DNA from: Gemmatimonadales bacterium
Lineage (GTDB): Bacteria; Gemmatimonadota; Gemmatimonadetes; Gemmatimonadales; GWC2-71-9
Reading direction: 5' to 3'
DNA length: 64,000 nt
Assembly: GCA_035491815.1 (NCBI GenBank)
Contig: DATJKA010000047.1
Location: forward strand, 168,576 to 232,575
Under the pieces are notes generated by a model. That model ran no database searches. It worked only from the letters and a program-made list of their open reading frames with translations, and was not told where the DNA came from. Both the position numbers and the translations under genes were made by a program. The first letter of the stretch is position 1. Each line of letters begins with the position of its first letter. Positions 1-64,000 of this stretch are shown piece by piece.

Positions 1-159
1 GCGTTGCGCGGCGAGTGCGGCACGCAGATCGAGCAGCGGACGCGGTGCGTTCCCGCGCGACGATGGCGCAAGCGACGACTCGGAGCACGCATACCACAGC
101 GTGGCCGAGGAGGTGAGCGCGAGAATAACGGCGAGGCGAGACCACGTCCGGCGCAGCAT
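1..159 (-). CDS. 5' end of a lipoprotein-like gene running off the left edge (partial)
   Basis: ATG at 159 with GGAGG 6 nt upstream. It translates to MLRRTWSRLAVILALTSSATLWYAC..., a signal peptide followed by a lipobox-like Cys. It is below the length cutoff of the ORF track. Confidence 0.45.
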   Translation of the reverse strand, partial: MLRRTWSRLAVILALTSSATLWYACSESSLAPSSRGNAPRPLLDLRAALAAQR

Positions 160-193
160 GCTGAACCTCCGGGACCCGGAGACAAGGCGCCGA

Positions 194-736
194 TTATGAA
201 GGGAGAGCCGACGCTCGGCAAGCTAGGGGAGTTACGAAGGCACTTTTGGCCGCGATGTAGGCCGCGCGGTCGCGCGGGAACTGCTTTGCGAGCGCCAGCT
301 TGAGCTCGGCGTAGCGTCGCGCAACGTCGGGATCGGACCGCAGCAGGTCCCGGAAACCAACGTACGCGCGCCACAATCGGCCGCCCGTCACGACGAGATG
401 GATGTGGTAGGCGCGCGGCTGGCCGCGACGGAAGAACTGATGCTCCGGAATGCCGGCGTCGCCGCGGTGCTCGTAGCCCGCGCGCTCGAGCGGCACGACG
501 TAATCGAGCGGCGACGCGTCGACCGGGTGCCCCGCGAGGATGTCGAGCACCGGCTTTGCATCGAGCCCGGGGACCGCGGTGCTGCCGATGTGCTCGAGCA
601 CGAGCGGCACCGCGCACGCCGCGCGAATGCGAGCGGCTTCCTCGACGAACAGGACGGGCCAGCGTTTGTCGTAGGGCACGACGCGCACGACGCCCGACTC
701 GAGACCGAGCGGGTCAGCCATGGCGGTACGACGCAA
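194..736 (-). CDS. GrpB family protein (UPF0157)
   Basis: 180-aa ORF. The motifs ...EHIGSTAVPGLDAKPVLDIL... and ...YHIHLV... are typical of GrpB proteins. It abuts the upstream gene's stop with no gap. Confidence 0.75.
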   Translation of the reverse strand: MRRTAMADPLGLESGVVRVVPYDKRWPVLFVEEAARIRAACAVPLVLEHIGSTAVPGLDAKPVLDILAGHPVDASPLDYVVPLERAGYEHRGDAGIPEHQFFRRGQPRAYHIHLVVTGGRLWRAYVGFRDLLRSDPDVARRYAELKLALAKQFPRDRAAYIAAKSAFVTPLACRASALPS

Positions 737-1099
737 TCAGGGGTTGGGAGGTTGCAGCGCAGCGACGTGGGCCGACCGACGTACCAGCCACGCCGCCATG
801 AACAAGAGCGCGGGCGACCAGAAGACGACGAACCACGGGCCGCGAGGGAAATGCCCCGCGACGACTTTGCTCCACACGTAGATGCCGATCAGTCCGACGG
901 TCGCGACGAGCGCACCGACGTCTTCGCGCCACCAACCGAGCAGGAAGCCGATACAGATGAGACCGGGAAAGAAGAGGATGCCGAGCATTTCGACGGGGGT
1001 CGGCTTTCCTGAATGACCGTCGAAGGCAAACAGGACGATGAGCCCAATGACGGCGAGGCTCGAGAGCCGCGCGGTCCATCGAAGCACCGTAATCGCCAT
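737..1099 (-). CDS. small integral membrane protein (3-4 predicted TM helices)
   Basis: 120-aa hydrophobic ORF with no recognised family. Its stop is directly adjacent to the GrpB start. Confidence 0.55.
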   Translation of the reverse strand: MAITVLRWTARLSSLAVIGLIVLFAFDGHSGKPTPVEMLGILFFPGLICIGFLLGWWREDVGALVATVGLIGIYVWSKVVAGHFPRGPWFVVFWSPALLFMAAWLVRRSAHVAALQPPNP

Positions 1100-1120
1100 A
1101 GCGCGACGTAATCTACCGCA

Positions 1121-1768
1121 TCACAACCCAAACGCCCAGCGCACTCCGACGTGGACCGCGTTGCTCCAATGGCGCGCCGGAGTCAACGCTTGCTCTGAAA
1201 TCAGCGCACCGCCCTGGAATGTTCGCTCGAATCGATCGTTGGTGAGGTGCAACCACTGATAATCGATCTGCAGGCCGAAGCGGTGCTTCACGCCGTCGAG
1301 CACGGGGAAACCCCACCCCATCAGGAAATACGGGACGTTGCGTCCCTCCCGCCACGCGACGCCGGCTCCCGCGCTCACGGTCGAAATGTGGGTGGGGAGA
1401 TCAAGGTCGACGCGGGCGTCGGTCGTGAGAAACGGGTGCGCCACGAGGTGGTTCGGATCTTCCATCGTGTACGTACCGTCATTCGGCGGGGGCGGCAGCG
1501 GCGCGACGGCGCATATCGCGCCACCGGCGGCGAGAACGTAGGCGCGCGCCGCAGCCTGGAATCGCACCGACCGCCCTGCGATGTTGTGACCGGCGTTGAG
1601 ACCGGCCGCGCCGAAAAACGTGTTCTCGCATGCGCTCGCGCGGACGGCATCACCGCCCATGATCATCACCGTGAAGCTCGGGCCGAGCGTCGAGGAAGGG
1701 CCCTCCTGCGCTGAGCCGCGTGTTGGCGCGAGCATGCCGACTACGCAAAGAGAATGGAGGAACCTCAC
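1121..1768 (-). CDS. secreted / outer-membrane beta-barrel-like protein
   Basis: 215-aa ORF with an N-terminal signal-like segment (MRFLHSLCVVGMLAP..SAQ), alternating-polarity strands and a C-terminal ...VGVRWAFGL. Confidence 0.5.
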   Translation of the reverse strand: MRFLHSLCVVGMLAPTRGSAQEGPSSTLGPSFTVMIMGGDAVRASACENTFFGAAGLNAGHNIAGRSVRFQAAARAYVLAAGGAICAVAPLPPPPNDGTYTMEDPNHLVAHPFLTTDARVDLDLPTHISTVSAGAGVAWREGRNVPYFLMGWGFPVLDGVKHRFGLQIDYQWLHLTNDRFERTFQGGALISEQALTPARHWSNAVHVGVRWAFGL

Positions 1769-1799
1769 GCGTCTGATACCCCGGCCCCGCCGTGCTTGG

Positions 1800-3224
1800 T
1801 CACGCCTGGATGACCCAACGGGCGGCCGCCCGCTGCATCAATGGCTGCCCATGCCACGCACATAATACCGGGACATCTCCGGGGATTTGCGACACCAACC
1901 GCGGATGCGCGAACAAGACGACCAGCGACGCGGCCGGCACCAGTCGCTCGAGCTTCGCCAACGACTGCTCGCCCAAATCGCCGCGACCTTTCCACGACCG
2001 CGGCTCGGCATACACGAGCACGATGAGCCGGGAGCCGGGAGCTGGGAGCCGGGGGACACTCTCACCACTCGCGACGAGTGTCTTGGCGAAGACATCCCGT
2101 GGCGGAATGACGTATGGACCGCCGACGTCGTCATCCACGATCGTCACGGCGAGCGACTTGCCGAGCGAGGGCCGCTCGCCGCGCAGCAAATGGACCGCGC
2201 GATCGGCCAAACCGTCCGCGAACTGTTGATGCGCCGCGAGCGTCGCGGCGTCGACAGTCACGGACGGTGCGCCGCGCCCACCGCCCCAGGTACCGATCGA
2301 CTTCTCGTACCGGCCGAGCGCCTGCTCGATCCGATCGCCCGGCACGGCGTCGAGCGAGCGCACCACACCGGCCCAGTCCGTCGGATAGAGCAGCATGTCG
2401 CAGCCCGCGCTCAGCGCGGCAACCGCGGCCTGCTGCTCCGGCGCCGCGGCGGTGGCGCCGCCCATGATGAAAGCGTCGGTGACGACGAGGCCATCGAACG
2501 CGGCGGACCCACGCAGGTAGTCGAGAATGGTGCGCGAGAATCCCGCGCCCGCGCCGCTCGGGTCCCAGCTCGGGTACGAGACGAAGGCCGGCATGACGCT
2601 TCCCACCCCTGCCTTCACTGCTTCGACGAAGGGTCGGACGTCGTTCTGCTGCAGCTCGGCGGCCGGCGCGTCGACGACGGGCAGCCCTGCGTGCGAATCG
2701 GTCGTGGTGCGCCCGTGACCGGGAAAGTGCTTCGCGCACGCCATCACGAAGTGCTCCTGGCATCCTTTGACCCACGCGGCCGCGTGCGCGCCGACAACAC
2801 TGGGATCGGCGCCGAACGACCGCGTCTGCACGATTGGATTCTTGGGCTCGACGTCGAGATCGCACACGGGGGCGAACACCCAGGTGAGCCCGATGGCGCG
2901 CGCCTCGGTGCCGGTGATCTGGCCGCACGCGTAGGTCGCATCGAGATCGTTGAGGTAGCCGAGCGCGGCAGGTGGTGGCAGCTCGGTGAGGCCTTTCACT
3001 TGTTGGCCGGGACCGCGCTCGAAGTCGGATCCGAGCAGGAGCGGCCGTTTGGCGAGATCGCCCAGCGCGCTCGTGAGCGCGGCGACGGCCGCTCGCGTGC
3101 CGCCGAAGAGGATGAATCCGCCGACGCCCGCCGCCAGCGCCTGCTCGATCTTGGCGCGTTCGGATCTGAATGAGCCGCGACGCCAGCGCAGCGCCGGGCA
3201 CACGAGACGCGCGCGCGGGATCAT
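1800..3224 (-). CDS. nagZ: glycoside hydrolase family 3, beta-N-acetylhexosaminidase (NagZ-like)
   Basis: 474-aa ORF with the GH3 N-domain signature ...KHFPGHG.T..DSH... and ...VMPAF.... anmK and murQ lie nearby. Confidence 0.8.
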   Translation of the reverse strand: MIPRARLVCPALRWRRGSFRSERAKIEQALAAGVGGFILFGGTRAAVAALTSALGDLAKRPLLLGSDFERGPGQQVKGLTELPPPAALGYLNDLDATYACGQITGTEARAIGLTWVFAPVCDLDVEPKNPIVQTRSFGADPSVVGAHAAAWVKGCQEHFVMACAKHFPGHGRTTTDSHAGLPVVDAPAAELQQNDVRPFVEAVKAGVGSVMPAFVSYPSWDPSGAGAGFSRTILDYLRGSAAFDGLVVTDAFIMGGATAAAPEQQAAVAALSAGCDMLLYPTDWAGVVRSLDAVPGDRIEQALGRYEKSIGTWGGGRGAPSVTVDAATLAAHQQFADGLADRAVHLLRGERPSLGKSLAVTIVDDDVGGPYVIPPRDVFAKTLVASGESVPRLPAPGSRLIVLVYAEPRSWKGRGDLGEQSLAKLERLVPAASLVVLFAHPRLVSQIPGDVPVLCAWHGQPLMQRAAARWVIQA

Positions 3225-3243
3225 TCCCTAATCTACGTCGCGT

Positions 3244-3633
3244 TCAATGACAGGATCCGGACCCCGAATCGACGACCGCGCCGCTCGCGGCGACGATGAA
3301 GGTCCAGCGATACCCGTGGGCGCCGAGCCGCAGCACCAGCGTAATCGGCGGTCGAGCCGAGCTCGTACGCGTTGTCTCCGATCGCCATCACGTACCGGGC
3401 AAGCTGTCGAGCAGAACGGCGGTCGACTCGGCGCCCGTCAATTCCGGCGCCGTGATTTGCGTGGGATTGTCCGGCTGGTAGCACTGCGCGATATCGCCGG
3501 CGCCGACGAGCATCGCGTCATGCGTGTAGGCCCGAGCCGGCATCACGCGGGCAGCGACATTCACCGACGTGGAGGTCGCATCGACGCACGCCGCCAGACC
3601 GACCAACGCGCAAAGAACCAATGAGCCAATCAC
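3244..3633 (-). pseudogene. internally deleted, frameshifted metallophosphoesterase relic
   Basis: Three minus-strand frames carry pieces of one protein. The pieces are a lipoprotein signal plus ...LVGAGDIAQC...TAVLLDSLPG (3388-3633), then ...VMAIGDNAYELGSTADY (second frame), then ...TLVLRLGAHGYRWTFIVAASGAVVDSGSGSCH* (third frame, stop 3244-3246). The catalytic core (GNHE etc.) is missing, and the total span of about 390 nt is too short for the family. Confidence 0.65.
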
Positions 3634-3699
3634 GTCCCATTCTACCGAACGTCGGTCGAGGTATTCCCGCCTTCACACCTCATGTTGGACGTTGGAACC

Positions 3700-4107
3700 T
3701 CACAGGGAGATGAGCGCAATCACGACACCGGCCACGATCCACTGCACGAAATACGCGACCGCTTGGCCGATCGTGAGTCGAAGGCTGATGTTCAGGTTCA
3801 CGTAATTGTGGATGACGAACGAGCCGAGCGCGAACACTGCGACGAGCGCGCCGAAGCGAAGACCCTCACGAACCGGCGAGCCGGCGTGGATCATCAACGC
3901 GTACAACCAGGCCATCGCGATCATCGATAGCAGCATGCCCAGCATGCCCGCCGGAGCGACCCGCTTCATCGACTCTTGCGTGCGGTAGATCGCGGGAAAT
4001 TGGCGGTATTCGTTGGCGAGCGGTGTAAGCGCGAACAGGACGAAGCCAAGAATGAAATACACGACTGTTGCACCAAGGCCCGCGAGTGCGATGTGACCGT
4101 AATTCAC
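3700..4107 (-). CDS. small integral membrane protein
   Basis: 135-aa ORF with 4 hydrophobic segments. GTG start at 4107 is preceded by GGAAGGAG. Confidence 0.6.
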   Translation of the reverse strand: MNYGHIALAGLGATVVYFILGFVLFALTPLANEYRQFPAIYRTQESMKRVAPAGMLGMLLSMIAMAWLYALMIHAGSPVREGLRFGALVAVFALGSFVIHNYVNLNISLRLTIGQAVAYFVQWIVAGVVIALISL

Positions 4108-4183
4108 TGAGGAAGGCTCCTTCCAGGGTGCGGTAATGAGACGCGTGGCTCAACCGCACGGCAAGTGGTACTATCTCTGGACG

Positions 4184-6022
<1,839 letters not shown>

Positions 6023-6974
6023 TCGAATAAGACGACCGGCCGCGGCTGCACGCGCGCCGCGAGCCGCTCGATGAGCGCGGGATTCTTCGCGCCGCCGCCC
6101 GAGACCACGATCTCGCCGTCATGACCGGCCACCGCGCGCGCGATCGTCTCCGCCGTGAGCGCGGTTGCCGTGGCGATCGCATCGTTCTCCGACCCCCCGG
6201 CCTTCTTCACACGCGCGAGCAGCTTGTCCGCGTAGTCGATGCCGAAACGCTCGCGCCCCGTGCTCTTGGGCGGCGGCGCGCTGAAATACGGATCGGCGAG
6301 CAGCTCGTCGAGCAGCTTTGCGACGGGACGGCCGCGGCGCGCGCGCTCGCCGTCCTTGTCGTACGGTGCGTCGGGATCGACGCGGCGCGTGATGGCATCG
6401 ATCACCGCGACGCCCGGCCCGGTGTCGAACGCGAACGCGCCCTCGGTCACGCCACGCCGCGGCACCCACGTGACGTTCGCCATCCCGCCGATGTTCAGGA
6501 GCCAGCGACCCTTGGTGTCGTGGCCGAACAGCATGACGTCGGCGAGGGGCACGAGCGGCGCGCCCTGCCCGCCTGCCGCTACGTCCCGCGCGCGGAAATC
6601 GCTCACCACGCGCACGCCGACCCGCTCCGCGATCACCGCCGCGTCGCCGAGCTGGAAGGTCGCGCGCCCCGGCTCGTGCCAGATCGTCTGTCCGTGCGAC
6701 GCGATGAACGCGAGATCCTTGGGCGACACGCGGGCCTGCGCGAGCAACCCCAGCACCGCGCCGGCAAATCGCTCGCCGAGCGCGACATGGAGGAATGCGA
6801 CGTCCTTCGGCGTGCCGCGCGCCATCGTGTCGATGATCGAGCCGCGCTCGGCGGCGCCGTACGCCTCCTGACGAAACGCGACGAGCTGCGCGGAACTGTC
6901 CTTGAGGCGCACCAACGCCGTCGAAATGCCGTCGAGCGACGTGCCCGACATGACCCCGACCGCCAGCATGTCAC

Positions 6975-7901
6975 TCATCGCCGCACGTTCGGCGGATCGC
7001 CCACGACGCTGCGCAGCAAGCCGCCCGCCTGGTCGATCAGACGCTTCCCTTCCCCGGCACCGACCTTTCGCCGCACCATGACGATCGCGAGCTTGACGCT
7101 GCCCTCGGCGTGCTTGATCGCCTGGCGCGCTTCTTCACGGCTGACGTCGCAGACCTCCATCACGATGCGCTCGCCGCGGTCGTGCAACTTCTGGCTCAGC
7201 GCCATCAGATCGACCATCAGATTACCGTAGGCTTTACCGAGGCGAATCATCGCCCCGGTCGAGATGGTGTTAAGGACGAGCTTGGTGGCGGTGCCCGCTT
7301 TGAGACGGGTCGAACCGGTGAGCACCTCCGGCCCAACGATGGGGTTGATGACGACGTCGCAGGTCTCGGCCAGCACTTTGGGCGGCGTCGCGCACGTGAC
7401 GAGGGCCGTCTTGGCGCCGAGCGTCTGCGCTTTGCCGAGGGCGGCGCGGACGTAGGGTGTGGTGCCGCTCGCCGCGATCCCGACCACCACGTCGCGGTTC
7501 GTGACGTTGGCGGTATCCATCGCCGCCATCCCCGCGTTGACGTCGTCCTCGGCACCCTCCGCGCTCTTCACGAGCGCGCCGTAGCCGCCCGCGATTACGC
7601 CGACCACCATCGTGGGAGGGACGCTGAAGGTCGGCGGACACTCCGCTGCATCCAGCACGCCGAGGCGCCCTGACGTTCCGGCACCGACATAGACGAGGCG
7701 GCCACCGACACGAAAAGCCGCGACGACCAGGTCGATGGCTTTTGCGATTCGGTCGCGCTCGCCGTGCACGACGGCGGGAACGCGCGCATCCTCGGCATTC
7801 ATGAGGTCCACGATTTCGAGGCTCGACGCCGTGTCGATGCGGTCGGTCCGCGGATTCCGCTGCTCGGTTGCCCTCGGGTCGGTGAAATCGCGGTTTGTCA
7901 T
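6975..7901 (-). CDS. murQ: N-acetylmuramic acid 6-phosphate etherase
   Basis: 308 aa with ...TEQRNPRT..IDT.S.LEIV.LMN.ED... and a SIS domain (GAGTSGRLG). Confidence 0.9.
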   Translation of the reverse strand: MTNRDFTDPRATEQRNPRTDRIDTASSLEIVDLMNAEDARVPAVVHGERDRIAKAIDLVVAAFRVGGRLVYVGAGTSGRLGVLDAAECPPTFSVPPTMVVGVIAGGYGALVKSAEGAEDDVNAGMAAMDTANVTNRDVVVGIAASGTTPYVRAALGKAQTLGAKTALVTCATPPKVLAETCDVVINPIVGPEVLTGSTRLKAGTATKLVLNTISTGAMIRLGKAYGNLMVDLMALSQKLHDRGERIVMEVCDVSREEARQAIKHAEGSVKLAIVMVRRKVGAGEGKRLIDQAGGLLRSVVGDPPNVRR

Positions 7902-7929
7902 GGGTGGGAAATAGACGCAAGATTACCGA

Positions 7930-9660
7930 ATGCGAAAGCTCACCTGCGTGCTCGCCGCCGTGGCCCTCGGTTGCGGCAAACCACCCCAGCCTGGGGTCAT
8001 CACCCCCGTCGTCCGGGGCAAGCCGGTCATCCCGGCGACCTGGACGCTCAGGTCGCGGCCCGTCACCGCGGCGCACGCGATGGTCGTCTCGGCGCATCCG
8101 CTCGCGTCGGCGGCCGGCGTCGAGATCCTGAAACAGGGTGGCAACGCCATCGACGCCGCGGTCGCCGTCGCGTTCGCGCTCGAGGTCGTGCTCCCGGACG
8201 CCGGCAACATCGGCGGCGGCGGCTTCATCGTGCACCGCACGGCGGCCGGCGAAGTCACCGCGCTCGACTATCGCGAGGCTGCGCCCGCGGCCGCCACGCA
8301 TGACATGTACCTCGATGCTGCAGGCAATCCGACCGACAAGAGCGTCGTCGGTCATCTCGCTGCGGGGGTGCCGGGGAGCGTCGCCGGACTGCACGAAGCC
8401 TGGAAGCGGTACGGCAAACTGTCGTGGGCCGCCGACATCGCGCCGGCGATTCGACTCGCCCAGGGCCATGTGATCGACACCGCGCGCAGCCGCGACATCG
8501 CGTCAGACCGCGACCTGTTGGCCCAATTCCCGGCGAGCCGCGCGCAGTTTCTCGTCCACGACAGCGCGCCGCCGCCGGGGACGCTGTGGCGCCAGCCCGA
8601 TCTCGTGCGCACGCTGCAGCTCATCAGCGATTCGGGTCCCGACGTCTTCTATCGCGGTCAGATCGCCGACTTGATCGTCGCGGAGATGCAGCGCGGCGGC
8701 GGCTTGATTACGAAGGAAGACCTGCGGAATTACCGCCCGAAATGGCGGACGCCGATCCAGCTGACGTACCGCGGCCACACGATCTACTCGATGCCGCCAC
8801 CGAGCTCGGGCGGCGTCACGATGGGCGAGATCCTGAACATCATGGAGGGCTACGACTCGCTACCGCCGTTCGGGACTGCCGCATATGAGCACTTATTGAC
8901 CGAAGCGATGCGGCGGGCGTTCATCGACCGCAATCGCTGGCTCGGCGATCCCGACTTCGTGCACATGCCGCTCGAGCGCCTGTTGTCGAAGTCGTACGCA
9001 GCGACGCTGCGATCACAGATCGATCCGAAGCGTGCCACCCCGACGCCCACCGATGCGACGGGCTCGGGCGGCGAGCCCATGGAAACGACGCACTACTCGA
9101 TCGTCGATGCCGAGGGCAACGCCGCGGCGGTGACGACTACGCTCAACGGCGGCTTCGGAAGCGGTGTCACCGTGACGGGTGGGGGATTTCTATTGAACAA
9201 CGAGATGGACGATTTCGCGACCGCGCCCGGCAAACCCAACATGTACGGCCTGGTCCAGGGCGAAGCCAACGCCGTGCAGGGCGGCAAGCGGATGCTCTCG
9301 GCGATGACGCCGTCGATCGTGCTGGACACCGCGGGCAAGCTGCAGATGGTGGTGGGGACTCCGGGTGGCCCGACGATCATCACGTCGGTCACGCAAGTGA
9401 TTCTCAACGTTCTCGACCAGGGGATGAGTCTGCCGGACGCCGTCGCCGCACCGCGCATTCATCACCAGGCGCTGCCCGATCAGACGTACTGGGAGCACGG
9501 CGGTTTGAGCGATCAGGCCGTGCAGGCGCTCGAGGCGATGGGCCACAAGATGTCGGAGCGGCGGGGGCACAGCGGCATCATCGCGGCCATACAAAAAACC
9601 GCCGGCGGGTGGGTCGGTGTTGCTGACCCACGGTACGCCGGCGGTGCACTTGGATACTGA
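7930..9660 (+). CDS. ggt: gamma-glutamyltransferase
   Basis: 576 aa with a signal peptide and the autoprocessing region ...ETTHYSIVDAEGNAAAVTTTLN.... Confidence 0.9.
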   Translation: MRKLTCVLAAVALGCGKPPQPGVITPVVRGKPVIPATWTLRSRPVTAAHAMVVSAHPLASAAGVEILKQGGNAIDAAVAVAFALEVVLPDAGNIGGGGFIVHRTAAGEVTALDYREAAPAAATHDMYLDAAGNPTDKSVVGHLAAGVPGSVAGLHEAWKRYGKLSWAADIAPAIRLAQGHVIDTARSRDIASDRDLLAQFPASRAQFLVHDSAPPPGTLWRQPDLVRTLQLISDSGPDVFYRGQIADLIVAEMQRGGGLITKEDLRNYRPKWRTPIQLTYRGHTIYSMPPPSSGGVTMGEILNIMEGYDSLPPFGTAAYEHLLTEAMRRAFIDRNRWLGDPDFVHMPLERLLSKSYAATLRSQIDPKRATPTPTDATGSGGEPMETTHYSIVDAEGNAAAVTTTLNGGFGSGVTVTGGGFLLNNEMDDFATAPGKPNMYGLVQGEANAVQGGKRMLSAMTPSIVLDTAGKLQMVVGTPGGPTIITSVTQVILNVLDQGMSLPDAVAAPRIHHQALPDQTYWEHGGLSDQAVQALEAMGHKMSERRGHSGIIAAIQKTAGGWVGVADPRYAGGALGY

Positions 9661-9661
9661 G

Positions 9662-10453
9662 CTAGTACGACCGAGTCTTGGACTTCGCCGTATCGGTGCG
9701 CTGATTGAGGTCGTTGCGATCCACGGCGACCTTCATCGGCTCCGTAATCGTCGCCAGAATGTGCGAGCCGTCGGGGATCACGATGTCCATGTCCTTCGTT
9801 TCGACGGCGACGCCGGCACCGGCGATGCCACCCACCACGGCGCCGATCACGGTGCCCTTGGTGTTCTTGGACAGAATCTGACCGACCACCGCGCCGGCGG
9901 CCGCGCCGACACCGACCTTCGCGGCGTCACCAGCGTTGATGCTCTGCTTGCGATACTCGCGCTGCACGGAATCGATCGTCGCGCGGATCGGGAAGGTCTT
10001 GCCGTTCGTCTCGATGGTCGAGAGCGCAACGGTCAGCGTGCCCGGGGTGCGGCGGTTCGGCGCCGGCTTCACGGCGACGATGCTGCCGTTCACGGTCGAG
10101 CCCTGGTCGATGACAACCGTGCCGTTCGCGTCGCGCACGTCGGCCGCGACCTTGGCGGTGAAGGTGTCACCAGGCTTGTTCTTCCGGGAGCTGAGCTCCT
10201 GGTTGACCGTCAGGTCGAGGCGGGTGCCGGCGGGCACGGTCAACGAGACCGGCAGATCCGACGGGTTCCGCGCCGACTTGTCGCGAGTGGTGGTGCCACG
10301 GTCGTTGTTGTAGTTGTTCGACTGATCCGAAGCCTGATTCTGCTGGTCGACCGAGCGATCGGGCTGGCCAGCCTGCCCGCCCTTTGGCGAACAAGCGCCA
10401 ATAGCGGCGACGCTCGTCAAAACGGCAAAGGCGATCCAGTTATTCCGGGTCAT
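9662..10453 (-). CDS. lipoprotein with C-terminal glycine-zipper segment (paralog A)
   Basis: 263 aa with lipobox ...AAIGAC. About 50% identical over roughly 170 aa to the product of 17029-17826 (shared ...AVKPAPN.RTPGTLT...IDSVQ...GDAAKVG.GA.AGAV.G...G.VVGGIAGAG...). Confidence 0.7.
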   Translation of the reverse strand: MTRNNWIAFAVLTSVAAIGACSPKGGQAGQPDRSVDQQNQASDQSNNYNNDRGTTTRDKSARNPSDLPVSLTVPAGTRLDLTVNQELSSRKNKPGDTFTAKVAADVRDANGTVVIDQGSTVNGSIVAVKPAPNRRTPGTLTVALSTIETNGKTFPIRATIDSVQREYRKQSINAGDAAKVGVGAAAGAVVGQILSKNTKGTVIGAVVGGIAGAGVAVETKDMDIVIPDGSHILATITEPMKVAVDRNDLNQRTDTAKSKTRSY

Positions 10454-10585
10454 GATGTCCTCTCGTTCTTGAGTAAGCTGCGTGACCCGAATAGAAGCCT
10501 ACTGGCCGAGCACCCGGTATTACTCGCAAGTTTCCAATCCGAAGGTCGAGTCGCTCAATCCTTGGAATGAAGGAGTGCGCAGCGT

Positions 10586-12265
10586 ATGACCGATGCCGTG
10601 GCGGATGCCTGTATCGTCGGCTCGGGGGCGGGCGGCGGAATGGCCGCGTACGTCCTGACGAAAGCCGGCCTGAACGTCACCGTGCTCGAGGCGGGGGGTC
10701 CGTGGGACAACACGACCGACTCGCAAATGTTCACCTGGCCGTACGATTCGCCCCGCCGGGGTGCGTCGACCAAGGCGAAGCCGTTCGGAGAGTTCGACGG
10801 CTGCATCGGCGGCTGGGAAATCCCCGGCGAGCCCTACACCGTGGCCAAGGGCGACAAGTTCCGCTGGTGGCGCGCCCGGATGGTCGGCGGCCGGACCAAT
10901 CACTGGGGTCGTATTTCGCTGCGGTTCGGCCCGCGCGACTTCAAGGCCAAGACGTTCGACGGCCTGGGTGACGACTGGCCGATCAGCTACGACGACGTAA
11001 AGCCCTACTACGAGAAGCTCGAGCGGCTCGTCGGGGTCTTTGGGAGCAACGAGAACGTTCCCAACGCTCCGGACAGCATCTTCCTGCCGCCGCCCAAGCC
11101 GCGCTGCTACGAGCTGCTGGTCATGGAGGCGGCGAAGCGCCTCAAGGTCACCTGCGTCCCGTCGCGGCTTTCGATTCTCACCCAGCCGCTCAACGGCCGC
11201 GCCAAGTGCCACTTTTGCGGCCAGTGCAATCGCGGCTGCAAGACGAACTCGAATTTTTCCTCGACGAACGTGCTGATCGCGCCGGCGCGCGCCACCGGCA
11301 AGCTGACGCTGGTGACGAACGCGATGGCGCGCGAAGTCACGCTCGACCGCTCCGGTAAGGCGAGTGGCGTGACGTACATCAACACGACCGATGGCAGCGA
11401 GCATCACGTCGACGCCCGCGTCGTCGTGCTGGCGGCGAGCGCGTGCGAGACGTCACGCCTCTTGCTCAACTCGACGTCGGCATCGTTCCCGAACGGCCTC
11501 GCGAACACCAGCGGCACCGTCGGCAAGTATCTCACCGACACAACCGGGACGGACGTCGGCGGCTTCGTGCCGAAAATGATGGATCCCGTGCCTCACAACC
11601 ACGACGGGGTGGGCGGCATGCACGTCTATATGCCGTGGTGGCTCGACAACAAGCAGCTCGACTTCCCGCGCGGTTACCACATCGAGGTCTGGGGAGGCGC
11701 CGGTCTGCCGGAAGCCGGATTCGGCGGCGGCATCGAGGAGCAAAACGGCGGCGGCTACGGCAAGCAGCTGAAGAACGACTACCGCCGCTACTACGGCGCG
11801 TACATCGGCTTCTCCGGTCGCGGCGAGATGATTCCGAATGAGAACAGCTACTGCGAGATCGACCCCAACGTCGTCGACAAATGGGGGATTCCGGTGCTGC
11901 GCTTCCACTGGAAGTTCACCGATCACGAGTATCTGCAGGTGAAGCACATGCAGCAGACGTTCCGTGCCCTCATCACCGAGATGGGCGGGACGCCGTGGGG
12001 GGAGATGCCCAGCAAGGAGGACGGCTACGGCATCGCGGCAGGTGGCGTGATCATTCATGAGCTGGGCGGCGCGCGCATGGGCGCTGATCCGAAGAGCTCG
12101 GTGGTGAACGCCAACTGTCAGACGCACGACGTGAAGAACCTGTTCGTGGCCGACGGCGGTCCGTTCACGTCGCAGGCCGACAAGAACCCGACCTGGACGA
12201 TCATGGCGCTGTCATGGCGGACGTCGGAATACATCGCGGACCAGCTCACCAAGAGGGCACTATGA
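10586..12265 (+). CDS. GMC-family FAD-dependent oxidoreductase (catalytic subunit)
   Basis: 559 aa with the N-terminal FAD fold VGSGAGGGMAAYVLTKAGLNVTVLEAG. AAGGAG lies 8 nt upstream of the ATG. Confidence 0.85.
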   Translation: MTDAVADACIVGSGAGGGMAAYVLTKAGLNVTVLEAGGPWDNTTDSQMFTWPYDSPRRGASTKAKPFGEFDGCIGGWEIPGEPYTVAKGDKFRWWRARMVGGRTNHWGRISLRFGPRDFKAKTFDGLGDDWPISYDDVKPYYEKLERLVGVFGSNENVPNAPDSIFLPPPKPRCYELLVMEAAKRLKVTCVPSRLSILTQPLNGRAKCHFCGQCNRGCKTNSNFSSTNVLIAPARATGKLTLVTNAMAREVTLDRSGKASGVTYINTTDGSEHHVDARVVVLAASACETSRLLLNSTSASFPNGLANTSGTVGKYLTDTTGTDVGGFVPKMMDPVPHNHDGVGGMHVYMPWWLDNKQLDFPRGYHIEVWGGAGLPEAGFGGGIEEQNGGGYGKQLKNDYRRYYGAYIGFSGRGEMIPNENSYCEIDPNVVDKWGIPVLRFHWKFTDHEYLQVKHMQQTFRALITEMGGTPWGEMPSKEDGYGIAAGGVIIHELGGARMGADPKSSVVNANCQTHDVKNLFVADGGPFTSQADKNPTWTIMALSWRTSEYIADQLTKRAL

Positions 12266-12882
12266 CGACGGGCGGACGGGCCGACGGGCCGACGGGCGGT
12301 ATGTCGCGGCGTGACGCACTGGCCGCCGTGGCAGCCGCAGCCCTCACAACGGCATTTCGCTGGACCCCCGAGGAAACGCGCCGCGTCACGGCACTGGTCA
12401 AATCCGCGCCGGCGCCGTTTGCCCCGGCATTCTTCACGCCGCACGAGCTCGAGACGGTTCGGCTCCTGAGCGACCTGATCATCCCGCGCGACGAGCGCTC
12501 CGGGAGTGCCACCGAAGCCGGCGTGCCCGAGTTCATGGACTTCATGATGATGGACCGGCCGGACGGTCAGACGCCGATGCGGGGCGGCCTGGCGTGGCTC
12601 GACAACGAGGCGCTCGAGCGGTTCGGCAAGACGTTCGTCGCCGTCGCGGACGCCCAACGCACGGCGATCCTCGACGACATCGCGTGGCCGAAGAAGGCGC
12701 GTCCCGAGATGAGTCAGGGCGTGGCGTTCTTCAACATGTTCCGCGACCTGACGGCGTCGGGTTTCTGGTCGAGCAAGATGGGCGTGACCGACCTTGGCTA
12801 TCAGGGCAACACGTTCGTCCCTGACTGGAAGGGCTGCCCGCCCGAAGCGCTGCAAAAACTCGGCGTCCACTATGAGGACTGA
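12262..12882 (+). CDS. gluconate 2-dehydrogenase subunit 3 family small subunit with Tat signal
   Basis: ATGA overlap with the GMC gene. Twin-arginine signal ...MSRRDALAAVAAAALT.... Confidence 0.75.
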   Translation: MTTGGRADGPTGGMSRRDALAAVAAAALTTAFRWTPEETRRVTALVKSAPAPFAPAFFTPHELETVRLLSDLIIPRDERSGSATEAGVPEFMDFMMMDRPDGQTPMRGGLAWLDNEALERFGKTFVAVADAQRTAILDDIAWPKKARPEMSQGVAFFNMFRDLTASGFWSSKMGVTDLGYQGNTFVPDWKGCPPEALQKLGVHYED

Positions 12883-14121
12883 ATGACGAAACGCCTCGGC
12901 ATCGGGATGATCGGCAGCGGCTTCAACGCCAAGTTCCACTTGCTGGGATTCCAGGGGGTCCGGGACGCCGACGTCCTGGGCGTCTGGAGTCCGAATCAAA
13001 AGAACGCGGGCGACACCGCAACCATCGCGCGCGCGCTCGGCGTGGGCGACGCGAAGGCCTACCCGTCGATTGCGGCAATGGTCGAAGATCCGGCCATCGA
13101 AGCGATCTGGCTTTCAGGACCGAACCATGCGCGCGTCGAGAACGTCCAGGAGATCGTCAGCAGTCTCGAGCGCGGCAAAGGCGAGCTCAAGGGCATCGCG
13201 TGCGAGAAGCCGCTGGCGCGGAACGTGAGCGAAGCGAAGCAGGTGCTCGACCTGGTGAACAAGGTCGGACTGCCGCACGGCTATCTCGAGAATCAGGTCT
13301 TCGCGCCCGCGGTCGAAGTCGGTCGCAATCTGCTCTGGGCTCGTGGTGCGAAGCTCACCGGCAGGCCGTATCTCGCGCGCGCCGCGGAAGAGCACAGCGG
13401 GCCGCACGCGCCGTGGTTCTGGCAGGGCAAGCTGCAGGGCGGCGGCGTGTTGAACGACATGATGTGCCACTCGTCGCTGCTGGTGCAGCATCTGCTCACC
13501 GATCCCACCAAGCCGGCGACCACGGTGCAGCCCAAGCGGATCAGCGGGCACATCGCGAGCCTCAAGTGGAGTCGTCCCGAATACGCAAAGCGGCTCTCCG
13601 CCACGATGGGCAAAGAAGTCAACTACGAGACGAGCCCGTCCGAGGACTTCGCCGCCGTGATGATCGAGTTCGAGACCGAGGACGGGCAGCGGATCCTGGG
13701 TGAGGCGACGACGTCGTGGAGCTTCGTCGGCGCAGGCCTGCGGCTGTCCGCCGAGCTGCTCGGCCCCGAGTATTCGCTGCAGTGGAACTCGCTCGACTCC
13801 GGTCTCAAGCTGTTCTTCAGTCGCGAAGTCCAGGGAAAGGCCGGCGAGGACCTGGTCGAGAAGCAGAACGCCGAGGTGGGCCAGATGCCGGTGGTTGCGG
13901 GCGAAGCGTGGACTTACGGGTATGAAGCAGAGGATCGCTACTTCGTCGACTGCTTCCTGAAGAAGAAGAAGCCGTGGCTCACGTTCGATGACGGATTACG
14001 CGTGGTGAAGGTCTTGATGACGGCGTACATGAGCGCCGAGCAAGGGAAGACGCTCGACTTCCCCGGGCCCGGCGTCGAGCACTTTGTCCCCGCAGTCGCG
14101 AAGGGAACCTGGCAACCATGA
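12883..14121 (+). CDS. Gfo/Idh/MocA family oxidoreductase
   Basis: 412 aa with an N-terminal Rossmann fold (LGIGMIGSGFNAKFH). The start immediately follows the upstream stop. Confidence 0.85.
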   Translation: MTKRLGIGMIGSGFNAKFHLLGFQGVRDADVLGVWSPNQKNAGDTATIARALGVGDAKAYPSIAAMVEDPAIEAIWLSGPNHARVENVQEIVSSLERGKGELKGIACEKPLARNVSEAKQVLDLVNKVGLPHGYLENQVFAPAVEVGRNLLWARGAKLTGRPYLARAAEEHSGPHAPWFWQGKLQGGGVLNDMMCHSSLLVQHLLTDPTKPATTVQPKRISGHIASLKWSRPEYAKRLSATMGKEVNYETSPSEDFAAVMIEFETEDGQRILGEATTSWSFVGAGLRLSAELLGPEYSLQWNSLDSGLKLFFSREVQGKAGEDLVEKQNAEVGQMPVVAGEAWTYGYEAEDRYFVDCFLKKKKPWLTFDDGLRVVKVLMTAYMSAEQGKTLDFPGPGVEHFVPAVAKGTWQP

Positions 14122-14825
14122 CTCTCCCGCTAGCTTTGTTGCTGATGGTCCAAGTACCCCAGCAGTGGCCGCAACATTCGATGGATCGACCGCGCCCGCC
14201 GGTGGTAAACCCGGGCCCGCCGCCGAGCGACGCGGTGGTCTTGTTCGACGGGAAAGATCTGTCGCAATGGCGGTCGGAGGACTCGACACCAGCGAAGTGG
14301 ACCGTCGCGAACGGATACATGGAAGTGAAGGCGGGCACCGGCATGATTCAGTCGGCGCGCGGCTTCGGCGACGTGCAGCTCCATCTCGAGTGGGCCACTC
14401 CAGCCGCCGTCCAAGGCGAGAGCCAGGAGCGGGGCAACAGCGGCGTCTTCTTGATGGGGATCTACGAGCTGCAGGTCCTCGATTCCTACCAGAACGACAC
14501 CTATCCCGACGGCCAGGCGGGCGCGGTGTACGGCGAGAATCCGCCGCTGGTGAATCCCACGCGCGGTCCGGGCCAATGGCAGACGTACGACGTCGTCTTT
14601 CACCGCCCGCATTTCAAATCGGACGGCACGCTCGAGAGCCCCGCGCGGATGACGGTGTTTCTCAATGGCGTGTTGATCCAGGACAATTTCGAGCTGGTCG
14701 GACCCACGGCCAATCGCGCGCGGCCGCCGTACAAGGCGCATCCCGACAAGCTGCCGCTGAAGCTACAGGACCACGGCAACCCGGTCCGTTACCGCAACAT
14801 CTGGGTACGAGAACTGGAGCGTTAG
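14118..14825 (+). CDS. DUF1080 (3-keto-disaccharide hydrolase family) protein, secreted
   Basis: 235 aa with ATGA overlap to the upstream gene. Motifs ...W.V.NG......G.....FGD..LH.EW...GNSGVF....YE.QVLDSY... and ...LQDHGNPVRYRNIWVREL. Confidence 0.85.
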   Translation: MTLPLALLLMVQVPQQWPQHSMDRPRPPVVNPGPPPSDAVVLFDGKDLSQWRSEDSTPAKWTVANGYMEVKAGTGMIQSARGFGDVQLHLEWATPAAVQGESQERGNSGVFLMGIYELQVLDSYQNDTYPDGQAGAVYGENPPLVNPTRGPGQWQTYDVVFHRPHFKSDGTLESPARMTVFLNGVLIQDNFELVGPTANRARPPYKAHPDKLPLKLQDHGNPVRYRNIWVRELER

Positions 14826-14970
14826 CCTGGAGCTGTAGCAACTGAAGCTGAGTCTCCGCGCCGGTCTCATCACCGGCGTCCTTCTCCTCTGCGTTGTCAT
14901 CGCGATCGCCGCCCATTTCGGGAAGGCGGACGAGTACGCGAAGCTCCTCTATCGGGCGCGGCCCGCGTGG

Positions 14971-15795
14971 TTGGCGCTGGCACTCCTGCTGCAAACGGCG
15001 ACATACGTCTGCGCCGGCGGCGTGTGGCAGCGCGCGCTGGCGCGACAGGACCACCATCGCTCGCTCGTTCAGATGGTGCGGCTGGGCGTCGTCAAACTCT
15101 TTATGGACCAGGCGGTGCCGTCCGCGGGGATCTCGGGGAACGTGCTGGTCGCCCGCGCGCTCGGCCACCGCGGCCTGTCGCACGCGCGGGCGGTGGCGAC
15201 GGTGCTCGCGGGCCTCATCTCGTTCTACATCGCCAACGGCATCGCCGTCGCCGGCGCGCTCACGATCCTGTGGCTCACCGGGCGTGTCAGCCGCTCCATC
15301 ACGCTGCTCGCGACCGCATTTGCCGCGGTGCTGGCGCTCTTTTTGGCGGCTATCCTCTGGATAACGCGCGGCTCGTCACGCGTGCCGCGATGGGTTCACA
15401 AGGTCAAACCGCTCGAGAAATTACTCGCGGGGCTGGGCGAGCGGCCGCCGCGCGTCGTGCGCGACGGCGTCTTCCTGGTGGAGGGGACGGCCCTGCAGCT
15501 TGTCCTCATCCTGCTCGATGCCGCGACGTTATGGGCCGTGCTGCAGTCGGTCGGCGTCGGCATTCCGGCTAGCGGCGCCTTCGCCGCCTACACGATGGCG
15601 TCCGTCGTCGCGATGTTGTCGCTGCTCCCGGCTGGACTGGGAACGTTCGACGGCATGGCAATCGGGATGCTGCACGCGTTTCGCGTGCCGCTCGAGGCGG
15701 CGGTGGCGGGGACGGTCTTGCTCCGGGGACTGACCTTCATTTTGCCGCTCGTGCCGGGCTTCTTCCTGGCGCGCGCGGAAGCGCTGAAATCCTAG
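14971..15795 (+). CDS. lysylphosphatidylglycerol-synthase-TM-region (UPF0104) family membrane protein
   Basis: 274-aa polytopic ORF from a TTG start. The same frame is open back to 14839 and encodes a plausible first TM helix, but the only start-like codon there is CTG (14842). The true N-terminus is therefore uncertain. Confidence 0.65.
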   Translation: MALALLLQTATYVCAGGVWQRALARQDHHRSLVQMVRLGVVKLFMDQAVPSAGISGNVLVARALGHRGLSHARAVATVLAGLISFYIANGIAVAGALTILWLTGRVSRSITLLATAFAAVLALFLAAILWITRGSSRVPRWVHKVKPLEKLLAGLGERPPRVVRDGVFLVEGTALQLVLILLDAATLWAVLQSVGVGIPASGAFAAYTMASVVAMLSLLPAGLGTFDGMAIGMLHAFRVPLEAAVAGTVLLRGLTFILPLVPGFFLARAEALKS

Positions 15796-17024
15796 CGCGG
15801 CGGCGCTGGAGCCTCGGCGGGCCGAGCCTGCGGCCGGAAGAACACGGCAAAGAAGAGCAGGACAAACGCGGCGAATCCCGCGGGCAGCCACCAGAACTGC
15901 CCCCACTGCGGCAGCGTCAATGCGGTCGCGCCGCCGAGGAAGCCGTTGTAGACGCGACCGGCGATTTGCGCGCCGATCAGCATGCCGACGCCGTAGGTGA
16001 CCAGCACGAGGAACCCCTGCGCCTGACCGCGCACCGCGGGCGTCGACTTCTTGTCCACGTAGATCTGGCCGGTCACGAAGAAGAAGTCATAACACGGCCC
16101 GTGCAGTGCGATGCCCAGCAGAATCATCCAGAACACGGCGCTCGGCGCGGCCAGCGCGAACAGCGCGTACCGCAGCACCCAGGCCCCCATGCCCAGCATC
16201 AGCATTTTCTTCACGCCGAGCCGCAGGAACATGAGCGGCATCAGCAGCATGAAGATGGTCTCCGACATCTGGCCGACCGTCTGCGTCGCGGCGATGCGGG
16301 TCACACCGGCGGCGCCGAGGTAGAGCTGCGTGAAGTTGTAGTACACGGCCAGCGGGATGCAGAGCAGCAGCGACGCGGTGATGAAGATGTAGAACGGCTT
16401 ATCCCCGATCTGCGCGAACGCGTCGAGTCCGACGATACTCCGAAGCGAAACCGGTTGTCCGCGTGCGGGCGGCGGCGTATGCGGCAGTGTAAAGCTGTAG
16501 AGGCCGAGTAGCACGCTGGCCGCGGCCGACGTGTACACCGGCCAGGCCGTCTGCTCCGCGACGCCCCCGATCAGCGGGCCGAGCAGGAAGCTGATGAACA
16601 GCCCGGCCACGATCCAGCCGATCGTCCCGAACACCCGGATCAAGGGGAACTGCTGCTCCTGCGACTGGATGTGATGGAACGCCAGGCTATTGGCGAGGCC
16701 CAGCGTCGGCATGTAGCACAGGTTGTAGACGAGGAGCAGCAGGATGAAGGTGACGGGGGAGCCGACGAAGCGCGGCACGGCGAACAGCACGAGGCCGCCC
16801 AGGACATGCAGGACCCCCAGCACCTTCTCCGTGGCGAAGTAGCGATCGGCGACCAGGCCCAAAAAGAATGGAGCGACGATGGCCGCTATCGGATTGACCG
16901 TATAGGGCCAGTAAGTCAGTCGCTCCATCCCGTGATTCGTCATGAACACGGCAATCGTCGTGTACCATGCCCCCCAGATGAAGAACTGGAGGAACATCAT
17001 CACGGACAGCTTGGTCCGAATCAC
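15792..17024 (-). CDS. MFS nucleoside:H+ symporter (NupG/XapB family)
   Basis: Start reassigned to the GTG at 17024, giving (M)IRTKLSVMMFLQFFIWGAWYTTI.., collinear with the NupG N-terminus. The longer track ORF (to 17318) overlaps the upstream lipoprotein gene and is Arg/Ser-rich junk. Confidence 0.8.
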   Translation of the reverse strand: MIRTKLSVMMFLQFFIWGAWYTTIAVFMTNHGMERLTYWPYTVNPIAAIVAPFFLGLVADRYFATEKVLGVLHVLGGLVLFAVPRFVGSPVTFILLLLVYNLCYMPTLGLANSLAFHHIQSQEQQFPLIRVFGTIGWIVAGLFISFLLGPLIGGVAEQTAWPVYTSAAASVLLGLYSFTLPHTPPPARGQPVSLRSIVGLDAFAQIGDKPFYIFITASLLLCIPLAVYYNFTQLYLGAAGVTRIAATQTVGQMSETIFMLLMPLMFLRLGVKKMLMLGMGAWVLRYALFALAAPSAVFWMILLGIALHGPCYDFFFVTGQIYVDKKSTPAVRGQAQGFLVLVTYGVGMLIGAQIAGRVYNGFLGGATALTLPQWGQFWWLPAGFAAFVLLFFAVFFRPQARPAEAPAPPR

Positions 17025-17028
17025 CGCG

Positions 17029-17826
17029 CTATTGTGCCGATACTGCGAGCTCCTTCGTGAGCCGGACGATGATGTGCGCCCCCGCCGGCAGGATGATGTC
17101 CGAGTCCTTCGTCGCGTTGGCGTATCCGGCGCCGGCGATGCCGCCGACGACGCCGCCGATGATCGTGCCCTTCTTGTTGCCGCCGAGCACGCGACCCAAC
17201 ACTGCGCCGGCCACTGCGCCGGCTCCGACCTTGGCGGCGTCACCCCCCGTGACCCCCCGCCCCTTACTCGTCGTCTGGACCGAGTCGATGGCGGCCTCGA
17301 TCGGGTACGACGCGCCACGTACAGTGATGCTCGAAACGCTCAGGGTCAAGGTCCCCGGCGTCCGCGGATTGGGCGCCGGTTTCACCGCGGTCACGCTGCC
17401 GTGGACCATTGAACCGGCCGGAATCACGACCTGCCCGGAGGCATCCTTGACGTCGCTCAACACGCGAGCGGTGAACGCATCCCCGACTTTGGCGGTGCGC
17501 GACGAGATCGTGTCGGTCGCGCCGAGATCCACCTTCGTCCCGACGCCGGCCGTCAGCTGCGCCGGGGCCGTCGGAGGCGGCGCCGGAGTGTTTTTGTTCG
17601 TCGTCGGATTGCGGGTCGCCGGCGTCCGCGTCCGGGGTGGCGTCGTCTGCCGGGCTGGAGCGGCCACGCGGTCTGGCACGTCACGCATCGTCGCCGACGA
17701 CTCGGCCGGCGCGAGCGTGAGATTGCGGGCGGTGGAATCCTGAGATGCCTGGCTCTGCTCCTGCCCCTTTTGACAGGCAGTTGCGCCGAAAACGGCCAGC
17801 GTCGCGAGAATGACAAAGCGGTTCAT
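17029..17826 (-). CDS. lipoprotein with C-terminal glycine-zipper segment (paralog B)
   Basis: ATG at 17826 is preceded by GAGGA. Lipobox ...FGATAC. Paralog of 9662-10453, and separated by 4 nt from the nucleoside permease gene. Confidence 0.7.
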   Translation of the reverse strand: MNRFVILATLAVFGATACQKGQEQSQASQDSTARNLTLAPAESSATMRDVPDRVAAPARQTTPPRTRTPATRNPTTNKNTPAPPPTAPAQLTAGVGTKVDLGATDTISSRTAKVGDAFTARVLSDVKDASGQVVIPAGSMVHGSVTAVKPAPNPRTPGTLTLSVSSITVRGASYPIEAAIDSVQTTSKGRGVTGGDAAKVGAGAVAGAVLGRVLGGNKKGTIIGGVVGGIAGAGYANATKDSDIILPAGAHIIVRLTKELAVSAQ

Positions 17827-17893
17827 AATGTCCTCGTTCGAGATTTCTGGAAATGATCCCGCGTTAGCGTACCCGCCCGGCAAAGTCAGGTTT

Positions 17894-18616
17894 CTAGAGC
17901 CGCTGCCGCAAGAAGGCCGGGGTCAGGCCCTGCAGATACCCCGCAAGCACCGTAAAGCTATCAGTGACAAGCAGGATGCCCAACACGATCAGCATCGCTC
18001 CCGCGATACGATCGACCCATACAATGTAGGGCCGAAACCGCTGAAACCACCCCAGAAACCGGTCGAGCGCCAGCGCGGTGACGAGAAACGGAATCGCCAG
18101 GCCCAGGGCGTACACCGCGAGCAACCCCATTCCCTGCACCAGTCCTGCGCTCGTGGCCGCCAGCGTGAGAATGCCGCCGAGGATCGGGCCGATGCACGGC
18201 GTCCACGCCGCGCCGAAGGTCACGCCGACGAGTCCCGATCCAAAATACCCCAACGGTTTGCGCGCCAGCTCGACGCGCCATTCGCGCATCAGGAACAGCG
18301 GCCGCACGATCCCGAGGAGGTAGATCCCAAACAAGATCAGTAGCACGCCACCGATGCGCGCGACCCACTGCTGGTAATCACGGAGCAGCGTGCCGAGGGC
18401 CGACGCCGCGGCGCCCAGCAGGACGAACACGAGCGAAAATCCGGCGACGAACCACAGGCCGTGGAGTACGGCCGTGCCGCGACGCCGTTGGACCTCGTCG
18501 ACCGACATCCCCGTCAAATAGCCGACGTAGCTCGGGATGAGCGGCAGAACGCAGGGGGAGAGAAAGCTCAGCAGCCCGGCCGCAAACGCGACGAGCACGC
18601 TACCCGCAGAACGCAA
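17894..18616 (-). CDS. ccdA: cytochrome c biogenesis / thiol-disulfide transporter CcdA (DsbD family)
   Basis: 240 aa with ...[19 protein letters not shown]... and a second ...TPCIGPILG... motif. Confidence 0.85.
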
Positions 18617-19145
18617 CCGCCGAGACCACCGTCGTCCAGCGCCCGTCCGGCCCGCATTCGGCGGTGGACGTGACGTTCATCGTGCGCACGATCTCGCCGG
18701 ACAGCAGCCACTGCTCGCGCCGCGCGTCCCAGTCTTTCTCCGCTTCGAAGGGCACACCCAGCACCGTCGCCAGCATCGACGCGGCGAGATCCTCGGCGTA
18801 CTCGCCGGAGACCGTTTCGCTCTGGCCGTAGCTGTGGTGCTCGGAGATGTAGCCGTGGTGCGACGAATCGGCCGGCATCGCGACGCCGATCGACGCGGCG
18901 ACCAGACGGCTCGGCTCGTTCGTGGCCGATTCCGCGATCACGGCGAACACCACCTGACCGGGCTTGAGCATGCTCATCCCCTCTTCGCGATCCACGAGCT
19001 CGCAATGGGGAGGAAAAATGGAGCTCACCCGGACGAGATTGAAGTTCGCGAGGTGTGCATCGCGCAGCGCCATCTCGAAGCTGGTGAGCTTTTCCTTGTG
19101 CCGGCCGACGCCTTTCGTCAAAAAGGCTTTGGTCGGGATGAACAT
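18600..19145 (-). CDS. pdaD: pyruvoyl-dependent arginine decarboxylase
   Basis: [42 protein letters not shown]|IFPP contains the self-cleavage Ser-Ser site. The ATG at 19145 is preferred over the TTG at 19160. Confidence 0.8.
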
Positions 19146-19168
19146 TCGGGCGTCAATCAACTCTTTTT

Positions 19169-19570
19169 TTACCTCCCCTCGAACCAGACCGCGGGACCCA
19201 GCTCGACCGGCGGCTCGGCATCGCCGCCCCGGTCCACCGTCGCCTGTATCACCTGCGCCAGCACCTCGGCGGGGCTCAGGGCGACCTCTGCCACTTCGAT
19301 CTTCGCCTGGCCGCGGTCCTTCCCGCGCACCACGAGCATGTACTTGGCCGTGTAGACGCGCAACCGGCCCCCCCCGTCGTCACTCTTGCGCGTCACCACC
19401 GCCGTGCCCCACTCCCGCCCCTCACGCTTGATCGGACGAAATACATAGATCGTCTCGATCTCGGCGGGCGGGACCTGCGCCTCGACCGCCGCCGCGAGCT
19501 TTGCCCACCCCGCCCCCTGCCCCGGCAGGGGAGCTAGCGGTGTAAGACCGCTGGCGCCGATGCTTGCCAT
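19169..19570 (-). CDS. hypothetical protein
   Basis: 133-aa ORF with normal-looking composition. Its start overlaps the upstream gene by 37 nt, and no alternative ATG/GTG/TTG lies downstream of that gene's stop. Confidence 0.45.
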
Positions 19571-20655
19571 CGCTCCACGTAGAAGCGCAACACGTGCATG
19601 AAATCCTGCGCATTGGTGACGACGCCGTATGCCTGATGCGTGCCGCGATCGCGCAGCTTCGTGACCACGAACTCGGTCTGATCCACGCAGATCGTGGTCA
19701 GCGGCCGAATGTGCTCGGTGACCTCGTCATCGACGAACGCCGGCAACATGTTGCCCACGGCAATGGCATGTAACGCGGTCGCGACGAAAATCGCAAACGT
19801 CGCTTTCGACGTGTGCGCGCGCATCGCGTCCTGCGCCGCTAGCGTGTCGGGAATGACGTCCGGCAACGGCCCGTCGTCCCGGATCGATCCCGCGAGCACG
19901 TACGGGATCCGGTTCTGCACGAGCGCATGCATGATGCCGCTCTTCACCGTTCCCTGCGTCACCGCTTTTTCGATCGATCCCGCGCGCCGGATCGCGTTGA
20001 TCGCGCGCATGTGCAACCCGTGCCCGCCTTCCACGCTTTCCCCGGAGCTGGACATCCCCAGCGTGGTCCCGAAGATCGCCGCCTCGAGGTCGTGTACAGC
20101 GACGGCGTTGCCACCCAGCAGCGTCTGACAGTAGCCGTTCTCGATGAACCAGATCATGTCTTCCCGCGCGCGGGCATGCACGAGCGCCGGTCCGATCACC
20201 CAGAGAATCCTGCCGCCACGGACCTTCTCCGTGCCCAGCAGCTCCGCGAGCACGCTGTAATCGACGGGTCGCTCGCGCGAGACTTCCGCGGACATGAAGC
20301 GGAATTCGTTCGCGCTGCGTGTGCCGCCGAGAAATCCCTCGACGTGCACGAAGATGCCCTCAGATCCGTCCTCCGCCGCGCCGACCGCGACTCTGTCCCC
20401 GCGGCGCACGCGTCGCGGCTCGGTGACGACGAGGTCGTCGCTGCCGCCCTGGACGATGACGCAATCCATGCGGGGCAAACGCGGCCGGCGCCATCCGCTC
20501 GGCAGTTTCACGTAGGTCGGCAGGTTAGTCGTCGAAAAAAAACCGTCGGGCAAAACCCCGTCGGCTGGTGCGGGCGTAAACCGCGCGTCGGGGGCGCCCG
20601 ATAACGGCGGCGCAGAGAGATTCGGGGGTCTGTACTGAAAGCGCGGGGGGCTCAC
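19534..20655 (-). CDS. TIGR00300-like protein (related to LOR/SDH-type archaeal ornithine cyclodeaminase family)
   Basis: 373 aa. The motifs ...GPALVHA..., ...GGNAVAVHDLEAAIFGTTLGM..., ...GHGLHMRAINAIRRAGSI... and ...LAGSIRDDGPLPDVI... match my recollection of this family. This was not verified by search. Confidence 0.5.
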   Translation of the reverse strand: MSPPRFQYRPPNLSAPPLSGAPDARFTPAPADGVLPDGFFSTTNLPTYVKLPSGWRRPRLPRMDCVIVQGGSDDLVVTEPRRVRRGDRVAVGAAEDGSEGIFVHVEGFLGGTRSANEFRFMSAEVSRERPVDYSVLAELLGTEKVRGGRILWVIGPALVHARAREDMIWFIENGYCQTLLGGNAVAVHDLEAAIFGTTLGMSSSGESVEGGHGLHMRAINAIRRAGSIEKAVTQGTVKSGIMHALVQNRIPYVLAGSIRDDGPLPDVIPDTLAAQDAMRAHTSKATFAIFVATALHAIAVGNMLPAFVDDEVTEHIRPLTTICVDQTEFVVTKLRDRGTHQAYGVVTNAQDFMHVLRFYVERWQASAPAVLHR

Positions 20656-20688
20656 AGGCCGGTGAAAATACCCGGATGGAGTCGGCGT

Positions 20689-22917
20689 TCACAAGAGTGA
20701 AACCGGATCACGATCGACCGTCACCGCACGATGCGATTTTGCCCGCCACGCGCGCACCACGCGTCCCAGCACGCGCGGCTCCGCCGACTTCACGAGCACG
20801 TGCCAGCGCCACTTCCCCTTCAGGCGCATGAGAGGACACGGCGCCGGGCCGAGCACGGTCAGCTGGTCGTCCAGGCGCTCGCGGGAGGCCCGGCGCAGCC
20901 AACCGGCCACCTTTTCGCCGAGATCGGCGGTACGGGCGTGATCGTCGGTCGCGATCACGAAGCGCACGAGCCCCGTGCGCGGTGGATACGGCGGGTTCGG
21001 CGGCGAACGCAGCGGCAGCTCCGCCGCCGCAAACTGCGAGACCGAGTGCGCCGCCGCCGCCCGAATGGCGTGGTGCGCCGGCGCCCGCGTCTGCACGAAC
21101 ACGCGGCCACCCTGCCGACCTCGACCCGCCCGGCCGGCAACCTGGGCCACAAGCTGAAACGTGCGCTCGCCGGCGCGAAAGTCGGGAAAATGCAGCCCCG
21201 TATCGGCATCCACGACACCGACCACGGTGACATTCGGGAAATCGAGCCCCTTCGCGATCATCTGGGTGCCGAGCAAGATGTCCACCTCGCCGCGCCCCAC
21301 ACGCTCGAGGATGTGATGGTGTGCCCATTTGCTCGTCGTGGTGTCGAGATCCATGCGGGCGATCCGGGCGCGGGGATAGCGCATGCCGAGGAAGTGCTCG
21401 AGCTGCTGTGTCCCAAGACCCCGCAGCCGCTGCGTCGCGGCGCCACAGACTGCGCAGGTGTCAGGGATGGTCTCCTCGTGACCGCAATAGTGACACCGCA
21501 TCGCCGGCGGAGCCTGGTGCACCGTCAGCGCAATGGCGCAGTTCGGGCAGTTGGGCACGTTGCCGCAGGCGGGGCACTGCACGAAGGTCGCAAAGCCGCG
21601 ACGATTGAGCAGCAAGATCACCTGCTCGCCGCGCTCGAGCGCGCCGAGTACCGCGGCGTCGAGGGGCTCACTCCAGGGAATCGCGCCTGCCTCGGCGATG
21701 CGCGGCGCTTCGCGCAAGTCTACGATCTCCACCGGCGGGAGCGGCCGCGAGCCTACGCGTTCGGGCAAGGCAAACGTGACGATGCGCTGGTCGCTGAGTG
21801 TCTCGAGCGACGGCGTTGCGCTGCCGAGTATGACGCGCGCGTTCTCGAGCTGCCCGCGCATGAGCGCGACGTCGCGCGCGTGATAGCGCGGTGCGCTGCC
21901 CTGCTTGTAGCTCGGCTCATGCTCCTCATCGACGACGATTGCGCCGAGCCGTTGGACCGGCGCGAAGATGGCAGAGCGCGGTCCGACGGCAACCATGCGC
22001 TCGCCGCGCCGCAGCGCGCGCCACGCGTCGGCGCGCTCGCCATCGGAAAGGCCCGAGTGCAGCACCGCCACCTGATCGCCGAAGACCCCGCGCACCCGCG
22101 CGACGGTCTGTGGCGTCAGCGAGATCTCGGGAACCAAGAGGATGGCTCCCTTGCCCGCCGCCACGACGGTTCTGAGTACGTCCAAATAGACGAGCGTCTT
22201 TCCGGACCCGGTGACACCGTGAATCAGGACCGGCGTATCGACCGGCGTCGCGGCGATGCCCTGCACGACCGCCTGCTGAGCGGCTGTCAGCGTCGGCGGC
22301 GGTGGCGACGAGAGATCGGCAAAGGGGTCGCGCATTTCCGGCACGCGCTCGATGCGCGCGAGTCCCTGCTGCACGAGTCCGTCGAGCGCGCTCTGCGAGA
22401 GCTTGAGCTGGCGCACGAGATGCGAGACCGGCGCGGAACCGCCCAGGGCTTCGACGGCCTCGTACACCTCGCGGCGCTTCGGGGCGCGCTTGAAGCGGCG
22501 GTCGCGCTCGAGCAGCGAGTCGACGCCGTTGCCGGTGAGCACGAACAGCCGCTCCGCGGCCGGCGCCGGCCCCGCTGGCCGCGCGATGCTCCAGAGTGGA
22601 CCGGGCAGAATCGCGCGCAGCGCGAGCCCGAGGGGCGCCCCATAGTAATCGGAGATCCAGCGGCCCAGCTCGAGCAGCGATGGCGATAATGCCGGCTCGG
22701 CGTCCGGCGCCGCGGCGAGCGGCTTGATCCCGACGCCGGCCGGCGGCGCGGCAACGTCGAGGCCAGTGACGATGGCGACGACGCTGCGCCGCCGCAGTGG
22801 CACGACGACGCGCGCGCCCGGAACGACGCGGTCCGTGAGCGCGGCGGGGACTTCGTAGATGTAGGGACGGCTGACCGGGACGGGGAGAACGACCGCCGCG
22901 TAGCGCGGCGCCGTCAT
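20689..22917 (-). CDS. priA: primosomal protein N' (replication restart helicase)
   Basis: 742 aa with Walker A HGVTGSGKT, DEEH, and the Cys-rich insert CPACG..CPNC...C.YCG...CAVCG. Confidence 0.9.
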   Translation of the reverse strand: MTAPRYAAVVLPVPVSRPYIYEVPAALTDRVVPGARVVVPLRRRSVVAIVTGLDVAAPPAGVGIKPLAAAPDAEPALSPSLLELGRWISDYYGAPLGLALRAILPGPLWSIARPAGPAPAAERLFVLTGNGVDSLLERDRRFKRAPKRREVYEAVEALGGSAPVSHLVRQLKLSQSALDGLVQQGLARIERVPEMRDPFADLSSPPPPTLTAAQQAVVQGIAATPVDTPVLIHGVTGSGKTLVYLDVLRTVVAAGKGAILLVPEISLTPQTVARVRGVFGDQVAVLHSGLSDGERADAWRALRRGERMVAVGPRSAIFAPVQRLGAIVVDEEHEPSYKQGSAPRYHARDVALMRGQLENARVILGSATPSLETLSDQRIVTFALPERVGSRPLPPVEIVDLREAPRIAEAGAIPWSEPLDAAVLGALERGEQVILLLNRRGFATFVQCPACGNVPNCPNCAIALTVHQAPPAMRCHYCGHEETIPDTCAVCGAATQRLRGLGTQQLEHFLGMRYPRARIARMDLDTTTSKWAHHHILERVGRGEVDILLGTQMIAKGLDFPNVTVVGVVDADTGLHFPDFRAGERTFQLVAQVAGRAGRGRQGGRVFVQTRAPAHHAIRAAAAHSVSQFAAAELPLRSPPNPPYPPRTGLVRFVIATDDHARTADLGEKVAGWLRRASRERLDDQLTVLGPAPCPLMRLKGKWRWHVLVKSAEPRVLGRVVRAWRAKSHRAVTVDRDPVSLL

Positions 22918-23942
22918 TTGCGTTTGACGCCGAGACCGGGTTCCGTGGGGAGGCGGATCTGGCCGCGCTCGATCGTGGCGCCGGTGAAGGGGTCGTCCAC
23001 GGTGAGCGCCGCCCCGTCGAGATCGGCCGCGTCCACCAGCGGCGTGAAGTGCGCGGCCGCCGTGATCCCGAGCGACGTCTCGATCATGCAGCCCACCATG
23101 ACGAGCATGCCGTGCGCTCGTGCCGTCGCGATCATGCGCAGCGCTTCACGCAGCGAACCGCACTTGGCCAGCTTGATGTTGATGCCGTCCACGCGCCCGG
23201 CGAGGCGCGGAATGTCGGTCGCGACGAGGCAGCTTTCGTCCACCACGACGGGAATGTGATGCGCGCCGGCAACGCGGCGGACCTCCGCGAGGCCATCGAG
23301 ATCGTCCGGGACAAGCGGCTGCTCGAGAAATTCGACGCCGAACTCCTCGAGCTTCGGGATCATCTCTTTGGCGCGCGCCACCGTCCAGCCGGCGTTCGCA
23401 TCGACGCGGACCGGCTTGTCGGTCGCGTCGCGGATCGTGCGCAGAATCTCCTCGTCGCGATCGGTGCCAAGCTTCACTTTCAGGATCGGATACTGCTCGG
23501 CCTCGCGCACCTTCGCGCGCATCTTTTCGGGCGAATCGAGGCCGATCGTGAACGAAGACAGCGGCGCCTTCGTGGGATCGAGTCCCCACAACCGCCAGAC
23601 CGGCTGCTGGAGCCTTTTGCCCACGAGGTCGTGCAATGCCGCCGACAGCGCGGCGCGCGCCGACCAGTTCTTGGGCAGCACCTCCGCCCAGCGCGTCTCC
23701 GCCGCCTCGAGATCGAACGGATCTTTTGGCAGCTCGCGGCCGAGCCGGTTGAACGCCGCGAGTACCGTGTCGAGCGATTCGCCGTAGAAGGACGACGGAT
23801 CCGCCTCGCCCCACCCTTCCACGCCGTCGCGGTCTTGCAAGCGTACCCACGCGCGAGTGTACCCGTCCGTCGAGCCGCGCGCGATCTTGAACGGATGGCG
23901 CGTGCTGATCGTCACCTGCTCGACGCTGAGCTTCAGAGCCAT
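22914..23942 (-). CDS. dipeptide epimerase (enolase superfamily, L-Ala-D/L-Glu epimerase-like)
   Basis: The start is taken at MALKLSVEQVTISTRHPFKIARG... (23942). The MR/MLE family pattern is present. ATGA overlap with priA. Confidence 0.75.
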   Translation of the reverse strand: MALKLSVEQVTISTRHPFKIARGSTDGYTRAWVRLQDRDGVEGWGEADPSSFYGESLDTVLAAFNRLGRELPKDPFDLEAAETRWAEVLPKNWSARAALSAALHDLVGKRLQQPVWRLWGLDPTKAPLSSFTIGLDSPEKMRAKVREAEQYPILKVKLGTDRDEEILRTIRDATDKPVRVDANAGWTVARAKEMIPKLEEFGVEFLEQPLVPDDLDGLAEVRRVAGAHHIPVVVDESCLVATDIPRLAGRVDGINIKLAKCGSLREALRMIATARAHGMLVMVGCMIETSLGITAAAHFTPLVDAADLDGAALTVDDPFTGATIERGQIRLPTEPGLGVKRK

Positions 23943-24979
23943 CGCTGCTTCTTGAGCCACCAGATGATGATGAGCGATACCGCGGCCATGGTGATCAGCG
24001 CGCCGTAGAAGCCGAACGGCTCGTGCGTCCACGGCATCTGGCTGAAGTTCATCCCGAAGATCCCGCCGATCACGACGAGCGGCAGCGCGATCGTCGCCAC
24101 GATCGAGAGCTGCTTCATCACGCGGTTCATGCGGTTCGACGTCTGCGAGAGGTACGTTTCCAACACGCCGGCGAGGAGGTCGCGCACGGTGTCCACCGAC
24201 TCCACAATGCGAATCGTGTGATCGTAGACGTCGCGGTAATACAGCTGCGTCTCAGACCGGATGTACGGGTTCGGCCGGTTCGTCAGGACGTTGGCGACCT
24301 CGCGCAGCGGGCCGACGTGCCGCCGCATCGAGAATGCCGCGCGCTTGGCCTTGAAGATCTCGTGGATCAGCTTCTCGTCGAACTGCTCGAACAGCCGTTC
24401 CTCGAGGCCGTCCACCATCACGTTCAATTCTTCGACCAGCGGAAAGTACGCGTCCACCGACTGGTCGATCACGTTGTGCATCGCCATGTCCACGCCGCGC
24501 GCCAGCAGCTCGGGACTGCGGATCAAGCGGTCGCGAACCGCGCCGCAACTCTTCGATGGCAGCGCGTGGACCGTGACGAGGACGCTCTTCCCGAGGAAGA
24601 AATAGAGATTCGACGTCGCGAGGTCGAACGGCTCGGACGTACCTTCGTCGAAGCGAATCACGGACATCACGACGAAGATGTAGCGGTCGTATTCCTCGTA
24701 CTTCACGCGGCTGCCCGGCGACAACGTGTCCTCGATCGCCAGCGGATGGAATTCGAAGACTTTCTCGAGCAGCGCGTGCTGGTGCATGTTGGTGCTGTCG
24801 ATGTCGACCCACAGCAGCCCTTCGCCGCTTTGGGCCACCTCGCGGAGGCGCGCCGGCTCGAGATCTTGCTCGACCGCGCCGTCGGGCCGGCGATAGATGC
24901 TGGGCGGCCAGTTCTTGGAGGCAGGCGGGCTCGTGACGGTCACGGGCTCAAGATAGCGCGCCCACGTGCGCGACGACAC
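23933..24979 (-). CDS. corA: magnesium/cobalt transporter CorA
   Basis: 348 aa with the C-terminal ...GIFGMNFSQMP... (GMN motif) between two TM helices. Confidence 0.9.
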   Translation of the reverse strand: MSSRTWARYLEPVTVTSPPASKNWPPSIYRRPDGAVEQDLEPARLREVAQSGEGLLWVDIDSTNMHQHALLEKVFEFHPLAIEDTLSPGSRVKYEEYDRYIFVVMSVIRFDEGTSEPFDLATSNLYFFLGKSVLVTVHALPSKSCGAVRDRLIRSPELLARGVDMAMHNVIDQSVDAYFPLVEELNVMVDGLEERLFEQFDEKLIHEIFKAKRAAFSMRRHVGPLREVANVLTNRPNPYIRSETQLYYRDVYDHTIRIVESVDTVRDLLAGVLETYLSQTSNRMNRVMKQLSIVATIALPLVVIGGIFGMNFSQMPWTHEPFGFYGALITMAAVSLIIIWWLKKQRWL

Positions 24980-25844
24980 CGGCCGCGAGCAAATCGAGCC
25001 GATAGCCGCCTTCCAGCACGCCGACGACCGGTCGTGTCCCCATGCGCTCGCGCAGCGCGTGCGTCCAGTCGGTGATGTCGTCCGGCTCGAGCGTGAACTC
25101 GCCGAGGGGATCGCCGTTCAGCGAATCGAACCCCGCGGAGATGAGCAGGAGATCGGGCGCGAAACCGTCCAGCGCGGCGTCCACGCCGGCGAGCAAGTCG
25201 CGCGCGTACGTCGCGCGCGGCAGCCCACCGGGTCGCGGCACGTTGAAGACGTTGCCGACACCGCGCTCATCGGCGGCCCCGGTGCCGGGATACCACGGGT
25301 ACTGGTGCATCGAGACGAACCGAATCGAGGGATCGTGCTCCACGAGTGCTTGCGTGCCGTTGCCGTGGTGCACGTCCCAATCAACGATCAGCACGCGCGC
25401 GCAGCCGCGCTGCTGCGCGTGCCGGGCGGCGAGAACGACGTTATTGAGGAAGCAGAAGCCCATCGCGCGGGCGGCGAGGGCGTGGTGGCCGGGCGGGCGC
25501 GTAATCGCGAATGCGCTGCCCGCTTTCAACGCCTCATCGACGGCTCGCATGGCGACGCCGGCCGAGGCGAGCACGCTTTCCCAGCTGCGGGGCCCGAGAA
25601 ATGTGTCCGCGTCCAGCGCGCCGCCCCCGCGCGCCGCCAAGGCCGCGAGCAGGTCGACGTATTCCGCCGGATGCACCAGCTCGAGCGCTGCGCGCTCCGC
25701 CGGCGCCGCTTCGACCCACGTCACCGCCGTTAGGCCCGGCCGCCGCAGCGCCTCCAGTACCGCTTCGAACCGCTGCGGGCGCTCCGGATGGCCGGCACCG
25801 CCGTAGTGGTGCCGGCAGGCCGGGTTCCAGACGACTGCCGGCAC
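24948..25844 (-). CDS. histone deacetylase-family amidohydrolase (AcuC/APAH-like)
   Basis: The GTG at 25844 shares its G with the upstream TAG (CTAGTG). Catalytic motifs PPGHHA, DWDVHHGNG, SAGFD and EGGY are present. Confidence 0.85.
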   Translation of the reverse strand: MPAVVWNPACRHHYGGAGHPERPQRFEAVLEALRRPGLTAVTWVEAAPAERAALELVHPAEYVDLLAALAARGGGALDADTFLGPRSWESVLASAGVAMRAVDEALKAGSAFAITRPPGHHALAARAMGFCFLNNVVLAARHAQQRGCARVLIVDWDVHHGNGTQALVEHDPSIRFVSMHQYPWYPGTGAADERGVGNVFNVPRPGGLPRATYARDLLAGVDAALDGFAPDLLLISAGFDSLNGDPLGEFTLEPDDITDWTHALRERMGTRPVVGVLEGGYRLDLLAAGVVAHVGALS

Positions 25845-26092
25845 TAGTTGTGGTGTTGAGTGTGCAGCAGCTCGCGCAGCGACTCGACCTCGCGCTTCAT
25901 CTCGCGGCGCGCGTTCGCGAGCTCGCGTAGCACGCGGCGGTAGCGGAACCAACCGAGGACCACGAGCACCGCCGCGACGCCGCAGACGATCGCCCATGCC
26001 ACATGATCGATCAACACGAGCAGCGCGGCGTTCAGGAGTAGAAATCCGGTCGCGAAGATCGTGGCGGCGCGGGTGAACGCGTATGTGGTCAT
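25844..26092 (-). CDS. small membrane protein (2 TM helices plus charged C-terminal helix)
   Basis: 82 aa, MTTYAFTRAATIFATGFLLLNAALLVLIDHVAWAIVCGVAAVLVVLGWF..RELANARREMKREVESLRELL. ATGA overlap with the upstream gene. Confidence 0.55.
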   Translation of the reverse strand: MTTYAFTRAATIFATGFLLLNAALLVLIDHVAWAIVCGVAAVLVVLGWFRYRRVLRELANARREMKREVESLRELLHTQHHN

Positions 26093-26364
26093 CGAACGGG
26101 GAGCCGGCGGGCCGGCAGCACGATGAAGGGCGCGTTGGGGCCGGCGCCGAGCGCCTCGAGCGTCAGCGATTCGTCCAGCACCGCGGCGCCGCGGTACTTC
26201 ACGACATACTCCTGGTCGGGCAGCTGCGCATGCTTGAGGGCGGCGCGGAGCGCGTCGCGCTTCAGCTGCACGACCGTCGTGCCGTCCTCGACCTGCACAT
26301 GCACCTGATCCCAGGCATCCGTGACCATGACGCGCACGGCAAATCGCGTCGCGACGTCGCTCAC
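26089..26364 (-). CDS. small soluble protein with ubiquitin/beta-grasp-like sequence pattern
   Basis: 91 aa with GTGA overlap to the upstream gene. The pattern VRVMV..W..VHVQVEDGTTVVQLKRDAL......P..YVVKYRGAAVLDESLTLEALG......FIVL resembles the ubiquitin secondary-structure order. There is no C-terminal GG. Confidence 0.5.
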   Translation of the reverse strand: MSDVATRFAVRVMVTDAWDQVHVQVEDGTTVVQLKRDALRAALKHAQLPDQEYVVKYRGAAVLDESLTLEALGAGPNAPFIVLPARRLPVR

Positions 26365-26636
26365 GCGACCTCCACGGCAGCCGCGAGGGGGAGAGTAGAG
26401 AAGAAGCGATCGATCGCCTGGTCGAAGAACAAGGTGGAGGCACGGACGCGAGTCTGTCCGTTCTCCACCCAGGCACTGATGACGACCTCTTCCCCGCCCT
26501 GCCCGCGCAGGCCGAGAAACGTCGGCCCCCGCTTCTCCACGTACGCCGCCTGGGCCGGGACGCGCTCGGCAAAGAACTGTTGGGCGCGCGCCAGCACGTC
26601 GGCAGGCGGGAGCGATACCGCAGTGGTGTGGGTCAT
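26361..26636 (-). CDS. small hypothetical protein
   Basis: 91-aa ORF, first of three coupled small genes. No family recognised. Confidence 0.45.
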   Translation of the reverse strand: MTHTTAVSLPPADVLARAQQFFAERVPAQAAYVEKRGPTFLGLRGQGGEEVVISAWVENGQTRVRASTLFFDQAIDRFFSTLPLAAAVEVA

Positions 26637-26665
26637 GGAGCGAAAAAGATAGCGTCTCGCGGAGC

Positions 26666-28216
26666 TCAGCGCGCGGCGATGCAGCGATCGGCCTCCGCGA
26701 GGATCTGCTGCAGCTGGTCGAGGTCCACCGGTTTGGTCAGGTGATGATTGAAGCCCGATTCCGCCGAGCGCCGGCGGTGCTCCTCCATCCCCCAGCCGGT
26801 GAGGGCGACGAGCACGACGTCCTTCGCCCAGGGCTTCCCCCGCAGCTGGGTGGCCAACTCGTAGCCGTTCATCTTGGGCAGCCCGATGTCGAAAATGCAG
26901 ACGTCCGGCCGAAACTCGTCGGCGATGTCCAACCCACGGCTTGCGTTGTTCGCCGTGCGCACGTCGTGTCCCATCATCTCCAGCAGCATGGCCAGGCTGT
27001 CCACGGAATCTTCGTTGTCGTCCACCACCAGCACGCGGCAGTGCTTGGGCGATGCGAGCAACTGGGTCTCGTCCGACGGCTCATCCGGCGCGTGCTGCGG
27101 CGACACGGTGGGTAGCCGCACTGTGAACTCGCTGCCCTGGCCGGCGCCGCGACTGTATGCGGTCACCGTCCCCTCGTGGAGCTTCACCAGCCGCTCGACG
27201 AGCGCGAGCCCCACGCCGAGCCCGCCTTGCGAGCGCTCCAACGACATCCCGGCTTGGGTGAACATGTCGAAGATGCGTGGCAAGAGCTCCGATGGAATGC
27301 CGATGCCGGTGTCCTTCACGCGGATCACGGCCATCCCGTCCTCGCGCTCTGCGGAAAGCCCGATGTGGCCGCCGGAGTTGGTGTATTTCGCCGCGTTGTC
27401 GAGCAGGTTCGTGACGACTTGCGTGAGACGCGCCGTGTCGCCGTTCACGAACAATGGCGCGCGCGGCAACGTGACCTTCAGATGGTGATGCGACCGCTCG
27501 ATCGCCGGGGTGCCCGCTTCCACCGCCGCCTTGAGGATATCCGCGACGTCCACACGGTCGCGCCGCAGCTCGATCCGCCCGCGCGTAATCCTGGAGACAT
27601 CGAGCAGATCCTCCACCAACCGGCTCATGTGCTCCGACTGCCGCTCGATGATACTGGTGGCCCAGGCGAGCTCGTCGGGCGATGGCGTGCGGGCACGCAG
27701 AATCTTGGCCGCGTGGCGAATCGGGCCGAGCGGGTTGCGCAGCTCGTGGGCGAGCAGCGCGATGAACTCGTTCTTGCGAAGGTCGGCTTCCTCGAGCTCG
27801 CGCAGGGCGCGCTTCTGGAGCGTGATGTCGCGCGCGACCTTCGAGGCGCCGGTGATGACGCCGTCCGCATTGCTGATCGGCGAGATCGTGACGGAGACGT
27901 CGATCAGGCGTCCACTTTTCGTTTTGCGAACGGTGGCGAAGTGATCGATGCGCTCGCCGCGCCGCAGCCGCGCGATAATGGCTTCTTCTTCGTGGATGCG
28001 GTCCTCGGGAATGAGAATCTTGACGATCGGCTGGCCGATGGCTTCCTCGGCTGTATATCCGAAGATCCGCTGCGCGGCGGCATTCCATGACGTGATGATG
28101 CCGTCCAACGACTTGCTGATGATCGCATCGTCGGACGATTCCACGATCGCCGCCAGCAGCGCGGTGCTGTCGGGCTCAACCGGCGGGAGGGGCTTCGGCA
28201 AGAGGTCGTCAGGCAT
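26666..28216 (-). CDS. hybrid sensor histidine kinase/response regulator (PAS-HisKA-HATPase_c-REC)
   Basis: 516 aa with a PAS region (SLDGIITSWNAAAQRIFGY), H-box LAHELRNPL, N/G boxes and a C-terminal receiver (VLVVDDNEDS...DIGLPKMNG...KP). Confidence 0.85.
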   Translation of the reverse strand: MPDDLLPKPLPPVEPDSTALLAAIVESSDDAIISKSLDGIITSWNAAAQRIFGYTAEEAIGQPIVKILIPEDRIHEEEAIIARLRRGERIDHFATVRKTKSGRLIDVSVTISPISNADGVITGASKVARDITLQKRALRELEEADLRKNEFIALLAHELRNPLGPIRHAAKILRARTPSPDELAWATSIIERQSEHMSRLVEDLLDVSRITRGRIELRRDRVDVADILKAAVEAGTPAIERSHHHLKVTLPRAPLFVNGDTARLTQVVTNLLDNAAKYTNSGGHIGLSAEREDGMAVIRVKDTGIGIPSELLPRIFDMFTQAGMSLERSQGGLGVGLALVERLVKLHEGTVTAYSRGAGQGSEFTVRLPTVSPQHAPDEPSDETQLLASPKHCRVLVVDDNEDSVDSLAMLLEMMGHDVRTANNASRGLDIADEFRPDVCIFDIGLPKMNGYELATQLRGKPWAKDVVLVALTGWGMEEHRRRSAESGFNHHLTKPVDLDQLQQILAEADRCIAAR

Positions 28217-28231
28217 CAGGGCAGCCCCGGC

Positions 28232-28272
28232 AAAAAGAAATGCCGGGGCGCTTTCAAGAAGAACGCCCCGGC
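28232..28272 (-). terminator. intrinsic terminator after the small basic-protein gene
   Basis: Minus-strand RNA reads GCCGGGGCG-uucuucuugaaag-CGCCCCGGC followed by AUUUCUUUUU. It starts 17 nt after the stop at 28290. Confidence 0.65.
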
Positions 28273-28289
28273 ACGAGCCATGTCAAGCG

Positions 28290-28481
28290 TCAGCGCGAGC
28301 CGCGCCGGCGCGGAACTTTGGCGCCCTTCTTCCTGGCTTCCGAAAGCCCGATCGCGATCGCCTGCTTGCGGCTCTTCACGCGACCGCCCCTGCCACCGCG
28401 CCCGCTGCGCAGGGTTCCGGTCTTGCGACGATGCATCGCGCTCTTGACGCTGCGGCTCGCCGCTCGCCCATATCGTGGCAT
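28290..28481 (-). CDS. small basic protein, DUF6496-like
   Basis: 63 aa. It shares ...KQAIAIGLSEARKKGAK with the product of 44855-45277 (...KQAIAIGLSKARRAGVE). Confidence 0.55.
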   Translation of the reverse strand: MPRYGRAASRSVKSAMHRRKTGTLRSGRGGRGGRVKSRKQAIAIGLSEARKKGAKVPRRRGSR

Positions 28482-28498
28482 GACGACCTCCAGTTGCG

Positions 28499-28732
28499 TT
28501 AGGCGTGGTCCGCGACGGTGGTAACGCCGCTCTCACGCGCGCAATGCGCGCAGCAGTAGAACGCGCCGTCCGCTTCGATGCCGTGACCGATGATCTTGCA
28601 CCCACAGTGGTCGCACACCGGCGCGAGCTTGTGAATCGCGCACTCGAAGCTGTCGAACGTGTAGGCCGTTCCGTCGCGAACGATGTCGAACGAAAGGTAA
28701 TATTCGTTACCGCAGACTTCGCATTTGGCCAT
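28499..28732 (-). CDS. small Cys-rich (putative metal-binding) protein
   Basis: 77 aa from MAKCEVCGNEYYLSFDI...FDSFECAIHKLAPVCDHCGCKIIGHGIE..GAFYCCAHCA. The upstream part of the 193-aa track ORF is Arg-rich and rejected. Confidence 0.6.
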   Translation of the reverse strand: MAKCEVCGNEYYLSFDIVRDGTAYTFDSFECAIHKLAPVCDHCGCKIIGHGIEADGAFYCCAHCARESGVTTVADHA

Positions 28733-28779
28733 GAGGATGGAGACCCCGCGCTCCCGCCGCTGTTCCGAAGCATAGTGGA

Positions 28780-29715
28780 TTAACCCGATCGAGCGACGCC
28801 GGCGTCGGGCGCCGACGGATGCGCGCCAGGGTCGCGCCGCGCGAGCTCGTTGGGAGCGGGGGCCCGCCCGTTGGTATGCGCCGCATACACGCGCGTGAAC
28901 TCTGCGCCGAGCAGAATGATTTGCGCCGAGTAGTAGACCCACACGAGCAGCACCACGATCGACCCGGCCGCCCCATAACTCGAGGCGACGCTCGAGTGAC
29001 CCAGGTACAGGCCGATCACGAATTTGCCGATCGAGAACAGCGCCGATGTGGAGAATGCGCCGATCCAAACGTCGCGCCACGCGAGCCGCACGTCCGGCAA
29101 CAGCCGGTAGATCAGCCCGAACAACAGCGTCATCACCGCGAGCGAGATGATCACGTTCATGATCTGCAGCAGGACGGGGCCGCCGATCGCCAGATCCTGA
29201 ACGCGGTGGCCCAGCGCCGTCAGGGCCGCGCTGATGATGAGCGAGACGAGCAGCAGGAATCCGATCGAGATGACCAAGCCGAACGACCGGATGCGGCTCA
29301 GCAGCAAGCGCTCAATCCCCGATTTCTTGGGGTCGGTCTTCACGCGAAAGATCGTGTTGAGCGCGTGCTGCAGCTCGAGGAATGCGCCGCTCGCGGCGAT
29401 GAGCAGGGTGGCCGTGCCGATGATCACCGCCAACGTGCCCGTCCGGTCGCGGTGCGCCCCCTGCAGCAGCGCCTGCACCGCCTCGGCACCCTGCTGGCCA
29501 ATCAGCCCGCCGATTTCGTTCACGATTTGGCCGCGCACGGCGTCGGGGCCGTACACCGTGCCCGCGATCGCGATCACGATGATCAGCATCGGCGAGACCG
29601 CGAACAGCGTGTAATACGCCAGCGAGGCGCCGAGGCGCGGCACGTCGTCTTTCGACCAGCCTTTGATCGCGTCCCAGAACAGCTGCAGGACGGTCGGCAG
29701 GCGCGGCAGCTTCAT
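28780..29715 (-). CDS. yihY: YihY/BrkB family inner membrane protein
   Basis: 311 aa with ...GASLAYYTLFAVSPMLIIVIAI... and six hydrophobic segments. 4-nt overlap with the upstream kinase gene. Confidence 0.8.
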   Translation of the reverse strand: MKLPRLPTVLQLFWDAIKGWSKDDVPRLGASLAYYTLFAVSPMLIIVIAIAGTVYGPDAVRGQIVNEIGGLIGQQGAEAVQALLQGAHRDRTGTLAVIIGTATLLIAASGAFLELQHALNTIFRVKTDPKKSGIERLLLSRIRSFGLVISIGFLLLVSLIISAALTALGHRVQDLAIGGPVLLQIMNVIISLAVMTLLFGLIYRLLPDVRLAWRDVWIGAFSTSALFSIGKFVIGLYLGHSSVASSYGAAGSIVVLLVWVYYSAQIILLGAEFTRVYAAHTNGRAPAPNELARRDPGAHPSAPDAGVARSG

Positions 29716-31295
29716 GACGCGGTATGCCCGGAGGCTGTGGGTGTCCCGGCGGCTCCGCGCGCCTGTTCGGCGATCAGCTGGCTCAACGACGCGAGATCGA
29801 CGGGTTTGACCAGATGGGCGTCGAATCCGGCCTCGCGCGAGCGATGCCGGTCCTCGTCACGGCCGAAGCCCGTGAGCGCGAACATGAGCATGCGCTCGAG
29901 TCCCACCTCGTGCCGCAGCCGCTGGCCCAGCTCGATCCCATCCATGCCCGGCATCCCGATATCGAGCAGCGCCACATCCGGTTGAAACGCGCGCGCCGCG
30001 ACGAGGCCGGATGGGCCGTCGTACGCCACGCGCACCACGTGCCCGAGCAGCCGCAGGACCGTGGCGAGGCTGTCGCCGGCATCGTGGTGATCGTCCACGA
30101 CCAGGATGCGGAGCCGCGCCGCGTCCACCTTGCGCCGCTCCCCGAGCGCCGCGTCGAGCGGCATCTCCTCCCGCTTCACCCGCTGATCGGCGAAGGCGGG
30201 CAGCCGGATGATGAACTCGCTGCCCTGGCCGGTGCCGGCGCTGTGCGCCTCCACGTGCCCGCCGTGCAGCTCGACAATTCGCTTCACCAGCGTCAGACCG
30301 ATCCCGAGGCCCTGGCGCGCGCGGTCGCCCGACGGGTCGACCTGCACGAACATGTCGAAGATGCGGCTCAACATGTCCCGGGGAATGCCGATGCCGGTGT
30401 CCTTCACGGAAATTACCGCGTCCTCGCCCTCGCCGCGCGCGCTCACCTCGATCCGCCCGCCGCGGTCGGTGTACTTCGCCGCGTTGTTGAGCAGGTTGGC
30501 GACGACCTGCACGAGTCGAACGGGGTCGGCCTGGAGCAAGATGGTCTCGCGCGGCTCCGAGACGATGAGCTCGTGTCCCGCGTCTTCCACCTGCGGTCCG
30601 CTCGATTCGAGCGCGCTGCGCAGGACGGTTTGGAGCTTGATTCGCTCCTTACGCAGCTCGATGCGCCCTTGATTGATGCGCGACAGCTCCAGCAGGTCAT
30701 CCACGAGACGGATGACGTTGCCGACCTGCCGCTCCATCGTATCGAGGACGCGCGCGCGCGTCTGCTCGTCGTTGCCGGCGAGACGCAGCACATGCAGGGC
30801 GTTGCGGATCGGCGCCAACGGATTGCGCAGCTCGTGCGACAGCGTCGCGAGAAACTCGTCTTTCTGGCGGTCCGACTGCCGCAGCGCGTCGAGGCGGTCG
30901 CGCAGCTCGTATTGGCGCTGCCGCGCCTTCAGTGCCGTGCGCAGCGCGCTGACGAGCGTCATCACGCGCACCGGCTGATCGAGCACCGTGATGTTGCCGA
31001 GCGTCTGCATCGCCCAGAGGGCGGTGATCGAATCGGGGCCGAGCGGCGTCAGGAGGATAACCGGGACGTCGGACCACGGCGGCTGGTGCGCGAGCGCGGC
31101 CGCGAGCCGCTCCGGATCGCCCTCCTTGAGCGCGGCGTCGGCGAGCAACACGGCGGCAGCGCCGGTGCCGATCTCACTGCACAGCTCCTCCAGCGTCTGA
31201 CAGATGAACGGCGAGAGCCCCGCTTCGGCGAGAATGGCGCAACTCAGCTCGGCATCGCGGGCGGTGGGCGGCAGGAGCAGCAACCGCCCGGTCAC
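29712..31295 (-). CDS. hybrid histidine kinase with N-terminal pseudo-receiver (REC-like-HisKA-HATPase_c-REC)
   Basis: The GTG at 31295 overlaps the KaiC-family stop (GTGA). The N-terminal receiver-like domain lacks the DD pair and has LDQP in place of the conserved Lys. H-box LSHELRNPL. C-terminal receiver ILVVDDHHD...DIGMPGMDG...KP. Confidence 0.85.
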   Translation of the reverse strand: MTGRLLLLPPTARDAELSCAILAEAGLSPFICQTLEELCSEIGTGAAAVLLADAALKEGDPERLAAALAHQPPWSDVPVILLTPLGPDSITALWAMQTLGNITVLDQPVRVMTLVSALRTALKARQRQYELRDRLDALRQSDRQKDEFLATLSHELRNPLAPIRNALHVLRLAGNDEQTRARVLDTMERQVGNVIRLVDDLLELSRINQGRIELRKERIKLQTVLRSALESSGPQVEDAGHELIVSEPRETILLQADPVRLVQVVANLLNNAAKYTDRGGRIEVSARGEGEDAVISVKDTGIGIPRDMLSRIFDMFVQVDPSGDRARQGLGIGLTLVKRIVELHGGHVEAHSAGTGQGSEFIIRLPAFADQRVKREEMPLDAALGERRKVDAARLRILVVDDHHDAGDSLATVLRLLGHVVRVAYDGPSGLVAARAFQPDVALLDIGMPGMDGIELGQRLRHEVGLERMLMFALTGFGRDEDRHRSREAGFDAHLVKPVDLASLSQLIAEQARGAAGTPTASGHTAS

Positions 31296-32800
31296 GTGCT
31301 GCGCATCACCTTGCGCCGGTCCGTAACCGGCTCCGGCGCGACCCACGGCGTGCCCGACAGGACCCCGACGACATTCGTGATCGGCTCGCCGACCCTGATG
31401 GCGCCGTCATCGAACCGCAGCTCGCGGATGGTCCGTTCGTGCACGCCCGTCCGCTTCTTGATCACCGAGATCGCGATGCAGACCTCGGCCTGCGCCTCGT
31501 AGTAGCGCAGCAACAACACCGTGTCGGCGAGATAGCTGGCGTCGACCGGCGTGGACGTCACCGCGCCCAGGAGCCCGTGCTGCGCCATCACCATGATCGT
31601 CGTGACGCCCTGGCCACTGAGGTAGGACAGCAGCTCGTGGAGGTGGAGCGCGAGCAGCTTCTCGCTCGGCATCGCGTTCAGAAAGCCGGTCAAGCTGTCG
31701 ATCACCACGACGCGCGTGTCGTTCTGCTCGACGGTCGTGCGCACCAGCGCCGCGAATTCCCCCGGCGCCAGCTCGGCCGGATCCACCACGCGCAGCGTGA
31801 GCTTGCCCGCTGCGACCAGCGGCTGCACGTCGAAGCCAAGCCCCGAAGACCGCTCGAGGAACGTGCTGATCGACTCGTCGAACAGGAAGATCGCCGCATG
31901 ATCGCCGCGCGCTGCCGCCGCCCGCGCGTATTGTGTCGCCAGCGACGATTTGCCCGTTCCCGCCGGACCCAGGAACAGCGAGCTCGTGCCGCGGGCGAGC
32001 CCGCCACCCAGCAGCGCGTCGAGCTCCGCCAGGCCGCTCTTGATCGACTCGCGCTCGTACGCGTGGCCATGCTCCGCCGCAACGAGCCGTGGGTACACCT
32101 CGAGCCCGCCCGTGCGAATGCGGCAGTCGTGGTAGCCTTCGCGCACGGCGCGCCCGCGCATCTTGAGGACCTGCAGCCGGCGCCGGAATCCGCCGTACTC
32201 GGTCGCCTCGCGCTCGAGCGTGATGATGCCGGAGGCGATGCTCGAAATCGCCAGATCCTCCTGCTCGGCGCGCGGATCGTCCACCATCAAGACCGTCATG
32301 TCGTGCTCGCTGAAGAAGCGCTTCAGCGCGAGGATCTGCCGCCGGTAGCGAAGCGAGGACTGCGCGAGCAGTCGAAGCTCACCGACGGAGTCGAGCACCA
32401 CCCGCGTGGCGTTGATCCGCTCCGCCGCATCGATGATCGCTCGCGTCGTTTCCGTCAGCTCGATTTCGGACGGGTGGAACATCGTGTAATGCGCGTCGGC
32501 CGACAGCTCGCGATCGGACGCGACCAGCTCGAGGATCTCGACGCCCTCGAGGTCCCAGCCGTGCGATCGCGCCATCATGTGCAGGTCCGCGGCCGACTCC
32601 GACAGCGTCACGAGCAGCGTGCGCTCACCCGCCTGCGCGCCTGCGAGCAGAAACTGGATGCAGAGCGTCGTCTTCCCGGCGCCGGTGTCGCCTTCGATCG
32701 AGTACAGGCCACCGGCGGTGAGTCCGCCGTAGAGAATGCCGTCGAGTCCCTCGATGCCCATCGCGAGCAGCCGAGGCGTCGTCATTGGTGTGGTCGTCAT
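31292..32800 (-). CDS. KaiC-family double RecA-like ATPase
   Basis: 502 aa with two P-loops (GDTGAGKTT, GPAGTGKSS). The second domain carries ...TPVDASYLADTVLLLRYYE, aligned with the KaiC phosphosite region (..ISTITDTIILLQYVE). Confidence 0.85.
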   Translation of the reverse strand: MTTTPMTTPRLLAMGIEGLDGILYGGLTAGGLYSIEGDTGAGKTTLCIQFLLAGAQAGERTLLVTLSESAADLHMMARSHGWDLEGVEILELVASDRELSADAHYTMFHPSEIELTETTRAIIDAAERINATRVVLDSVGELRLLAQSSLRYRRQILALKRFFSEHDMTVLMVDDPRAEQEDLAISSIASGIITLEREATEYGGFRRRLQVLKMRGRAVREGYHDCRIRTGGLEVYPRLVAAEHGHAYERESIKSGLAELDALLGGGLARGTSSLFLGPAGTGKSSLATQYARAAAARGDHAAIFLFDESISTFLERSSGLGFDVQPLVAAGKLTLRVVDPAELAPGEFAALVRTTVEQNDTRVVVIDSLTGFLNAMPSEKLLALHLHELLSYLSGQGVTTIMVMAQHGLLGAVTSTPVDASYLADTVLLLRYYEAQAEVCIAISVIKKRTGVHERTIRELRFDDGAIRVGEPITNVVGVLSGTPWVAPEPVTDRRKVMRST

Positions 32801-32845
32801 CGATATATGGAAGGGCCTCGCGGCGACCGAGGCCCAACTCGTTTC

Positions 32846-33073
32846 TTACACCGGAGGGACGCCAGAGCGGCGGCCGGCAAACAACAACACGACCCCTGCG
32901 AGCAGCGCGACACCGCCGACCCACGGTGGAATGAAGCCGCGCTCCTCGGTGGTAACCTTCGCGATCCCCAGATCCGCAGTGTTTCGGTCCTTCACGTACG
33001 ACACGCCCCGCAGCACAAGCACGATGGCGCCGAACACGATCAACAGGACGCCAATGATCCCCGCCGGTCGCAT
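32846..33073 (-). CDS. small 2-TM membrane protein
   Basis: 75 aa with two hydrophobic helices. It lies 45 nt upstream of the KaiC-family gene on the same strand. Confidence 0.5.
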   Translation of the reverse strand: MRPAGIIGVLLIVFGAIVLVLRGVSYVKDRNTADLGIAKVTTEERGFIPPWVGGVALLAGVVLLFAGRRSGVPPV

Positions 33074-33192
33074 AACCCCTCCCCCCAGATTGTGGTGTGA
33101 TGAGTGCCGTCTGTTGTAACCCGGGGGTTAAGCGACGTGCCAAGGAGCATCTCGTCCTTTGGATCTAGGGGTGCGCGGGTAGTAATGCTCGG

Positions 33193-34167
33193 ATGCAATC
33201 CCCCGCCGCCGCAGCGCATTCGGTGCTTACGCCCGCCTCGCCGCATGCCGTGGCGATCGCCCATCTCGCGCGGCTGTTCTTCTCGTTGGGCGCGCTCGTC
33301 TGGCTGGCGGTGCTCGCCTTCCTCGCCTGGTCGCTGCTGCGCAGCCGCGGGTTGAATCAACCCACTGAGGACACGCACGTCGTCCGCCGGCAAACCGGCG
33401 CCGTCGGCGCCGCGCTCGCCCTCACCACGATCCTGTTGCTCGCGTTGGGCTTCGTGGACTACCGCACCGGCCGCGGCATCGAGAAGGCGCATGCACGGGT
33501 GTTATCGGCCGACACGGTACGCGTGCAGCTCATCGGCCATCAGTGGTGGTGGGAAATCCGCTACCAGCAGGCGACATGGCCATTTCAGGTGACCACCGCG
33601 AACGAGCTCCACATCCCGCTCGGCCGGCCCGTGGTGCTGACGCTCGAATCGCGCGACGTCATCCACAGCTTCTGGGCGCCCAACCTGCACGGCAAATCGG
33701 ATCTCGTTCCCGGCTACAGCAGCCAGTTTCTGGTCCAGGCCGACACGCCCGGCGTGTACGCGGCACCGTGCGCCGAGTTCTGCGGTACTCAGCATGCGAA
33801 GATGATGCTGCTCGTGGTGGCGCAGCCGCCCGACAGCTTCGCGGCCTGGTACGCCAACGAATCGCGCGACGCGCCGGCGCCGCGCAGCGATTCGACCGAT
33901 CGCGGCCGCCAGGTATTTCTCGCAGCGGCCTGTCCGTTTTGCCACACGATTCGCGGCACGGGGAGCGGCGGCACCGTCGCTCCCGACCTCACCCATATCG
34001 CCGGCCGCCGCATGCTTGGTGCGGGTGCGGCGTTCAACACCCGCACGGAACTCGGCGGATGGATCGAGAATCCGCAGGGCATGAAGCCCGGCAACCGCAT
34101 GCCGGCGAACCTGGTGCGTGGGTCCGACCTGCCGGCGCTGCTCGCATATCTCGCGACATTGAAATGA
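33193..34167 (+). CDS. ctaC: cytochrome c oxidase subunit II with fused C-terminal cytochrome c domain (caa3-type)
   Basis: 324 aa with cupredoxin HSFWAPNLHGKSDLVPG, CuA site CAEFCGTQHAKM and heme c site CPFCHTIRG. Confidence 0.9.
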   Translation: MQSPAAAAHSVLTPASPHAVAIAHLARLFFSLGALVWLAVLAFLAWSLLRSRGLNQPTEDTHVVRRQTGAVGAALALTTILLLALGFVDYRTGRGIEKAHARVLSADTVRVQLIGHQWWWEIRYQQATWPFQVTTANELHIPLGRPVVLTLESRDVIHSFWAPNLHGKSDLVPGYSSQFLVQADTPGVYAAPCAEFCGTQHAKMMLLVVAQPPDSFAAWYANESRDAPAPRSDSTDRGRQVFLAAACPFCHTIRGTGSGGTVAPDLTHIAGRRMLGAGAAFNTRTELGGWIENPQGMKPGNRMPANLVRGSDLPALLAYLATLK

Positions 34168-36044
34168 CGGGTCTCGCCACGGCCGAACGGGACGCGCTCG
34201 CGCGCACGTGGGGCACGCCGCGCGGCATCGCGGGATTCTTCACGACCGTCGATCACAAACGCATCGGCCTGCGGTTCATCGGGACGGCGCTGTGCTTCCT
34301 CGCGCTGGGCGGCGCGCTCGCCTTGATGATGCGCACGCAGCTCGCGCGCCCCGACAATCACCTGCTGTCGCCGCAGCTCTACAACCAATTCTTCACCACG
34401 CACGGCACGACGATGATGTTCCTGTTCGCCGTGCCGGTGATGATGGGCCTGGGGATCTACCTCGTCCCGCTGATGATCGGCACGCGCAATGTCGTGTTCC
34501 CGCGCCTGGTCGCCTACGCCTACTGGGTGTATTTGTTCGGTGGTATCTTCCTGTATAGCGGACTGCTGCTCGGCAACGGCCCGCCCGCAGGATGGTTCAG
34601 CTACACACCGCTCTCCGAAACACCGTTCGACCCCACGAAGGGCTCCGACATCTGGGCCCAGATGATCACGTTCACCGAGATCGCGATGCTGGGCGTCGCC
34701 GTCACGCTCATCATCACGATCTTGAAGCAGCGCGCGCCCGGTATGTCGCTGAACCGCATGCCGCTCTTCGTGTGGAGCATTCTCGTCACCTCGTTCATGG
34801 TCGTGTTCGCGATGACGACCATCGCCGTGGCGAGCACGCTGTTCCTCGCGGCCGATCGCTTGATCAACACTCGGTTCTTCGTGCAGCAATCCGGCGGCGA
34901 TCCCGTCCTGTGGCAGCACCTGTTCTGGATGTTCGGCCACCCCGAGGTGTACATCATCTTCCTGCCCGCCACGGGGATCATCTCGCACCTGGTGGCGACG
35001 TTTTCCCGCCGGCCCGTGTTCGGCTACACCGCGATCGTCTTTTCGACCATCGCCACCGGCATCATCAGTTTCGGCGTGTGGGTGCACCACATGTTTGCCG
35101 TCGGCATGCCGGAGCTCGGCCTGAGTTTCTTCACGGCATCGTCATTGATCGTGACGATCCCGACCGCCATTCAACTTTTTTGCTGGATCGCGACCCTCTG
35201 GAGCGGGCGGCCGCAGTGGCGCGTGCCGCTCCTGTTCATCCTCGGGTTCTTCTTCATCCTGGTCCGCGGTGGTTTGACGGGCGTGATGCTGGCGTCGGTG
35301 CCGGTGGACCTACAGCTGCACGACACGTTCTTTGTCGTCGGTCACCTGCACGACGTGCTGATCGGCGGCGCGGTCTTTCCACTCCTGGGCGGACTGATCT
35401 ACTGGTACCCGAAGTTCAGCGGCCGCATGGCGTCGGAGACCGCGGGGAAATGGGCGTTTGCCCTGATCTTCATCGGGCAGAATCTGACGTTTTTCCCCAT
35501 GCACATTCTTGGTTTGCACGGCATGCCGCGGCGCACGTACACCTACCTCGCATCCACCGGGTGGGGCGGTCTCAACTTTCTCGAGACGATCGGCGCCTAC
35601 ATCCTGGCCGCGGGCGTCTTGGTCACCGTCGCCAATTTGATTCTGAGCGCGTTCTACGGTCGCTCTGCCGGGAACGACCCCTGGGCCGCCGACACGCTGG
35701 AATGGGCGACGATGTCGCCGCCGCCGCCCGGCAACTTCGCCGCACTGCCCGTCGTGGAGAGCCGAGATCCCCTGTGGGATCCGGGCGGGTCGGAGGAACG
35801 GCCGATCGTCGTCGGTCTGCCGCCGGATCGGCGTGAAGTGCTCTTCACGTCAGCGCTCGACGCGATTCCGGTGCGGCGCATTCCCCTGCCCGGCCCCACC
35901 ATCTGGACGTTCTTCTGCGCGGTGGGGACGGCGATCGGCCTCGTGATGCTGATCTTCACGCCGTGGGGGCTCGTCGTCGGGACCGCGCTGGCCATTCCGC
36001 CGCTCATCATCTGGGCTTGGCCCAAAGCGGGAGGCTCGGCGTGA
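34164..36044 (+). CDS. ctaD: cytochrome c oxidase subunit I
   Basis: The ATG at 34164 overlaps the ctaC stop (ATGA). MTGLATAERDALARTWGTPRGIAGFFTTVDHKRIGLRF..., then WQHLFWMFGHPEVYI and VWVHHMF. The track ORF start at 33543 is an out-of-gene extension. Confidence 0.9.
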   Translation: MTGLATAERDALARTWGTPRGIAGFFTTVDHKRIGLRFIGTALCFLALGGALALMMRTQLARPDNHLLSPQLYNQFFTTHGTTMMFLFAVPVMMGLGIYLVPLMIGTRNVVFPRLVAYAYWVYLFGGIFLYSGLLLGNGPPAGWFSYTPLSETPFDPTKGSDIWAQMITFTEIAMLGVAVTLIITILKQRAPGMSLNRMPLFVWSILVTSFMVVFAMTTIAVASTLFLAADRLINTRFFVQQSGGDPVLWQHLFWMFGHPEVYIIFLPATGIISHLVATFSRRPVFGYTAIVFSTIATGIISFGVWVHHMFAVGMPELGLSFFTASSLIVTIPTAIQLFCWIATLWSGRPQWRVPLLFILGFFFILVRGGLTGVMLASVPVDLQLHDTFFVVGHLHDVLIGGAVFPLLGGLIYWYPKFSGRMASETAGKWAFALIFIGQNLTFFPMHILGLHGMPRRTYTYLASTGWGGLNFLETIGAYILAAGVLVTVANLILSAFYGRSAGNDPWAADTLEWATMSPPPPGNFAALPVVESRDPLWDPGGSEERPIVVGLPPDRREVLFTSALDAIPVRRIPLPGPTIWTFFCAVGTAIGLVMLIFTPWGLVVGTALAIPPLIIWAWPKAGGSA

Positions 36045-36655
36045 TTCGCTCGCATCCGAAATCGGTTGACGCATCGCAGTTGCCCGGCGAGGGCTTCGGC
36101 GTGGCCTCGCCAACGTGGTGGGGCACACTCGGCTTCATGGTCATCGAGGGCTCGACCCTCGCGGTCTGCGCAGTGGCGTACGTCTACTTGAGTCGTCGCA
36201 GCCCGTCGTGGCCGCCTTCCGGGACGCCGCTGCCGAACCTCGCCGTCGGCACTCTGTTCATCGGGGCCAGCCTGCTCAGCCTCATTCCCGCCTGGCTGCT
36301 CGGGCAGGCGGCCAAGAGCCTGGACCGGGCCGCGGTGATCCTGTGGTCCATCGTGGGCCTGGTCGTGGAGGCGGTCATCGTCGCGATCCGCGCGTACGAG
36401 CTGCACGCGCTCCCATTCCGCTGGGACGGCACGGCCTATGGCTCGGCGGTATGGATCACGCTGGGCTCGCACACGACGCTGCTGGCCTTCGACTTTGGCG
36501 AGACGCTCGTCTTGCTGGCGCTGTTCCTCTGGGGACCGATTCAAAAGAAACACTTCGCCGACGTTGCGGATGCGGTGATGTACTGGTTCTTCGTCTCGCT
36601 CGTGTGGGTGCCCCTCTTCTACATGATCTATGTCTCGCCTCGCCTCTTCCGCTGA
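36041..36655 (+). CDS. ctaE: heme-copper oxidase subunit III family protein
   Basis: The GTG at 36041 overlaps the ctaD stop (GTGA). Five TM segments and C-terminal ...MYWFFVSLVWVPLFYMIY. Confidence 0.7.
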   Translation: MIRSHPKSVDASQLPGEGFGVASPTWWGTLGFMVIEGSTLAVCAVAYVYLSRRSPSWPPSGTPLPNLAVGTLFIGASLLSLIPAWLLGQAAKSLDRAAVILWSIVGLVVEAVIVAIRAYELHALPFRWDGTAYGSAVWITLGSHTTLLAFDFGETLVLLALFLWGPIQKKHFADVADAVMYWFFVSLVWVPLFYMIYVSPRLFR

Positions 36656-37052
36656 ATCCCCGCGCGGCAGCGCGGCCCTGTGGTTCGCGGTCCTGGGCGC
36701 GCCCGCCGCGTGGTTCGTCAGCCTCGTCGTGAGCTATTACGCCGTCCACGAGGTCTGCCGCGTTCACTCGCCACTCGTGCCCCGGATCGTCTCATTGCTC
36801 GCCTTGGTCGTGGCGGTCGCCGCGGGGATGACCGCGCGCGCGGTCTGGGTCCAAGCGAGCGGCGCGACCCAGGAACGCACACGCTTCCTGGCGCAAATCG
36901 GGGTGATGGCGGGAGTGGTCTTTTCGCTGATCGTCGTCCTGCATCTCGTGGCCACGTTGCTGCTCCCGGGCTGTCACGATCGGCCGCGCACGCAAGAGTC
37001 GCCGGACGTCCTCGGCCCGCCCCCCCGCGGCGTTTGGCGCGAGCTGGCGTGA
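36630..37052 (+). CDS. membrane protein, possible oxidase accessory/subunit IV-like
   Basis: 140-aa ORF with 3 hydrophobic segments, overlapping the ctaE end by 26 nt. No family recognised. Confidence 0.4.
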   Translation: MSRLASSAESPRGSAALWFAVLGAPAAWFVSLVVSYYAVHEVCRVHSPLVPRIVSLLALVVAVAAGMTARAVWVQASGATQERTRFLAQIGVMAGVVFSLIVVLHLVATLLLPGCHDRPRTQESPDVLGPPPRGVWRELA

Positions 37053-37056
37053 TCCC

Positions 37057-38277
37057 TTGAAGAAGGTCCTCCAGCTCACGCTCGGGATCATGACCGCGCT
37101 GGGCGGGTTCGTGGACCTCGGCCAGATCGTCTTCACCATGCAGGCGGGCGCGCTGTTCGGGTATGCGTTGATCTGGGCGATCGTGCTGGGCACGATCGCC
37201 ATCATCATCTATATGGAGATGTGCGGCCGAGTCGCCGCCGTGACGCACGAAGCGGTGTTTAACGTGGTCCGCAGCCGCCTCGGTGATCGCCTCGGCGGCT
37301 TCACTCTGGTGACGTCGAACCTGCTGAATCTGATCACCTGCACCGCGGAGCTGGGTGCGATTGGGATCATCCTCCACCTGTTGACCGGCTGGAACCAGCA
37401 GCTGCTGACCGTGGCGGGCGCGCTCATTCTGGGCCTGGTGGTCTGGCTACTTCGCTTCCAGTGGATCGAGCGCACGTTCGGTCTCTGGGGTCTGCTGATG
37501 ATCGTCTTCGGCATCGCCGCCTGGAAGCTCTACGCCACTGCGCCGCCGCCGGCTCCCTCACCCCTGCACGGCAGGCATGCGACCCTGCTCTACGGCTACT
37601 TCGCGGTGGGCATCTTCAGCGCGCTGCTGATGGAGTATGAGGTCCACTTCTATTCCTCGGGCGCCATCGAGGAAAAATGGGATGCGAGCGCGTTGTCGGA
37701 AAACACGCTCATCGCCGTGAGCGGAACGGTGCTCGGCGCGCTCATCACCGTGGCGTTGCTGGCCCTGGGCGCGCTCGTCTTCCTGCCCCGTGGCATCTTT
37801 CCCGATCTCCTCGCGACGACTGCCCAGCCTCCCGCGCTGGCACTCGGTCGGGTTGGTCTGATCCTCGCGCTGCTCGGCATGCTCGCGACAATCAGCAGCG
37901 CCGCCGTCGAGACCGCGCTGTGTGCCGGCTACAACACGTGCCAGTTCTTCCGCTTCAAGTGGGATAAGAACCTGCCGCCGCGCGAGGTGCCGAAGTTCAC
38001 CATCGCCTGGGTCGGCACGCTGGCGCTCGCGACGCTGATCGCGCTGACCGGCGTTTCGCCGCTCGAGCTCGTCGATTACTCGATCATCCTCGGGATGGTC
38101 CTGATGCCGCTGACCTACTATCCGATTCTTACGGCGGCCGGCGACAAGCAGCGCATGGGCAAGCACGCGAGCAAGGGCGTGCTCAACGCGGCCGGCTGGG
38201 TCTTCCTGATCCTCATCGTGATCGCGGCGCTCATCACCCTGCCGCTGACGTTCCTCACGCACCTCGGGCAGCCGTAG
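37057..38277 (+). CDS. Nramp-family transporter with divergent metal-site motifs
   Basis: 406 aa. ..GGFVDLGQIVFTMQAGALFGYALIW.. aligns with MntH ..[24 protein letters not shown].. (DPGN becomes DLGQ). The TM6 region reads SALLMEYEVHFYSSG, against A..MPHNLYLHS in MntH. Confidence 0.6.
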   Translation: MKKVLQLTLGIMTALGGFVDLGQIVFTMQAGALFGYALIWAIVLGTIAIIIYMEMCGRVAAVTHEAVFNVVRSRLGDRLGGFTLVTSNLLNLITCTAELGAIGIILHLLTGWNQQLLTVAGALILGLVVWLLRFQWIERTFGLWGLLMIVFGIAAWKLYATAPPPAPSPLHGRHATLLYGYFAVGIFSALLMEYEVHFYSSGAIEEKWDASALSENTLIAVSGTVLGALITVALLALGALVFLPRGIFPDLLATTAQPPALALGRVGLILALLGMLATISSAAVETALCAGYNTCQFFRFKWDKNLPPREVPKFTIAWVGTLALATLIALTGVSPLELVDYSIILGMVLMPLTYYPILTAAGDKQRMGKHASKGVLNAAGWVFLILIVIAALITLPLTFLTHLGQP

Positions 38278-38280
38278 CCG

Positions 38281-38721
38281 TCAGGGCTTGTCGGGCTCCT
38301 TCGACGTACCCAGCGTGCGAATGTAAGCGACCAGCTTCCAGATCTGCTCGGGCGGCAGTTTCGGGCCCCACGCCGGCATCCCTTTCGTGCGCCCTTCCGC
38401 GATCGAGCGGAAGATGCGCATGTCGGTACCGCCGTAGACCCACGTCGAGTCGCGCAGGCTCGGCCCCATGCCGCCGCCGGCGTGGTCGCCGTGACAGCCG
38501 GCGCAGTTGTACCAACCAAACAGCCGCCGCCCCTCGCGAATTGCGGCGGCATCGCCGCGGTAGGGGTTGGTGCCTTCCGCGAGCGTATCCGGGCCCGGGC
38601 CGGGCAGTGGTCCCATCTGATTCTGAATGCGCGTCTCAGTTTCCGGGGGGCGTCGCGGCTGTTGTGCGACGAGCGCCACGGGCAGCACGAGGGCGACCGA
38701 GAAATTCAATGCCATGCGCAT
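38281..38721 (-). CDS. xoxG: mono-heme c-type cytochrome (XoxG-like electron acceptor)
   Basis: 146 aa with a signal peptide and a single CAGCHG heme site. It lies immediately downstream of xoxJ (2-nt gap). Confidence 0.7.
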   Translation of the reverse strand: MRMALNFSVALVLPVALVAQQPRRPPETETRIQNQMGPLPGPGPDTLAEGTNPYRGDAAAIREGRRLFGWYNCAGCHGDHAGGGMGPSLRDSTWVYGGTDMRIFRSIAEGRTKGMPAWGPKLPPEQIWKLVAYIRTLGTSKEPDKP

Positions 38722-38723
38722 GG

Positions 38724-39551
38724 TCAGCTCTCAGCCTTGAGGGGCAACAGCGGAACGCCGTACTCCTGGAGCAACCGCTCGATGTCGTGGTGGCGGCGCT
38801 CGATGACGGCGTCGAGGCGCGCGCGCAGCGAATCGTCGCCGCGACGGACCGCCATGGAGATGTCGAAGACCAGCGGTAAGAACGGCAGATCGATTTGCGG
38901 CGACACGGGCACGACGTCCAGCGGTACCGCCGACGCGCGCGCGAAGTAGCCGGCCAGCGGTCCCCAGGCGATCGCGACGTCGACGTCGCCGCGGCGCACC
39001 GCATCGATGAGATCGGCCGGCGGATTCGGCTTCGAATAGTCGCCATAAATGCTGTAGCCGACGACGTTCCGGACGATGTGCCGGCGCGCGAGCGCGTCGG
39101 CGGGGGGCACGTTCGCATAGTCGTCGCCGATGACGTGCACGCCGATCCGCAGATGTGTCAGCCGTGCGTCGTCGAGCGAGGTGAGGTGCAAGTGCCGGTC
39201 GCGACGCGAGACGAAGACGTACGTCGAGCGGTAATACGGTTCGGTGGGCCGAGCGAGCTCGAAGCTCGACGGAACGCCCATGATGACGTCGCACTTGCCG
39301 GCGCGCAGCGTGTTGCGGACGAAGCCGCGGCGTTGCGGCAGCCACGTGTACCGAAGCGGTCGGCCCAGATCGTGAGCCACGAGCTCGGCGAGTTTGTTCT
39401 CGAAGCCTTCACCCTTGTCGTTCGAGAACGGCAGGTTGTTCGGATCGGCGCAGATGCCGAGCGCCACCTGCGCCGACGTGCGCCGACCTCCACCGCCGCA
39501 TGCCACAGCGGCGAGCAGCAGCAGCACCGGCCCGTTAGAGCGAAAAGACAT
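38724..39551 (-). CDS. xoxJ: quinoprotein dehydrogenase-associated periplasmic binding protein (MoxJ/XoxJ family)
   Basis: The start is taken at the ATG at 39551 (MSFRSNGPVLLLLAAVACGG...), overlapping the xoxF 3' end by 17 nt. ...ALGICADPNNLPFSN... is typical of MoxJ-like SBPs. The upstream part of the 395-aa track ORF is rejected. Confidence 0.75.
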   Translation of the reverse strand: MSFRSNGPVLLLLAAVACGGGGRRTSAQVALGICADPNNLPFSNDKGEGFENKLAELVAHDLGRPLRYTWLPQRRGFVRNTLRAGKCDVIMGVPSSFELARPTEPYYRSTYVFVSRRDRHLHLTSLDDARLTHLRIGVHVIGDDYANVPPADALARRHIVRNVVGYSIYGDYSKPNPPADLIDAVRRGDVDVAIAWGPLAGYFARASAVPLDVVPVSPQIDLPFLPLVFDISMAVRRGDDSLRARLDAVIERRHHDIERLLQEYGVPLLPLKAES

Positions 39552-41388
39552 ACAGCGTGCCGCCCATCGCCGATGCCTGTTTGATGTCGGGAATCGCACC
39601 CGCGACGCCGAGGCCCGTGTACGGGTCGGAGGTGGAGACGTCGGGGAATGCGACCGCGCCCATCCAGCCGCCGATTCCCGAATAGACCGCGACATATTGT
39701 TTGCCGTCGGGCCCGGTGTAGGTGATCGGATTGCCCACGATCCCCGACCCGACCTTGAATTTCCACAGCTCGTGCCCGTCCTTCGCGTCCACGGCCTTGA
39801 ACCACCCGTCCATCGTGCCGTAGAACACGACGCCGCCTTGGGTCGCGAGGACGCCGCTCCACACCGGGAAATTCTCGTCGATGTGCCAGACGGCCTTGCC
39901 CAGCGCGGCATCCCACGCGTTCAGGCCGCCGCGTTTACCGCCGGGGCCCGCGTACATCCTCACGCTGGCGCCGACGTACGGCGTGCCCGCGATGTAGTTC
40001 GCCTCGAGACCTTCGTAGTCCATGCAGTCGTTCGTGTTCGCGAAGTAGAACCAGCCGGTTTGCGGCGAGAAGGCGCCGGGCGGCTCGTCCTTCCCACCGG
40101 TGGACGAGGGACAGATGCCGCGGGTGACGACCCCCTGTTTGCTGCGGAACGCCGAGTTCTCGACCGGCCGCCCCGTCCGGCGATTGATGCTGTCGGCCCA
40201 GTTCGTGAACACGAACTTGCCCGCCGTGATGACTTCGCCGGTTTCGCGATCGAGGGTGTAGACGAAGCCGTTGCGGTCGGGATGCACCAGGACTTTGCGC
40301 CGGCGGCCGTCGACCTGAATGTCGGCCAGCATGTTTTCATTGACGCCGTCGTAGTCCCACGCGTCGTGCGGCGTCATCTGGTAGGCCCAGCGCGCTTCGC
40401 CGTTGTCCGGGTCGCGCGCGAAGATCGTGGTGGACCACTTGTTGTCCCCCGGCCGCATGTCGGGATTCCACACGCCGGGATTCGCCGTGCCGTAATAGAA
40501 GAGATTCAGGTCCGGATCGTACGACAGCCATCCCCACACCGTCCCGCCGCCCAGCTTCCACTGCTCACCGCTCCACGTCTTGACGCCGAGATCGGTGCCT
40601 CGGGTGTCGGGATAGAAGGGCCTGAAGGTCGGCCCGATGCGCACGTCGCTGTCGGGGCCGGTCGAATACGCGCGCCACAGCTCTTTGCCGGTGCCGGCAT
40701 CGAGCGCCTTCACCCAGCCCCGCACGCCGAGCTCCGCACCGCTGTTGCCGACGATCACTTTGTTTTTGACGACGAGCGGCGCCATCGTCATGGTCTCGCC
40801 GATGTCGATGTTGCCCACGGTGACGTTCCAGATCTCCTTGCCGGTGCGAGCGTCGACCGCGACGGTGTGGGCGTCGAGGGTGTTGTAGTAGATCCGACCG
40901 TTGGCGTAGGTCGCGCCGCGATTCACGACGTCGCAGCATGCGATCCCCACCGCGCGATCACTCGGCCGCGGCTGATAGATCCATTGCACCGCTCCGCCCG
41001 GCTGCGTGAGATCGATCGCGTAGAGGATGTTGGGATAGGGCGTGACCACGTACATCACGTTGTTCACGACGAGCGGATTCCCTTCGTGGCCGTGCAGCAC
41101 GCCGGTCGAGAACGCGCTCGCGACTTTGAGCTGCGCAACGTTCGCCGTCGTGATTTGCGCGAGCGACGAAAACCGCGACATGGCGTAGTCGCCGCTGGGC
41201 TGGGTCCACTCGTTGCTCGCGGACGGCATGATGGCGCGCGCGCGCGCCGCCGCTGCCGCAGGAGGGTTCGCGGCAAGCGCGACAGGAGGGTCATTCGACT
41301 TGCACGCCGCAATCAGCGCGACCAAAGACAGGAGGCCGGGGTTCCCGAGAATACTGCGTGCGCGTGCGGGGTACGATGCGGTTGCCAT
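39535..41388 (-). CDS. xoxF: PQQ-dependent methanol/ethanol-family dehydrogenase, lanthanide (XoxF) type
   Basis: The start is at the ATG at 41388 (MATASYPARARSILGNPGLLSLVALIAAC..). The vicinal disulfide GIACCD, W-repeat propeller and ...DAWDYDGVNE... (the extra Asp diagnostic of Ln-dependent enzymes) are present. Confidence 0.85.
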   Translation of the reverse strand: MATASYPARARSILGNPGLLSLVALIAACKSNDPPVALAANPPAAAAARARAIMPSASNEWTQPSGDYAMSRFSSLAQITTANVAQLKVASAFSTGVLHGHEGNPLVVNNVMYVVTPYPNILYAIDLTQPGGAVQWIYQPRPSDRAVGIACCDVVNRGATYANGRIYYNTLDAHTVAVDARTGKEIWNVTVGNIDIGETMTMAPLVVKNKVIVGNSGAELGVRGWVKALDAGTGKELWRAYSTGPDSDVRIGPTFRPFYPDTRGTDLGVKTWSGEQWKLGGGTVWGWLSYDPDLNLFYYGTANPGVWNPDMRPGDNKWSTTIFARDPDNGEARWAYQMTPHDAWDYDGVNENMLADIQVDGRRRKVLVHPDRNGFVYTLDRETGEVITAGKFVFTNWADSINRRTGRPVENSAFRSKQGVVTRGICPSSTGGKDEPPGAFSPQTGWFYFANTNDCMDYEGLEANYIAGTPYVGASVRMYAGPGGKRGGLNAWDAALGKAVWHIDENFPVWSGVLATQGGVVFYGTMDGWFKAVDAKDGHELWKFKVGSGIVGNPITYTGPDGKQYVAVYSGIGGWMGAVAFPDVSTSDPYTGLGVAGAIPDIKQASAMGGTLYVFSL

Positions 41389-41415
41389 GAGCCACGGCCC
41401 ACTGACGGCGGAGAC

Positions 41416-42387
41416 ATGTTGACGTACACGGTGTTGCAACTCGTGTTCCTGTCGCTGCAATCGCCGCGCGCCGCCCCATTGCTGTTCGTCAGTAACGAAT
41501 TGGCGCGCACCATTTCGGTGATCAACGCCGATTCGAGCTACTCGGTCGGCGACATTTCCGTGCCCGGGCGCCCGCGCGGCATTCAGGTGAGTCACGACGG
41601 CCGCCGCATCTACGTTGCACTGAGCGACACGCTGCGGCAGACCGCGGGACCCGCCGACGGCATCGTGGCCATCGATATCGCGACCCGCCGGATCGTAGAC
41701 CGGCTGCCGGCCGGGACCGATCCGGAGCAGTTCGCCGTCAGTCGCGACGGCCGCTGGATCGTCGCGTCGAACGAGGACGCCGGGACGGCGAGCGCGATCG
41801 ATCTGCCCGCCCGCCACGTCGCGGCGCGGATCGTCGTCGGACTCGAGCCGGAAGGCGTGGCGATCAGTCCCGACGGCCGCTGGACGTACGTCACCGGGGA
41901 AACGAGCAACACCGTGTCGGCGATCGACACGCGCACGCACCGCGTCGTCGCCAACGTCCTGGTGGGCGCGCGCCCGCGCGCCGTCGTGTTCGCGGCGGAC
42001 GGACGGACGGCGTACGTGACGTCGGAGATCGGCCGCATGCTCACGATCCTCGACGTCGGACGACATCGGGCCGTGGCGACGGTCGCGATAACCGACTCGG
42101 GAGCGAAGCCGGTGGGCGTGGCCCTCTCGCCCGATGGAACGCTGGCCTACGTGGCGACGGGACGCGGCAACAGCGTCGCGGTGGTGGACCTCGTCGCGCG
42201 CCGCCAGATCGCGAGTATTCCAGTGGGCCGGCGGCCCTGGGGCATCGCGATCAGTGGTGACGGCCGGACGGTCTACACGGCCAACGGACTGTCGGGAGAC
42301 GTCTCGGTCGTCGATACCGAGAAACGGCAGGTCGTGAGGACGATCAAAGCCGGCGCTGGAGCCTGGGGCGTCGCGCTCACCCGGTGA
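41416..42387 (+). CDS. YVTN-repeat beta-propeller protein (PQQ-dependent catabolism-associated type)
   Basis: This is the C-terminal 323 aa of the 997-aa track ORF. Repeated ...P.G...S.DG...YV....... blades. Divergent from xoxF. Confidence 0.75.
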   Translation: MLTYTVLQLVFLSLQSPRAAPLLFVSNELARTISVINADSSYSVGDISVPGRPRGIQVSHDGRRIYVALSDTLRQTAGPADGIVAIDIATRRIVDRLPAGTDPEQFAVSRDGRWIVASNEDAGTASAIDLPARHVAARIVVGLEPEGVAISPDGRWTYVTGETSNTVSAIDTRTHRVVANVLVGARPRAVVFAADGRTAYVTSEIGRMLTILDVGRHRAVATVAITDSGAKPVGVALSPDGTLAYVATGRGNSVAVVDLVARRQIASIPVGRRPWGIAISGDGRTVYTANGLSGDVSVVDTEKRQVVRTIKAGAGAWGVALTR

Positions 42388-42390
42388 CGA

Positions 42391-42885
42391 TCACCGCGGC
42401 TTTTCCGGCCAGTGTGCGTCGGGACGGGCGGGCGGCGGCTGATCGGCGTGCACGCGATCGCCGCGAATGTCGGCGAAAATGAAGTTCTCGGGCGCGACGG
42501 GCGAGTCCGCGAGTCGCCTGAGCATCGCGAGCTGGCCGACATGCGTCATCGCGTCCGCGAATGGTCCTTGGAGTAGCTGCTCGGTCGTGATCGCGCACTG
42601 GGCATCGCTCGCGAGCAGCTCGCTCACTTCCTCGAGCAAATGGTGAAAGCGCGCGACCTCCTGGTCGAATGATTCGAGCGGCTCCGCCCGGTAGGTCCCA
42701 CCCTCGAAGAACGTCCGCACGTATCCCATCAGCCCAGCCATGTGACGGACCAGCTCGGCCGGCGTCCGCACGCGATGGCCGGCGCTGAATGCCGGATAAT
42801 GCGCGGGCGCGTCACGCAGCGCCTTCTGTGTGCGGTACGCAATGGCGCCCAGGAAATGCCGCAGCAGCTCGCGATCGCGATCCAT
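42391..42885 (-). CDS. hypothetical helical protein (DinB-like by impression)
   Basis: 164 aa from MDRDRELLRHFLGAIAYRT... The upstream part of the 326-aa track ORF is Arg/Ala-rich and overlaps the DMT gene. Confidence 0.45.
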   Translation of the reverse strand: MDRDRELLRHFLGAIAYRTQKALRDAPAHYPAFSAGHRVRTPAELVRHMAGLMGYVRTFFEGGTYRAEPLESFDQEVARFHHLLEEVSELLASDAQCAITTEQLLQGPFADAMTHVGQLAMLRRLADSPVAPENFIFADIRGDRVHADQPPPARPDAHWPEKPR

Positions 42886-42887
42886 GG

Positions 42888-43229
42888 TCAGCGCCGAAAC
42901 ATGAAGAAGACCGCGCCGCAGAGACACAGCCCCGCCCAGAGGTAGTTGAGCCGCACCGGTTCCCTCATATAAAAGACCGCGAAAGGTACGAACACACTCA
43001 GCGTGACCACTTCCTGGATGATCTTGAGCTGGCCGAGCTCCAGCGTGGTGTGACCGATCCGGTTGGCCGGGACCTGGAGCAGATACTCGAACAGCGCGAT
43101 GCCCCAGCTCACCAGCGCTGCGACGATCCAGGGCCGCTGGCTGAGATTTCGGAGATGCGCGTACCAGGCAAACGTCATGAAGATGTTGGAGCAGATCAGC
43201 AGCAGAACGGTTTTGGCGACGACCGGCAT
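42888..43229 (-). CDS. DMT-superfamily small membrane protein (DUF486-like)
   Basis: 113 aa with 4 TM segments, ...NIFMTFAWYAHL.... Confidence 0.65.
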   Translation of the reverse strand: MPVVAKTVLLLICSNIFMTFAWYAHLRNLSQRPWIVAALVSWGIALFEYLLQVPANRIGHTTLELGQLKIIQEVVTLSVFVPFAVFYMREPVRLNYLWAGLCLCGAVFFMFRR

Positions 43230-43255
43230 GCTGGGCGTCCGGGGCTAAGGGTCCT

Positions 43256-44614
43256 CTATTGTAGCACGCGCAATGCCTCCCGCGCCGCGCGGCGGCCGCT
43301 CGCCAACGCGCCCGCGACCGTCCCGATCTGCTCGCCGTTCGTCGCTTCGCCCGCGAAGAACAGGGTGCCATTCACCGGCCGGCCCAGCGTGCGGGGCGCG
43401 CCGATCCCGCCGACGCCGATATAGCTGTAAGCACCGCGCGCGAACGGATCGGCACGCCAGTCGTGACTCGACCAGGAGTCGAGCTGCGCTTCCAGCTCGC
43501 GTCGCGGCACGGCGAGGATCTCCGACAGCGCCACCAGGCTGCGCTCCAGCCGGGTTTGCGGCTCTTCCGACAGCAGTGCTTCGGCGGTCACACTGCCGAC
43601 CCAGCCGGTGAGAATGGGCGCCCGCACGGGCGCCGCCGTCCACCAAGTCGGCACTTCTCCTCCGGGCGCATGCAGGAAATTCAGGCTGGCGCCGTCGCTG
43701 CGATTGTGATGGCGCCGCTCTTGGAGAAACTCAGGACTTTCCCAAAACGCTTCGCGAAATCGCAATATGATCTTGAAGATCTGTCCCGTCTCGAGTTTTG
43801 CCATCGCGCGCTGCTTCGCGGGAAGTGGCGGATCGAACTTCACGACACCCGCTTTCAGCACCGCGAGCGGCAACGTGACGATCACCATCTTCGCGCTCAA
43901 CGTGGGGAGCGCCGCCCCGTCGCCCGCGCGGGACTCCACGCTCGCCATGCCACGCTTCCACCGCACGATTTGCGCAACGGTGCTCAGGCGGATCTCGCAA
44001 CGCTCGGGGTCGAGGCCGTCGCGCAGCCAGCGCATGAGTGCGTCATTGCCGTTGGCGATACGAAACTGCTTGCCTTCGACAGAGTCTGCTTCGTCCTCAT
44101 CGGCCTCTACGGCCAGCGATTTCGCGCTCAGGCGCTCGGGCTGCGCCGCGTAAAAGCCCTCGATGAATCCCCGCAGCATGCCGCGGCCCAGCGCCCCGCC
44201 GGGCGGCTTCGTCGAGTCGAGATACTCGCTCACCGGGAAGTCTGCGCCGCGGGCCGCGATGCGTCGCGCGAGATCCTTATTCATCCGGCTGATCGCGTCC
44301 CAGAAATCGCCGCGCGTCTCGAAGCGGCCGGAGACGGCGACCTCATGGACGTCGGGCAGCTCGAGGACCGCGAGACCGGCCGCGCGCGCGACGCTGAGCG
44401 TCTCCTGCGCCTCCCCGTGGACAAACTCGGCGCCGAGCTCGATCGGCACCGGCGAGCGCGGGTCGTGCACGGTGAGGATGCGCCCGCCAACGCGCGGCCG
44501 TGCCTCGAGCACGGTCACTCTGAGTCCAGCCTGTGAGAGATCGCGCGCGGCGGCGAGCCCGGCGGCGCCGGCACCAAGGACTAGTACGTCGATTCGCTTC
44601 CCCACTCGCGCCAT
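43256..44614 (-). CDS. flavin-containing amine oxidase family protein
   Basis: 452 aa with the dinucleotide fold VLVLGAGAAGLAAARDLSQAGLRVTVLEARPRVGGR and C-terminal ...FFAGEAT.... Confidence 0.8.
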   Translation of the reverse strand: MARVGKRIDVLVLGAGAAGLAAARDLSQAGLRVTVLEARPRVGGRILTVHDPRSPVPIELGAEFVHGEAQETLSVARAAGLAVLELPDVHEVAVSGRFETRGDFWDAISRMNKDLARRIAARGADFPVSEYLDSTKPPGGALGRGMLRGFIEGFYAAQPERLSAKSLAVEADEDEADSVEGKQFRIANGNDALMRWLRDGLDPERCEIRLSTVAQIVRWKRGMASVESRAGDGAALPTLSAKMVIVTLPLAVLKAGVVKFDPPLPAKQRAMAKLETGQIFKIILRFREAFWESPEFLQERRHHNRSDGASLNFLHAPGGEVPTWWTAAPVRAPILTGWVGSVTAEALLSEEPQTRLERSLVALSEILAVPRRELEAQLDSWSSHDWRADPFARGAYSYIGVGGIGAPRTLGRPVNGTLFFAGEATNGEQIGTVAGALASGRRAAREALRVLQ

Positions 44615-44854
44615 CGAGCACCCTCCTAACCGCCCCCGTACCGCCTGATTCGTATCGTGTTCCCCGCCAACGCGCGCGGGGTATACCGCCGCATGACCAC
44701 CCGCACCCGCACCGAACCCTGACGGAAGATCTGCGTGTTGTGGCCGCGGCGCTCGGGATGGAAACGGAGTTAATCCCTAAACCACCCCAAAGACGCATTC
44801 CCGCTCTTGGTCCGTTTCTCAATGATGCGAACGGACCCCTACCAGAGGATCATC

Positions 44855-45277
44855 ATGCCGGACAAAGAGACGCTCGAGCGCGCCGAGAAGGACAAGCGCG
44901 CAGGCAAGTCGCCGAGCACGCAGGCGGGAGAGTTCGTGCGTGAAGAGATGCATCACGTGCGCGAAGGGAAGCACGGCGTCCGGAATACGAAGCAGGCCAT
45001 CGCCATCGGCTTGTCGAAGGCCCGGCGCGCGGGCGTCGAGCTGCCGGTCCGGAACGAGCAGGATGCGCATGAAGAAGCACGTGGACGCAGCGACGAGACC
45101 ACGTCGCCCACGCGCGCGCGCGGTGCGCGGCAGGCGCTGAAACGCGAAGGGCGCTCCGGCGCATCGCGGAGCGCCCTGTCGCGGCAGGCGCGGAGCTCGG
45201 CGCGGCGTCGCGGCGCAACCAAGCGCGCCCGCTCCGCTCGCAAGGCGGCGGCCACACGGCGGCGCACGCGGTCCTGA
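44855..45277 (+). CDS. DUF6496-like protein with basic C-terminal tail
   Basis: MPDKETLERAEKDKRAGKSPSTQAGEFVREEMHHVREGKHGVRNTKQAIAIGLSKARRAGVELP.... GAGGA lies upstream of the ATG at 44855. Confidence 0.65.
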   Translation: MPDKETLERAEKDKRAGKSPSTQAGEFVREEMHHVREGKHGVRNTKQAIAIGLSKARRAGVELPVRNEQDAHEEARGRSDETTSPTRARGARQALKREGRSGASRSALSRQARSSARRRGATKRARSARKAAATRRRTRS

Positions 45278-45283
45278 AGACTG

Positions 45284-45574
45284 TTACAACAGCGCGCGCA
45301 GCGCGTTGTCGATTTCGGAATTCGGCACGGCGCGCGCACCCAACTCCCGGGCCGCTCGCAGTCCGGCCGCATCCACATGCGCGCCGAACGCGAGCACCGG
45401 GACGCCACGCGCTACGAGCGCTCCAACGCGCTCGAGCGCGTTGGCGGTGCCGAGCTCGAGCACCGCGACATCGAGCGGCTCGTCGCGAACCGGCTCGGCC
45501 CCTGCCTGTCGAATGATTTCCTGCAGCTTGCCGCGGAAGAACAAGTCACGGCATTCGAGCAAGACGCGCTTCAC
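45284..45574 (-). CDS. hypothetical 96-aa protein
   Basis: The GTG start overlaps the glyQS stop (GTGA). Alternating beta/alpha pattern; no family recognised. Confidence 0.45.
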
Positions 45575-46935
45575 CCCGCCAGCTTCTGCGTGAGGTACTC
45601 GACGAGCTTGCCGGCCGCCACGCGGTCCTGCTTCAGCGTATCGCGATCGCGGACCGTGACGGTCTGGTCTTGCGTGGACTGCCCGTCGATGGTGACCCCG
45701 AACGGCGTGCCCGCCTCGTCCTGGCGGCGGTAGCGGCGACCGATCGAGCCACCGTCGTCGTAAAAGACGTTGAAGTGGCGGCGCAGGTCGTCGTGAATCT
45801 TGTGCGCAAGCTCCGGCATCCCGTCCTTGTTGACGAGCGGGAACACGGCGGCTTTGAGCGGGGCGAGTGAGGGTTTGAGTTTCAGGACGACCCGCACGTC
45901 CCCCCCTTCCCCCGCCTCTTCGCCCTTCACCTCTTCCTCTTTATAGGCATCACACAGCACAACCAGCGTCGTGCGGTCGGCGCCGGCCGACGTCTCGACG
46001 ACATAGGGGATGAATCGCTCGTTCGTCTTCGTATCGAGGTACTCGAGCTTCTTGCCGGCGTGCTTCTGATGGTTCGACAGGTCGAAGTCGGTCCGGTTGT
46101 GAATTCCCTCGAACTCGTTCCAACCGAACGGGAACTCGTACTGAATGTCGTAGGCATCCTTGGCGTAGTGCGCGAGCTCGTCCTTGCCGTGCTGATGCCA
46201 GCGCAGCTTCTCCTCGCGAATCCCGAGCCCCTTGACCCAGTTCATGCGCTCGGTGCGCCAGAACTCGAACCACTCGTTCTCCGTGCCCGGCTTCACGAAG
46301 AACTGCATTTCCATCTGCTCGAACTCGCGCGTGCGGAAGATGAAGTTGCCGGGCGTGATCTCGTTGCGGAACGCCTTGCCGACCTGCGCGATGCCGAACG
46401 GAATTTTCTGCCGCGAGGACTGCAGCACGTTCAAGTAGTTGACGTAAATCCCCTGCGCCGTCTCGGGCCGCATGTAGATCACGGCCGCCTGCTCCTCGAC
46501 CGGTCCCATGAACGTCTTGAACATGAGGTTGAATTGCCGCGGCGCGGTCAGCGTCCCTTTTGTGCCGCACACAGGACACTGCGCATCCGGCTGGCCCGGC
46601 GTGCCCTTGATCTTCGGATCGTCGGCGCGGAAGCGATTCTTGCATTGCTTGCAGTCGACGAGCGGATCGGTGAAGCCGGAGACGTGGCCCGACGCCTCCC
46701 AAACTTTCGGATGCATCAGGATGGCGGCATCCAAGCCCTCGATGTCGTGCCGCTCGTGCACCATCGAGCGCCACCAGCGCTCCTTGATGTTCTTCTTGAG
46801 CTCGACGCCGAGCGGGCCGTAGTCCCACACGGAGCCGAGCCCGCCATAGATCTCAGAGGATTGGAACACGAAGCCGCGCCGCTTGGCCAGCGACACGAGC
46901 TTGTCCATCGTCTTGTCTGTCGTTACCGAGGGCAT
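45571..46935 (-). CDS. glyQS: glycine--tRNA ligase (dimeric class II type)
   Basis: The start is taken at M35 of the track ORF ([32 protein letters not shown]...), 13 nt after the glxK stop. Class II motifs are present throughout. Confidence 0.9.
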
Positions 46936-46948
46936 AAGGAGCCGGAAG

Positions 46949-48031
46949 TTATCGAGCCAACGCCTCCCGCGCGACCTGCTCGGCCATCCGGGAGAGCGCG
47001 GCAGCGTCCAGAAGTCGGTCTCCGGCACCATCGCCACTCACGGAATGGACGCCGACGAGCCCGTCCACACGCGCGGCCACCACCGCGACCTTCTTCTTTG
47101 CAGCTTGCGCCCGTCGCACCACTTCGCCGGGGGCCTTTCCAACGAGCGACGTCCCGTCGAACACGCCTTCCCCCGTGATGACGAGGTCGGCCTTGGCTAG
47201 GGCGGCATCGAATCCCGCGCGCCCCAGCACCCAATCCGCCCCGCCCGTCAGCTCGGCCTTCGCAAAGAATACCAGCCCGGCGCCGAGTCCCCCGGCGGCG
47301 CCTCCCCGCGGCATTGTCGCGAGCTCGGGCCTGCCGGCCGCCGCCCACAGCTCAGCCAGTTTCGCGAGTCCCGCACCGAGCTGCGGAATCTCGTCCGGCC
47401 GCGCGCCCTTCTGCGGCCCAAAGATCGGCGCCGCGCCTTCCGGGCCGAGCAGCGGTGTGGCGACGTCCGCCAACGCGACGACGCGGGCGGCGAGACCCCA
47501 GCCCGGACCAAACGACGCGAGATCGGTGAGCGAGCCGCCACCCTCGGGCAGGGGTGCTCCGGCCGCGTTCTCGAACGTCCAGCCGAGGCCGCGCGCCGCA
47601 CCCGTCCCGCCATCGACCGTAGCGGTGCCGCCAAGGCCGACGACGATCGTCTTGGCGCCGCGATCGGCTGCGGTCCAGATGAGCTCGCCGACGCCGCGGG
47701 TGGTGGTGCGCATCGGATCGCGGTCCTCAGGCTCGACGAGCGCCAGGCCGCACGCGGAGGCGCTTTCGATGATCGCCGTTTCGCCGTCGATCCATCCGAT
47801 TTCTCCCGAGACCGAATCGCCGATCGGCCCGGTGACCTGGACGCGCTCGCGCAGCGCGCCGGCCGGCAGTACGACGTCGAGCAGGCCGTTGCCGCCGTCG
47901 GCGACCGGGCACTCGAGCACCACCGCGCCCGCGACGGCACGGCGCACGCCGGCGGCGATCGCTTCGGTCACCTGCCGGGGACCGAGCGTTCCTTTGAATG
48001 CGGCTGGGGCAACGAGGATGACGGGAGGCAT
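46949..48031 (-). CDS. glxK: glycerate kinase
   Basis: The start is taken at [16 protein letters not shown].. (48031). ...PVADGGNG..., ...[15 protein letters not shown]..., ...FGPQKGA... and ...[11 protein letters not shown]... are present. Confidence 0.85.
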
Positions 48032-48044
48032 GGGATAAAATATC

Positions 48045-48078
48045 GGAAACGAGAAACCCCTTGGGTTTCCCCAAGGGG
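48045..48078 (-). terminator. intrinsic-terminator-like hairpin (probable riboswitch expression platform)
   Basis: Minus-strand RNA reads CCCCUUGGG-GAAA-CCCAAGGGG followed by UUUCUCGUUUCC. It ends 13 nt before the glxK ATG. Confidence 0.6.
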
Positions 48079-48162
48079 TGATCGCCTGCCGCACACCGTG
48101 CGCCCTAGAACCCGATGTGAGCGAAGCGAACTCCTTCTCGCAAATCGGGCGGCGCAGCGTCG

Positions 48163-48243
48163 CTCTGGCAGCCGGGCTATCTCGTTGCCGAGACCCCTTG
48201 GCTTTGCGCCCCGCCGTCGCCGGCGGTTTGCCCTGTTGCAGAG
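48163..48243 (-). promoter_or_regulatory. candidate c-di-GMP-I (GEMM-I) riboswitch aptamer
   Basis: Minus strand reads CUCUGCAAC AGGGCAAACC GCCG[GCGA]CGGC GGGGCGCAAAGCC AAGGGGUCUCG[GCAA]CGAGAU AGCCCGGCUGCC AGAG. This matches the GEMM-I core as recalled from Vc2 (..CAGGGCAAACC-hairpin/GNRA-GGGACGCAAAGCC-hairpin-AGCGGGGUUACC..). Confidence 0.7.
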
Positions 48244-48378
48244 ATTCTGTATGAAGGAATCAGCAAGAAGAGTGCCCATCGTGTATCTCGTGTCACAACA
48301 ATCGCTCTCACTATGACCTAGGGAAATTCCTAAGCCAGTTTCTGCAACGACCGTCGCATTCTGCTAGCAGGGCAACCC

Positions 48379-49662
48379 CTACACTTCGATGATTTGATCG
48401 CGTCGCGTGCCCACGCTGACGTAGCGGACGGGCGCGCCCGCGAGATCCTGCAACCGATCGACATAGGCACGAGCCTCCGGCGGAAGATCCGCGAGTCTCC
48501 GGACGTCCGAAAGCCTTTTCTTCCAACCGGGGACCGTCTCATAGATCGGCTCCACACGTCCGATCGACTCGACATCGGCCGGCATGCTATCGACGACCTC
48601 ACCATCCAGGCGATAACCCACGCCGACCGGAATCTCGGCGAACGTGTCCAGCACGTCGAGCTTGGTGACGGCGAGTCCGGTGAGCCCGTTGACGCGCACG
48701 GCGTATCGCACGACGACGGCATCGAACCAGCCGCAGCGGCGCGGCCGTCCGGTTGTCGCGCCAAACTCGCCGCCGAGCTCGCGGATGCGCTCCGCGACTG
48801 CCGGCTCCGCTTCCGTCGGCAGCGGGCCATTCCCAACGCGGGTCGTGTACGCCTTCACGACGCCGATCACGGCGTCGATTGCGGTCGGCCCGATGCCGAC
48901 GCCCACCGCCGCGCCCCCCGCCGTCGTGTTGGACGACGTGACGTATGGATACGTCCCGTGATCGACGTCGAGCAAAGCGCCCTGAGCGCCCTCCAGCAGC
49001 ACCGATTCCCCGCGCTGCAGCGCTTCCCAGACCACGCGGCCCGCATCGACCGCGAGCGGTAGCAGTCGAGGGGCGAGGCGTTCGAGCAGCTGCACATGGG
49101 CTTCCGCACTTGCGCGCTCGCCGCTCCCGGCACCCAGCATGCCAAGGATCTGGTTCGCGGACTCGACGCGCGCACGCACGAGCTCCTGCGCTCGGGCAAG
49201 ATTGCGCAAATCGCCGACGCGAATACCACGGCGGCCGTACTTGTCCTCGTACGTGGGACCGATGCCCCGCCCCGTCGTGCCGATCTTCTCCCGCTTCTCG
49301 CGCGCGCGATCGAGCAGCTTGTGATACGGCAGCGTCAGATGCGCCCGGTCGGAGATATGGAGCTTCTGATCGGTCCGAATGCCGCGCTGCTCGAGCGCGT
49401 CGAGCTCGGCGAACAGCTGCTCGGGATCGAGCACGACGCCGTTGCCTACGATGCAGACGGCGCCCTGGAGGATGCCGGAGGGAATCTGATGGAGGACGAA
49501 CTCGCCGGCGCCCGTGTCGACGGTATGGCCGGCGTTGGCCCCGCCCTGGTAGCGCACCACCAGGTCGGCGCGTTCGGCCAGTACGTCGACGATTTTGCCT
49601 TTGCCCTCATCGCCCCATTGGGCGCCGACGACCACGACGCACTGCGTTTTCGGTCCGAACAC
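48379..49662 (-). CDS. purA: adenylosuccinate synthase
   Basis: 427 aa with VVVGAQWGDEGKGK and ...GTTGRGIGP.Y.DK.... The GTG start is preceded by GGGGGGA. Confidence 0.92.
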   Translation of the reverse strand: MFGPKTQCVVVVGAQWGDEGKGKIVDVLAERADLVVRYQGGANAGHTVDTGAGEFVLHQIPSGILQGAVCIVGNGVVLDPEQLFAELDALEQRGIRTDQKLHISDRAHLTLPYHKLLDRAREKREKIGTTGRGIGPTYEDKYGRRGIRVGDLRNLARAQELVRARVESANQILGMLGAGSGERASAEAHVQLLERLAPRLLPLAVDAGRVVWEALQRGESVLLEGAQGALLDVDHGTYPYVTSSNTTAGGAAVGVGIGPTAIDAVIGVVKAYTTRVGNGPLPTEAEPAVAERIRELGGEFGATTGRPRRCGWFDAVVVRYAVRVNGLTGLAVTKLDVLDTFAEIPVGVGYRLDGEVVDSMPADVESIGRVEPIYETVPGWKKRLSDVRRLADLPPEARAYVDRLQDLAGAPVRYVSVGTRRDQIIEV

Positions 49663-49674
49663 CGAGTTCCCCCC

Positions 49675-49701
49675 AAAAGAAAAGGCCCCCGCGCGGGGGC
49701 C
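49675..49701 (-). terminator. intrinsic terminator after the M28-like gene
   Basis: The perfect 18-nt palindrome GGCCCCCGCGCGGGGGCC (49684-49701) gives a 7-bp stem and 4-nt loop, followed on the minus strand by UUUUCUUUU. Confidence 0.75.
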
Positions 49702-49722
49702 TAGAGTATCCTCTGTCAGAAG

Positions 49723-50598
49723 CTAGGGCGTTCGCAGGACGCGCGCCAGCCCGGCCGCGACGCTCGCCGCGCCGTCCAAGCGCAGCCGCCGGGCCGTATC
49801 CGCGGGGCGATGGACCACCAGCATCGTATGCCAGCCGCCCTTCATAATCGTCACGCACTCTCGGCTGGCCGGCGCAAGCGCGATGCCGTCCACGATCACC
49901 GGCAGCCAGCGCCATGTGCTCGCGCCCACGGCATTCGCGACGACTCGGACCGCGCTTCCCGGCCGGTGCAGAAACGCCGTCACTCCGCCGCTGTCATCGA
50001 TGCCATCGAGGTTGACGACGCTCGCGCCGGCAAAGAGCTGGGCGCGCTCCACCGCCAGGGCCCGCGCGCCCACCAGACCGTACTCTTCCGCGTCGGGGAA
50101 GATTACGCCTACACCTGCATCGGACGGCAGCTGATCGAGCGTCATGAAGATCGTCACGAGCGCGCTGGCATTGTCGAGCGCACCGGGGGAATTGTCGGTG
50201 ACGCGATTGAACAGCGCGATAGCGACACCCAGCGCCAGCAGCACGGCGCCCAGCAGCGGCACCAGCAGTACGGTGGGCAGCCCCGCGACGAGTGCCCCGA
50301 AGCCCACGAGCCGCAATGCCATCGAGATCGGCTGACCCTTGGAGTCATAGTGCGCGACGAGCCAGACGGGCGGATGGGCGGACGGGCGGACGGGCGGTGC
50401 GATGAGATTCACACCGCGAACGATCGCGGGAGATCCGAAGAAGGCGCGCGACGGCCTTCCCGAAAACGCGTGCTCTTCAATCTCGAAGCCGCGCGCCGAG
50501 AGCTCGCGCTTCAACACCTCACGAACCTTCTGGTGATTGGGAGTCCCGACGAGCCGCGGCACCGCGAGCTCGCGGAACAGCTCGCCGTAGTCAGTCAC
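49723..50598 (-). CDS. M28-family metallopeptidase-like protein with internal hydrophobic insertion
   Basis: 291 aa. ..AHYDS.. and ..SPGALDNASA.. / ..FPDAEEYGLVGAR.. are separated by an insert of about 45 aa (MALRLVGFGALVAGLPTVLLVPLLGAVLLALGVAIALF). Confidence 0.6.
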   Translation of the reverse strand: MTDYGELFRELAVPRLVGTPNHQKVREVLKRELSARGFEIEEHAFSGRPSRAFFGSPAIVRGVNLIAPPVRPSAHPPVWLVAHYDSKGQPISMALRLVGFGALVAGLPTVLLVPLLGAVLLALGVAIALFNRVTDNSPGALDNASALVTIFMTLDQLPSDAGVGVIFPDAEEYGLVGARALAVERAQLFAGASVVNLDGIDDSGGVTAFLHRPGSAVRVVANAVGASTWRWLPVIVDGIALAPASRECVTIMKGGWHTMLVVHRPADTARRLRLDGAASVAAGLARVLRTP

Positions 50599-51481
50599 CG
50601 CGGACGAGCGCGCTGACGCGCTCGCGATCGGCCGGCGCCAGCGGCGGAAGCGGCGGGCGCGGCGGGCCGCCGTACATGCCGACCGCGTCCATCGCCGCCT
50701 TCACGCCGGCCGGGCCGAGCTTGCCGACGATCTCCTTGTCGAGCGGCGACACGCGTTCTTGCATCTGACCGGCCGCGGCACGATGGCCCTGCTCGAACTC
50801 ACGCAGCAGCTGCACGCACAGCTTCGGGGCGAAGCAGGCCACGCCGATCACGCCGCCCTGGCAGCCGAGCTCGAGCGCGCTCAACAGCAGTGACGCCGAG
50901 CCGACGAGCACCGTCCACTGCGGGACGGCCTCGCGGTAGGCCGCGAGATTCTTGGGATCGCCCGATGAATCCTTGACGCCGATGATCCGCTCGTGCGACG
51001 TGAGCTGTTGCAGAAACGCCGGCTCGAGCGACACGCGCGTGTACTTCGGGATGTTGTAAATCAGTACCGGCACCGGACTCGCGTCCGCGACTGCGCGAAA
51101 ATGCACTGCCAGCGATTCCGGCGTCATCGCCGCCGCAAAGTAGGCGGGAGGACGCACCAGCACGGCATCGGCGCCCTCAACTGCGGCGATCTGGCACAGA
51201 GTGATCGTCTGCCGGGTGGACTCGGCGCCCGTCCCCGCGATGAGCCACTTCCCATCGCTGAGCGTCTCGCGCGCGGCGACGAGTAACCGCCGATGCTCAT
51301 CCGCATCCAGCGCCGGGCCTTCACCCGTAGAGCCGGCGACGACGATGCCGTCGATGCCCTCCCGCAGCAACCGCTCGATGTTCTCCTGCAGAGGCGTGGG
51401 CGCCACATCGCCCGTGGCGGCATCGAACGGCGTGGGAATCGGCGGGAAAATACCTGCGGGGGCTTTGGCCCGCTCGCTCAT
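50591..51481 (-). CDS. dihydrodipicolinate synthase (DapA/NAL) family lyase
   Basis: 296 aa with ...GIVVAGSTGEGPALD... and ...YNIP..... Confidence 0.8.
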   Translation of the reverse strand: MSERAKAPAGIFPPIPTPFDAATGDVAPTPLQENIERLLREGIDGIVVAGSTGEGPALDADEHRRLLVAARETLSDGKWLIAGTGAESTRQTITLCQIAAVEGADAVLVRPPAYFAAAMTPESLAVHFRAVADASPVPVLIYNIPKYTRVSLEPAFLQQLTSHERIIGVKDSSGDPKNLAAYREAVPQWTVLVGSASLLLSALELGCQGGVIGVACFAPKLCVQLLREFEQGHRAAAGQMQERVSPLDKEIVGKLGPAGVKAAMDAVGMYGGPPRPPLPPLAPADRERVSALVRGD

Positions 51482-52671
51482 TGGGGCAGCATGCTCGAGA
51501 GATCGTCCGTGAATCCGGCCGGCTTGTCCACCGCGGGGGCGGGGGCGGGGGCGGGGGCGGGGGCGGGGGCGGGGGCGGGCTCGGCTGACGTCGCAACGCG
51601 CGAGCGCCGGCGCAACGTGCGCAGCTGCAGCTGGAAGTCGGACGGATTAGACGACGCGGCAAGCGCGGTCTCGTACGTGACGACGTCTTCCGACACGAGA
51701 TCCATCAGGTGCTGGTCGAATGTCTGCATGCCGTACTGCTCGCGCGATTCCTTGATGTAGTCGTGCAGCGACGGCGTGCGGTCCTTGTCACGGATCATGT
51801 CGCGCGCCGTGCCGGTCGCGAGCAGCACTTCCAGGGCGGCGGCGCGCCCGCGGCCGTCCGCACGCGGCAGCAGCCGCTGCGACACGACCGCGTGTAGCGC
51901 TTCGCTGAGTCTCAATCGCGCGATCTCCTGCTCCTCGGGCGGGAACATCGAAACAATGCGGCTGACCGTCGTCACCGCATCAGGCGTGTGCAGCGTCGAG
52001 ACCAGGAGGTGCCCCGTCTCGGCCGCCTTCATCGCAGTGTCGATCGTCTCCGAATCGCGCATCTCACCGATCAGGATCACGTCCGGGTCCTGTCGCAGCG
52101 CCGCCCGCAGGCCGGTCCGGAAATCGTCCGTATCCACGCCGATCTCGCGCTGCGTCACCGAACAGTTGATGTCGCGATGCAGGAACTCGATCGGGTTCTC
52201 GAGCGTGAGGACGTGGCGGTGCTGGTTCTGATTGATGTGGTTGATGATCGCCGCCATCGTCGAGCTCTTGCCCGAGCCCGTCACGCCCGTGACGAGGATC
52301 ATACCCCGCTCGGCGCTTGCGACCTGGCCGAGGACCGCCGGCAGCTTCAGCGACTCGAACGTGGGGACGTCAAAGGGGATCACCCGCATGACGATCATGA
52401 ACGACGAGCGCTGGCGGAGAATGCTCACGCGGAATCGGCCGATGCCCGGCATGCCCCAGGAGCAGTCGTAATCGCGCAGCTTGTCGATGCGCGCGCGATC
52501 TTCCTCGTTGTTGATGAGGCGCAGCGCGATCGCCTTGGTTTGCTCGGGCGTCAGACGCTGCTTGGTCAGGGGGACCAGCCGGCCGTCGATGCGCGCCCGG
52601 AAGACGTCGCCCGCCTTGATGTGCAGGTCCGACGCCCCGCGGTCCACCGCAGCCTTGATGATCTTTTCCAT
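51478..52671 (-). CDS. pilT: type IV pilus retraction ATPase PilT with C-terminal (Pro-Ala)n extension
   Basis: 397 aa with Walker A GVTGSGKSST and ...GEMRD.ETI..A..AAETGHLV.STLHT.... There is an extra tail of about 50 aa, ...EPAPAPAPAPAPAPAPAVDKPAGF.... Confidence 0.85.
   Translation of the reverse strand: MEKIIKAAVDRGASDLHIKAGDVFRARIDGRLVPLTKQRLTPEQTKAIALRLINNEEDRARIDKLRDYDCSWGMPGIGRFRVSILRQRSSFMIVMRVIPFDVPTFESLKLPAVLGQVASAERGMILVTGVTGSGKSSTMAAIINHINQNQHRHVLTLENPIEFLHRDINCSVTQREIGVDTDDFRTGLRAALRQDPDVILIGEMRDSETIDTAMKAAETGHLLVSTLHTPDAVTTVSRIVSMFPPEEQEIARLRLSEALHAVVSQRLLPRADGRGRAAALEVLLATGTARDMIRDKDRTPSLHDYIKESREQYGMQTFDQHLMDLVSEDVVTYETALAASSNPSDFQLQLRTLRRRSRVATSAEPAPAPAPAPAPAPAPAVDKPAGFTDDLSSMLPQ
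51535..51576. repeat. perfect hexanucleotide tandem repeat (GGGGGC)x7
   Basis: Seven uninterrupted copies read directly from the sequence. They encode the (AP)n tract of the PilT tail on the minus strand. Confidence 0.95.
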
Positions 52672-53703
52672 TCAGTACCCGGCTTCCAGATCAACCACGT
52701 TCGTGAGGGGCGCCCCTGCAAGATAGCGCTGGATGTTGTCCACGATGAGGGCCGTCTCTCGCTCCCAGAATCCCGTGGTGACCCCGCTCACGTGCGGGCT
52801 CACGAGCACGCGCGGCTGATGCCAAAAGGGGTGACCGGCCGGCAGCGGCTCCTCGCCAAAGACGTCGAGCGCCGCGCCGGTCAACCGCCCCCGCTCCAGC
52901 AGCTCGAGCAGCGCCTTTTCGTCGAGCAACGATCCCCGGGACACGTTCACCACGATCGCGCGATGCGGCAATCGCTCGAGCACGCGCTGGTCAACGGCGC
53001 CGATGGTTTCCCGCGTGTGCGGTGCGGCAATCACGAGCACATCGCTCCCACCCGCCAGTCGCGGCAAATCGCTCAACCTGCCGACCCACTCCATGCCCTT
53101 GGGCCCGCCGCGCTCGGGGCGTCGACGGACTCCAGCGACCTTCATGCCGAGCGCCAACCCGCGTCGCGCCACCGCGCTGCCGATACCGCCGAGCCCGAAG
53201 ACGCCGAGCCGGAGCTCGCGAAACTCACGCATCGCGATGGCGCCGTCGGTGAAGTCCTCCTTGGCCCACCGGGCCTGTCGCTGCGCCGAAACCATGCGGT
53301 ACAGGCCGCGGACGAAAAACGCGATCGCCGCAATCACCCAATCCGCGATCGGCTCGGCATGAACGCCCGCCGAGTTGGTCAGCATGACACCGCTACCCGC
53401 GAGCGATGCAAGACTCGACGCCACGCCGGCGCTCGCGCTGTGTGCCCAGCGCAGCGACGACTTCGCGGCGGCGATGATGCCGGACGGGAGACCCCAGCCG
53501 AAATAGATCTCGGCCCCCTGCGCGGCGGAAACGGCCTCCGGGGAACCGGATCCGCCGTCGCCGTCCGAGACGGCCGGCGCCTTTACTTCTTTGACCTCCC
53601 AAGTGTCGCCCAGGGCTTTGGCGATCTCAGCGACGCGCGCCGGCGGGATGCGCCACGCGGCACGCGGTGAGGAAAGATCGATGACGAGCCGGCGACTGCT
53701 CAC
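52672..53703 (-). CDS. D-isomer-specific 2-hydroxyacid dehydrogenase family protein
   Basis: 343 aa with NAD fold LGVFGLGGIGSAVARRGLALGMKV and ...LDVF..EPL.... Confidence 0.8.
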   Translation of the reverse strand: MSSRRLVIDLSSPRAAWRIPPARVAEIAKALGDTWEVKEVKAPAVSDGDGGSGSPEAVSAAQGAEIYFGWGLPSGIIAAAKSSLRWAHSASAGVASSLASLAGSGVMLTNSAGVHAEPIADWVIAAIAFFVRGLYRMVSAQRQARWAKEDFTDGAIAMREFRELRLGVFGLGGIGSAVARRGLALGMKVAGVRRRPERGGPKGMEWVGRLSDLPRLAGGSDVLVIAAPHTRETIGAVDQRVLERLPHRAIVVNVSRGSLLDEKALLELLERGRLTGAALDVFGEEPLPAGHPFWHQPRVLVSPHVSGVTTGFWERETALIVDNIQRYLAGAPLTNVVDLEAGY

Positions 53704-54392
53704 TCGCCGGTCGAAACGGTGCGGACATGGTCGTGATGGAGCAGCGTGACCACGGCCTGATCGTACAGCCGCTTGGACCCGCGCAGCTCGAAGTCGATGA
53801 CGATGTCGACGTTCTCGGTCCGGTTCGAGACCGCGACGACATCGAGTCCCGAGCGACGCACCAGCGTCTCCAAGTCCTCGACGACCGTCGGACCCGGACG
53901 CGCGTGCACGGTGATCGTCGAGCGCATCGAATGGCTCTGGAGCACTTTCTCGACGCGCCCCAGACCGGCGAGGACGACGACCACCGCCAGCGTCGTGCCC
54001 ACCCCCTCGAGGTAGTAGCCCGAGCCGAGCGCGATCCCGATCGCCGCGACAACCCAGATCGTCGCCGCACTCGTGAGTCCGACGACCGCGCCGCGGGCGT
54101 GGAGAATCGTGCCGGCGCCGATGAAGCCGACACCCGTGACGATCTGCGCGGCTACGCGGGTCGTATCGGTGCCCGGCGGGATCGCTCCGCCACCGGCGCT
54201 CAGCATGGCGATCGACAAGTGTGTGTACAGCACCGACCCGACACAGATCAGGATGTTGGTTCGCAGTCCCGCGGGCTTGCCGCCCATCTCGCGCTCCAGG
54301 CCGATCGCACCGCCCAGCAGCGTCGCGAGACCGATCTGCAACATGAGGTCGAGCCGGAAGATCTCCACCATGCGACCGAACACGTCACTCAT
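53700..54392 (-). CDS. mgtC: MgtC/SapB family membrane protein
   Basis: 230 aa with ...GLEREMGGKPAGLRT... and a C-terminal ACT-like domain. Confidence 0.8.
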   Translation of the reverse strand: MSDVFGRMVEIFRLDLMLQIGLATLLGGAIGLEREMGGKPAGLRTNILICVGSVLYTHLSIAMLSAGGGAIPPGTDTTRVAAQIVTGVGFIGAGTILHARGAVVGLTSAATIWVVAAIGIALGSGYYLEGVGTTLAVVVVLAGLGRVEKVLQSHSMRSTITVHARPGPTVVEDLETLVRRSGLDVVAVSNRTENVDIVIDFELRGSKRLYDQAVVTLLHHDHVRTVSTGE

Positions 54393-55380
54393 GGAGAAAC
54401 CCCATGCGCTCCTTGACCTCGGCGATCGTGCGGCGCGCGAGCTCTCGCGCCTTCGCCGCGCCGCTCCGCAGCCGCTCGAGCACGCCGGGCGGATCGCGGC
54501 GCAGCGCCGCGGCGCGCTCGCGCATCGGCGCGAGCGTGGCGATCATGTTATCCGCCAGCACGCGCTTGCAATCGAGACAGCCCCATCCCGCCGTGCGACA
54601 CTTGTGCGCCACTTCGGCGACCGTCTCGGCCGGCGAGAATCCTTGATGCAGCGTGTAGATGTTGCAGATCTCGGGCGTGCCGGGATCTTTACGCGTCTTG
54701 CGCGCGGGATCGGTCGCGGCGGGCCGCAGCTTTTCCCAGATCGACTCCGGCGACTCGAACAGGCCGATCGTGTTGCCGAGGCTCTTCGACATCTTGGCCT
54801 TGCCGTCGAGTCCGAGGACGCGCTTCGTTTGCGTGAGCAACGGCTGCGGCTCGGGAAAGAAGCCGTCACCGTAGCGCGCGTTCCACCGGCGGGCGATCTC
54901 CCGCATCAGCTCGAGGTGCTGGACCTGATCCTCGCCGACAGGAACGAGACTAGCTTTGTAGAGCAGTACGTCAGCGGCCTGCAACACGGGGTACGCGAGC
55001 AGGCCGGCCAACACACTCTCCTGGCGCTGGGCCTTGTCCTTGAATTGCGTCTGGCGCTCGAGCTCGCCGAGCGGCGTCACGGACGTGAGCATCCAGTTGA
55101 GCTCGGTGTGCTCGGCGACGTGCGATTGGACGAAGATGATGCTCTTCTCCGGATCGAGGCCGGCCGCGTACAGGCTGACCGCCATGTCCATCGTGAGCGG
55201 CGAGAGGCTCGCCGGATCGTAGCTCTGCGTAATGGCGTGCAGGTCGACGACGCAGAAGAGGCAGTCGTGCTGGGTCTGCAGCCGCACCCAGTTCTGCACC
55301 GCGCCGAGGTAGTTGCCGATATGGAGCTCGCCGGACGGCTGGATACCGCTGAAGACGCGTTTCATAGTCGCGGAGGTCAC
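54385..55380 (-). CDS. trpS: tryptophan--tRNA ligase
   Basis: 331 aa with SGIQPSGELHIGNYLGA (HIGH-type) and KMSKS. Confidence 0.92.
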   Translation of the reverse strand: MTSATMKRVFSGIQPSGELHIGNYLGAVQNWVRLQTQHDCLFCVVDLHAITQSYDPASLSPLTMDMAVSLYAAGLDPEKSIIFVQSHVAEHTELNWMLTSVTPLGELERQTQFKDKAQRQESVLAGLLAYPVLQAADVLLYKASLVPVGEDQVQHLELMREIARRWNARYGDGFFPEPQPLLTQTKRVLGLDGKAKMSKSLGNTIGLFESPESIWEKLRPAATDPARKTRKDPGTPEICNIYTLHQGFSPAETVAEVAHKCRTAGWGCLDCKRVLADNMIATLAPMRERAAALRRDPPGVLERLRSGAAKARELARRTIAEVKERMGFLHE

Positions 55381-55391
55381 GGGGCCACAAG

Positions 55392-56189
55392 GTGCGTGAA
55401 TACAACGACTTAGTCAAGCTGGCCGAGCGCGCCGCGCTGCGCGCGGGCGACTATCTGCGCAACGCACCGAGGCCCGCCATCCACTCGTGGACCGAAAAGG
55501 CGCAGCACGACTTCGTCACTGAAGTCGACCGCGCGGCCGAGGGGTTGATCGCCGAGGTGCTGCTCCGGGACATCCCCGACAGCGTGATCGTCGGTGAGGA
55601 GCTGTCGCCCAAGCGCGTGCCGCAGGGGGATGTGGTCTGGATCGTCGATCCGTTGGATGGCACGACGAATTATCTGCACGGGTATCCGCAGTATGCCGTG
55701 AGTATCGGCTGCCTCGCCGACGGGAAGCTCGCCGCCGGCGTGGTCCACGATGTCTGCCGCAACCGCACCTATCGCGCGACGCGCGGCGGTGGCGCGTTCG
55801 AGGAAGACACGCGCTTGGGCGTTTCGGCGGTGACCGAGCCGCGTCACGCGCTGGTCGGCACGGGATTCCCGTTCAAGGCGCTGGGCAAGCTGCCGCTGTT
55901 CATGTCGCAGTTCGCCGCCGTCATGGGCGCCACGAGCGGTATTCGCCGCGCCGGTGCGGCCGCACTCGATCTGGCCGACGTCGCGGCCGGCCGCCTCGAT
56001 ATCTTTTGGGAGCTCGAGCTCGCGCCCTGGGACATCAGCGCGGGCACCCTGTTGATCCGCGAGGCGGGCGGCGTCGTGACGCGCCTCGACGGCTCGGTGG
56101 ACGTGGTGAGCTCCGGTCAACACGGCGCTCTCGTCGCGGGCAATCGCACCCTGCATCGCTGGTTGCTCGACCTCTTGAGGAGATCCTGA
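55392..56189 (+). CDS. inositol monophosphatase family protein (SuhB-like)
   Basis: 265 aa with ...WIVDPLDGTTNY... and ...WD.SAG..L..EAGG.... Confidence 0.85.
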   Translation: MREYNDLVKLAERAALRAGDYLRNAPRPAIHSWTEKAQHDFVTEVDRAAEGLIAEVLLRDIPDSVIVGEELSPKRVPQGDVVWIVDPLDGTTNYLHGYPQYAVSIGCLADGKLAAGVVHDVCRNRTYRATRGGGAFEEDTRLGVSAVTEPRHALVGTGFPFKALGKLPLFMSQFAAVMGATSGIRRAGAAALDLADVAAGRLDIFWELELAPWDISAGTLLIREAGGVVTRLDGSVDVVSSGQHGALVAGNRTLHRWLLDLLRRS

Positions 56190-57610
56190 TGGCTGAGCCA
56201 CTCGTCGAGTGCGTCCCGAACTTCTCCGAGGGCCGCGACCAGGCGACGATCGCCGCCCTGGGCGCCGCGCTGGCCGGAGTGGGCGGGGTCCAGCTGCTCG
56301 ACGTGCAGTCCGACCCGGCGCACAACCGCTCGGTCTTCACGCTCGTCGCGCCGCCCGCGGCCGCCGTCAGCGCGGCGTTCGCGGCGATGCGCGTCGCGGC
56401 TGAACGGATCGATCTCACGAAGCATTCCGGGGAGCATCCGCGCATGGGCGCGACCGACGTGGTGCCGTTCGTGCCGGTCTCGGGCGTCACAATGGCCGAT
56501 TGCGTGGCGCTCGCGCGACAGCTCGGCGAGCGTGCCGGCAAGGAGCTGGGGATCCCGGTGTTTCTCTACGCGAAGGCCGCGACGCGCCCGGAGCGCGTGC
56601 TGCTTCCGGAAGTGCGCAAAGGCGAGTTCGAGGGCATGCGCGAGCGAACGCTGGAGCCGGACTTCGGGCCGAACCGCGTGCACCCGACCGCCGGCGCCAC
56701 CGCCATCGGGGCGCGCCCGTTTCTCGTTGCGTTCAACGTGTACCTCGATACGCAGGACGTCACCGTCGCCAAGGAGATCGCGAAGCAGATTCGGACCTCC
56801 GGGGGCGGGTTGCCGGCGGTACAGGCGAGCGGCTTCATCGTCGATGGGCTCGCGCAGGTCTCCATGAACCTGCTCGACATCGACGTGACGTCGCCGGCGG
56901 TGGTGTTCAACGCGATCAAAGTCCGGGCCGAGAAGAAAGGCATCGGGATCCAGAAGAGCGAGATCGTGGGCCTCATTCCCGAGCGTGCGCTCGTCGGCGC
57001 CGCGGAGAGCGCGCTGAAGTTGGCCGACGCGAACAGTCACATCCTCGAGACGAAAATGCGCGCGGTGGCCCCGGCCGCGCAGACCATGGACGACTGGATC
57101 GGGCAGCTGGCGGCGGGCTCCCCCACTCCTGGAGGCGGGAGCGCCGCGGCCCTCGCCGGCACGCTGTCCGCGGCGCTCGTCGCGATGGTCGCGCGCCTCA
57201 CCCTAGGGCGCAAGGCGTACGCGGCCGTGGACGCCCAGGCCCGCGCGATCCTCGACGAAGCCGAGCAGCTGCGCGGCGAGCTACGCCGTTTGGTGGACGA
57301 GGATGCCGCCGCCTACGAAGGCGTCAGTCGCGCGTACAAGACCCCCAAAGACGATCCCGCACGCGTCCAGGTCATCGACGACGCGTTGCTGGCCGCGGCG
57401 CGGCCGCCGGCCGAGGTGGTCAAGCGTGGGCGCCGGCTGCTGGCACTGGCGCAGACCATCGAGCAGATCGGCAATAAGAACGCCGTCAGCGACGCGCGCG
57501 TGGCGGGAATGCTGGCGAGGACGGCAATTGACGGCGCGACGGAAAACGTGAACGCGAACCTGGCGGGGATGACGGACCAGGCGCGGGCGAAGCACTCGGG
57601 CACGAGCTAG
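56189..57610 (+). CDS. ftcD: bifunctional glutamate formimidoyltransferase / formimidoyl-THF cyclodeaminase
   Basis: The ATG at 56189 overlaps the upstream TGA by 1 nt. MAEPLVECVPNFSEGRD..., and the C-terminal cyclodeaminase motif ..GSPTPGGGSAAALAG... Confidence 0.85.
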   Translation: MAEPLVECVPNFSEGRDQATIAALGAALAGVGGVQLLDVQSDPAHNRSVFTLVAPPAAAVSAAFAAMRVAAERIDLTKHSGEHPRMGATDVVPFVPVSGVTMADCVALARQLGERAGKELGIPVFLYAKAATRPERVLLPEVRKGEFEGMRERTLEPDFGPNRVHPTAGATAIGARPFLVAFNVYLDTQDVTVAKEIAKQIRTSGGGLPAVQASGFIVDGLAQVSMNLLDIDVTSPAVVFNAIKVRAEKKGIGIQKSEIVGLIPERALVGAAESALKLADANSHILETKMRAVAPAAQTMDDWIGQLAAGSPTPGGGSAAALAGTLSAALVAMVARLTLGRKAYAAVDAQARAILDEAEQLRGELRRLVDEDAAAYEGVSRAYKTPKDDPARVQVIDDALLAAARPPAEVVKRGRRLLALAQTIEQIGNKNAVSDARVAGMLARTAIDGATENVNANLAGMTDQARAKHSGTS

Positions 57611-58359
57611 GACGTCGTCAGGATCCTCGGCCCATTGTCGGTGACGGCCACGGTGTGCTCGAAGTGCGCCGACAGCGACCCATCCTGCGTCACCACCGTC
57701 CACTTGTCGTCGAGCGTGCGGATCGCCGAGCCGCCGATGTTGATCATGGGCTCAATGGCGATCGTCATTCCCGGCACGAGCCGGGGCCCGCGCTTCGGCT
57801 TGCCGTAGTTCGGAACCTGGGGCTCCTCGTGGAACGAGGCGCCGATGCCGTGCCCCACCAGCTCCCGGACCACCGAATACCCCGCGCCCTCGGCCACTTT
57901 CTGGACGGCGTGGCCGATATCGCCGACGTGATTGCCGGCGCGGGCCTGCGCGACGCCCGCCGCCAACGCCTCCTGGGTCACCGTGAGCAGGCGCGCCGTC
58001 TCCGGCTTCACGTCGCCCACCGGGAAGGTCGCCGCGGAATCGGCGTGCAGTCCCTCGACCCAGACACCCACGTCCACGCTCAGAATGTCGCCGTCGTGGA
58101 GCACGCGCTTCTTCGAGGGAATGCCGTGCACGATCTCGTGATTGATCGACGTGCACAGCGTGGCGGGAAAGTCGTACAGCCCCTTGAACGACGGCTGCGC
58201 GCCCGGGTGACTGCGGATGAACGTCTCGGCCAGGCGGTCGAGTTCTTCGGTCGTGACGTCGGGTTGGATGTGCCGTCCCACGAGCGCGAGGGTCTCGGCC
58301 ACGATGCGGCCGGCGGCCGCCATCGTCTCGATCTCGCGCGGGGACTTGATAGTGATCAT
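57607..58359 (-). CDS. map: type I methionyl aminopeptidase
   Basis: 250 aa with ...HGIP....L..GDI...D... and ...GHGIG..FHE.P.... Confidence 0.92.
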   Translation of the reverse strand: MITIKSPREIETMAAAGRIVAETLALVGRHIQPDVTTEELDRLAETFIRSHPGAQPSFKGLYDFPATLCTSINHEIVHGIPSKKRVLHDGDILSVDVGVWVEGLHADSAATFPVGDVKPETARLLTVTQEALAAGVAQARAGNHVGDIGHAVQKVAEGAGYSVVRELVGHGIGASFHEEPQVPNYGKPKRGPRLVPGMTIAIEPMINIGGSAIRTLDDKWTVVTQDGSLSAHFEHTVAVTDNGPRILTTS

Positions 58360-58919
58360 CGCCCGATGATGCGCTTGATCTCCCCGGCAATGTCGTCGAC
58401 CGTCCCGGTGCCGGGGACGCGGTGCACGATGCCGCGCTGCGCGTAATGCGCGATGAGCGGCGCGGTGTCGCGCTGGTAGACCTGCAGGCGTGTCGCGATC
58501 GCTTCGGGCGTGTCGTCGGTGCGGCCTTCGACCTGGGCGCGCTGCCGCATGCGGCGCACCAGCTCTTCCTCGGTGACGTCGAGCAGCAGGATGTGGTTCA
58601 ACCGCTGCTGGCGCTGCGCCAGCGTCCGGTCCACGAGCTCGGCCTGCGCCGCGGTCCGCGGAAATCCGTCGAGGATCGCGCCCTCCTTCGCTTCCGGCCG
58701 GTCCAGCTCTTCCTTGATCATGCCGAGGATGATGCTGTCGGGCACCAGCTTGCCGTCATCGTAAAACTTCTTCGCCTCGAGTCCCAGCGGAGTGCCGTCC
58801 TTCATGGCCGCGCGAATCAGGTCGCCGGTGGTGATCTTGGGCAGCCCGAGCCGCTCGGCGAGAACTCTTCCCTGCGTTCCCTTCCCCGAGCCCGGCGCCC
58901 CCAGCATGAGGATGTGCAC
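58356..58919 (-). CDS. adk: adenylate kinase (short-lid form)
   Basis: 187 aa with LGAPGSGKGTQ. Confidence 0.92.
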   Translation of the reverse strand: MHILMLGAPGSGKGTQGRVLAERLGLPKITTGDLIRAAMKDGTPLGLEAKKFYDDGKLVPDSIILGMIKEELDRPEAKEGAILDGFPRTAAQAELVDRTLAQRQQRLNHILLLDVTEEELVRRMRQRAQVEGRTDDTPEAIATRLQVYQRDTAPLIAHYAQRGIVHRVPGTGTVDDIAGEIKRIIGR

Positions 58920-60236
58920 TTAGCGGCGGAAACGCACCCGCGACGTGCCGCCGCTGGGGCCGCCACCCTTCATGAACCCGTCATACTGGCGCAGGAGCAG
59001 ATGCTGCTGCACCTGCTGCACCGTATCCAGCGCCACGCCCACGACGATGAGCAGCGCGGTGCCGCCGAACCCGAACGGCATGTTGAGCGTGTTCGAAACG
59101 ACGATCGGGAGCAGCGCGACGAACGTGAGGAAGATCGCGCCGGGGAGTGTGATGCGGCTGAGCACGTCGTCGATGTAGTCGGCGGTCGGCGCGCCCGGCT
59201 TCACGCCCGGAATGAACGCGCCCTGCTTCTTCAGGTTCTCCGCGAGGTCCACGGGATTGAAGATGATGGACGTGTAGAAGTACGCGAAGAACACGATCAG
59301 GATCGCGCTCGACACGACATACCACACCGACGTCGTGTTGAAGTACTCGGCGAAGCGCTTGAGCCAAGCCACGCCGCTGAACGTCGCCACGGTGCCCGGC
59401 ACGATGATCAGCGACTGCGCAAAGATGATCGGCATCACGCCCGCAGAATTGATGCGGAGCGGGATGAATGTCTTCTGTCCTTCCCGTATGCGGCCGCGGC
59501 CCATCACTTTGCGCGGGATCTGCACCGGAATGCGTCGCGCCGCGACGGTGATCGCGACGGTCGCGCCGACGATGATCACCATCAGCACGAGCACGATGAG
59601 CAGCACCGGGAAGCTGAGCGTCCCGGTCTTCAGCGCCTCGAACGTCCGCAACGTCTCCGGCAGGATTCGCTCGATGATCGAGAAGAAGATCAGGAGGCTC
59701 ATGCCGTTGCCGATGCCGCGCTCCGTGATCTGCTCACCCAGCCACATGACGAAGATGCCGCCCGTCGTGAGCGTGAGCACGGTCGTCATACGGAAGCCCC
59801 AGCCCGGATGCGCGACCGCGTTCGTCAGCTGCTCGGTGAAGATCGCGAAGCCGTAGGCCTGGAAGATGCACAGCACGACGGTGAGATAGCGCGTCCACTG
59901 CGTCAGCTTCTGCTTGCCCTCTTCGTCGCGCTGCATCTTCTCGATGATCGGGAACACCGGGCCCGCCAGCTGGAAGACGATGCTGGCGGAGATGTACGGC
60001 ATGATGCCCAACGCGAACACCGTGGCGCGCGAGAAGCCGCCGCCGGCGAACAAGTCGTACAGCTGAAACAGGGTGCCCTGTCCCTGGTTCTGCAGGAAGT
60101 CGGCGAGGGCGTCGACGTTCACGCCCGGCGTCGCGATGTGCGCCCCGATCCGATAGATCACGAGGCAGAGCAAGGTGAACAGGAGCTTTTCTTTGAGCTC
60201 CGGAACCTTGAATAGATTCGGGACTGGCGAAGTCAC
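58920..60236 (-). CDS. secY: preprotein translocase subunit SecY
   Basis: 438 aa with 10 TM segments, in the conserved spc-operon position. Confidence 0.95.
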   Translation of the reverse strand: MTSPVPNLFKVPELKEKLLFTLLCLVIYRIGAHIATPGVNVDALADFLQNQGQGTLFQLYDLFAGGGFSRATVFALGIMPYISASIVFQLAGPVFPIIEKMQRDEEGKQKLTQWTRYLTVVLCIFQAYGFAIFTEQLTNAVAHPGWGFRMTTVLTLTTGGIFVMWLGEQITERGIGNGMSLLIFFSIIERILPETLRTFEALKTGTLSFPVLLIVLVLMVIIVGATVAITVAARRIPVQIPRKVMGRGRIREGQKTFIPLRINSAGVMPIIFAQSLIIVPGTVATFSGVAWLKRFAEYFNTTSVWYVVSSAILIVFFAYFYTSIIFNPVDLAENLKKQGAFIPGVKPGAPTADYIDDVLSRITLPGAIFLTFVALLPIVVSNTLNMPFGFGGTALLIVVGVALDTVQQVQQHLLLRQYDGFMKGGGPSGGTSRVRFRR

Positions 60237-60742
60237 GCGATCGTTCCGCCCGCTTGCTCGATTTTCTGCTTCGCACTCGCCGACACCGCCACGCCCTTCA
60301 CCACGAACTTGCGGCCCGCCACCTCACCGGTGCCCAGCAGCTTGATCGGATGATCGGGGCGGCGTACGAGTCCGGCGCCGAACAGCGTCTCCGGCGTCAC
60401 CTCGACGCCCTCGGCGAGCAGCACGAGGTGCCGCACGTTGACGACCTGGGCCGGCTGCTTGAACGGATTCGTGAAGCCGCGCTTCGGAATGCGTCGGATG
60501 AGGGGCATCTGGCCCCCCTCGAACCCGGGCCGGACGTGACCGCCCTGGCGCGCGGTCTGACCCTTGCCGCCGCGCCCGGCGGTCTTGCCGATGCCGGATC
60601 CGGGGCCGCGGCCTTTGCGGATCCGGGCGCGATGCGAGCCGACGGGCGCGCGGAGATCGTGCAGCGCCAGCCGCTGGTACGTCGCCTCAGCCGGAGCCTT
60701 GGCCCGACGCTTCCGTGTGGTCTTTGCTTTCGCCTTAGGCAT
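60233..60742 (-). CDS. rplO: 50S ribosomal protein L15
   Basis: 169 aa with ...GRGPGSG.GKT.GRG.KGQ..R.G.... Confidence 0.9.
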   Translation of the reverse strand: MPKAKAKTTRKRRAKAPAEATYQRLALHDLRAPVGSHRARIRKGRGPGSGIGKTAGRGGKGQTARQGGHVRPGFEGGQMPLIRRIPKRGFTNPFKQPAQVVNVRHLVLLAEGVEVTPETLFGAGLVRRPDHPIKLLGTGEVAGRKFVVKGVAVSASAKQKIEQAGGTIA

Positions 60743-61043
60743 TTTGCTTCTTTCCCTTTCCCCGCGGCGTGGCCGTGGGGTCGGTCTCGGACGTCACAAT
60801 CACGAGATGACGCACCCGATGGAGCATGCCGCGCAGTGCCGGATGATCGGCATGCACGACTTCGTCCTGATGATGCTTGAGGCCCAGCGCCTCGAGCGTC
60901 CGCTTCAAGCGATACGCATGACCGCTGCCGGAGCGCACCTGCTTGATGCGCAGCTGTCCTTTGCCGGACGCCGGGAGCGGGAGCACGCGGTCCCGCCCGG
61001 GTTTCCGCTTCCGGTATTTGCGGGTCGGGGGCAGTCTACCCAT
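60735..61043 (-). CDS. rpmD: 50S ribosomal protein L30 (with terminal extensions; start uncertain)
   Basis: The core is [52 protein letters not shown]. The ATG at 61043 overlaps rpsE by 8 nt, and an alternative GTG lies at 60986. Confidence 0.8.
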
Positions 61044-61812
61044 GGCTCGGCCCCGCCGTCGTGGAGGTCACGACTGACTCCTGGCGCGCGCGATACGGAA
61101 TCGCCTCGGGCTCCACGCCACGCTCGCGTGCGACGCGCCGAGCGGTGGTGAGCCGCTTCAGTCCGTCCATCGTCGCCCGCACCATGTTGTGCGGGTTGGT
61201 CGAGCCCAGGCTCTTCGTGAGAATGTCGCGAATGCCGGCGCACTCGAGCACCGCGCGCACCGGGCCGCCCGCGATCACGCCGGTTCCCGACGCGGCGGGC
61301 TTGAGCAGCACCCGCCCCGCGCCGTGATTGCCGATGATCTCATGCGGGATCGTGCCGCCCGTGAGCGGAATCTCGTTCATGCGGCGGCGCGCCGCTTCGA
61401 CCGCCTTGCGCACCGCTTCGCTGACCTCGTTCGCCTTGCCGGTCGCGATCCCGACCTGGCCTTTCCCGTCGCCCACCGCCACCAATGCATTGAAGGAGAA
61501 GCGGCGACCACCCTTCACGACCTTCGCGACGCGATTGATCGCGACGACGTTCTCGACCATGCCGTCGCCCTCGCGACCGCCGCCATGGCGGTCACCACCG
61601 TCACGGCGCTCACCACCGCGACCGCCCCGGCCACCGCCGCGCCCACCGCGGCCACCGCCTCCCCCGCCCCCGCCCCCGCCCTGGCCGCGCGGGCCACGTG
61701 GTGGTCGAGGCGCCTCGGAGCTGGGCGATGCCGCCGCCGGAGCTTCGGCTGCCGGAACGTCGGCCGCCGGTACGTTCGTCGAGGCTGCTGTGCCTTCTTT
61801 TTGCTCTTCCAT
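61036..61812 (-). CDS. rpsE: 30S ribosomal protein S5 with an N-terminal Gly/Arg-rich extension of about 85 aa
   Basis: The core is ...[33 protein letters not shown].... It is preceded by ..[37 protein letters not shown]... Confidence 0.9.
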
Positions 61813-62183
61813 TAGAACTCCAATCCTCCCTTACGTGCCCCGTCCGCGACTGCCTTGACGCGGCCGTGGTACTGGTAGCCACCGCGATCGAAGACGACCT
61901 TCGCGATGCCTTTTTCCTTGGCCTTGGCCGCGATGAGCTTCCCGACGGCGAAGCTGCGGGCGACCTTGCCCTTGCCCTCGACCTGCACGCCTTCGGAGCT
62001 GTCCGCGACGCCGGCGAGCGTGATGCCTTTCTGGTCGTCGATCAGCTGCGCATAGATGTGCTTCGACGAGCGAAACACGACGAGGCGCGGGCGCTCGGGC
62101 GTGCCCTCGACTTTCTTGCGCACGCGGAGGTGCCGCCGGTAGCGGTTGTCCGCTGCGCCCTTGATCTTCCGAATCGATCGCAT
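61812..62183 (-). CDS. rplR: 50S ribosomal protein L18
   Basis: 123 aa in the conserved position, ...[17 protein letters not shown].... Confidence 0.9.
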
Positions 62184-62186
62184 GGC

Positions 62187-62732
62187 TTATTTCGCCGCCT
62201 GGGCAGTCTTGCCCGCCTTGCGGCGAACCTGCTCGCCGGCGTAGCGGATGCCTTTGCCCTTGTAGGGCTCGGGAGGCCGCACGTTGCGAATCTCTGCAGC
62301 CACCTGGCCCACCAGTTCCTTGTCGACGCCCTCGATTTTCACCTGGACGTTGTTGGTCACCGTGATCTTGATCCCCTTCGGCGCATGGTAGGGCACGGGA
62401 TGCGAATAGCCGACGACGAGCTGGATGCCGAACGGCTTCGGCTCCGCCTTGTAGCCGACGCCCTGGATCTCGAGCGACTTGGCGAAGCCGGTCGTCACGC
62501 CTTCCACCATGTTGGCGACGAGCGTGCGCGTGAGTCCGTGGAGCGCCTTATGGCGCGCCTCGTCGGAGGGACGCGTCACGACGACGGTCCCGTCCTCGAG
62601 CGCCAACGCCATGTCCTCGTGCAGCGTCCGGCTGATTTCGCCCTTCGGTCCTTTGACCGTCACCTGGTGCCCGTCGATCTGCGCGGTCACGCCTTTCGGC
62701 AGCGACACGGGCTTCCTCCCGATTCGTGACAT
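62187..62732 (-). CDS. rplF: 50S ribosomal protein L6
   Basis: 181 aa, MSRIGRKPV.LPKGV.... Confidence 0.92.
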   Translation of the reverse strand: MSRIGRKPVSLPKGVTAQIDGHQVTVKGPKGEISRTLHEDMALALEDGTVVVTRPSDEARHKALHGLTRTLVANMVEGVTTGFAKSLEIQGVGYKAEPKPFGIQLVVGYSHPVPYHAPKGIKITVTNNVQVKIEGVDKELVGQVAAEIRNVRPPEPYKGKGIRYAGEQVRRKAGKTAQAAK

Positions 62733-62765
62733 ATCTCGCTTCCCGCTTCCCGCTTCCCGGTTTGT

Positions 62766-63161
62766 TTACCAGACCACCGCGAGCACTTCGCCGCCCACCC
62801 GGGCGGTGCGCGCTTCGCGGTCGGTCATGAGTCCCTGCGGCGTGCTGAGGATCGCCATGCCGAGGCCGTTCTTGACGCGCGGGATCTCGCGCGCCTTGAC
62901 GTAGCGCCGCAGGCCCGGCGACGAGACGCGCTGCAGCTCGCGGATGACGGGCGCGTCGTTGTGGTACTTCAAGTACAGCCGCAGCAACCCGTGCTGCCCG
63001 TCGTCCAGGACCTTGAAGTCCTGGACGTAGTGGTTGTCGCGGAGAATCGTCGCGATGGCGACCTTCAGCTTCGACACCGGCATATCGACCCGGCGGTGCC
63101 CCGCCATACAGGCGTTGCGCACCCGGGTGAGCATATCGGCAACGGGATCAATCACGCTCAT
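62766..63161 (-). CDS. rpsH: 30S ribosomal protein S8
   Basis: 131 aa, ...DP.ADMLTRVRNA.... Confidence 0.92.
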   Translation of the reverse strand: MSVIDPVADMLTRVRNACMAGHRRVDMPVSKLKVAIATILRDNHYVQDFKVLDDGQHGLLRLYLKYHNDAPVIRELQRVSSPGLRRYVKAREIPRVKNGLGMAILSTPQGLMTDREARTARVGGEVLAVVW

Positions 63162-63173
63162 TCGTGTCCCCTC

Positions 63174-63359
63174 TTACCAGCTGGCTTTGCGCACGCCGGG
63201 AATCTCCCCGCGCAACGCCAGCTCACGGAAGCAGATGCGGCACAGCTTGAACTTGCGCAGCGTGCCGCGGCTGCGGCCGCAACGCTGGCAGCGGTAGTAG
63301 CCCCGCACCTTGAACTTCGGCCCCTTCTTGACTCGCTCAATCCACGCCTTCTTCGCCAT
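63174..63359 (-). CDS. rpsZ: 30S ribosomal protein S14, type Z (zinc-binding)
   Basis: 61 aa with CQRCGR...CRIC. Confidence 0.9.
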
Positions 63360-63367
63360 GTGATCTC

Positions 63368-64000
63368 CTAGGCCGCTGCGCCCGCGGCTTCCGCCCGGAA
63401 CGGCATGCCCAGCTCTCGCAACAGGGCCAGCGCGGTGTCGTCGCGCCCGGCGCTCGTCACGAACGTGATGTCCATCCCGTGAATGCGCTCGACTTTGTCG
63501 TAGTCGATCTCCGGGAAAATCATCTGCTCCTTGATGCCCAGCGTGTAATTGCCCCGCCCGTCGAAGCTCTTGGTCGGGAGCCCGCGGAAGTCGCGCATGC
63601 GCGGCACCGCGACCGAGATGAAGCGGTCGAGGAACTCGTACATGCGGCCGCCTCGCAGCGTCACGGCGCAGCCGATGGCCTGCCCTTCCCGGAGGTTGAA
63701 ATTCGCGATCGCCTTCTTGGCGCGCGTCACCACCGGATGCTGGCCGCTGATCGCCGCCAGCTCCGCCACCGCCGCCTCGAGCCCCTTCGGGTTCTTCGAG
63801 GCGTCGCCCATACCGACGTTGAGCACGATCTTCTTGAGCCGCGGAATCTGGTGCGGGTTCTGGAAGGCAAACTGCTGCTGCAGCTTGCCGCGCACCTGCT
63901 GCTCGTAGAAGTCCTTCAGCCGAGCCGGCGGCGCCGGCTCGACGGGCTCATTGGACTCCGGGGCCTTTTCCGCCGCCTCGGCCTGCTGCTTGCCCTTCTT
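63368..64000 (-). CDS. rplE: 50S ribosomal protein L5 (5' end not resolved; ORF open to window edge)
   Basis: The conserved N-terminal helix ..[15 protein letters not shown].. lies upstream of the track's GTG (63895). The same frame stays open to position 64000, with no ATG/GTG/TTG between 63896 and 64000. Confidence 0.85.

Follow-up and report, generated by a model that had tools for sequence, protein, structure and literature searches.

Riboswitches for c-di-GMP are normally read as leaders of the genes that follow them. The locus analysed here, a 64,000-nt stretch of Gemmatimonadales DNA (the window), raises the question of what such an aptamer controls when the genes beyond it encode a glycerate kinase and a glycyl-tRNA synthetase. 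The spacer between purA (adenylosuccinate synthase, 48379-49662) and glxK (glycerate kinase, 46949-48031, with a Pfam match from residue 5) runs from 48032 to 48378. An earlier note on this DNA had described it as 347 nt long with a 5′ part of lower GC content; the measured length is 347 nt, and the 5′ part (48244-48378) has a GC content of 48.9%, against 66.9% window-wide. The same note had placed in the spacer, on the minus strand, a c-di-GMP-I (GEMM-I) aptamer with a terminator as its expression platform, and had named as the genes under its control glxK, the gene for a dimeric glycine-tRNA ligase (glyQS) beyond glxK, and an ORF of 96 aa that begins with a GTG overlapping the glyQS TGA. Gene scans bore out these neighbours, purA included, and only the start of glyQS had to be amended. 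Its mechanical ORF start at 47037 was rejected as too far upstream, and the start is most likely the ATG at 46935 or that at 46908, 13-40 nt past the glxK stop codon.

The overall best explanation, to which we give a fair preponderance of belief, is that the spacer holds an autonomous small-RNA gene, predicted to yield ~205 nt of RNA, in which a 5′ c-di-GMP aptamer serves as an optional control module. The aptamer would then most likely control the small RNA, not glycerate kinase or glycyl-tRNA synthetase; reading it as a leader here would credit second-messenger control to a central-carbon kinase and an aminoacyl-tRNA synthetase, which the comparisons below speak against.

The aptamer and its class

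The 64-kb window was searched with cmscan against all 4227 Rfam families, and the sole match was to RF01051 (c-di-GMP-I) at 48242-48164 on the minus strand, scoring 60.0 bits (gathering score 35; E = 3.1e-9) over model positions 1-87 of 87. The minus-strand sequence quoted in the earlier note from 48243 to 48163 matches the window letter by letter, and the GEMM-I assignment, which had been staked on the RF01051 cut-off, is upheld by this full-length match at 60 bits. The aptamer (48163-48243, minus strand) has CUCUG/CAGAG as P1 and CCGCCG-GCGA-CGGCGG as its first hairpin; the RF01051 consensus is matched in the alignment by the core boxes AGGGCAAACC and CGCAAAGCC, by this hairpin with its GCGA cap and by AGCCCGGCUGCC. 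At the position that discriminates between c-di-GMP and cGAMP, within AGGGCAAACC, the aligned base is G, as had been claimed for a c-di-GMP-selective aptamer, and the intercalating position, in the CGCAAAGCC box, is occupied by A. The three ligand-contacting bases (G in AGGGCAAACC, A in CGCAAAGCC and C in AGCC), which we take to be G20, A47 and C92 by Vc2 numbering, match the consensus and are invariant in 46 orthologues. The core boxes do not vary in the same 46 orthologues, and in 4 of the 5 P1 pairs both partners have changed in a compensatory manner. The orthologue alignment has 100% pairing in the first hairpin, which ends in a GCGA or GUGA loop, and 87% in the second, even with slips of the alignment at its variable tip. 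This second hairpin is short, with RF01051 model positions 51-54 and 67-69 deleted; these presumably include the tetraloop receptor. Covariation in related purA-glxK spacers, which the earlier note had proposed as a check, was found both in P1 (4 of 5 pairs) and in the terminator stem described below (4 of 10 pairs). Judged by the RF01051 score, the covariation in P1 and the invariant core, 48243-48163 is almost certainly a genuine canonical c-di-GMP-I aptamer that retains the c-di-GMP-type G.

Assignment to the variant class c-di-GMP-I-GGC (RF03167) was considered and rejected. Under permissive thresholds RF03167 is the best-scoring clan member for the window, at 56.7 bits, which is under its cut-off of 59, and in 15 of 16 orthologous loci it passes the cut-off and outscores RF01051. 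Its consensus differs from that of RF01051 in the conserved core, where CGC[G]AAgCc has G in place of the A of RF01051, and the window and every orthologue carry A at this distinguishing position (CGCAAAGC). 'GGC' presumably names the three ligand-contacting bases, which is also our reading of both consensus lines. The sequences thus point to canonical binding sites that attract the RF03167 model through their compact shape, in which the second hairpin is without positions 51-54 and 67-69. As a practical caveat, the Rfam model for the GGC variant picks up canonical aptamers of this shape.

A conserved hairpin and terminator after the aptamer

The GAAA-capped hairpin and T-tract that the earlier note had placed 84 nt beyond the aptamer were recovered by an independent terminator scan, which gave a stem of 10 bp (48079-48056), a GAAA loop and the tail TTCTCGTTTC. 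This intrinsic terminator, ACCCCUUGGG-GAAA-CCCAAGGGGU followed by UUCUCGUUUC (48046-48079, minus strand), begins 84 nt after the aptamer, and compensatory changes occur in 4 of its 10 pairs. The ~50 nt that precede it are nearly invariant and exceed the variable regions of the aptamer in conservation. They include a 15-bp imperfect hairpin (UUCGCUUCGCUCACAUCG / CGGUGUGCGGCAGGCGA; 48082-48130, minus strand), which would be the body of the small RNA and which closes a 14-nt loop, GGUUCUAGGGCGCA (48112-48099). Across 37 distinct sequences the loop is invariant, 98.6% of the cells in the stem are paired and 6 of the 15 pairs show compensatory changes; none of 500 shuffles equalled this value, and shifted pairings reached only 25-51%. 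RNAalifold applied to the full unit misfolded the aptamer yet indicated the body hairpin.

The body domain matched no Rfam family up to E = 1, and the composite is absent from Rfam 15. A tRNA-like or tmRNA element was also considered, since the loop sequence GGGUUCUAGGG recalls the T-arm of tRNA, but ARAGORN found none. The 14-nt loop is presumably the effector surface, either as a base-pairing seed or as a protein-binding site. A search for targets complementary to the loop, over ~1.5 Mb of sequence drawn mostly from this same locus, returned 9-10-mers at chance level only.

Related loci, orientation and architectures

A search with the glycerate kinase protein retrieved 50 loci in Gemmatimonadales genome bins, at 63-92% identity, and with a profile built from the first matches the aptamer was found adjoining glxK in 46 of them. 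In 16 of these 46 species genomes it lies on the strand opposite to glxK. At one such locus, L008, the whole block of upstream conserved sequence, aptamer, 84-nt segment and terminator hairpin is inverted, facing purA and away from glxK, and when the 46 modules were aligned, the same conserved unit was seen whichever way it faced. Scanning metagenomes for the hairpin motif ATYGGGTTCTAGGGCGCAC added breadth, with at least 120 loci found. All loci with informative flanks, among the matches listed, have the purA / glxK-glyQS neighbourhood, in both orientations.

In all, the block of promoter, aptamer, linker, hairpin and terminator was found between purA and glxK in ~165 related loci among the matches listed. 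It is opposite to glxK in ~100 of these, where its terminator points toward the 3′ end of purA and no gene follows on the same strand. Many of the opposite-orientation loci have the terminator right next to the purA stop codon and the enhancer-like boxes described below right next to the glxK start, and in some loci a further gene lies between the unit and purA.

Three architectures could be distinguished among the matches listed. The commonest, to which the window belongs, has the aptamer and a short linker (108 loci). A second, found in 24 loci, has a linker ~35 nt longer, with an extra terminator between aptamer and hairpin. The third is without the aptamer (27 loci), and here the sigma-54-type box described below stands 18-26 nt before the conserved segment. 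Rfam searches agreed with this division, with c-di-GMP matches in 5 of 5 long-linker loci and 0 of 10 aptamer-less loci tested. The terminator occurs in every architecture, the aptamer-less one included.

The history of the unit was read from a neighbour-joining tree of glycerate kinase. On this tree at least two groups of aptamer-less loci are nested among long-linker loci, and a further one, L181, is nested among short-linker loci. Since aptamer-less loci are thus nested within aptamer-bearing clades, three or more losses of the aptamer have taken place, with the hairpin, promoter and terminator retained. Co-directional loci, that of the window among them, cluster in a single large group, and an opposite-orientation group (L008, L025, L029 and L047) is nested inside it, so that the unit has been inverted at least once and probably twice. 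A site-specific invertible element was considered and rejected, as no flanking inverted repeats were found in the window and orientation mostly tracks the glxK tree, with one nested exception. The differences in orientation look like fixed evolutionary rearrangements and not like an active invertible switch.

Two claims of the earlier note find no support in these comparisons. The downstream hairpin had been taken as the expression platform of a riboswitch; the same terminator and the sequence before it exist without the aptamer, and the block is conserved as a unit. The regulon had been given as glxK, glyQS and the 96-aa ORF; the block is opposite to glxK in ~100 of ~165 loci among the matches listed. 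A riboswitch that governs its own transcript is recognised by a conserved same-strand gene downstream and by a platform that overlaps the aptamer, and the unit does not fit this description. From these sequence comparisons we take it as very probable that the aptamer is part of a self-contained small-RNA unit and no leader of glxK.

Putative promoter elements upstream of the aptamer

A pattern scan upstream of the aptamer found no sigma-70-like promoter. A -24 GG / -12 GC pattern with this spacing is typical of sigma-54 promoters, and such a core, GGCAC-N5-TTGC, is present at 48263-48276 on the minus strand, with a predicted transcription start at ~48252. The exact match is the only one in the window, against 0.73 expected by chance, and is not significant alone; the evidence for a sigma-54-type promoter is its conserved position. 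The box is present in 159 of 162 loci (among the matches listed with enough upstream sequence) at a fixed distance to the first RNA structure, and it stands 25-30 nt upstream of AGGGC, between flanks that vary in sequence.

Two further conserved elements lie upstream. Two boxes resembling upstream activator sequences (UAS), GCAGAATGC and TGCAGAAAC, are located ~20 nt apart at 48338-48364 (minus strand), 60-90 nt upstream of the promoter, a position expected for enhancer-binding proteins. Their consensus, GCA..tGC.....TGCAgaa..C, is kept in both orientation classes. The boxes are GCA-N3-TGC-like, and in aptamer-less relatives they are clean palindromes, GCATTATGC occurring twice; they are candidate sites for an enhancer-binding protein. 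Directly upstream of the promoter is a conserved TGT-N10-ACA box (TGTGACACGAGATACA; 48282-48297, minus strand), with the consensus TTG.tGTgaCag..gTTACa in loci of the window's architecture; in the alignment it is not conserved in aptamer-less or internal-terminator loci.

Taken together, these elements suggest that the small-RNA promoter may be sigma-54-dependent. The window genes scanned included neither rpoN nor an activator gene; nearly all free-living bacteria whose outer membrane contains LPS have sigma-54 (PMC3162934). The predicted small-RNA gene would extend from ~48252 to 48046 on the minus strand, with its own sigma-54-type promoter at 48276-48263, the enhancer-like boxes, and the terminator at 48079-48046. 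Its core would consist of body, promoter and terminator, with the aptamer placed between promoter and body, and its product would act in trans on other molecules in the cell.

The start of glxK

The glxK start at ATG 48031 is correct, as shown by a conserved sequence of 14 residues. The earlier note had pointed to the lack of a Shine-Dalgarno sequence before this start as a sign of control by termination. The absence was confirmed, as 122 of the 126 distinct upstream sequences among the matches listed are without the motif, but a -10-like hexamer 5-9 nt before the start explains it better. In the window this hexamer is TATTTT (48042-48037), which with the glxK ATG (48031-48029) occupies 48029-48042 on the minus strand. 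A TANNNT hexamer ending 5-9 nt before the start is present in 49 of 57 distinct co-directional loci among the matches listed, compared with ~9% of shuffles, and in opposite-orientation loci similar boxes (CTATGTTGG, CATAAT) are found at the same place before glxK. It therefore appears that glxK probably has its own promoter, lies outside the small-RNA unit and is expressed from a leaderless or nearly leaderless mRNA, which would account for the missing Shine-Dalgarno motif. In the window's clade the terminator ends 13 nt from the glxK ATG, and some read-through or promoter occlusion may act on glxK there.

These observations bear on the classical reading, according to which c-di-GMP decides between a stop at the 48079-48046 terminator and read-on into glxK, glyQS and the 96-aa ORF. 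The window and its clade (57 distinct loci among the matches listed) do have the unit running in the same direction as glxK, and in many of them 10-15 nt separate the end of the terminator from the start codon, as such a switch would lead one to expect. It does not account for the same hairpin-terminator in aptamer-less loci and in ~100 loci that face away (among the matches listed), nor for an 84-nt segment that outconserves the variable parts of the aptamer and forms its own covarying hairpin. A -10-like box is kept beside the glxK start, and a long read-through leader without a Shine-Dalgarno motif would be poorly translated. The only pairing found between aptamer and terminator, CCAAGGGGU with ACCCCUUGG, was examined as an antiterminator, in which a strand of the aptamer would pair with an arm of the terminator. 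It was rejected, since the 9 pairs that are perfect in the window contain mismatches in many orthologues and the terminator also exists where there is no aptamer. A classical glxK riboswitch is, on balance, quite improbable.

Linker and proposed c-di-GMP switch

For the preferred reading, that of a small-RNA gene with its own promoter, the linker between aptamer and body hairpin suggests how the ligand might act. In the window it carries the boxes GCGCC-G-CCCGAU (48144-48155, minus strand), a proposed masking element complementary to both flanks of the loop (AUCGGG ... GGCGC). In loci with the window's architecture GCGCC-N0-5-CCCGA is conserved and the spacer between the two boxes is variable. 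The two linker-loop helices are paired in 97% and 89% of cells with zero covariation, as their loop side does not vary. The minimum-energy fold computed for the window RNA includes this pairing, and when only the sequence after P1 was folded, the masked fold was obtained in 39 of 45 orthologues; 13 sequences go from the masked to the hairpin fold once the aptamer bases are free.

The energetics were compared by equilibrium folding with the aptamer bases either free or withheld, the latter a crude stand-in for the ligand-locked state. For short-linker forms the median difference in ensemble energy, masked minus hairpin, is -0.7 kcal/mol with the aptamer free, nearly bistable, and -4.15 kcal/mol with it withheld, in this equilibrium approximation. 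For the window itself the same calculation gives -2.2 and -9.1 kcal/mol, respectively, so that the masked fold is favoured in both states. Long linkers fold differently: GC-rich hairpins with energies from -17 to -25 kcal/mol form ahead of U-tracts and together with them make up an intrinsic terminator before the body. In 21 long-linker sequences the median of the mean pairing probability of this internal terminator rises from 0.06 with the aptamer bases free to 0.85 with them withheld as the same rough proxy for bound ligand. Neither the terminator scan nor the alignment found an internal terminator in the short linker of the window.

Folding calculations of this kind suggest that c-di-GMP would switch the small RNA off. 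In long-linker relatives the ligand-locked aptamer would free a C-rich strand, allowing the internal terminator to form ahead of transcription of the body. The counterpart of this strand in the short-linker form, GCGCC-G-CCCGAU, would instead pair with both loop flanks, so that the hairpin is opened or masked. The hairpin is taken as the active state since aptamer-less relatives can form the hairpin only. This specific OFF-by-masking mechanism, modelled from folding, is offered tentatively, as plausible but short of probable. Somewhat more doubtful still is the complete picture, in which a sigma-54-driven small RNA acting in trans is itself the direct sensor of c-di-GMP and its effector hairpin is allosterically masked by a linker released from the ligand-bound aptamer.

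Other readings of the unit

A stand-alone aptamer RNA could also serve as a sponge or store for c-di-GMP, like merRNA of Bdellovibrio, with the 3′ hairpin and terminator merely stabilising it. As in merRNA, the aptamer is followed by no same-strand gene in ~100 loci among the matches listed. This reading has little chance of being right, given that the hairpin with its invariant 14-nt loop is always kept and losses of the aptamer number at least three; moreover, relatives that have the internal terminator would make the aptamer alone in one state, which fits regulation better than storage.

Alternatively, the unit may exert its effect on its neighbours through transcription itself, either, when it faces purA, by antisense or convergent interference with that gene or, when co-directional, by occlusion of the glxK promoter. 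The abutting of terminator and purA stop, and of enhancer-like boxes and glxK start, in many opposite-orientation loci is suggestive in this respect, and c-di-GMP riboswitches are the riboswitch family most frequent in antisense arrangements (PMC9943018). The neighbour affected would nevertheless vary by clade while the RNA sequence is invariant, a strong conserved terminator speaks against read-through as the purpose, and an extra gene separates the unit from purA in some loci. Interference with neighbouring genes accordingly seems rather remote as the function of the unit.

Next to nothing favours a small leader peptide encoded by the 84-nt segment, with its translation coupled to the terminator: there is an AAGGAG at 48137-48132, but no start codon at a usable distance from it, the motif varies (AAGUUG, AAAGAC, GAGGAA) and the 50 nt after it are invariant throughout, with none of the variation at third codon positions that a coding sequence would show, so that a small ORF behind AAGGAG was rejected.

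Significance and comparison with known systems

A small-RNA gene with an optional aptamer remains the reading that we prefer, and it has several consequences. A second-messenger aptamer inside a stand-alone small RNA is a rare arrangement, and in Gemmatimonadales, soil bacteria that are abundant and little studied, it could be a link between c-di-GMP signalling and post-transcriptional control. The three architectures, aptamer-less, with internal terminator and with masking linker, provide a comparative system for the coupling of a sensor to a small RNA. If masking is true, the riboswitch would control the conformation of a finished RNA, as opposed to transcription termination or translation initiation, and the sister lineages would form a natural evolutionary series of riboswitch gain and removal on a small RNA.

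This RNA was not described anywhere in the literature searched. The aptamer adds a member to a well-known family, and it is the composite of a sigma-54-type small-RNA gene, an optional aptamer and two coupling devices that appears to be undescribed. With the Vc2-type aptamers of Vibrio cholerae (RF01051) the present one shares the AGGGCAAACC and CGCAAAGCC boxes, the GNRA-capped first hairpin, the second hairpin and P1. It differs from typical RF01051 members in that its second hairpin is short, without the tetraloop-receptor positions, and in that in most of the related genomes it is followed by a conserved small-RNA body and by no same-strand coding gene. The compact architecture is the same as that of RF03167, from which it is set apart by A in place of G.

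Among sigma-54-dependent small RNAs, Qrr and GlmY have in common with the unit a -24/-12 promoter, upstream activator sites and an intrinsic terminator; for the unit, the sigma-54 dependence is a prediction. We know of no small RNA of the Qrr/GlmY type that carries a ligand-binding aptamer. The gating of a non-coding RNA by a riboswitch has a parallel in EutX of Enterococcus and Rli55 of Listeria, where a B12 riboswitch performs this role. The likeness lies in a 5′ aptamer and in ligand-dependent premature termination, which in the present case is a prediction and would decide whether the 3′ part is made; the 24 long-linker relatives (among the matches listed) resemble EutX and Rli55 in form. 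Ligand, phylum and promoter type differ, and the window's short linker, without an internal terminator, would need remodelling of the finished RNA.

The only c-di-GMP precedent found for an aptamer in a stand-alone small RNA is merRNA, whose function is still a proposal. This 445-nt RNA of Bdellovibrio bacteriovorus is restricted to Bdellovibrio and has been proposed to act as a sponge, given its massive expression (PMC3627812). The predicted RNA shares with merRNA its stand-alone, non-coding nature, a c-di-GMP-I aptamer and the lack of a conserved downstream ORF. What distinguishes the unit described here from merRNA is a separate effector hairpin, backed by covariation and found in aptamer-less loci as well, together with a sigma-54-type promoter and the existence of internal-terminator variants.

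Gene starts in the glxK-glyQS region

Translation of glxK, the glycerate kinase gene, was considered from the sequence around its start. Among 126 distinct relatives (from L001-L198, the related genome-bin and metagenome-contig loci compared with the window), 122 have no Shine-Dalgarno sequence in the 45 nt preceding glxK, and a TANNNT hexamer resembling a -10 box sits 5-9 nt ahead of the start codon (hexamer and start at 48029-48042 of the window, minus strand). Taken together, these features suggest that glxK is translated leaderlessly in this Gemmatimonadales lineage. The mechanically delimited glyQS ORF starts at 47037, overlapping glxK. Since the family profile aligns only from residue 44 of this ORF, the true start of glyQS is probably the ATG at 46935 or that at 46908 (46908-46951, minus strand), 13-40 nt past the glxK stop codon. 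Immediately after glyQS, a 96-aa ORF (45284-45574, minus strand) begins with a GTG that overlaps the glyQS stop codon (GTGA). Searches of Pfam and NCBIfam returned no match for its product. Because 90 related loci keep this ORF directly 3′ of glyQS, with 43-75% identity, it is, judged by this conservation, a real gene outside the known Pfam and NCBIfam families.

Sequences surrounding the small-RNA unit

Upstream of the small-RNA promoter lies a CCCTAGGTC box (48315-48323 of the window, minus strand), and its conservation is confined to the clade that has the unit and glxK in the same direction. Part of this box, CCCUAG, is complementary to the CUAGGG of the hairpin loop, a match that may be coincidental. 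The aptamer-less and long-linker lineages carry an additional 333-aa gene between purA and the small RNA, for example at 2811-3812 (minus strand) of the related locus L086 and likewise in similar loci of both architectures; the N-terminal motif of its product resembles that of FAD/NAD(P)-binding oxidoreductases. Enhancer-like palindromes (GCATTATGC) adjoin the glxK start codon in the same lineages, and the small-RNA activator may therefore also affect glxK there. Tandem 7-8-nt repeats of the TTGGCGTC/TCGGCGTC type (e.g. CTTGGCGTCTTGGCGCCTTGGCGTCTG) flank the unit in many relatives, lying between terminator and glxK (L004, L012, L040, L104, L160) or between purA and the unit (L006, L012, L050), and in some relatives on both sides; none were found in the window. 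These repeats might mark a hotspot of recombination or form an array of binding sites.

Atypical units and the RF03167 model

The metagenome contig L173 contains two slightly differing, inverted copies of the unit about 700 nt apart (at 134, plus strand, and 869, minus strand). A glxK start comes after each copy, and the contig is probably a chimera or a fold-back artefact assembled from two strains. Two further related loci, L145 (about 5300-5400, minus strand) and L190, have lost the small-RNA promoter, and L145 is missing the aptamer's 5′ half as well; the aptamer 3′ half, linker, hairpin and terminator are still present in both. Such units are copies undergoing decay or else artefacts of assembly. 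As for the related Rfam class c-di-GMP-I-GGC (RF03167), all orthologous aptamers of L001-L016 carry the canonical A where that variant has G. RF03167 is unreliable for telling variants from compact canonical aptamers, since 15 of these 16 A-bearing aptamers reach its gathering score.
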